This document shows, piece after piece, positions 1 to 32,000 of a stretch of 32,000 nt of DNA (its first letter is position 1; each line of letters opens with the position of its first letter). The notes under the pieces are model-generated. The model saw only the letters and a program-made list of their open reading frames with translations. It did not search any database and was not told the DNA's origin. Both the position numbers and the translations under genes were made by a program. This DNA comes from Candidatus Lokiarchaeum ossiferum (GTDB lineage Archaea > Asgardarchaeota > Lokiarchaeia > Sigyniarchaeales > Promethearchaeaceae): contig CP104013.1 of NCBI GenBank assembly GCA_025839675.1, positions 2,670,001 to 2,702,000 of the forward strand. The letters are read 5' to 3'.

Positions 1-900
1 TTTTTGAATTGCTTCTAAGCGGGGAGTGAAATCGAAAATAATCCGATTATCCCTTATTATAAAATCCATATAGTTAAGTGATATATATTTGATTTGGAAA
101 ATACGGGGAGTGGTAGGAGATTCAAAAGGAAGCCTACTAATGAGATTCTTATCTAACAATTGTTTCAATTTTTGGGACACCGCACCAGAGGAATTTCCAG
201 TAAGATCTTGTAATTTTTTTTGAGTTATATTCTTCCGTAACATGATATAAGCCATAATTTTGCTCAAAATAGGTTTTGAATCAAAAAGAAACTTATTTTC
301 CACAAGATAGGATACAATATCAAATTCGATAGCTTCAATTTCGGGAGGAAAATCAGTGATTTCTTGGGAAATTGGTAATAATCTATCGTTTTCAGGCAAA
401 AATATTGTTTTTCCTTTTATAGCGAAGTTTCTTTGTTGAGCTTGAATATAATTAAGTATGCCATTGAGACGATAAATAAAAAATTGACTTTTCACAGGAT
501 AAATATCCATCAAGGAGTGACATTTTTGGATGGTTTGTTTGATATATTTGAATAGATTATTAAGCCGTTCGAGTATATTGGAAAAAGGTTGATAATTAAA
601 TGGGATGAACTCACATGATGGAAGTTTATACAAGTGCGTATGGGTGCCAGCAATTAGGTTTTTTTTTATCACTCGCATTTGAACCAGATGAGCTAATCCA
701 GTAGATATGGTACTATATGAATATTTGGTAAGTTTTTTTAATTGTTTTTGAGTTAAACTATCATATATCACGAGATAAGCATATATAACGGATAATTTTA
801 GATTTCTCCCAAGATTATTTGCATAATTTTTATAGAATTGCACTATTTCTTGTTCAATTTCCTTGAATTTTCCTTCATACAAATGTTCATGGAGTTCCAT
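1..900 (-). CDS. Tandem winged-helix (MarR/TrmB-like) DNA-binding protein; 3' end cut by the window edge
   Basis: Absent from the ORF track because it runs off the window. My translation from ATG at 900 (MELHEHLYEGKFKEIEQEIVQFYKNY...) stays open for 300 codons down to position 1. Two HTH-like segments: SLTQKQLKKLTKYSYSTISTGLAHLVQMRVIKK and NITQKKLQDLTGNSSGAVSQKLKQLLDKNLISR. Confidence 0.6.
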   Translation of the reverse strand, partial: MELHEHLYEGKFKEIEQEIVQFYKNYANNLGRNLKLSVIYAYLVIYDSLTQKQLKKLTKYSYSTISTGLAHLVQMRVIKKNLIAGTHTHLYKLPSCEFIPFNYQPFSNILERLNNLFKYIKQTIQKCHSLMDIYPVKSQFFIYRLNGILNYIQAQQRNFAIKGKTIFLPENDRLLPISQEITDFPPEIEAIEFDIVSYLVENKFLFDSKPILSKIMAYIMLRKNITQKKLQDLTGNSSGAVSQKLKQLLDKNLISRLPFESPTTPRIFQIKYISLNYMDFIIRDNRIIFDFTPRLEAIQK

Positions 901-1284
901 GGGTATTTAATCCTAATTTGTTTAAATTTTGTGTTATATTACAAAGGTAGAAGCATTTTTTAAGGTTTAATAAATTTTACAAAAAAAGTGTTAGAAAAAA
1001 TCAGGACTCGACAAAAATAGACTCCTGTATGGGATTTTCTTTAAACAAAAGAAAGGAGTTTTTGAGAATTTGTTGATTTTTGCCTTTATTATAATCAGAA
1101 TCATCAAATTTTCCCGGATGTAAAACTTTCGCATCATAGTAATAATACATTTTTATTTTCCCCAATTATCGAAATTACTGAAACCTATAGAATTATAGGT
1201 ATTTCAAGTTTAAAAAGGTTTTCATCCCCTTCGAAATTTGAAAATAATAAAAAACAACAGTTGGAAAAAGTGGAAAACATCAAA

Positions 1285-2556
1285 TTATCCTTGTTCTTTG
1301 TAATCAGATAAAAGTTCCCCTTTATCTACTTGCCTATAATCAGAAAAGAATGCAAAAAGGAGAGTTATAACCATATATGACCCTGCCAATATGATAAATA
1401 AAATATTTATCCCTATTAATTCAGCGAGGGGGCCAGCGATCAGACTTGATATGGGCATGATTGAAAAAGATAAAGCCATATCCATTGCATTCACTCTTCC
1501 TTGCTTATCTAGAGGTACTTTTTCTTGCAAAATTGTCATATACAGGCTATTTAGTATGGGTATTCCAAAGGCAAGGATAAACAAACCGACTCCAATTATT
1601 ACAAAATTACTTTTAGATGCTAAACCAGTTATTAAATATCCCGTTCCAACAAGAAATTGAGCCACTATCATAATGATGCTTTTATGTTTCCAATTTTTTT
1701 TTATAGCGATAAAGATTGCTCCACATATCATTGCAATTTGAGAAACCGCAGATAAATAAGACAATATCTTAGCGTCACCTCCATGATAAATACTTATGAA
1801 GTATGGTCGAAGTACTCCTGAGGGACTAAGAAGAAAATTGCCAATTATAGCCATCATGAAAAAGGCAAACATGCCCCGAATTTGCATGATAATGTGATAG
1901 CCTTCCTTCATTTCGTGAATAAATGAAGTTTCTTCATCTTTCAATTTTGAAGATCCTAAAATTGAAGGAATCGTAATAAGAAGCGTTGGAATAACTGCAA
2001 TTAAAAAAGATCCGACGTCAATCCATAATATAAACTTGATATCCATAAATCCAATTAATATTCCAGAAACTATGGGTCCAATTGTAAAAATCGCTGATGA
2101 TGCAATCATATTAATAGAATTCATTCGAGAAAGTTTTTCTTTTGGAATCATAACAGGAATAATAGCTGCTACTGTGGGTCTATGAATCGATTGAAAAACA
2201 CTACGAATAATTATAATTCCAAGTACAACCCAAACGCTTTGTAAATTGAACACGAATAAAAAGAAAAGAATGAGGGTGGCCAACGCTTGACAAAAATCAG
2301 TAAATACAATTATTTTTTTTCGATCTAGACGATCAATCCACACTCCAGCAAAAAAAGTTACAAATATTCTCGGCAGAATTGAAAGAAATGCAGTAATTGA
2401 TAAAATTGTTGCACTTTGTGATTCAATTGTAATCCAATAAATGAGAGCAAATTCCACTATCGATGATCCAAGAAGAGAACCCAATTGACCTAACCAAAAT
2501 AGCAGATAATGGTGGAAGGTATCTTTTGTCGCTGTAATTTGGTTCACAGATGCCAT
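1285..2556 (-). CDS. MFS transporter (EntS/macrolide-efflux-like subfamily)
   Basis: 423-aa ORF with ATG start. About 12 hydrophobic segments in two halves. The N-terminus, HHYLLFWLGQLGSLLGSSIVEFALIYWI, is typical of this MFS subfamily. Confidence 0.8.
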   Translation of the reverse strand: MASVNQITATKDTFHHYLLFWLGQLGSLLGSSIVEFALIYWITIESQSATILSITAFLSILPRIFVTFFAGVWIDRLDRKKIIVFTDFCQALATLILFFLFVFNLQSVWVVLGIIIIRSVFQSIHRPTVAAIIPVMIPKEKLSRMNSINMIASSAIFTIGPIVSGILIGFMDIKFILWIDVGSFLIAVIPTLLITIPSILGSSKLKDEETSFIHEMKEGYHIIMQIRGMFAFFMMAIIGNFLLSPSGVLRPYFISIYHGGDAKILSYLSAVSQIAMICGAIFIAIKKNWKHKSIIMIVAQFLVGTGYLITGLASKSNFVIIGVGLFILAFGIPILNSLYMTILQEKVPLDKQGRVNAMDMALSFSIMPISSLIAGPLAELIGINILFIILAGSYMVITLLFAFFSDYRQVDKGELLSDYKEQG

Positions 2557-2684
2557 ATCTTAACTAATTCAACTTAATTAAAAAATGGCACTTTATTCCA
2601 TTAATTCTAAAAAAAATGAATTTTTCGATATGAGTTTGGCAAAACACATAAAAAGATGGAATTTATTGAATGATATGACATTTT

Positions 2685-4622
2685 ATGAAAAATATATCAT
2701 GGCAAAAGCAATCTTTATTTCTTGTTCTTACAATTTTTCTAATGATTGTTTCTTCAATTCAATTCCCTATGTTTGAAAATGCTGCAAGTCAAGAACTCAA
2801 TCAAATTCAACATTCACGAATTGAAATTCCTTGTTCACAAGATGAAGATAGTCCTTATGTTGAAGAAAAACTATCTAATTTATCAATTTACTTTCAAATT
2901 CTGGAATCAGAATCAAAAATAACAGGACACTTAAATTTGAGTTATTTCAATGCAGATCCAATTGCATTTTCTCAAATTCCCTTTCACCTATACTTATCTG
3001 GAATGGAATATATTTCACGAAAAGGTAAAATGGAGATTTTAGGAGTTCGATTACTTGAATCCCCATTAACATCTTTACCATACCAAGTTCATGAGGACCA
3101 ACAGTTAATGTGGGTAAATCTAAGCTCTGATTTGCAACCGAATGAACGAATCAAAATACAGATTAACTTTACATGCACATTACCCGACGGTGGGATTGAT
3201 CGAGCCAATGAACATGGAAAAGATGCTGATAGTTCCCGAATATTCAAGGCATCTCATTGTTATCCAATTCCTTGTGTCTATGATCAATGGGACGGATGGA
3301 ATACAGATCCTTATCTTCCCACAGGAGATCCCTTTTATTCTGACATGGCTTTCTATGATATATTTGTAGAAGCACCAGCAGGAATGATCATTGCATCAAC
3401 AGGAGAATTATTTAGTAAAAAATCAGTAAATGGCAGTATTCTTCATCATTACAATTCAGCATTCCCCGTAAGGGAAATTACCTTTGCAGCGTCACGATAT
3501 TTTCAAACTGAAACTGAAAACGTCAACGGAGTCAATTTAACAACCTATTTTCTCCCAAAATCCACAATTTTATGGAAAACGAATGCTCTTCGATTTGCAA
3601 AACAAGCATTAACATTATTTAATGCAAGTTTTGGGACCTACCCTTACCCTACCTTAAATATTGTTCAAGAATATACCAACTATGGAGGTATGGAATACCC
3701 CTGTCAAGTGTATATTTCGCAAGCTTATGATGATATGGAAAATGCAATTTATCGAATTGAGAAAACGATTGTCCACGAAACAGGGCATCAATGGTTTTAT
3801 CAACTCATTGGAGTTGATGAAGTGGATTGGGGATTTTTAGATGAAGGATTAGTATGTTGGGCAACGGATTTTCACTATATCGACAAATATTATCCAGAAT
3901 CCTATAGTTTTTCTGGAATTGAAATTCTCAATCGTGTAAGAAATTATGCGATCAACACAGAATTTAAACCCAACACCATCAATTTATCTGTATACGAATG
4001 TGAAGAACAAAATGTGGATTACTGGTACGTAGCCTATGGAAAAGCACCAGTTATATTTGAGAAATTATCTCTCACTTTAGGACCTGCAATATTTTTACAA
4101 GGAATTCAATTGTTCTTCACCCAATTTCAGTTCCAAATTGCGATGTTAAGCGATCTTCAAGCAGCAATGGAGCAAGTTTCGGGAGAAAATTTAGATTGGT
4201 TTTTCCTTCCTTGGTTTGATAATCCCCAAATTCCAAAATATGCCGCAACCGATGTAAGATATGATAAAAACACTCAATCGGTATCATTCACCATTATAGA
4301 TTCAAATGAGAATTATAATCCATATAAGTTTTCTCAGCAGTTACCAATCAAAATTTTGAAACGAGATAATATTATTTATGAAGGTTTAAAATGGATTAAT
4401 GGAACCACAACACTCAATATTTCAGTAGAAGAAGCCCCTTCAAAACTTAAAATAGTATTTTCACAAGATATCCTCCACCAATTTGATCTTGAAGAAGAAA
4501 ATTGGCAGGAATATACAATCAAAGGAGGATCCATCCCGGGATTTGACAGTGTTCTATTGATCGGATGTTCAATCTTAGCAATCGGTTTCCACATCTTTAA
4601 TACCCGAAAAAGAGCGCAATAA
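2685..4622 (+). CDS. Secreted or membrane-anchored M1-family zinc metallopeptidase (aminopeptidase N-like)
   Basis: HEXXH-X18-E zinc site (HETGHQWFYQLIGVDEVDWGFLDE) and a GGMEYP exopeptidase-like motif upstream. N-terminal signal/anchor (LFLVLTIFLMIVSS). C-terminal IPGF + hydrophobic helix + RKR tail. Confidence 0.85.
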   Translation: MKNISWQKQSLFLVLTIFLMIVSSIQFPMFENAASQELNQIQHSRIEIPCSQDEDSPYVEEKLSNLSIYFQILESESKITGHLNLSYFNADPIAFSQIPFHLYLSGMEYISRKGKMEILGVRLLESPLTSLPYQVHEDQQLMWVNLSSDLQPNERIKIQINFTCTLPDGGIDRANEHGKDADSSRIFKASHCYPIPCVYDQWDGWNTDPYLPTGDPFYSDMAFYDIFVEAPAGMIIASTGELFSKKSVNGSILHHYNSAFPVREITFAASRYFQTETENVNGVNLTTYFLPKSTILWKTNALRFAKQALTLFNASFGTYPYPTLNIVQEYTNYGGMEYPCQVYISQAYDDMENAIYRIEKTIVHETGHQWFYQLIGVDEVDWGFLDEGLVCWATDFHYIDKYYPESYSFSGIEILNRVRNYAINTEFKPNTINLSVYECEEQNVDYWYVAYGKAPVIFEKLSLTLGPAIFLQGIQLFFTQFQFQIAMLSDLQAAMEQVSGENLDWFFLPWFDNPQIPKYAATDVRYDKNTQSVSFTIIDSNENYNPYKFSQQLPIKILKRDNIIYEGLKWINGTTTLNISVEEAPSKLKIVFSQDILHQFDLEEENWQEYTIKGGSIPGFDSVLLIGCSILAIGFHIFNTRKRAQ

Positions 4623-4688
4623 TTTTTTTTGTTATATTCTTCCATTTCTCGAAACCCTAAAAAAAACTCATGCGTTAGATTACATACC

Positions 4689-5924
4689 ATGAATTTTCCG
4701 AAACAACAAGTCATTCGATGGATAAATGAACAAAAAGAAGATATACTGGAAATATACAAATCTATTTTACGAATTCCCGCCTTGGCTCCAAAAAATGGAG
4801 GAGATGGAGAGTGGGATAAAGCACAGAAAATAATAGAGATCATTACATCTTGGGGATGGAAGGATTGGTTGGAAGTCGTAGAAGTTCCAGATCCAAAGGC
4901 AAAAAATCAATCACGGCCGAATATCATAATAACTTACAACCCAGAAAATCTTTCAACTCCCGCAATTGTAAGTGTAGCCCATATGGATATCGTTCCTGTG
5001 GGTGATTTGAGCGAATGGGATCATGATCCATTTGACCCCATTGTAAAAGATGGAAAGCTTTTTGGTCGAGGCACTGAAGACAATGGTCAAGGACTAATCT
5101 GCTCTCTCTACGGTTTGAAGTGCATTGTAGATCTAAAATTAACTATCGCAAATCCAATTAAAGTAGTAATCGTAGCGGATGAAGAATTAGGAAGCACTTA
5201 TGGAATCCGCCCCCTAGTTGAACAAAACCGATTTTCACCAGAAGATATCGTGGTAGTACCCGATGCGGGAGTGAAGTCTGGATTAGAAATTGAAGTAGCA
5301 GAGAAAAAACCATTTCAAGTTCACATTATTACGGAAGGTCATCAAGGCCACGCGGCTCGACCGAACGATGCACTCAACACACAACCTGTAGCAAACGATC
5401 TTGCAAGCAAACTTTTTGAAGAGCTCCATACGCGATTTACTGAATCGGATCCCTTATTTTATCCTCCAGTATCAACATTTGAACCCACGAAGCGAGTTAA
5501 CAACGTTGAAAATACGAATACCTTACCTGGACGCGATGAACAATGGTGGGATTGTCGTTTACTTCCCAATGCACCTGTAGAAGAAATCAAAAAAGTTTTC
5601 CAAACTACCGCGGCAGAAATTGAAAAGAAATGGAACGCTAAAATTACAGTAAATATTAGAACGCGGGATATTAAAATTCCTACTATAAACGCAGACACAC
5701 CTGTAGTTCGACGTTTGCAAAAGGCAATTGGAACAATGATTGAAGGAGAAACTACGCTAGTAGGAATTGGAGGAGGGACATGTGCTGCTTTCTTCCGAAT
5801 GGCAGGCATAAAAGCCATCGTTTGGGGGCATATGGATCATAAAGCCCATGAAACAAATGAGTACTGTGTTGTTGAAAATCTCTATACCGATATTGCAATC
5901 TTCACGGCATTTTTCACAGCATGA
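4689..5924 (+). CDS. M20-family metallohydrolase (ArgE/DapE/CPG2-like)
   Basis: Motifs SVAHMDIVPVGD, GRGTEDNGQG and VADEELGS. The track ORF starts at a TTG (4629); the first ATG is at 4689 (MNFPKQQVIRW), chosen here. Confidence 0.85.
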   Translation: MNFPKQQVIRWINEQKEDILEIYKSILRIPALAPKNGGDGEWDKAQKIIEIITSWGWKDWLEVVEVPDPKAKNQSRPNIIITYNPENLSTPAIVSVAHMDIVPVGDLSEWDHDPFDPIVKDGKLFGRGTEDNGQGLICSLYGLKCIVDLKLTIANPIKVVIVADEELGSTYGIRPLVEQNRFSPEDIVVVPDAGVKSGLEIEVAEKKPFQVHIITEGHQGHAARPNDALNTQPVANDLASKLFEELHTRFTESDPLFYPPVSTFEPTKRVNNVENTNTLPGRDEQWWDCRLLPNAPVEEIKKVFQTTAAEIEKKWNAKITVNIRTRDIKIPTINADTPVVRRLQKAIGTMIEGETTLVGIGGGTCAAFFRMAGIKAIVWGHMDHKAHETNEYCVVENLYTDIAIFTAFFTA

Positions 5925-5978
5925 ATTTCATGTGAAAACATAAATTTCTAAACCAATTTTTTTTTTCTTTACATACAT

Positions 5979-6605
5979 ATGAAAAAACTTGTTATCATCG
6001 ATTGTTATGAAAAGATCATCACCCCTCATCGGGACAAAGGCTTTCAAAACGCTTTTAACAACCTTGATAATCTAAATTGGGAATATATTAGATATGAAGA
6101 ATTGATAAATCCTTCCAAATATACTCTTGCACTGGAATCGGATGGAATAATTATATCTGGTTCTCAATTGAATATCCCAGATCCTTCTACACAAGAAAAA
6201 ATGTCTCTTCTCATAAAACTTGTCAAGGAATATTCCAAACCCATCTTAGGTATTTGTTTTGGGCTTCAACTCATCGGGTATATCTTTGGTTTTATAATCC
6301 AAAAGATGGAAAACCCCGAAGCTGAATGGGATAAGGAAATAACTTTGACATGTCAACCTCCTTTTGCTTTATTAGATGATCAAACTATTGAAGTTGATGT
6401 ACATCATGCCTATGAAATCCAATATATTCCAGAATTAGAAGAAATTTTCACTTGCCACGCATCAACCGAAGCATGTAAAGTAGAAGTGATAACACATAGA
6501 TCTCGCCCTATATATGGTGTGCAATTTCACCCAGAAACCTATAAATCGGAAAAAATTGTTGAAAGTGGAAAAGAATTATTACGGAAATTTGTTGCTTTAC
6601 TATGA
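5979..6605 (+). CDS. Class I glutamine amidotransferase (GuaA subunit-A-like)
   Basis: Nucleophile elbow ILGICFGLQLIG and catalytic His/Glu in PIYGVQFHPE. 208 aa, stand-alone. Confidence 0.8.
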   Translation: MKKLVIIDCYEKIITPHRDKGFQNAFNNLDNLNWEYIRYEELINPSKYTLALESDGIIISGSQLNIPDPSTQEKMSLLIKLVKEYSKPILGICFGLQLIGYIFGFIIQKMENPEAEWDKEITLTCQPPFALLDDQTIEVDVHHAYEIQYIPELEEIFTCHASTEACKVEVITHRSRPIYGVQFHPETYKSEKIVESGKELLRKFVALL

Positions 6606-6654
6606 TTTCCTAAATAAGTCAACTGAAATTTATATCAAGGTTAAAATCTAAGGA

Positions 6655-8331
6655 TTACAGAAATTTGGACACATAAGGGCCATCTATTTCATATCCTTGT
6701 TTGTAGAAATATGGGCGGACTCCGATGCCAGCGATAACAAAGATTTTCTTACATCCATAAACCCGTGCAATTTTTTCTGCTTCTTCCATTAGTCGTTTCC
6801 CATAGCCACGATGTTGGATTTGTCCAATTTTAGGATCAGAATTATGACCAACTAATTCCCCAACAACCCGAATTTCACGAACTATTGCTGATTTTTCAGA
6901 AATGATCTCCATACGATGAGCTTGAGGAGAAGGAATTCGTAACCGAAGATAACCAATAAGCATGTTTTCTTCAAGATCTTCGAAAGACAGAAAATGTTCT
7001 TCTCCTTCTGAGGCTTCATAAGGAAAATCATAAAATTTAACATTAGTCATATTGACTGCTTCTTGAGTAGCATTTCGTTTATGAGCATAAAATCCTTCTT
7101 CTCGACAACGAATACAATTACACTTCTTTCCTTCGATTTTCATCTTTGTATGAACAATTTGCCTAAGGTTACTATTTTTTACACCGTCCACAATTAAATT
7201 GACTGGAATATCTCGCTGAATCCGTTGAATTCGCACATATCGGGGTAATTCAGATTTGATTTGGGCAATGACTTCTACAATTTTTTCTTGAGAGTAAGGA
7301 TGATATTCTCCTGCTTTATACAATTTATAGAGTTGTGTGCCTTCAATCACCAAACAAGGATATATTTTGAGCATGTCGGGTCGGAAATTTGGATTATCAA
7401 ATAATTCGCGAAAGATTTCAACATCAGTTTCAGGAGAAGAAAGCGGAAGATTCGGCATCATATGGGCATTCACTTTGAGTCCAGCATCTTTGCAAACTTG
7501 AATCGCCTTTATGTTGTCAGCAACAGAATGATTACGATGGACATAGGTAAGAATATCATCCCGAGTCGTTTGGATACCAATTTCTATTCGAGTAGCACCC
7601 AATTCGAGAATTCGATCAACATGTTCTTCTAAGGCATAATCAGGACGAGTTTCAAATGTAACTCCAATTAATCGGGTTTGAGATGACTCCAATCGCTTCT
7701 TTGCAGTCACTAAATCGGGAGAGCGGATATTAGAATTATAATCCGGCTCTCGAAAGTTCAAGATCGCATCATAACAGCCTTGGATAAATTCATTTTGATA
7801 AGATTGTGGGAAGTAAAGGAATGTTCCTCCCATTACAATTAATTCAATTTTATCTACTTCATGTCCAATAGCGGCCAGATCTATTAATCGATGTAGAGTT
7901 TGTTCATATCCATCATAATGATACATTGCTGATCGCATGGCCGCAGGTTCTCGTCCAGTATAACTTTGAGCTACTTTTTCACCAGGCTGAGAATCAGGTC
8001 CTGGACAAAAGATACATTCACCCGGACAACTTTTTGACCCTTCGGGAGTGGGTGCAGTCATCACTGCGACAATGGTGACACCTGAGAGAGTGCGAGTTAA
8101 ACGTCGTCGTAAAAGAAAAGAAATTTCTTTTAATTCTTCTTCAGTAGCATAAGACGCAATGATTGAATCTTTGATAACATTCACAAATCCATATTGTTTC
8201 CCAATACGCCCTTTAATCGCGGTCAACTGCTTTTTTTTCATTGTAGGATTGGCAAGAATGTACTCAATAATTGCCCGAGCAGTTTTTTGAGTTATTTCTT
8301 CGGAGTTGGGATTAATACCTTTATGGACCAT
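6655..8331 (-). CDS. elp3: Elp3-type tRNA U34 carboxymethyl-modification enzyme (radical SAM + GNAT)
   Basis: Radical-SAM cysteine cluster SCPGECIFCPG followed by QSYTGREPAAMR. C-terminal GNAT acetyl-CoA motif QHRGYGKRLMEEAEKIA. 558 aa, the usual Elp3 length. Confidence 0.9.
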   Translation of the reverse strand: MVHKGINPNSEEITQKTARAIIEYILANPTMKKKQLTAIKGRIGKQYGFVNVIKDSIIASYATEEELKEISFLLRRRLTRTLSGVTIVAVMTAPTPEGSKSCPGECIFCPGPDSQPGEKVAQSYTGREPAAMRSAMYHYDGYEQTLHRLIDLAAIGHEVDKIELIVMGGTFLYFPQSYQNEFIQGCYDAILNFREPDYNSNIRSPDLVTAKKRLESSQTRLIGVTFETRPDYALEEHVDRILELGATRIEIGIQTTRDDILTYVHRNHSVADNIKAIQVCKDAGLKVNAHMMPNLPLSSPETDVEIFRELFDNPNFRPDMLKIYPCLVIEGTQLYKLYKAGEYHPYSQEKIVEVIAQIKSELPRYVRIQRIQRDIPVNLIVDGVKNSNLRQIVHTKMKIEGKKCNCIRCREEGFYAHKRNATQEAVNMTNVKFYDFPYEASEGEEHFLSFEDLEENMLIGYLRLRIPSPQAHRMEIISEKSAIVREIRVVGELVGHNSDPKIGQIQHRGYGKRLMEEAEKIARVYGCKKIFVIAGIGVRPYFYKQGYEIDGPYVSKFL

Positions 8332-8370
8332 GAATAGACCTTCGTTTTTAATAAATGGAAAAAAATGGAG

Positions 8371-9126
8371 TTAAGCATCCAGCGGCCGTTTCTTACCACC
8401 GAATATTGCAATTTCAAATACTTTAAAGAAAATATCAACGTCTATAAACCCTAAATCGCGTAACCAATCGGTTTGTCGTTCTGCTGTGGCGAGAATATTA
8501 GATTGCTTAAGAGCTCGAAAGAAGTATTTATTGGCAATTTCTTCCCGCTTTACATCAGGATTCGATTTTTTATGATAAGCAAAGAGGCTATCCACATAAT
8601 TTTCAGCATTAAGCTTATCTCCTAAGGGAGAAGGGGATTTGACCCGTTCTAGATTGAGGAAAAATCCACCTGGGGAGAGAAGATCATAAATTTCCGCATA
8701 AATTTGACGTTTTCGATTATGGGTTAAATGATGGATCGCCAAACCCGATACAACAACATCGTAAGGACCATGTGCTTTCAGGTCAATATTCCAAGATTCT
8801 GAAGACATATCTGCGGTATGATAATACACTTCCGTTGCGATTTTTTCTTCTACAACTTTTTCACGTGCCGTATTCACCATTACATCAGACATATCCGATA
8901 GGGTGAGCCTTGCTGTAGGATAATTATGCAGAACAGCTCTTCCTAAAATTCCATCACCACAACCAATATCCAGAATATTTGAAACTTTCTCGGTTCCAAA
9001 CTGAATGATTTTTAAGAGCAATCGGATTTCTTCTTGAGCTAAGGGAATAGCAGCGCGAGTGCCTTGAAGATAATCTTTAGCAACGGAATCATCTTCCCAT
9101 ACATTTAAATTAGTGTTTTTAGACAT
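8371..9126 (-). CDS. Class I SAM-dependent methyltransferase
   Basis: Motif I ILDIGCGDGILG and post-I acidic residue (LTLSDMS). Later motif DVVVSGLAIHHL. The overall N-terminal layout resembles Tam/CmoA-like small-molecule or RNA methyltransferases. Confidence 0.8.
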   Translation of the reverse strand: MSKNTNLNVWEDDSVAKDYLQGTRAAIPLAQEEIRLLLKIIQFGTEKVSNILDIGCGDGILGRAVLHNYPTARLTLSDMSDVMVNTAREKVVEEKIATEVYYHTADMSSESWNIDLKAHGPYDVVVSGLAIHHLTHNRKRQIYAEIYDLLSPGGFFLNLERVKSPSPLGDKLNAENYVDSLFAYHKKSNPDVKREEIANKYFFRALKQSNILATAERQTDWLRDLGFIDVDIFFKVFEIAIFGGKKRPLDA

Positions 9127-9141
9127 TTTTCTTCACATTTT

Positions 9142-10041
9142 TTATATTTTGAAAGGTTTTCCACTGAAATCACGATGGAATTTTCCAAAATCTGTGGTTT
9201 TTCGCAAAACTTCGTTTGTGAAGATAGGTCCATCAAAACAAACAAGTAATCCAGTGGGTTCCAATGCGCACAATCCGCACATCCCAAATCCACAACGCAT
9301 CATTCGTTCTAAACTCGCTTGAACTTCAACATTATATTTTTCACAAATCTCGAAGACTTTTTTCAGCATGATTTCTGGTCCACAAGAATAAACTGTGATG
9401 GGTGAAGTTTCATTTCGAGCTTTTTGAGCTTCAATTTCTTGTTGTAAAAGCATATCCAATTTTTCAGTGGTAAAGCCCTTAAATCCACAGCTTCCATCAT
9501 CGGTACAAAATTCCATAGCGGTCTCATCTGCATAGATATCTGCGATTTCATTCATAAATAATAAATCGGATTCAGTTTTAGCACCTTCAATACAAATTAC
9601 TTGATCCAGTTCAAATTGGGTAGGATTTTTTTGTTCTTTTACCAATTGATCAATCAAGGGAAGCACTGATGCCATACCAATCCCGCCCCCAACTATGATG
9701 GCAGTCCCATCCTTAGGTTCATACCAGTTTCCATAGGGACCTCGAATCCCGATTTGATCGCCAACTTCCAATTTATGTAACGCTTCAGTGGCATCTCCAA
9801 CAGCGGCAACAGTAATCGCCATCCGATTTTCCCATCCAATATGAGATATAGACATCGGAATTTCATCAATACCTGGAATCCACACCATAACAAATTGACC
9901 CGGTTTCATTTCAATGGGTTCATCAATAGGGTTATAATCCACGATGAAAGTTTTCACGTTCTTATTTTCTTGTTTAATTTCGATGATTGAGGTTAAAAAA
10001 GGTTTATTTAACCGGAAATCGATATTGGGTTTTACTGGCAT
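9142..10041 (-). CDS. pyrK: Dihydroorotate dehydrogenase electron-transfer subunit (FAD/2Fe-2S)
   Basis: C-terminal 2Fe-2S motif RCGFGMCGLCALEPTGLLVCFDGP. Ferredoxin-reductase-like N-terminal region. The start overlaps the pyrD stop by 10 nt. Confidence 0.85.
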   Translation of the reverse strand: MPVKPNIDFRLNKPFLTSIIEIKQENKNVKTFIVDYNPIDEPIEMKPGQFVMVWIPGIDEIPMSISHIGWENRMAITVAAVGDATEALHKLEVGDQIGIRGPYGNWYEPKDGTAIIVGGGIGMASVLPLIDQLVKEQKNPTQFELDQVICIEGAKTESDLLFMNEIADIYADETAMEFCTDDGSCGFKGFTTEKLDMLLQQEIEAQKARNETSPITVYSCGPEIMLKKVFEICEKYNVEVQASLERMMRCGFGMCGLCALEPTGLLVCFDGPIFTNEVLRKTTDFGKFHRDFSGKPFKI

Positions 10042-10979
10042 TCTTTCGGTTTCGCCTCCAATTGATCCTTAAAGGTGTGGGCTTTTCCACGTAATTCTTG
10101 TAAATTATTAATCTGATTTTCTTCTAGAAAGTTTTCCAAACCAGAGGTAATACTATTAATGATATCTGAGCCTTCAGCAAATGCTGAACCTATTTGAACA
10201 GCAGTAGCACCTGCATAGACATATTCAAGGACATCTTTCCATGTATACACACCACCACATCCGATGATCGGAATTTTAATATGAGGAAAAATCTCGTACA
10301 CCACCCGTACACCAATGGGACGAACTGCTTTTCCAGATAAGCCCCCAACGCCATGAGAAAGAAGAGGTCGTCCAGTTTTATAGTCCAAAGCTAAAGCCCG
10401 AACAGTATTAATTACAACAATTGCATCGGCACCAGCTTCTTCAGCAGCTTTAGCAATAGGGACAATATCAGCAATATTTGGGGTTAGTTTTGCAAACACA
10501 GGAATATTTACAGCTTCTTTGACAGTTCGAGTAAATTCTTTGGTTAATTTTACAGATAACGAAATGGATGCAACCTCAGCATGAGGGCATGAAATGTTGA
10601 TCTCAATGGCATCACACCCTGCTTGTTCCGCCTTTTTTGCAATTTCTGCAAATCCTTCAGGTCCATCCCCAAAAACACTAACAATTAAGGGTGAAGAAAC
10701 AGTATGTTTTATTTCTTGAATTTCTGGAATGAAGGCTTCAATCCCAGGATTAGCCAATCCAACGGAATTTAGATAGGTTCCATCATCAATCTCTATAATA
10801 CTGGGATTACTGTATCCAATTCGAGGACGTGGCCCTACAGTTTTTGTAGTCATGCCTCCAATTCCCGCCTTGGATAAGCGAATCATCGAAGAAGGCGCAA
10901 CTCCAAGTATACCTGAGGCAAGAATGGTAGGATTCGGAAATTTTATTCCCGCAATTTCAAACTCTAACTTTTTTGACAT
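10032..10979 (-). CDS. pyrD: Dihydroorotate dehydrogenase class 1B catalytic subunit
   Basis: Motifs EINISCPH (catalytic Cys), GGLSGKAVRPIG and IIGCGGV. The track ORF begins at a TTG (11015). The ATG at 10979 (MSKKLEFEIAGIKFPNPT) matches typical PyrD N-termini; the ATG at 11009 is an alternative. Confidence 0.9.
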   Translation of the reverse strand: MSKKLEFEIAGIKFPNPTILASGILGVAPSSMIRLSKAGIGGMTTKTVGPRPRIGYSNPSIIEIDDGTYLNSVGLANPGIEAFIPEIQEIKHTVSSPLIVSVFGDGPEGFAEIAKKAEQAGCDAIEINISCPHAEVASISLSVKLTKEFTRTVKEAVNIPVFAKLTPNIADIVPIAKAAEEAGADAIVVINTVRALALDYKTGRPLLSHGVGGLSGKAVRPIGVRVVYEIFPHIKIPIIGCGGVYTWKDVLEYVYAGATAVQIGSAFAEGSDIINSITSGLENFLEENQINNLQELRGKAHTFKDQLEAKPKECQ

Positions 10980-11123
10980 TTTATTCCTTGTTCCCTTGCT
11001 ATTTCTCATCTTCAATAAGTTTTAATGAGCAAAAAAATTTTGTATTTCAATAATCCAAATCTACGGTTATAAAAAGCAAAAAAATTTTGAATCTCAAAAA
11101 TCCATATCAGTAATAGGAAGATT

Positions 11124-12236
11124 TTATTGTTCAAGATACCTTGTACTGCAATCCAGAGGAAACCATTTTATTATCTTTTTTATAATGATTAGTGACATTA
11201 TACTTATTATAAAGAAATTCGAATATCCAGGAATGTTCTTAGATTCCTTATTTTGGAACTTGAGAATTTCCATCCCATCCTCTGCGTCAGCAACATATAT
11301 AATATTCGATTCTACAAACATATCCATTGCTCTACCTCCATCATTGAAGCGACAGATTTCATAAGGATTAAGTGGGTCTGAAATATCGCATGCAAAAATA
11401 CCTCCATCAAAATTAGTAATAAAAGCAATATTATCTTGAAACTCTATATCAATTAATCTTCCATTGAACTGAAGTTCATTCAGGACGCTAATATTCAAGA
11501 GATCAGAAATATCCAACGTTAATAATTTTCCATCACGCGTAACCATATACCCAAAATTGTAATGTTTCTTTATACATTTCATATCATAAGATAAATTTCC
11601 CATACATTGTATATTTGATATATTAGTAGCATCAAAGATAAAAGTGGAATCCCCACCAGAAATAAATAAGTAATCATCAATGAAGTCAATTGGTTGTAAA
11701 TTTTTTGTTGATGGATATGAGCCAACTTTATCCAAACTCCCATTAGAATTAATATTGAATACTTTTAGTCCATCAAACCAGTCAGTTGCATAAAGATAGT
11801 TTTCTTTGATAGTTATATCATTAAAAGTTCCCCGTATAGTAGATATTTTTACTGGGTTGGTTGAATCACTAATATTGATGACTTCTAATCCTCCCTTATT
11901 ATCGGCAATAAATGCCAAATTTTCATTTATAAGAATTTGATGGGATAAGCCATCATCGTAAAAATTGCTCAGTTTCTGAATATTTTGTGGATTTGATACA
12001 TTTAGGATTAATAGTCCGGAGTCTCCTTGTGGATCAAAACCCATATCAGTCAAATAGGCGATTTTATCCTTAACTTGGACATCTCTCGCAAATAATGTAG
12101 GGTATTGACCTAATTCGACCAATTCATACACCTCAGGAGTTGGAGATGCAGAGGAAAAACTTCCACTATTAATTACGGAAAAACTAATTAAGATTGAAAT
12201 CCACGCACAAAATTTCAATATCTTTTTTTGTTGCAT
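11124..12236 (-). CDS. Surface beta-propeller protein with LVIVD repeats
   Basis: Signal peptide (ILKFCAWISILISFSVINSG). Repeated units such as GDSGLLILNVSNPQNIQKL, KGGLEVINISDSTNPVKI, DGLKVFNINSNGSLDKV, DGGIFACDISDPLNPYEI and EDGMEILKF. C-terminal IPGY + hydrophobic helix + KK. Confidence 0.75.
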   Translation of the reverse strand: MQQKKILKFCAWISILISFSVINSGSFSSASPTPEVYELVELGQYPTLFARDVQVKDKIAYLTDMGFDPQGDSGLLILNVSNPQNIQKLSNFYDDGLSHQILINENLAFIADNKGGLEVINISDSTNPVKISTIRGTFNDITIKENYLYATDWFDGLKVFNINSNGSLDKVGSYPSTKNLQPIDFIDDYLFISGGDSTFIFDATNISNIQCMGNLSYDMKCIKKHYNFGYMVTRDGKLLTLDISDLLNISVLNELQFNGRLIDIEFQDNIAFITNFDGGIFACDISDPLNPYEICRFNDGGRAMDMFVESNIIYVADAEDGMEILKFQNKESKNIPGYSNFFIISIMSLIIIKKIIKWFPLDCSTRYLEQ

Positions 12237-12681
12237 AAATCATTCATTCAGATATTTCATTAAAAGATTTCATAAATATTTCATTAAAAAGTTCATCAAT
12301 ATTGGTTATTACTAAGGAAAATTGGGTTTGAATCTACTTGAAAGTGATCTAAATTAGTCATTAACGCCTATTTCAGAGAATACAAATGGTATTTCCTGAC
12401 TTTTATTTTCTTTTTTTTTAGAGTCCTTCATCATATTGTTTTTCCTTTTTCCTACGTATTAACAGCCTCTAATGGATTTTCAAGCAAATAAAACACTTGT
12501 TTTTCGGAATTAAGAGCAATATATCCACGCAAATACCTTCCCAATAAAATTATTAATTAGCCTTTTTTTTCTGCGAATTGAAAAAAATTAAAATACATTT
12601 TCGCTAATTTTTCTGAATTGCATTATATCTCCAATTGACAAAAAATTTATTGAATATCATGCCTTTATAAAATTGAGAATA
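12237..12681. promoter_or_regulatory. Long divergent intergenic region (LVIVD gene to the left, nop5-flpA to the right), presumed promoters
   Basis: About 445 bp with no ORF over 60 aa, extremely AT-rich. TATA-like tracts (tttataaaa at 12664-12672; aaaatttattgaatat upstream) lie close to the nop5 ATG, suggesting a short or leaderless mRNA. TTCAT motifs recur next to the LVIVD start. Confidence 0.4.
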
Positions 12682-14127
12682 ATGAAAGCCTTGTTATTAC
12701 CTTCCGTGCATGGAGTATTGGCGGTTAAAGAACGGACGAAAAAACTATTGGGATATACGTTTAGCGATTTGACAGTCAAAGAACTAGCAAATAACTATCT
12801 CATGATGCAAAAGGGAGAAATTCCCGAAGATTTAAAGATAATGCTAAACACCCTTAAAGGACAAGGCGTCACCAGCATTGAAGTTGAAGATCCAACATAT
12901 AAACCCATAATTGATTCCTTCGAAGGGTTAAATGGTATAATATGTGATGATATTGCTTTTCTGAAAGAATGTCGTGAGAATATGATCCAGTTTTGGATGG
13001 ATTCAAAAATTCCATTCACCGCAAAAAAAATTACCGAACGAGCAAAAATTCTTTCTGAAATTATGATTAAAGCTCAAATTGCTGAGAGTGCTACCCAAGA
13101 AGATTTTCAAGTTAAACAAGCAGTGGATACAATTGATGATTTAGATAAATCAATTAATTTCTTTTCATCCCGCTTACGGGAATGGTATGGACTACATTTC
13201 CCCGAATTAACCGATAAATTGATAGGAGATAATATACAATTTGCACGGTTTGTTTCAAAGGTTGGATTAAGAAGTAATTTTACCCCAGAAATTCTTCAAC
13301 GAGAAATTGGATTAAAAGAAGATCGTGCCATATTTTTGACAGAAAAAGCACAACGATCCATGGGAGGACTTCTATCACCGACTGATTTTCAAATTATTCA
13401 AGACCTTTCCAATCGAATTTTAGACTTGCATGCCTATCATGATCAGTTGGAAAACTATATTTCCGAAACATTAGGGCGAATCACCCCCAATTTAAAAGCA
13501 GTTATTGGAGCACCCATCACAGCCAAACTTATTTCCATTGCAGGAAGTTTAGAACGCTTAGCATACATGTCCTCGAGCACAATTCAAGTATTGGGCGCGG
13601 AAAAAGCGCTTTTTAAGGCGATGCGAGCGGGTGGAGATACACCAAAATATGGAATTATTTTCCAATGGAATAAAATTCGAGGAGAAAAATCCTATTTACG
13701 GGGAAAAATCGCTCGAATGGTAGCAGGAAAAATCAGTATTTTAGCCAAAGTAGATTATTATAAAGGCGAATTCATTGGAGATCAGTATAAAGTCAATATT
13801 GATAAAAAAATAGCCCACCTCCAGCGTCAATTCCCAAAACCACCTGTGAAAAAAGAATATTCAAGAGATAAATCCAACCAGTATTCAGATCGTTCCGATA
13901 GGGGTAAAAAGAAGTATGATAGAAATAAAAGTTCTGGCTACAGTAAAGGTGGAAAGGGAGGCTCCAGTAAAGGTAGAAAAGGGGGCTACAATAAAGGTGG
14001 AAAAGGGAGCTACAGTAAAGGTGGAAAAGGGAGCTACAATAAAGGTGGAAAAGGGAGCTATAGTAAAGGTGGAAAAGGGGGCTACAATAAAGATGGAAAA
14101 TCAAAAAATTATAAGAAGGAGAACTAA
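12682..14127 (+). CDS. nop5: Nop5 (Nop56/58 homologue), box C/D sRNP core protein, with a repetitive K/G/S/Y-rich C-terminal tail
   Basis: NOP-domain signature GAEKALFKAMRAGGDTPKYGIIFQ, plus REWYGLHFPEL and AQRSMGG. The track start (12673) is a TTG; the ATG at 12682 (MKALLLPSVHG) is preferred. Fibrillarin lies immediately downstream. Confidence 0.9.
   Translation: MKALLLPSVHGVLAVKERTKKLLGYTFSDLTVKELANNYLMMQKGEIPEDLKIMLNTLKGQGVTSIEVEDPTYKPIIDSFEGLNGIICDDIAFLKECRENMIQFWMDSKIPFTAKKITERAKILSEIMIKAQIAESATQEDFQVKQAVDTIDDLDKSINFFSSRLREWYGLHFPELTDKLIGDNIQFARFVSKVGLRSNFTPEILQREIGLKEDRAIFLTEKAQRSMGGLLSPTDFQIIQDLSNRILDLHAYHDQLENYISETLGRITPNLKAVIGAPITAKLISIAGSLERLAYMSSSTIQVLGAEKALFKAMRAGGDTPKYGIIFQWNKIRGEKSYLRGKIARMVAGKISILAKVDYYKGEFIGDQYKVNIDKKIAHLQRQFPKPPVKKEYSRDKSNQYSDRSDRGKKKYDRNKSSGYSKGGKGGSSKGRKGGYNKGGKGSYSKGGKGSYNKGGKGSYSKGGKGGYNKDGKSKNYKKEN
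13936..14103 (+). repeat. Seven tandem copies of a 24-nt unit (ggctacaRtaaaggtggaaaaggg) encoding [S/G]Y[S/N]KGGKG
   Basis: Units read directly at 13936, 13960, 13984, 14008, 14032, 14056 and 14080. The central copies differ by only 1-3 nt. The repeat lies inside the nop5 3' end. Confidence 0.9.
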
Positions 14128-14129
14128 TT

Positions 14130-14822
14130 ATGGCACGCTTTAAGAAACATCCAAAATTTGAAGGTATTTATACATCTGGATTCAAAGAACGGCAACGAAT
14201 CTATACAGTAAACTTTGATCGAAATCGTGTGGTTTATGGAGAAAAATTATTTGATGATGGAAATACTCAATACCGAGAATGGAATCCATATCGATCAAAA
14301 CTATGCAGTGCAATAAAAAATAATGCACGAAAAACCAATATTGGTAAAACCACAAATTTACTATATTTAGGCGCATCAAGTGGAACTACAGTAAGTCATT
14401 GTAGTGATATTATTACCCACGGTTCAATTTATGCCGTCGAATTTTCTCCGCGCAGTCTTCGAGAATTAGTTCAAAATTGCACTGATCGAAAAAATGTTAT
14501 TCCAATTTTAGGTGATGCTAATAAACCAAGCGAATATAGCATGTTTATCTCCGGATCAGTCGATGTTATTTTCCAAGATGTAGCTCAACCGAATCAAACT
14601 GAAATTTTAATTAAAAATGTCAAACAATTTTTAAAACCCCGCCAAGGTATGTTTATTTATGCCATTAAGGCCCGATCCATTGATACAACTGCAGATCCAA
14701 AAGAAATTTTTGATAAGCAAATTAAAATGTTAGAAAAGAACGGATTACAAGTCACCGACAATGTGAATATTTCATCTTTTCAAACCGATCATGTCGTACT
14801 CTTTGGTCGTTTAGTGGAATAA
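14130..14822 (+). CDS. flpA: Fibrillarin-like rRNA/tRNA 2'-O-methyltransferase
   Basis: REWNPYRSKLCSAI and the SAM-binding motif LYLGASSGTTVSHCSDI. AGGAG lies 8 nt upstream, and the gene starts 3 nt after the nop5 stop. No N-terminal GAR domain. Confidence 0.93.
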   Translation: MARFKKHPKFEGIYTSGFKERQRIYTVNFDRNRVVYGEKLFDDGNTQYREWNPYRSKLCSAIKNNARKTNIGKTTNLLYLGASSGTTVSHCSDIITHGSIYAVEFSPRSLRELVQNCTDRKNVIPILGDANKPSEYSMFISGSVDVIFQDVAQPNQTEILIKNVKQFLKPRQGMFIYAIKARSIDTTADPKEIFDKQIKMLEKNGLQVTDNVNISSFQTDHVVLFGRLVE

Positions 14823-14839
14823 GATCATATAAAGGAAAA

Positions 14840-14847
14840 TTTTTTTT
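14840..14847 (+). terminator. Oligo-T tract downstream of flpA (archaeal-type terminator candidate)
   Basis: A run of 8 T about 18 nt after the flpA stop codon, in a convergent gap. Confidence 0.3.
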
Positions 14848-14853
14848 ACTACC

Positions 14854-15045
14854 CTATTTAATTTCTTTAACTCTTCCAATCTTTCCTGAGGTTAATCGAA
14901 CTTTGATTCCATGGGGATGTTGTGGCGAATTTGTTAAAATATCTTTCACAACACCAGTAGTTAATTGTCCATTGCGTTGATTCTGCTTTTCAACAATGGA
15001 TACTGATAAACCAGGTTTGATATTTTTTCTTAAATTACCGCTCAT
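14854..15045 (-). CDS. YwbE/DUF2196-family small protein
   Basis: 63 aa. QRNGQLTTGVVKDILTNSPQHPHGIKVRLTSGKIGRVKEI matches the conserved YwbE-family core as I remember it. Confidence 0.7.
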   Translation of the reverse strand: MSGNLRKNIKPGLSVSIVEKQNQRNGQLTTGVVKDILTNSPQHPHGIKVRLTSGKIGRVKEIK

Positions 15046-15142
15046 TAATAAGTTAGGAATAACAAGATGTTAAAGTTTCTTTGAACAAAAAATTAATATT
15101 ACCAGAAATAAGAGAAAAAAGTTTATTATTAAACTCATTAAT

Positions 15143-15832
15143 TTAGAAATCTGTTAGTTTTGTTTGTTTTTTCTTTATATTATATTTATTCACAATATTT
15201 TCAGCCGTCTTCCACCAGGTACGGACGATCGGAGGGAAATTTTTATGTTGTTGATAGTATTCATCTAAGAATTTTTTTGTATAGGGATCAGAGGGATAAC
15301 CACTTCCCACCCGTCCATATTTTTCAGTATAGGATGCCAATATCAAATCTCGCTCATATTTAGCCAGAATTGAAGCAGCACCCACCACCTTGAATATTGA
15401 ATCCCCTTTATGTTTAGAAATGATCTTTTGTGGAGAAAATTGCAACATTGACCCGATTGTTCTGCCAAATCGATCTTCTTTGACATCGCACGCATCAAGA
15501 AATATTTCATCGGGTTTGTTCTTCACGTTATTTAATAGCTTAGCAAAATTGGTTTCTTCAATTTGGTTCAATGTTAATTTTTGTTCGTCATGTAGGTGGT
15601 TGATTTCTGTTGGTGAAATAACTAATACATCCCAAAAATCAACAACTTCTTTGATCTTTTGGGCCATGGACGCTCTTTTTTTCGGAGAAAGTTTCTTTGA
15701 GTCATCAACACCGATCTCTTCAAGAATGTCCAGTTTATCATGAGCAATAATGGCACATCCAATTACGAGAGGTCCAATAACAGGTCCCCGCCCGGCTTCA
15801 TCTAATCCAGCAATTAACATTTTTATATCCAT
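15143..15832 (-). CDS. rnhB: Ribonuclease HII
   Basis: N-terminal GLDEAGRGPVIGPLVIG and later DACDV, AASILAK and GSGYPSD motifs. An alternative ATG at 15820 (MLIAGLDEAGRG) is possible. Confidence 0.9.
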   Translation of the reverse strand: MDIKMLIAGLDEAGRGPVIGPLVIGCAIIAHDKLDILEEIGVDDSKKLSPKKRASMAQKIKEVVDFWDVLVISPTEINHLHDEQKLTLNQIEETNFAKLLNNVKNKPDEIFLDACDVKEDRFGRTIGSMLQFSPQKIISKHKGDSIFKVVGAASILAKYERDLILASYTEKYGRVGSGYPSDPYTKKFLDEYYQQHKNFPPIVRTWWKTAENIVNKYNIKKKQTKLTDF

Positions 15833-15890
15833 GTTTGAAAAGATAGAGACAAATAATTAATTTTCTATTAAAAAACAAGAAAATTTGTTT

Positions 15891-16955
15891 CTATAATGAA
15901 TGGTCTTGAGATTTTTGGGTACTGTTCCTACGTTTCTTGATCAGTTTCTTAAATTGATCAGGATGTTCCAATTCTTTGAACTCTTTGGGTAAAATGTAGG
16001 GAACAGCATTTTGCTTGGCAATTTCTTCATCATAGATGTTTTCATCATAAACAACTCCACTAGAATTTTGTCGGGGAACGTGCTGGATGAATTCTTTTTG
16101 AGCTTCATGGCGTGGGCTGGCAAAAATTCTGTCACACTGCGTTCCTCCAACAAAAGTATAATCAGCGATATCTCTGCCTTCTTCGTCTTCTTGATATACA
16201 AAAAGATCAAAGGGTGATGTGCGAGGCCAAAAAACTTGATACCCTGCGTCATTTACAATTTCATTAATTTCTCCCATAAATTCCCGAGTTTTGGAAGAAA
16301 TCCGCTTTTGCAAAGCAGAATCCAGTTTAAAAGCACGCATCGAATTCTTTAAGAACTTAAAAAAATCGAGGGGTTCTATGACCGATTCTCCAAATAATAA
16401 TTCCATTTTGTTAGCATGGTCAATAGAAGTGCGCATATTCTTTAATTCATATTGTGAAATTGCTTTTGGAGAAAGATCAATTTTTTCTGCTAAGGATTTT
16501 CGAGAAAGATTATGTTTTTTTCGTAAATCAGAAAGTTTCTCACCATTAACGTCAAAAAATAAACCTCCTTTCTTTGCAAAAGCTAATGCCATAGGAATTT
16601 GAGGAGATTGAATGATTTTATGAAAGGTATATAAATTAATCGCAATTAAGTCTTTTCTTATATAAATACTATCATCTTCTAGCAACGTGTGGCGATTTTT
16701 GACAGCAATTAGCAAGGGGATCGCAGCCATTAGACGACTTACTAACTTTATTTCATTCACAATATGGGGTTTTATACTGTCGATATTTTCAATAATTTTA
16801 ATTAACAGATTGGGAGCATATTCTGACTTAGATTTATGGCGTGCTATGATCTCAAAACACATCTCCATACCCGAATAGATGTTCACAAATACATCATACC
16901 CAGCTTCCTTAAGAAAGCCCATAGAATTCGAATATATATCTTGATGTGAGATCAT
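15891..16955 (-). CDS. Conserved archaeal putative HTH-type (XRE/cro-C1) transcriptional regulator
   Basis: Central HTH LSDLRKKHNLSRKSLAEKIDLSPKAISQYELKNMRTS. Size (~350 aa) and a central HTH between two flanking globular domains fit the archaea-wide 'putative HTH-type transcriptional regulatory protein' family. Confidence 0.7.
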   Translation of the reverse strand: MISHQDIYSNSMGFLKEAGYDVFVNIYSGMEMCFEIIARHKSKSEYAPNLLIKIIENIDSIKPHIVNEIKLVSRLMAAIPLLIAVKNRHTLLEDDSIYIRKDLIAINLYTFHKIIQSPQIPMALAFAKKGGLFFDVNGEKLSDLRKKHNLSRKSLAEKIDLSPKAISQYELKNMRTSIDHANKMELLFGESVIEPLDFFKFLKNSMRAFKLDSALQKRISSKTREFMGEINEIVNDAGYQVFWPRTSPFDLFVYQEDEEGRDIADYTFVGGTQCDRIFASPRHEAQKEFIQHVPRQNSSGVVYDENIYDEEIAKQNAVPYILPKEFKELEHPDQFKKLIKKRRNSTQKSQDHSL

Positions 16956-17049
16956 TTCTTTCTCCTATCTTATTTTAAAAACTGAGGCAATAAAAGAATT
17001 GAGAAAAATTTAAAACTAAGACAATAAATGAATTGAGAACAAAAAAAAA

Positions 17050-17898
17050 TCAATCCAACTCAAGTCCATAGTCATAATTCATAAAGACGCGTGCCATCTT
17101 TCTTCCATTTTCGGTGAAATAGATGCGATAACTTTTTCCTTGTTTTTTCCGGGTAATGAATTTCCAGTGATCCCGCAATTTAGCAATAACTTTTGAATTT
17201 AACCGTATTTTTTCAGAAGAATCTTGCTTCCGAGGATTGCTGTTGGGAGTAACTTTCATTATTTTGTGCTTATTGAAAATCAAATTTTGTAAATCTTTTT
17301 GCATCACAAATTTTCTCTTCCGCTCGTATCGGTCATTTTCCATCAACCATAAAATTAACTGCATAGTTTGAATCAAAAGGAGGGAAGGTTTACGAAATTC
17401 CATTTTGGGAGGGACAGCGGAGAGCATTGCACCTTTATGAGTGGATTTTTCTTCGGGATTATAATCAAGGGAATAGGGATAGGTAAAGGAAATATTATCC
17501 CATAATCGGACTGCATCCATATTAGCGATCGCAACCATTTTACTTCCTGTGCCCATATTAATCATGAATTCTGTTGAAATTTCAGGATGACTCAGATTTT
17601 CTGTGGATATTATTTGGGCAAGGAGCGATATAATATCATAATAATCTATATAATCCGCCCCTTTTTGAACGATTGGAGTATTAGGTAAACGTTTGGTTAT
17701 GGTTTGAATATTAGTTTCAAGATGTTCTTGAAAAATATCTTCTTTTTTCCCGTTATGATGAATATAATAAATTACATCTGGTTGTTCTTTGAAAATAGGA
17801 TCAGTAATTCGATCAAATTCCTTTGAATTATAGGTAATATGAACTTTCCGAAAAGATTTTCCACTAGTGTCATCTTTGGTATTTTTTGTCTTGGGCAA
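17050..17898 (-). CDS. Putative regulator: Rossmann-like (Csa3/DUF6293 'HFX_2341'-like) N-domain plus C-terminal winged helix
   Basis: KVHITYNSKEFDRITDPI...DVIYYIHH and INMGTGSKMVAIANMDA resemble the DUF6293/Csa3-type N-domain as I remember it. C-terminal KSYRIYFTENGRKMARVF looks like a wing. There is no in-frame ATG near the 5' end: TTG at 17898 is preceded by GGAGG with a 7-nt spacer. Confidence 0.5.
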   Translation of the reverse strand: MPKTKNTKDDTSGKSFRKVHITYNSKEFDRITDPIFKEQPDVIYYIHHNGKKEDIFQEHLETNIQTITKRLPNTPIVQKGADYIDYYDIISLLAQIISTENLSHPEISTEFMINMGTGSKMVAIANMDAVRLWDNISFTYPYSLDYNPEEKSTHKGAMLSAVPPKMEFRKPSLLLIQTMQLILWLMENDRYERKRKFVMQKDLQNLIFNKHKIMKVTPNSNPRKQDSSEKIRLNSKVIAKLRDHWKFITRKKQGKSYRIYFTENGRKMARVFMNYDYGLELD

Positions 17899-17949
17899 AA
17901 TATAACCTCCAACTAAATTAAAGAGTCACCTATATTTAATATTTCTCTA

Positions 17950-18735
17950 TTAAATCAATTTCCATTTAGTTAATTTTCGACCATTAAATTCTTCATTATT
18001 TGATTGAGTAGAAAGGTAATGCCAAACCAATATTTCTGAAAACTCTTGAGAAATTTGATTGCAGATTGATCCTTCATTATCAACATATAATATATAACTA
18101 TTTTTATGATCAGATAGAATCTCTTCCATGACTTCTATTTTAAAAAATTGATCTGCATCATCTTCATTAGGTTTCATTATTAGCTTACCCGTAAATCGTT
18201 CAAAATGAGTGATCATTTTATGGAGGGTTTTCAGCGTTCCATTAGTCATTAAGAAAGCCGGTCTTCCAGTAAGAAAAATAATTTCTACATTTAATCGATA
18301 TAACTGCTGGAGAAACTTTTTAGCACCTGGAATAATTTGATCATGATGTAAATATTGTTCCGAAAGGAAAGATTTAAGAAATTGGGCATTAATTTCTTCA
18401 AAGGTTATTTTCTCCGCCACAAATTCAGAAATAACTTCCATAATAGAATATAAGCAGTGTTTATTTTGATTAATTTTTTGAGTAATTTGCACCCAAGGGA
18501 GATGTGGAAAGTGAGGTTGGAGGTGTTGTTGAAGAATTACCATTTGCCTCGGGAAATTATCGATAAGCGTTCCATCTAGATCAAGAATCATTGTGATCTG
18601 CTTAGACCTATTTCGGAGTTTTTTTTTAATGAGTTGGAGAAGTTGATCACTTGTATTAATTCGAGAATAGAGAATATTCAATAAGGGATTTTTGTCGGAG
18701 TTATCTCTAATATAGCAATTTTCAGAGTTCATCAT
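17950..18735 (-). CDS. HAD-superfamily hydrolase/phosphatase
   Basis: Motif I ILDLDGTLIDN, motif II FLTGRP, and a distal acidic motif YVDNEGS. About 45 aa of N-terminal extension. Confidence 0.75.
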   Translation of the reverse strand: MMNSENCYIRDNSDKNPLLNILYSRINTSDQLLQLIKKKLRNRSKQITMILDLDGTLIDNFPRQMVILQQHLQPHFPHLPWVQITQKINQNKHCLYSIMEVISEFVAEKITFEEINAQFLKSFLSEQYLHHDQIIPGAKKFLQQLYRLNVEIIFLTGRPAFLMTNGTLKTLHKMITHFERFTGKLIMKPNEDDADQFFKIEVMEEILSDHKNSYILYVDNEGSICNQISQEFSEILVWHYLSTQSNNEEFNGRKLTKWKLI

Positions 18736-18822
18736 TCATATTATAATAGACAATTCATTTCAATATCGATAAATTAGCATGACGAAAACAAATCTTTGGA
18801 AATCTGCAATAAAAAGAAAAAA

Positions 18823-19992
18823 TTATAATAATGGCTCAAAGATCTGAATTAAGGCGCGAATATTCTTTTCTACAGAAAGGTTCAGAGATTTTTGATATGC
18901 ATTATTGCTACACTCACTTAGAAGTTTTGGATCACTCAGAAATTTGGTAAGAACAGTAGCACTTTGTTCGGGCTTATTTAAATTCAACTTTAAACAACTT
19001 TCTTTATGTATCAGTAGATCTCCTGCACCAATTCTAGGAGTATCATCTAACACAACTAAACATCTGCACAAAGCAGCCTCCATAATGGTCAATCCAAATG
19101 GTTCATAGCTACTGGGATGTAGATAAACATCGGATTGATTCAAAGCAACAATTAATTCTTGTGGATTTTTTCTTCCTTGAAAAGTTATGTTAAAATCAAG
19201 GTTATAATCTGATACATATCGACGAAGTTTCGAAGCATATTCCAAATCAACTGGTTCCCCATAAATATTGAGATGAAAAGAAAATGTAAAAAAGCGACAA
19301 AGATTAATTACTCGCTCTACTTCTTTTTCTGGGGATAGACGACATATAACAATGAATTCAACCTTTTTTTGTCTAGAATTCGCTAAGGACAGAATTTTGC
19401 GGGATCGAGGATGAACAGTTGCATTTTCAATAAAATTTGGGAGAATTGGAGGATATACTACTTGGGTTGGGACTTTGAAATGCGATGAAGCCCAATACGC
19501 AGCATCTTTACTCAAGAAAATACAAACTGTCGCCATCTGGGCTATTTTTTTTTCAAATTCATATATTATTTGAAAATCTTGGTCACTATCAAAAAATTCA
19601 GGGGCTCGAGAAAAGCAGCGGAAAAATTGATATATCAGAGGTATATTAGTAATCCAATTCAATTTTTGCAATGCTTCAGAACAGTGCCAATCTACAACAA
19701 GAATACAATCGGGATCAAAATTATTGATTGTGGATTGATTCGCCAAAATGCCCATACAATACGAATGATAATCTGAGGAAAATCCTAAATTTTTCTGAGA
19801 GTGGACTGGAATAGCTACAATTGAAAGTTTTTCGGAAAAAATCGGCAATTTTTTAGTGGCTTGTTCTTGAGCACACACCACCAGAAGTTCATGTCCTTGT
19901 TTGATCAATTCAAAAACTTGTAATCGGGACACGGTGCCATTTCCAGAGAATATAGGCTCTAAAAATTCAAAAGTAAAATAAATAATGCGCAT
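18823..19992 (-). CDS. GT4-family (GT-B) glycosyltransferase
   Basis: E-x7-E region YLHPSSYEPFGLTIMEAALCRCLVV and N-terminal MRIIYFTFEFLEPIFSGNG. The track ORF starts at a TTG (20016); the ATG at 19992 is preferred. Confidence 0.85.
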   Translation of the reverse strand: MRIIYFTFEFLEPIFSGNGTVSRLQVFELIKQGHELLVVCAQEQATKKLPIFSEKLSIVAIPVHSQKNLGFSSDYHSYCMGILANQSTINNFDPDCILVVDWHCSEALQKLNWITNIPLIYQFFRCFSRAPEFFDSDQDFQIIYEFEKKIAQMATVCIFLSKDAAYWASSHFKVPTQVVYPPILPNFIENATVHPRSRKILSLANSRQKKVEFIVICRLSPEKEVERVINLCRFFTFSFHLNIYGEPVDLEYASKLRRYVSDYNLDFNITFQGRKNPQELIVALNQSDVYLHPSSYEPFGLTIMEAALCRCLVVLDDTPRIGAGDLLIHKESCLKLNLNKPEQSATVLTKFLSDPKLLSECSNNAYQKSLNLSVEKNIRALIQIFEPLL

Positions 19993-20005
19993 GCTAATCG
20001 AGATC

Positions 20006-21136
20006 TTATTCTTCAAAAAGTTTCTTCTGAGATCTGAAAATTAAATATTCCAATTTAATTTCGTCATTTTGACCTTTGATTTGGCCTTGATCATCGAACC
20101 AGTCGGGATGTTTTTGAATTTCTTCAGCAATATCGTTTAATAAAAATTGCTCATCCCCTTTTAAAAATCCCAACGAAGTATCTAACGCCGGAGAAAAATT
20201 ATCAATATTCATGATCAAGAGATATCTTTGCCCAGACATCTCAAAGTTATTAAAAATAATGAAATCGTATCCTTTTTGTTTTGGTTTTCTGCATTTTATG
20301 TTTTGTAAAGTCAATTTTTGTTGTTCCACAAAACTTTTTAATACACTATAGGTCATACCTTCCAAACTTTGAGCTGTTTGATCTTCTTCTGTCCCCCAAC
20401 GTTCATATTCCCCATTAAGTGATGAATAGATTGGAGTGATTGGCATTCCATAGGAATTTACTAATTGAATTTCAAAGAATCGCATGATTTTTTCCCATTC
20501 AATTGAGGGATCATAGATCGAATCGGAACCAACATCAATAAATTTTGATGAAAAAGAAGGTGAAATTCCGGCTTTGAAAGAATCTGCTACAGATTTAAAT
20601 GCAGTTTGTAAATTTTCTTTAGTGCGCTTGGTCTCTAGTTGGTAATGTCTTTTCTTATCCTTTAAATAGTTCTGATAAAACGTAGCGATTTGTACATCAA
20701 CCCAATTTAGGTAAAATTCTGCCCCAGAGACATCTGAAAATTGCCCTTTCGACATCCGTTTAAAAAATTCCGCAAATATATGATGGGCATTCTTAACTGA
20801 GGCCGGCCAATCATATGGGTTAGTTTCCTGATATTCTGATACAGCTAAAATCCCAAAAAATCCTCCATGGATGAACTCCTTTTCAACATAATAATAGGAA
20901 TAGAGAGAACTATCAGGTAATCCTAGTTTAATCCGAATGATGTCTCGATTAGGAAAGGCAGAAATATAGTTTAAGAAAATATCTTCATGATCTTCGATAA
21001 TCTTCTCTTTAAATTGCCCATTTTCATATCTCCGATGAAACATGATATCTTGGTCCCCTTCAAGCGAACGAGCAAAAATTAAATCCCAAACGAGCATAAA
21101 TAAAATCCTTCCTTTTATATCATTAATTAATTCCAT
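20006..21136 (-). CDS. Hypothetical protein (376 aa), no recognised motif
   Basis: Long ATG-initiated ORF. Its stop lies 13 nt upstream of the GT4 ATG, so it is co-oriented and probably co-transcribed. No catalytic or binding motif recognised by eye. Confidence 0.7.
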   Translation of the reverse strand: MELINDIKGRILFMLVWDLIFARSLEGDQDIMFHRRYENGQFKEKIIEDHEDIFLNYISAFPNRDIIRIKLGLPDSSLYSYYYVEKEFIHGGFFGILAVSEYQETNPYDWPASVKNAHHIFAEFFKRMSKGQFSDVSGAEFYLNWVDVQIATFYQNYLKDKKRHYQLETKRTKENLQTAFKSVADSFKAGISPSFSSKFIDVGSDSIYDPSIEWEKIMRFFEIQLVNSYGMPITPIYSSLNGEYERWGTEEDQTAQSLEGMTYSVLKSFVEQQKLTLQNIKCRKPKQKGYDFIIFNNFEMSGQRYLLIMNIDNFSPALDTSLGFLKGDEQFLLNDIAEEIQKHPDWFDDQGQIKGQNDEIKLEYLIFRSQKKLFEE

Positions 21137-21221
21137 TTGTTTTATTTGGGTTGTATTGGAAATTTTTCACAAAAATTTTCTATTTCCTAAATTTGATATT
21201 TAATGAAAAATTCTTCATCCT

Positions 21222-21584
21222 ATGCAGAACTCTCCAAATTTATCACCTCAACAACAACAAGAAGTAGTGAGATTACAACAACTTCAACAGAGTTTAGAAA
21301 TGATTATGCAACAAAAAGCAACGATGGATGCTCAAGCAAAAGAAATGGACTTTGCAGTTGGCGAACTTGAAGCAGCTCCTGAGGATGCAGTTGCTTATAA
21401 ATCAGTTGGTGGGATATTCATTAAAAAAGATCGAACTGAACTTTTAACTTCAACCAAAGATCGAAAAGAAACATTGGAAATGCGCGTTAAATCATTGAGT
21501 AAGCAAGAAGACAACATTAAATCTCAATTTGAATCCCAACGCAAAAAAGTGCAAGAAATGTTTAAAGCAGCAGGGATTCAATAA
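21222..21584 (+). CDS. pfdB: Prefoldin beta subunit
   Basis: 120 aa with two heptad-rich helices flanking a central beta-hairpin region (AYKSVGGIFIKKDRTELL). Q-rich N-terminal coiled coil typical of archaeal PfdB. Confidence 0.85.
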   Translation: MQNSPNLSPQQQQEVVRLQQLQQSLEMIMQQKATMDAQAKEMDFAVGELEAAPEDAVAYKSVGGIFIKKDRTELLTSTKDRKETLEMRVKSLSKQEDNIKSQFESQRKKVQEMFKAAGIQ

Positions 21585-21614
21585 AATTTATTATTCACTT
21601 TTTTGGAGTTTTTT

Positions 21615-22700
21615 ATGTTGAAACTAGTTGAAGTTCAAGAATCAATTAAGCAATTTCTACCCATGTTTCTTTTGGAAGTGAAACAAGCCACTTCCATAGG
21701 GATTACTGCCCATACAAATGCGGATCCCGACGCATTAGCTGCTGCAATGGGGTTGAAAAGTTTTCTTATCCACATGTTTCCAAGCAAAGAAGTAAAAATA
21801 ATTTTACCACAATTAAACAAAATTGCAGAAAAGGTTTATAAAGAAGTATTTCCCGAAATTCCAACTTTTTTAATTGAAAGAAACTGGCCACCCGCTTTAG
21901 ATTTACTCATTTTGGTTGATACAGGAGATTTAAATATTACTGAACTACCTCCAAAGTTTATACAAGATACAAAGGGAAATTTAGTAAAACGAATTATTAT
22001 CATTGATCATCACACTCGACTGGAGAACTTGGATGACCGTGTTATTTGCAGTTTGATTTTGGGAGATCTTTCTTCCACTGCAGAAATAATATCGCTCTTC
22101 TACCAACTTCAAAACATAATTCCCACTCCAGAAATAATCAAAATCCTACTCTTAGGAATTATTACTGATACAGGCCATTTTAGATATGCTAATACAGTAT
22201 CATTAGAAAATACTAAGTATTTATTGGAAGAAGGGGACATTCAACTTTCGGATGTGACATTACATCTGCAAAAACCGATGACACGTTCCGAAAAAATCGC
22301 TCGGATCCGGGGAGCGATGAGAGTTGAAAAGTTGCATTTGATCAAAGATTATGTGATTGCTTTCAGTCACGTTTCAAGTTATGAAGCGAGTGCATGCAAA
22401 GCTTTAATTGAGCTGGGATATGATGTTAGTTTTGTAATTTCTTATGAAAAGAACAAGAATGGTTTTCGCATTTCATCTCGGGCTAAAGAGCAGATTATTA
22501 AACATGAAGGTCTTCATTTAGGGAAATTACTGACAGAAATAGGTTCAGAATTTAATGGTTCAGGAGGGGGACATGATGGGGCCGCAGGATGTTATGGAAT
22601 TTTGGCCAAAGAAGCATCCAAAAATAAACCAAAAACCTTCATGGATCAAATTATACCCCCCGTTTTAAAGAAATTGCGAAAAATTATTAATAATCCATAA
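21615..22700 (+). CDS. DHH/DHHA1-family phosphoesterase (NrnA/RecJ-like)
   Basis: Motifs HTNADPDALAAA, LVDTGD, IIIDHH and DHHA1 GGGHDGAAG. The track start (21603) is a TTG; ATG at 21615 is used. Confidence 0.85.
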   Translation: MLKLVEVQESIKQFLPMFLLEVKQATSIGITAHTNADPDALAAAMGLKSFLIHMFPSKEVKIILPQLNKIAEKVYKEVFPEIPTFLIERNWPPALDLLILVDTGDLNITELPPKFIQDTKGNLVKRIIIIDHHTRLENLDDRVICSLILGDLSSTAEIISLFYQLQNIIPTPEIIKILLLGIITDTGHFRYANTVSLENTKYLLEEGDIQLSDVTLHLQKPMTRSEKIARIRGAMRVEKLHLIKDYVIAFSHVSSYEASACKALIELGYDVSFVISYEKNKNGFRISSRAKEQIIKHEGLHLGKLLTEIGSEFNGSGGGHDGAAGCYGILAKEASKNKPKTFMDQIIPPVLKKLRKIINNP

Positions 22701-22715
22701 AAAGATACTCTTTTT
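22699..22715. terminator. Short perfect hairpin between convergent genes
   Basis: aaaaaga-tac-tcttttt (7-bp stem, 3-nt loop) spans the stop codons of the DHH gene (+) and the 7-TM gene (-). It is an AT-only stem and therefore weak. Confidence 0.25.
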
Positions 22716-23604
22716 AATCGTCGTCTTCAAGATCAGCAGCATAGAATTCCTGATAGCAATCAGGACACAATCCATGTGAAAATAATAATTCTGAATTCTT
22801 TAAAAAAAACGACTCAATTGGAAGCCATTCATCTTCCCCATCTCGGATTTGTTTGCAATGGGAACAAATAGGAAGTGTGTTTCCAATATTTTTTAGCTTA
22901 GCAGCTGTTTCTGATTGAATTAAGGAGTTGATCAATTTTGGTTCAAGATAAAAAGAGAAACTCACTAAAAAAGCCCCTGTTGCTAAGGTTACAAGCATTA
23001 ATCCAGGGATAGTTTTTGTTAGACGCGTTAAATACAAAATAAAAGCGAAAATACTAAAAAAAAACCCCCCAATTAATGTTATCGATGCTTTTTTTTTCAA
23101 ATTAGACGGAGATCGATAAAAAATTAGCAAACAATAATAGAAAAAGAGCATTGCAATTAATCCCGTAAAAATTGTCAGCCAAATATGAAAAGATCCGTTT
23201 GTTTGAAAACTTTCTGCCCCGGTTTTAAGAATGATGCTAATTGCGGCGTCTTCCTCAAAAGAACTTATCACAATTCCGGCCGTAAAAATACCAAAAACTA
23301 ACATTTTGATCGGATCTAATGAAGACCGAGTCAATTTATCAAATACAGAAACAAGAAAGAAAGAACTAATGATTAAGATAAAAATTTCAAAAATAAAAAG
23401 AGTTTTAGAAAGAATTAGCAAAGCAAACCCACCACCTACGATGTAGAAGAAAAGGGAAATCCATGAAAACATTAAAAATTTGTTAAAATCAGATTCAATC
23501 CGTTTATATTCGCGATACATTATAAAAGCACTCAATAAAGCAATCAGACTTGCCAAAAAATACATAATTACTTCAATATTCCAATTGAGTGAAAGTAAAA
23601 CCAT
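22714..23604 (-). CDS. 7-TM membrane protein with a C-terminal cytoplasmic four-Cys (CxxC...CPxC) module
   Basis: Seven ~20-aa hydrophobic segments by eye. The last 53 aa are LPICSHCKQIRDGEDEWLPIESFFLKNSELLFSHGLCPDCYQEFY + an acidic tail. The track start (23658) is a TTG; the first ATG is at 23604 (MVLLSLNWNIEV). Confidence 0.75.
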   Translation of the reverse strand: MVLLSLNWNIEVIMYFLASLIALLSAFIMYREYKRIESDFNKFLMFSWISLFFYIVGGGFALLILSKTLFIFEIFILIISSFFLVSVFDKLTRSSLDPIKMLVFGIFTAGIVISSFEEDAAISIILKTGAESFQTNGSFHIWLTIFTGLIAMLFFYYCLLIFYRSPSNLKKKASITLIGGFFFSIFAFILYLTRLTKTIPGLMLVTLATGAFLVSFSFYLEPKLINSLIQSETAAKLKNIGNTLPICSHCKQIRDGEDEWLPIESFFLKNSELLFSHGLCPDCYQEFYAADLEDDD

Positions 23605-23736
23605 AGCATCTAATCCTTTGCAACGAGCAATTTTTGTAAAATAATATTTATTGCTCAATTAAGTGATTATTCTTAATTAATCTAGTTACTAAATAATTCT
23701 TTTTTATTCTAACATTTGGGGAAATGGGAGATTTTT

Positions 23737-24912
23737 TCAAACATCCCACTTGCGAGTTTCGTCACCTTGAATTTTTTGAGTTGCGGAAGCATCTCCTCGA
23801 ATAGTTAATTGATTAATATCATCCGCTTGATTTAATAACAAATTGTACTGCTTCATCAAGCTATGATTTAATCGAAATTGCGTTGGATCATCAGAAAATT
23901 TAAGTTTTAGTTCTTTCTTTAACGTAAAAACAGAATCTCCCAGTTGTAAATTGAAATCCAAGATCGAGATCGGAGCAGTTGCGGATATCGCAGCAGGGTT
24001 AAAAAAATAATCAAGTTTTAGCATGAACTCATAAATTTCACCCGCTTCAAAGGGACGGAGCCATGCTTTCCAATTTTGACCAATTTTTTCAAAAGGAAAG
24101 CGAATCGTAGTAGGTTTGTGTTGAATTGCTTCATACATCTTACATGAACCGACTGTAGGAGTCATTAACAGAATGGGATTTGGATGAAGAATTTGCGTGG
24201 CTTGTTGAGTTAATATTTGGGATTTTGTTTCCAATTCAACCGCATCTTCAGCAAAAACAAATTTTCCTGTTGATTGAAGTGCAAAGTTATACATTAAGAG
24301 AACATTATGATCATTTCCAATACCAATGGAATCAATAGAGGCACCATATTCCTTTGCCATGTGAGCATATTCCATATAACGTTGAAACCGATTTTCATGA
24401 ATATCCTCAGAAGAACAACCCCAATCCGGTTGCCCATCACCCAATATTATGATTTTCTTCGTTAAAAGTAGACCATTATACAGTCTCAGTCGCTTCAATG
24501 CCAGATCAAGTGCATCGCGTAAAGGAGTACTCCCTTGAGGAATCAAATATTGGATAGAATTCAACAAATCTTGGCGAGATATGGCATTAATCTCTTTTTC
24601 ATCAATCACCACTTGAACTGGATCCCCAAATGTGATCAACGTAAAAATCGTGCCATCGGGTAAATTTCGAATTTGTTCCAATAAAGAAGAAATTGCAGCT
24701 TGATATTTATTATCGTCAAACATAGAATTTGATAAATCCAATAACCAGATCCCAAAAAAAGGTAGTCGAATTGTTTCTTTATTCGGAATTACCTTCAAAT
24801 TGATTGCGAGAGAAAGATGATCACTGCGAGGAGAACATGTAATAGATTGTAAGATATCAAGATGGGGAATATTGGAATTCATAGCAAGCACACGAAATCT
24901 GACTAATTTCAT
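23737..24912 (-). CDS. von Willebrand factor A (vWA) domain protein with an uncharacterised C-terminal half
   Basis: Intact MIDAS: LLDLSNSM (DxSxS), QGSTPL (Thr), ILGDGQPD (Asp). About 180 C-terminal aa are beta-rich with no motif recognised. Alternative ATG at 24882. Confidence 0.8.
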   Translation of the reverse strand: MKLVRFRVLAMNSNIPHLDILQSITCSPRSDHLSLAINLKVIPNKETIRLPFFGIWLLDLSNSMFDDNKYQAAISSLLEQIRNLPDGTIFTLITFGDPVQVVIDEKEINAISRQDLLNSIQYLIPQGSTPLRDALDLALKRLRLYNGLLLTKKIIILGDGQPDWGCSSEDIHENRFQRYMEYAHMAKEYGASIDSIGIGNDHNVLLMYNFALQSTGKFVFAEDAVELETKSQILTQQATQILHPNPILLMTPTVGSCKMYEAIQHKPTTIRFPFEKIGQNWKAWLRPFEAGEIYEFMLKLDYFFNPAAISATAPISILDFNLQLGDSVFTLKKELKLKFSDDPTQFRLNHSLMKQYNLLLNQADDINQLTIRGDASATQKIQGDETRKWDV

Positions 24913-24994
24913 CTTAAATTTTGTTTCTTATATGTTTTTATTTTTATGTAAACCTTTTTTTTTCTGTAAACATTTATGCATTTGGTTTCTTCTC
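24913..24994. promoter_or_regulatory. Divergent promoter region between the vWA gene and the ECF ATPase gene
   Basis: 82-bp AT-rich gap between divergent starts, with TATA-like tttttatttttatgtaaa. No experimental support. Confidence 0.3.
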
Positions 24995-26734
24995 ATGAAA
25001 GCACTGTTGGCAGATCAAATGACTTTTATCTACAAAAATGCTGAAACAAAGGCATTAGATAATATTTCCCTTGATATTGCTCCAGGAAAATTCATTTTAC
25101 TGTGTGGTCCAACCGGATCGGGAAAAACTTCTTTTATTAGGGCGATAAATGGGCTGATTCCTCATTTTTATCCGGGAAATTTCTATGGGTATTTTAAAGT
25201 CCTAAACCTTGATACGGTTGAATCGAGTCCTGCCCAACTTTCCACCAAAGTGGGTACAGTTTTCCAAATTCCAGAAAACCAGCTTTTTGCAATGGATGTG
25301 GAAAGGGAATTGGCTTTCGCATTGGAAAATCTAAATTTCAGCCGTGAAGAGATATCCAAGCGAATTGAAGCAGCAATTGAATTGACCAAGATCTCTCATT
25401 TGCGTCATAAAGCTCCTTATGAATTAAGTGGTGGAGAGCAACAAAAAATTGCCATCGCATCCCTCTTGGCTCTGAATCCAGATATCTTGGTTTTAGATGA
25501 ACCTTTGGCAAACTTGGATCCTTTTACAGCGAATCAAACCATAGCCCTTCTCAAAAATTTGCAACGACAAGAGCATAAAACCATCATTATTTCAGAACAT
25601 CGAATTGAATATGCACTCCCCTATGTGGATGAAATAATCATTGTCAAAGATGGAAAGCTTGTTAATCGAGGTACTACCCAACAGGTGTTAGATGATGACC
25701 GAATATATTCATTGGGACTCGATTTGCCTCCGTTGTTAACTTGGTTCAAACACTTAATAAATACGGGACAAATTCAAGGATCTGTCCCCTTTCAATTTAA
25801 AACACAAATAATACGAATAGAAGAATTTCTTAGTTCGAATCCTAGCGTATTAAAAAAACTGGCAAATAACAGCATGAATTTGAGCAGAGAAATTCACGAT
25901 ATCACATCCAAAATTCCTGAAATAATCTTTGACAATGTTTCCTTTGCCTATGATCAAAGCTCTGATCAAAAACCTGCCTTATCAAACTTATCCTTTTCTG
26001 TTATACCCGGCGAAATTCTTGGTGTTTTAGGGCCGAATGGAGCAGGAAAAAGCACAATGATTCGATGTATCAACGGTTTAATTAAGCCTGATTCTGGAAG
26101 TATATGGGTGAAGGGGCGTAATATAATTGATGTGCCTGTATATGATGTAGCACAAGAAGTTGGTGTGATGTTTCAAAATCCCGATCACCAATTGTTTTCT
26201 TCCACCGTTGAAGATGAACTCAAATTTTCCCTTAAAAATCTTAAATTGTCAAAAGAAACGAAGGCTAACCGGATTGAAAACTATTTAGATAAACTTGGAT
26301 TACTTCCTCTGCGAGATTTGTCACCTTTCAATATTTCAGGCGGTCAAAAAAAAAAAGTATCCTTAGCCTCTGTATTATGTCGTGAAACAGAAATTCTGGT
26401 GTTTGATGAACCCACTGTAGGCCAAGATGCGCAGCAAAAGAAAAAATTACACGAAATAATAAATATTGCTCATCAGAAAGGTCGGACGGTTCTTTTAATA
26501 TCCCATGATTTAGATTTCATTGCCCAAATTGCGACGAGAGTATTGGTTATGTCCCAAGGGACAATATTTTCAGAAGGAACCCCTAACAAAATTTTAACCA
26601 ATCAAAAAATTCTGGATCACTGTCGCTTGGGCAATCTTCCAATCACAACTGTTGCTGCAGCTTTGCATCAGAAATATCCCGTATTTCCTAGAGATTTGAC
26701 CACTCTGTTTGAATTGCAGGAGGCGTTTAAATAG
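24995..26734 (+). CDS. ECF-transporter fused duplicated ATPase (EcfA1-EcfA2/CbiO-like)
   Basis: Two ABC cassettes. Walker A: GPTGSGKTS and GPNGAGKST. Signature: LSGGEQQK and ISGGQKKK. Walker B: ILVLDEP and ILVFDEP. The 5' 41 codons of the track ORF overlap the vWA gene; ATG at 24995 (MKALLADQMTF) is chosen. Confidence 0.9.
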   Translation: MKALLADQMTFIYKNAETKALDNISLDIAPGKFILLCGPTGSGKTSFIRAINGLIPHFYPGNFYGYFKVLNLDTVESSPAQLSTKVGTVFQIPENQLFAMDVERELAFALENLNFSREEISKRIEAAIELTKISHLRHKAPYELSGGEQQKIAIASLLALNPDILVLDEPLANLDPFTANQTIALLKNLQRQEHKTIIISEHRIEYALPYVDEIIIVKDGKLVNRGTTQQVLDDDRIYSLGLDLPPLLTWFKHLINTGQIQGSVPFQFKTQIIRIEEFLSSNPSVLKKLANNSMNLSREIHDITSKIPEIIFDNVSFAYDQSSDQKPALSNLSFSVIPGEILGVLGPNGAGKSTMIRCINGLIKPDSGSIWVKGRNIIDVPVYDVAQEVGVMFQNPDHQLFSSTVEDELKFSLKNLKLSKETKANRIENYLDKLGLLPLRDLSPFNISGGQKKKVSLASVLCRETEILVFDEPTVGQDAQQKKKLHEIINIAHQKGRTVLLISHDLDFIAQIATRVLVMSQGTIFSEGTPNKILTNQKILDHCRLGNLPITTVAAALHQKYPVFPRDLTTLFELQEAFK

Positions 26735-27499
26735 ATGTCCATGGAATTCGCAAAAGTATTTAATTTTCTCCGAGGAACCACCCTAATTCATCAGATCGAT
26801 CCTCGTGCTAAAGGAATGATGATCCTATCCTATTCAGTTTTGGCGTTCGTTCTTAATGATTTTTGGTTGTTAATGGGATTATTCCTTCTCGCCCTCCCTC
26901 TGCTATTTATTGCCAAAATAGCCCCCCAATTCTTTCAAGGAATGAAAGGGTTATCAGTTTTGCTCTTTATTATTTTAATTATAAATACTTACGCAATTTC
27001 ATTTTACTCCGCTTTAACAGTCATCATGCGAATTCTCATCTTGATGATCGTATTTTCAACCTACTTTCAAACCACAATTCCAGAGGATATTACTCAAAGT
27101 TTAATAAAAGTAAAAGTTCCATATTCTATCGCCTATGCTTTATCGCTATCCTTTCGATTTGTGCCCACCATGGCAAAAGAAACAGAAATCATCTCCGAAG
27201 CTCAACTTTCACGGGGGCACAAACTAGAAGTAGGAGGGATGATCAATCAAATAAAAAATTTATTTCCCCTATTAATTCCCCTCCTAATGAGTTCTATCCG
27301 CAGAGCCTTTCATGTTGCAGAAGCTTTGGAAACTCGTGCATTTGGTGTGAAAAAGCATCCAAACTATTACTTCCCTTTAAAATTTAAGAAAATGGATTGG
27401 TGGGTAACTATATTTTATGTTGTTTTCTTAGCTGGTGTGATAGTGCTGTGGTCCACAGAATCTTTGAAAATTCCATCTTGGTTATTATTTTCTTTGTAA
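26735..27499 (+). CDS. ecfT: ECF-transporter transmembrane T component (EcfT/CbiQ family)
   Basis: Multi-TM 254-aa protein with coupling-helix motifs SEAQLSRGH and EALETRAFG. The ATG directly follows the ATPase stop, with GGAGG upstream (26719-26723). Confidence 0.85.
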   Translation: MSMEFAKVFNFLRGTTLIHQIDPRAKGMMILSYSVLAFVLNDFWLLMGLFLLALPLLFIAKIAPQFFQGMKGLSVLLFIILIINTYAISFYSALTVIMRILILMIVFSTYFQTTIPEDITQSLIKVKVPYSIAYALSLSFRFVPTMAKETEIISEAQLSRGHKLEVGGMINQIKNLFPLLIPLLMSSIRRAFHVAEALETRAFGVKKHPNYYFPLKFKKMDWWVTIFYVVFLAGVIVLWSTESLKIPSWLLFSL

Positions 27500-27504
27500 T
27501 AGGA

Positions 27505-28566
27505 CTAAACATCAATCCCATATTCTCGTTTTGCACATTCAGGACAAACACTATGAGTAAATTCCGCTTCAGAATGAGCACGTATATAATCTTCGATCTG
27601 ATTCCAATAACCCTGATCTGAACGAATTTTTTTGCAAAAACTACAAATTGGAAACATGCCTCTTAAAATGGAAACATTTTCCTCAGCTTCTTTTCTTTTA
27701 GTCACATCTCGGATACTTCCTCGATAGCCAAGAAATAGTCCTTCTTTATTATTGATACTAGTGCATAATATTTGGAGCCAATGAATTTCTCCCGATGGAT
27801 GTTTAGTTCGAATTTCTATGGGAAGTCCTGCATCGATTTGCAGTAAAAAAACTTTCCAATTTGAAAGATCATTTGGATGAATGATTCTTGTCATAAGATC
27901 ATAAAAATTAGAGACATTTTTTGAAAAATACCCACTAATTTTTTTACAAGATGGAGAATTATATTTAAACTTTCCATCTTTATCAAACCAAACTTCCCAA
28001 TCACTACTATGGTCAGCGACTATTTGAAAACGCTCTTGTTCTTTCCGAATTTGGGTGTTTAAATCAATGTTATTAAAAACATGACCCCAATATTTAGAGA
28101 GGAGCACTATCAGCTGTAAATATCGCTCATGAAATTCCGATTGATTAAAATTGGAAAACATAAGATACCCAACTAACTTATGATTAGATAGAACAGGGAG
28201 TATCAGATTAGTGTTAGAATCTATCCAAATATAAGTCTGATTTAACTCGGGGAGATCTTGTGGGAGAATTGAAACTTTTTTTGAAATGTTGTACATTTCT
28301 AAAGTGTATTCAATGATCTTATTTGCTTCATCTGTATCATTTCTGATATCAAAAAAATGGATTTTTTCGGGAGAAAAGAGAATATTAAAAAATTCAAGAC
28401 TTTTCTGAATCATTTTTTCCCTATCAGAAAAACTAAAGATTCTATTCATGAAATCCAAAATCAATCCAGTATCTGCATTTTTCCGATTTTCATTATCATT
28501 GGATTCAGCAATCTTAGAAATATTTGAATTATGTGAATGTTCCGTTGAGTGCACCTTCTTAATCAT
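27505..28566 (-). CDS. Cytoplasmic GAF-like + PAS sensor protein with a C-terminal four-Cys (CxxC...CPxC) module
   Basis: PAS-like core RFQIVADHSSDWEVWFDKDGKFKYNSPSCKKISGY...IHWLQILCTSINNKEGLFLGYRGSIRDVTKRKEAEE. Upstream GAF-like segment (LPVLSNHKLVGYLMFSN). Tail FPICSFCKKIRSDQGYWNQIEDYIRAHSEAEFTHSVCPECAKREY. The track start (28584) is a TTG; the ATG at 28566 overlaps the upstream stop by 8 nt. Confidence 0.75.
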   Translation of the reverse strand: MIKKVHSTEHSHNSNISKIAESNDNENRKNADTGLILDFMNRIFSFSDREKMIQKSLEFFNILFSPEKIHFFDIRNDTDEANKIIEYTLEMYNISKKVSILPQDLPELNQTYIWIDSNTNLILPVLSNHKLVGYLMFSNFNQSEFHERYLQLIVLLSKYWGHVFNNIDLNTQIRKEQERFQIVADHSSDWEVWFDKDGKFKYNSPSCKKISGYFSKNVSNFYDLMTRIIHPNDLSNWKVFLLQIDAGLPIEIRTKHPSGEIHWLQILCTSINNKEGLFLGYRGSIRDVTKRKEAEENVSILRGMFPICSFCKKIRSDQGYWNQIEDYIRAHSEAEFTHSVCPECAKREYGIDV

Positions 28567-29593
28567 ACCGCCCGTAAAGATCAATGGCTTTGGATATTCC
28601 TTCCATCACAACATTCGGTACAGCATAGGGTATTTCACCATGGTTATCAGCAATAATTGTTCTCCCATAAGGTTTTACTATATTGATCAGATTTTTGACA
28701 TGATCCATGGCATCTTCCTTGGTCCAATTGACCATATTGATTCCACTTAAATTCCCCAAAATCGAAGGTCCATTGGGATATTTTTGAATTAATTCTTTAA
28801 CATCATCTTGAGTGCTTACCCCTATTACTATTGGATTTAAACTGGAAACATCATTAAAAGTATTAGTTGTTCTTCCAGAAGCATAATGAATCGCAAACGG
28901 ACCATCAAACCCAGCAAAAGTCTCTTTGGCAACATCATACCCAAGTTTAAGATACATTTCTCGTGGAATCATATCAGTTGAGGACATGGGATCAAAGTAG
29001 ACAATAAAAGTTGCTCCAGCGGCAAGTTGAGCGTTAGCCCATTTTTTACAATATTCAATATTGATATGCATCAAGGTTTGAAATTCATCAGGTGAATTAT
29101 AGAGAAGTTCAATGTATTTATCAAACCCCATTTGAGTAATTGGGATAGAAAAAGGGGATAACACACCACCAATAATTGGCATTGTATCAGAATATTCGGA
29201 TTTAAGCCCTTTGATAACCTGCAATGTATTTTGATAACTTTCTATATGTTCAAAAGATGGAATTTCTAATGAATTAATCAATTCTTTATCAGCAAGGGGA
29301 GGGAGTCCGGTATTTGGAGGCCCATCAGCAAAATATATTACATCTCCTCCAAAGGCCTCGATTTCAAAAGCAAAATAATTAGCACCCATTACCGCATCAT
29401 GCTGATACTTGTTTTGTAGAATTTTTTGACCTTTAATAACATTAACAGGATTTGCGTAGTAATCCTTTATACTTAAGTTAAGTTCTTTGGCCCCATGATG
29501 TGTTAAAGTCAGAATAAAGGGAATGCGATCCACTTTCTTGTGAGATAATGTATTCAATATTCGTTCCATAGAATTAAGGGTATCTTTTTTCAT
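28559..29593 (-). CDS. Uroporphyrinogen-decarboxylase-fold methyltransferase (MtaA/MtbA/CmuA-like, corrinoid-dependent MT2 type)
   Basis: N-terminus MKKDTLNSMERILNTLSHKKVDRIPF... and an overall URO-D-like layout. ATG at 29593 is preceded by GGAGG (7-nt spacer) and overlaps the corrinoid-protein stop as ATGA. Confidence 0.75.
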   Translation of the reverse strand: MKKDTLNSMERILNTLSHKKVDRIPFILTLTHHGAKELNLSIKDYYANPVNVIKGQKILQNKYQHDAVMGANYFAFEIEAFGGDVIYFADGPPNTGLPPLADKELINSLEIPSFEHIESYQNTLQVIKGLKSEYSDTMPIIGGVLSPFSIPITQMGFDKYIELLYNSPDEFQTLMHINIEYCKKWANAQLAAGATFIVYFDPMSSTDMIPREMYLKLGYDVAKETFAGFDGPFAIHYASGRTTNTFNDVSSLNPIVIGVSTQDDVKELIQKYPNGPSILGNLSGINMVNWTKEDAMDHVKNLINIVKPYGRTIIADNHGEIPYAVPNVVMEGISKAIDLYGRYD

Positions 29594-30231
29594 TGTTGTT
29601 CCTCCAAAAATTTCTCTACAATCGGAATAGATTTGCTTGCAGTTGATGCTGTTGCATTTGCACCGACTTTTAACCATAACTTTGGATCTATATTAAAGGG
29701 GGCACCTCCAACAATAACACGAGTTTTTAGTTGTAAATCCTTAAGTTTTTTAATTAGTAACTCAATTTTCAAAGCAGAGTGAAGCATTAAGGTAGAAATC
29801 ATTAGAATTTCACATCGATCTCTTTGGACATATTGTACAAGATTTTCTACAGAAACACCGATTCCATAATCAATAACGTTATACCCAGATAACTTCAAAA
29901 TCGATATGAGCATCTTTGCACCCAAAAAATGATAATCTTCCAACACCACTACATATATAGGCCCTTTTTTAGTTTGGTTTGTGAAATTATTAGGCAAAAA
30001 TTCATCTAATATATCATTACACAACATTCCAGCCATATAGACTTGAGAAAGAGCGACATCCCCCGTTTCCCACAGATCTCCAATCCTTTTTTGACTTTCA
30101 ATTAAAATTCGCTCATTTCCAGAAAATTCAGATGAATTTGGGGACAGGGAAGCTTTAAAAATATTTTTTACTAAATCAATATCCAAATTAATAAGAGCTT
30201 GTGTAAGATCTGAAATCACCTGTTCTTGCAT
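29590..30231 (-). CDS. Corrinoid (cobalamin-binding) protein, MtaC/MtbC-like
   Basis: B12-binding DxHxxG motif (EDYHFLGAKM) with downstream MISTLML (SxL) and VIVGGAPF (GG). N-terminal helical cap domain (RIGDLWETGDVALSQVYMAG). Confidence 0.85.
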   Translation of the reverse strand: MQEQVISDLTQALINLDIDLVKNIFKASLSPNSSEFSGNERILIESQKRIGDLWETGDVALSQVYMAGMLCNDILDEFLPNNFTNQTKKGPIYVVVLEDYHFLGAKMLISILKLSGYNVIDYGIGVSVENLVQYVQRDRCEILMISTLMLHSALKIELLIKKLKDLQLKTRVIVGGAPFNIDPKLWLKVGANATASTASKSIPIVEKFLEEQQ

Positions 30232-30316
30232 AGGGAAACTAGTTGGTTCGAACCTAAATTACTTACTTGGTTTCCTAAAAATTTTTTAACGGGAATTTAT
30301 TACCAGAATATCCAAG

Positions 30317-30712
30317 ATGAATTTAATTGAAAAGAAAAGTATTAGCGCGATTACATTCTATTGCTTAAGCATTATTTGCTTTGGTCTTACGGTGTTTTTT
30401 AATTTGTTTGAGAACCAAAACACCCCATCAATGTTCAAAAAGTATCAATCCACTCTAATTTTAGCAAATATTCTTGGTATTATTGGATATTGTGATGTTA
30501 CATCAAAGAAAACAGAAAAAGAGCCGCAAATATTATTTGTTCTGTTCTGTTTCGTATTGTGTGGAAGCTCATTCATCTATGTTCTTAATATTAATCTAAT
30601 TGTCAAATCTATTTCGATTTCAGCAATGATATATTTTGGTATTCAAACATTGCTTTACGGTGCCACTTTACTTAAAGTGAGGAAAAAAAACCATCAATTC
30701 TCTAATAAATAG
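30317..30712 (+). CDS. Small hypothetical membrane protein (about 4 TM)
   Basis: 131-aa ORF with an ATG start, four hydrophobic segments and a basic C-terminal tail. No motif recognised. Confidence 0.5.
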   Translation: MNLIEKKSISAITFYCLSIICFGLTVFFNLFENQNTPSMFKKYQSTLILANILGIIGYCDVTSKKTEKEPQILFVLFCFVLCGSSFIYVLNINLIVKSISISAMIYFGIQTLLYGATLLKVRKKNHQFSNK

Positions 30713-30780
30713 CTTAATAAAGATAAACAAACAAATTCAAAAAATAAGCTTTCTTTAGCAAGGTAGGAAGGTATTACAAA

Positions 30781-31353
30781 ATGAGCTTAGATCACGAAGT
30801 AAAGGAAGGAGAATATTATTTTACTTACACTCAAATGCATCGACTTGTACAAAAATTGGCCGAAGAGATTAAGAAGGACGGATTTAACCCCGATTTTATG
30901 ATCGCAATTGGTACAGGCGGCTTTATTCCAGCCCGGATGCTTAAAATCTACATAAATAAGAAAGTTCTGACAGTCGGACTTTCCTACTATGATGATGATA
31001 ATAATCCGATGGAACATCTACAAAAAATCCAATGGTTAGAAAATGATCAAGAAAAGCTACGAGGAAAAAAAGTTCTCTTAGTGGATGAAGTAAATGACTC
31101 CGGTTCTACCCTTGAATATACCTTAAAGGAATTATTGGCATGCGATCCAGAAGAAATTGCAGTTGTTGTGTTGCATGATAAGGAAAAAGAGAAGAAAGGT
31201 CATATTCCTCCAGAAATCAAGAAATATTATGTTGGAGAAAAAACGGGTCCAGGCTGGATCCATTACCCATGGGAAGCAGAGGATATCGACTATCAAAACT
31301 ATATGGCCGCTAAATTTGTGCGAAAAGCAGGGCGTTACATTTTTGAACATTAA
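30781..31353 (+). CDS. Purine-type phosphoribosyltransferase (HPRT/XGPRT-like)
   Basis: PRPP-binding motif KKVLLVDEVNDSGSTLEY, plus IAIGTGGFIPARML near the N-terminus. Confidence 0.8.
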   Translation: MSLDHEVKEGEYYFTYTQMHRLVQKLAEEIKKDGFNPDFMIAIGTGGFIPARMLKIYINKKVLTVGLSYYDDDNNPMEHLQKIQWLENDQEKLRGKKVLLVDEVNDSGSTLEYTLKELLACDPEEIAVVVLHDKEKEKKGHIPPEIKKYYVGEKTGPGWIHYPWEAEDIDYQNYMAAKFVRKAGRYIFEH

Positions 31354-31385
31354 TTTTTTTTTCAATTTATTTTAGATGGTTGAGG

Positions 31386-32000
31386 ATGACAAATACAAAT
31401 CTTGAATATATACAGATAAATTCAAATTTATCTATGTGGATCAATCATTTTTCAGATGAAATCCAAAATTACTATCCAATTTCATCCTCTGAAACATCCT
31501 ACGGAGAAATACCCGATATTATTCCACCATTTAAACAAATTCAAGATCAATTATGGTCAAAATATCACGTCCATTACCAAATTTTTAATCCCACCATGAT
31601 ATTAAACCTTGAACAAATTAGATGGGCATTATATCATAGTAATAAAACATTTTCAACCAATGCCAATATCTCAAACAATGAAGGTGTAGAATTTTTGTTA
31701 TATCTCGCCCAAGAGCGCCAAATAAAGTTAGCTTTTGAAAAGGTTGGAGTCAGTGCACCAGCAAAATTTACCGATATAATTTCTCTGGGAGAACTATTAT
31801 TTGGGGATCCAATTCAACTCCCCAAAGCAGTAGAAATGTTGCAAAATATTCACAAAAAAACAAAATTTAGTGGAATTCCTTATATTCCAGAAACAAAATG
31901 GGGGTTGTTTGTGCAACATTACGATATTCCTGTAAACCAAATCTTAACAACGTTGAAATCCTATAATTGCACAAATGAGATTTTGCATGCAAATGATTTA
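31386..32000 (+). CDS. Cgi121/TPRKB-like protein (possible KEOPS subunit); 3' end cut by the window edge
   Basis: Absent from the track because it is open-ended. My translation from ATG at 31386 is open for 205 codons to 32000. VEFLLYLAQERQIKLAFEKVGVS resembles the Cgi121 core (archaeal ...ILVRASGQRQIHEAIKIIGAK; human TPRKB ...ISEALKKFGIS). IFNPTMILNLEQIRWAL resembles TPRKB LINPTVIVDPFQILVAA. Both comparisons are from memory. Confidence 0.4.
   Translation, partial: MTNTNLEYIQINSNLSMWINHFSDEIQNYYPISSSETSYGEIPDIIPPFKQIQDQLWSKYHVHYQIFNPTMILNLEQIRWALYHSNKTFSTNANISNNEGVEFLLYLAQERQIKLAFEKVGVSAPAKFTDIISLGELLFGDPIQLPKAVEMLQNIHKKTKFSGIPYIPETKWGLFVQHYDIPVNQILTTLKSYNCTNEILHANDL

Follow-up and report, generated by a model that had tools for sequence, protein, structure and literature searches.

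A four-cysteine tail shared by two Lokiarchaeum sensor-type proteins belongs to a widespread family and is probably a signalling output module

Why should two otherwise unrelated sensor-type proteins of the Asgard archaeon Candidatus Lokiarchaeum ossiferum, one a membrane protein and one a PAS protein, end in the same four-cysteine tail? We addressed this question in a 32-kb window, meaning the whole stretch of DNA analysed, whose relevant features are collected in Table 1. Both ORFs proposed in an earlier note on this DNA are present, and pairwise BLASTP aligned their C-termini without gaps (residues 263-310 versus 312-359; 20 of 47 residues identical, 42%; E=4e-12). This tail was the sole significant similarity between the two proteins, in agreement with the view that their remaining parts are unrelated, and a six-frame scan recovered exactly two CxxCKxIR...CxxC modules in the window, namely the two cores of Table 1. 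The tail coding DNA is identical at 75 of 141 nt (53%), with the same codon at only 12 of the 20 identical residues, and we therefore agree with the note that the pair reflects a shared protein module and no recent duplication. The matched stretch is short, which is all that favours chance or an annotation artefact as the source of the likeness; this reading is already refuted, and its probability practically nil, given the E value of the pair, the thousands of homologues with identical invariant columns and the conserved orthologues of both genes.

Table 1 Features of the two tail genes and their neighbours in the window.
Feature	Position (nt)	Strand	Basis
7TM-sensor gene with Cys4 tail, NEF87_002261, 296 aa	22714..23604	-	ORF and orthologue starts
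Cys4 core of 7TM protein, PICSHCKQIRDGEDEWLPIESFFLKNSELLFSHGLCPDC	22756..22872	-	BLASTP, six-frame scan, codon comparison
Short helical connector, last TM helix to tail (..SETAAKLKNIGNTL)	22873..22920	-	Alignment to family helix
Membrane sensor region, seven hydrophobic helices	22945..23577	-	Kyte-Doolittle scan, 7 distinct segments
vWA-domain protein, upstream of 7TM-tail gene	23737..24882	-	PF00092 1e-10
ECF-type transporter genes, between the two tail genes	24995..27499	+	ABC_tran x2, CbiQ
Fused A1A2 ATPase of ECF transporter	24995-26734	+	ABC_tran x2
T component (CbiQ-type) of ECF transporter	26735-27499	+	CbiQ
PAS-sensor gene with Cys4 tail, NEF87_002265, 353 aa	27505..28566	-	ORF, orthologues, deposited annotations
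Cys4 core of PAS protein, PICSFCKKIRSDQGYWNQIEDYIRAHSEAEFTHSVCPEC	27535..27651	-	BLASTP, six-frame scan, codon comparison
13-residue helical linker EAEENVSILRGMF, PAS end motif DVTKRK to PIC	27652..27690	-	Linker census, heptad periodicity
PAS domain	27676..28044	-	TIGR00229 1.7e-12 (residues 181-303), PF08447 1.9e-6
N-terminal region, family-less, alpha/beta sensor-like pattern	28087..28437	-	AF2 model
MtaA-like (URO-D family) methyltransferase, upstream of PAS-tail gene, common operon	28559..29593	-	PF01208 1.5e-42
Corrinoid (B12-binding) protein, operon's first gene	29590..30231	-	PF02310, PF02607

The seven hydrophobic segments of the first protein bear out its proposed 7-TM character; its UniRef name is 'histidine kinase N-terminal 7TM region', and a Pfam search of the membrane region returned no match at E<=0.1. 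The gene likely starts at ATG 23604 (the longest form given by the ORF lister begins at TTG 23658), and its Lokiarchaeia orthologues all begin MVLL.LNWN. The invariant Cys4 columns are retained in 12 Lokiarchaeial orthologues, and the connector of the 7TM protein aligns with a conserved family helix, L..AL..VK.L.G.L. The second protein, whose likely start is 28566 (the lister's longest being 28584), had been labelled GAF-PAS. The PAS half of this label stands on the TIGR00229 match and was modelled well by AF2 (pLDDT 85-93); the GAF half is unverified, as residues 1-180 matched no Pfam or NCBIfam family, and the N-terminal region was modelled at low confidence (pLDDT 40-66) in the order helix, five strands, helix.

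Beyond the window, an exhaustive HMM search for the tail gave at least 24,576 matches, at least 20,375 clusters at 50% identity scored E<=1e-10, and at least 592 loci were found in species-representative genomes. The family is mainly bacterial, plus Lokiarchaeia, with loci in Thermodesulfobacteriota, Nitrospirota, Acidobacteriota, Spirochaetota, Verrucomicrobiota, KSB1, Bacteroidota, Gemmatimonadota and other phyla. In Lokiarchaeum the module comprises about 65 residues, a helix plus four cysteines, with a core of 39 residues. Bacterial tails show 60-75% identity to that of the PAS protein, which fits the note's statement that bacterial PAS/receiver proteins carry near-identical tails. The consensus reads LxGxLPICxxCKKIRDDxGYWNQIExYIxxHSEAEFSHGICPEC. 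Across 388 distinct cores there were zero indels, and the gap between Cys2 and Cys3 was 29 residues in all of them. The four Cys and one His are invariant even in divergent homologues, and about 25 non-Cys surface positions (KKIRDD.GYW.Q.E.Y..HSEAEF) are nearly so, which points to a binding surface; the positions singled out from the two window proteins (PICxxCKxIR, W, IE, SE, F[ST]H, CPxC, Y) proved to be invariant or near-invariant family columns.

This widespread, probable signalling module is unannotated in the libraries searched. The tail was matched by no Pfam-A or NCBIfam profile and by no PDB sequence or profile search, Foldseek against PDB and BFVD with the tail model found nothing significant, and a full-text literature search found no description of it, all consistent with the earlier statement that no characterised function is known for it. 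The AF2 model of the PAS-protein tail (pLDDT 78) runs through a strand, a knuckle, a hairpin, a helix and a strand, with CPxC at the start of a further helix. The only Pfam echoes were weak ones to the C4 zinc fingers zf-C4pol and Zn_ribbon_HMPTM. Because no fold search gave a significant match, 'zinc ribbon / treble clef' describes the predicted model and does not classify it.

The domain architecture of the family bears on its role. The tail forms the C-terminus in 77 of 78 genomic members, and a census of about 290 full-length proteins (78 + 147 + 65; high scorers, drawn from the top 150 HMM matches and the top 80 loci) showed consistent fusion to sensor or receiver partners, as the note had expected: PAS, REC, HAMP, GAF, Cache, CHASE, MASE6, MASE11, VUPS, PocR, SBP, Reg_prop, hemerythrin and 7TM. 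None of these proteins contained HisKA/HATPase, GGDEF, EAL, HD-GYP, MCP or HTH. The few exceptions to the terminal position were tandem sensor-tail-sensor-tail and REC-tail-tail proteins and one tail followed by hemerythrin. Neighbours on the same strand and no more than 150 nt from a tail gene include histidine kinases (7/67) and receiver-domain proteins (6/67), an ordinary two-component context, and no conserved neighbour or operon family was found in 78 tail loci. The linker that joins the PAS end motif to PIC has 27 aa in 80 of 86 members, a share that may be inflated by a search profile containing part of the linker, and 13 aa in 5, one of them the window PAS protein; the two lengths differ by two heptads, and a 38-aa class is also present. 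Hydrophobic linker positions fall at -18, -15, -11, -8, -5 and -2/-1, with maximum periodicity at 3.5 residues. Many members are membrane-anchored or polytopic, and in these the core follows the last TM helix after about 15 residues.

The tail resembles classical outputs (HisKA/DHp, GGDEF, HTH) in lying C-terminal to PAS, HAMP, GAF, REC and membrane sensors, in its coiled-coil linker of quantised length, in its mutual exclusion with other outputs and in the adjacency of REC-tail genes to histidine kinases, and differs from them in its 39-residue core, its four-Cys putative metal site and the lack of a recognisable catalytic or DNA-binding fold. On this architecture, the tail is most likely an output, in line with the note, which put forward a zinc-ribbon-like domain acting as output or transducer in a one-component system; the choice of zinc over iron is putative.

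Other small cysteine units offer partial likenesses. The tail shares with the C4 pairs of rubredoxin, EpsE and E6/E7 two CxxC knuckles 29 residues apart, the second being CPxC; the x29 spacing is that of rubredoxin, and papillomavirus E7 CR3 is a C-terminal dimerising zinc domain. It differs from them in having no HMM match to such Pfam families and no significant structural match, in the two helices of its predicted model and in its many invariant, family-unique non-Cys residues. A tetracysteine motif with CxxC-x29-CxxC spacing has been described in the T2SS ATPase EpsE (PMC5061722). HalOD2 (Galperin et al. 2018, PMC5847659), a REC-associated C-terminal output of only a few halobacteria that has a HalX-like N-terminal part, two CXXC motifs and predicted zinc binding, is similarly placed and similarly equipped with conserved CXXC motifs, but its motifs lie 20-25 residues apart where the tail spacing is always 29, the tail is mainly bacterial plus Lokiarchaeial, and it matches neither HalOD2 nor any other Pfam model.

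The best Foldseek matches, none significant, were the Zn(Cys)4 dimerisation domains of PerR, Fur and Zur (E=0.5-5, TM about 0.3-0.4, rmsd about 9 A), which likewise place CxxC...CxxC in a small alpha/beta dimerisation unit; there is no sequence similarity, and the effector of Fur proteins is a separate winged-helix DNA-binding domain that tail proteins lack. These weak echoes and those to E6/E7, together with the terminal position on a coiled coil and the tandem tail-tail proteins, which suggest tail-tail contacts, would suit a purely structural cap locking the sensor dimer, with signalling by other means; Fur-family Zn(Cys)4 sites and E7 CR3 would be its models. We consider such a cap very unlikely, for purely structural caps are not normally 60-75% identical between archaea and many bacterial phyla with zero indels, and the proteins would still be without an output.

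The same PerR, Fur and Zur echoes, one of them described as a 'structural redox switch', could also fit an input role, in which the Cys4(+His) centre would respond to redox state or metals and report oxidants or metal status. Such a centre might work as a redox switch of the thiol/zinc type or as a rubredoxin-like Fe(Cys)4 or Fe-S site, and the proteins would act via oligomerisation or their other domains. The invariant four Cys and His and the rubredoxin-like CxxC-x29-CPxC spacing agree with it, as do the hemerythrin domain beside one tail and the fact that the phyla with tail loci, like the Lokiarchaeal host, are mostly anaerobes or sediment organisms. Yet hundreds of surveyed proteins would be left without any output domain, kinase-adjacent REC-tail proteins carry the tail at the classical output position, and the nearly invariant non-Cys positions exceed what a metal site needs, so that an input role appears unlikely.

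We favour, as the probable explanation, a dimeric output module that binds a metal, probably zinc, and acts on a separately encoded common target; metal binding, dimer geometry, the output role and the shared target are all points that we infer. The module would consist of a short coiled-coil helix (L..AL..VK.L.G.L) and then the 39-residue core, PIC-x2-CKKIRDD-G-W-(..)-E-(..)-HSEAEF[ST]H-x2-CP-x-C, whose two CxxC knuckles most likely coordinate a single metal ion; zinc is probable, and iron is possible because the spacing equals that of rubredoxin. As the effector end of one-component sensors and response regulators, the tail would follow dimeric sensor domains, which in the window are the 7-TM sensor in the membrane and the PAS sensor in the cytoplasm. 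A rigid helix with a fixed register would relay the sensor state, alter the presentation of the two terminal Cys4 units and so gate their binding to a common target whose gene lies elsewhere. The lack of a conserved neighbour in the 78 loci counts for a shared remote target, and a protein or small ligand would be a likelier target than DNA.

That lack would also suit global regulators, as expected if the tail were a zinc finger that binds nucleic acids; its proteins would then be one-component regulators of transcription (or of RNA) and response regulators that bind DNA. Nucleic-acid binding is common among C4 zinc fingers, the first knuckle is immediately followed by a basic KKIR patch, and DNA/RNA binding has been proposed for the CXXC-containing HalOD2 (Galperin et al., PMC5847659). 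Against DNA binding count the acidic core (mean net charge -1.9, range -6 to +2 over the 388 distinct cores) and the large share of polytopic membrane members with their short linkers; Foldseek and PDB profile searches recovered no HTH-like or known DNA-binding fold. Nucleic-acid binding therefore appears distinctly unlikely.

Around the tail genes, Pfam agreed with the identities proposed for the neighbours (vWA, ECF A1A2-T, MtaA-like, corrinoid). Of the two proposed transcription units, corrinoid -> MtaA-like -> PAS-tail stands on its stop/start overlaps: the first two genes overlap as ATGA, and the MtaA-like stop overlaps the PAS-tail start by 8 nt. The vWA and 7TM-tail genes are separated by 132 AT-rich nt, for which reason their co-transcription is putative and unproven, and this pairing is absent from Prometheoarchaeum and other Lokiarchaeial orthologue loci. 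The functional meaning once attached to units bracketing the ECF genes found no support beyond the genus; conservation of the vWA/ECF/corrinoid neighbourhood stops at genus level, and any functional link of the ECF genes to the tail genes is putative. Translational coupling to the corrinoid and MtaA-like pair suggests that the Lokiarchaeum PAS-tail protein may report on or tune this methyl-transfer system, a genus-limited link. Orthologues and deposited annotations support the starts of the MtaA-like (29593) and vWA (24882) genes as likely true; the MtaA-like gene is syntenic in L091, where a 579-aa homologue sets the ECF-A start at 24995. Short stand-alone tails also occur in the family, several of which resemble remnants adjoining transposases.

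The last ~48 residues of the 7TM protein (NEF87_002261) and the PAS protein (NEF87_002265) aligned without gaps at 42% identity (E = 4e−12), the two proteins were unrelated outside this stretch, and the DNA encoding the two tails was merely 53% identical. The gap-free tail on otherwise unrelated proteins described in the earlier note is thus real, and its interpretation as a module placed behind sensor parts is supported. No further copy of the tail was found in the window. Searching both tails returned no family from Pfam-A (2025 copy) at E ≤ 0.1 or from NCBIfam 20.0 at E ≤ 1, and the 78 genomic members or 147 exhaustive-search representatives collected below had no Pfam family in common except N-terminal domains, with sub-threshold matches of the tail limited to zf-C4pol in 3 of 147 and Zn_ribbon_HMPTM in 1 of 147. 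Judging from sequence, the window appears to encode two archaeal representatives of a family of putative signalling output modules that is very large and apparently without annotation.

To characterize the sensor parts of the two proteins, we scanned the 7TM protein for hydrophobicity and found seven hydrophobic helices, in agreement with its description as a 7-TM protein. Its UniRef name is “histidine kinase N-terminal 7TM region”, and hmmscan detected no HisKA_7TM-type match at E ≤ 0.1. The second protein had been described as GAF-PAS, of which the PAS domain was confirmed (TIGR00229, 1.7e−12), whereas residues 1–180 matched no Pfam or NCBIfam model, GAF included; AlphaFold2 modelled this N-terminal region as five strands with a helix at either end, at a pLDDT of only 40–66.

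We then determined the extent of the family. Every match returned with a 58-residue tail as query was 60–76% identical, and a profile search against 1.84 billion cluster representatives retrieved 20,375 proteins at E ≤ 1e−10, 2,908 at E ≤ 1e−30 and at least 24,576 at E ≤ 1e−3. A pattern scan with one genome per species yielded at least 592 confirmed stretches out of the 600 matches listed, and the listed stretches came from Thermodesulfobacteriota, Nitrospirota, Acidobacteriota, Spirochaetota, Verrucomicrobiota, KSB1, Bacteroidota, Gemmatimonadota, Clostridia, Chromatiaceae and others. The module was almost absent from plasmids, with one unannotated remnant among 72,556 records. This remnant (locus 4001–4141 of Dongshaea marina plasmid NZ_CP028898.1, our L085) is flanked by IS21 and IS91 transposases, a fragment of a GAF domain is found ~2.6 kb upstream, and the locus looks like a sensor-tail gene broken through IS insertion.

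Alignment of the members gave the consensus L-x-G-x-L-P-I-C-x-x-C-K-K-I-R-D-D-x-G-Y-W-N-Q-I-E-x-Y-I-x-x-H-S-E-A-E-F-S-H-G-I-C-P-E-C-x-K-K-x-Y-P. Among 388 distinct 39-residue cores (PIC to CPxC) there was no indel, the spacing between the second and third Cys was 29 residues in all 388, Cys3, Cys6, Cys36 and Cys39 were invariant, and ~25 of the 39 positions were ≥85% conserved. The four Cys, the His, the W and the E were kept in divergent members; one such group is the 7TM subfamily of Lokiarchaeia, orthologues of which occur in Prometheoarchaeum syntrophicum. Two CxxC knuckles with four invariant Cys at fixed spacing correspond to the sequence pattern of a zinc ribbon or rubredoxin-like C4 site; rubredoxin has the same CxxC spacing and a second knuckle that is also CPxC. 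The c-di-GMP-type and anti-sigma (HxxxCxxC) motifs were rejected, as they do not fit the invariant columns.

In the AlphaFold2 model of the tail (pLDDT 78, secondary structure only), a strand runs into the first CxxC knuckle; a hairpin, a helix and another strand come next, and the terminal helix starts with the CPxC knuckle. Neither single-sequence nor profile searches matched the tail to PDB sequences, the hits to glycerophosphotransferase and glutamate dehydrogenase being dismissed as chance-level. Foldseek returned nothing significant for the tail against PDB or viral models: the best, non-significant PDB matches (E = 0.5–5) were to PerR, Fur and Zur, in each case to the Zn(Cys)4 dimerisation domain, Nmd3 and PHD fingers came next, likewise non-significantly, and viral models reached E = 0.09 at best, with papillomavirus E6/E7 at E = 3.5–5. 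No description of the module was found in the full-text literature, coverage of which stops short of subscription journals, where an earlier description is possible. Among known systems, HalOD2 is a response-regulator output with CXXC motifs 20–25 residues apart and a HalX-like helical part (PMC5847659). Both modules bear CXXC motifs, but HalOD2 is restricted to halobacteria, and we rejected this assignment for the tail on account of its constant spacing of 29, its mainly bacterial plus Lokiarchaeial distribution and the lack of a Pfam match. TackOD1, also met in the literature, was set aside as a different module. The same CxxC-x29-CxxC motif is known in EpsE (PMC5061722) and in papillomavirus E6/E7.

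The action of a sensory protein is determined by its output domain, known examples being kinase, cyclase/phosphodiesterase, DNA-binding and chemoreceptor domains, among others. We examined domain architecture in the 78 genomic members, the 147 representatives and 65 proteins related to the PAS protein of the window. The tail ended the protein in 77 of the 78 genomic members, 7–39 residues beyond the last Cys. Their partner domains were PAS (26), REC (18) and HAMP (6), with GAF, Cache, MASE6, MASE11, VUPS, Tll0287-like, hemerythrin and periplasmic binding domains less frequent, which bears out the statement in the earlier note that such tails occur on bacterial PAS and receiver proteins. The 147 representatives carried PAS (66), MASE6 (21), REC (7), HAMP (4), PocR (3) and GAF (3) as well as CHASE, SBP and Cache, and the 65 relatives showed the same kinds of partner, so that fusion to input or receiver domains was consistent throughout. 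HisKA/HATPase, GGDEF, EAL, HD-GYP, MCPsignal and HTH domains were found in none of these ~290 proteins, a sample biased to high-scoring members. As in an output domain, the tail in this sample lay C-terminal to input or receiver domains, did not occur together with other outputs and followed a helical linker of conserved register. The only clear domain placed after a tail was a hemerythrin (PF01814, 5e−24) in a protein from a Syntrophobacteraceae contig (L024:1122–2348). Members with two modules were rare. Among five of them (P0121, P0122, P0125, P0130 and P0142), four contained two tandem units of membrane sensor, helix and tail, and the fifth had the order REC-helix-tail-tail; such proteins could have arisen by fusion of paralogues or could act as pseudo-dimers within one chain.

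The segment preceding PIC was itself conserved (E.E...LI.EL..AL..VK.L.G.L), with hydrophobic residues at positions −18, −15, −11, −8, −5 and −2/−1 and a strongest hydrophobic periodicity of 3.5 residues. The linker from the end motif of PAS (D-I-T-x-R-K) to PIC was 27 residues long in 80 of 86 cases, a share possibly inflated because the search profile took in part of the linker, and 13 residues long in 5 of 86, including the window PAS protein, a difference of two heptads. A third class of 38 residues (P0293–P0295 and P0299) exceeded the main class by 11. Quantised helical linkers are a hallmark of dimeric sensor-effector coupling, as in PAS-kinase and PAS-cyclase linkers.

To search for partners, we clustered four genes on each side of 78 bacterial loci all against all and ran Pfam on 67 operon-adjacent genes. 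Apart from further PAS or REC proteins, no neighbour family recurred across the 78 loci, and the only families repeated among the 67 same-strand neighbours within 150 nt were HisKA/HATPase (7), REC (6) and PAS (8). Short “stand-alone” tails gave no guide to partners, their contexts being unrelated or beside transposases, and no target was suggested by a conserved neighbour or fusion in the surveyed loci.

The most economical reading is that the tail is a dimeric output module, predicted to be metal-stabilised. The state of the sensor would pass along the coiled coil, this signal would alter how the two Cys4 units are presented, and their altered presentation would gate binding to a target encoded elsewhere. 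Many non-Cys residues are near-invariant and probably at the surface, and one tail stands behind many different sensors, both of which point to a specific, conserved binding surface. If the tail were instead a redox or metal-sensing centre, which we consider unlikely, the total absence of other output domains would be explained less well; the same holds if it were a mere dimerisation cap, the least probable of the alternatives. A nucleic-acid-binding finger, a slightly poorer prospect than a redox or metal-sensing centre, accounts for this absence less well too, and DNA binding is further disfavoured because the core is acidic (mean net charge −1.9) and members are frequently anchored in the membrane on very short linkers.

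Under the reading as an output module, it is quite possible, if somewhat short of probable, that the tail represents a major uncharacterised output branch, in which tens of thousands of sensors would converge through one nearly invariant, putatively metal-binding mini-domain on a single target or ligand. PAS, REC, HAMP and membrane sensors would then act on one cellular target or ligand, conserved across many, mostly anaerobic, bacterial phyla and Lokiarchaeia, the latter being an Asgard lineage living in syntrophy with mostly anaerobic bacteria. To our knowledge, the set of known output domains is usually regarded as almost complete, and here a module at the output position of at least 20,000 protein clusters, 60–75% identical across domains of life, has neither family model nor structure, its carriers being annotated just as “PAS domain protein”, “response regulator” or “hypothetical”. 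A name and a target for it would give function to many signalling proteins of sulfate reducers, Nitrospirota, Acidobacteriota, spirochaetes and Asgard archaea. Its role is directly testable, since a ~65-residue construct is easily expressed and usable as bait.

Genes and junctions around the two tail-encoding genes in the window
Feature	Position	Strand	Remark
Corrinoid protein	30231–29590	−	first gene of three-gene unit
Corrinoid stop/MtaA-like start	29590–29593		overlap ATGA
MtaA-like URO-D family protein	29593–28559	−	middle gene of unit
MtaA-like stop/PAS start	28559–28566		8-nt overlap, ATGATTAA
PAS protein with tail	28566–27505	−	last gene of unit
Fused ECF A1A2 ATPase and CbiQ-type T component	between the two minus-strand units	+	from ORF listing and family matches
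174-aa ORF	26863–27387	+	wholly within CbiQ gene, other frame
vWA protein	24882–23737	−	upstream of 7TM gene
vWA-7TM spacer	23605–23736		132 nt, AT-rich
7-TM protein with tail	23604–22714	−	downstream of vWA gene
376-aa protein	20006–21136	−	16475–17578 in L091

Deposited proteins of Candidatus Lokiarchaeum ossiferum, from which the window derives, matched the two tail proteins and a neighbouring prefoldin (NEF87_002259). Both gene junctions of the corrinoid/MtaA-like/PAS-tail unit overlap, which makes it a tight operon, and the overlapping stop and start codons indicate translational coupling of the methyl-transfer pair to a sensor protein. This arrangement is also present in the homologous Lokiarchaeum contig L091, and this operon provides a concrete physiological entry point. 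The placement of each tail gene last in its transcription unit accordingly held for the PAS protein, whereas, with the spacer between them, co-transcription of the vWA and 7TM genes is only a possibility; a TATA-like stretch (AATAAATATTATTTT) lies in this spacer upstream of the 7TM-tail gene, which may have an archaeal promoter of its own.

The whole window arrangement was retained only in one close relative (~75–80% protein identity). For the 7TM-tail protein, the orthologues encoded by Prometheoarchaeum syntrophicum and on two further Lokiarchaeial contigs had other neighbours, an MFS transporter included. The window neighbourhood was therefore rejected as a functional signal: the bracketing of the ECF genes by the two units, stressed in the earlier note, is a genus-level arrangement that carries little weight and gives no evidence of a functional system, in contrast to the tight operon. 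The 174-aa ORF is almost certainly spurious. The 376-aa protein, for which no Pfam family is on record in L091, adjoins a glycosyltransferase in both Lokiarchaeum contigs.
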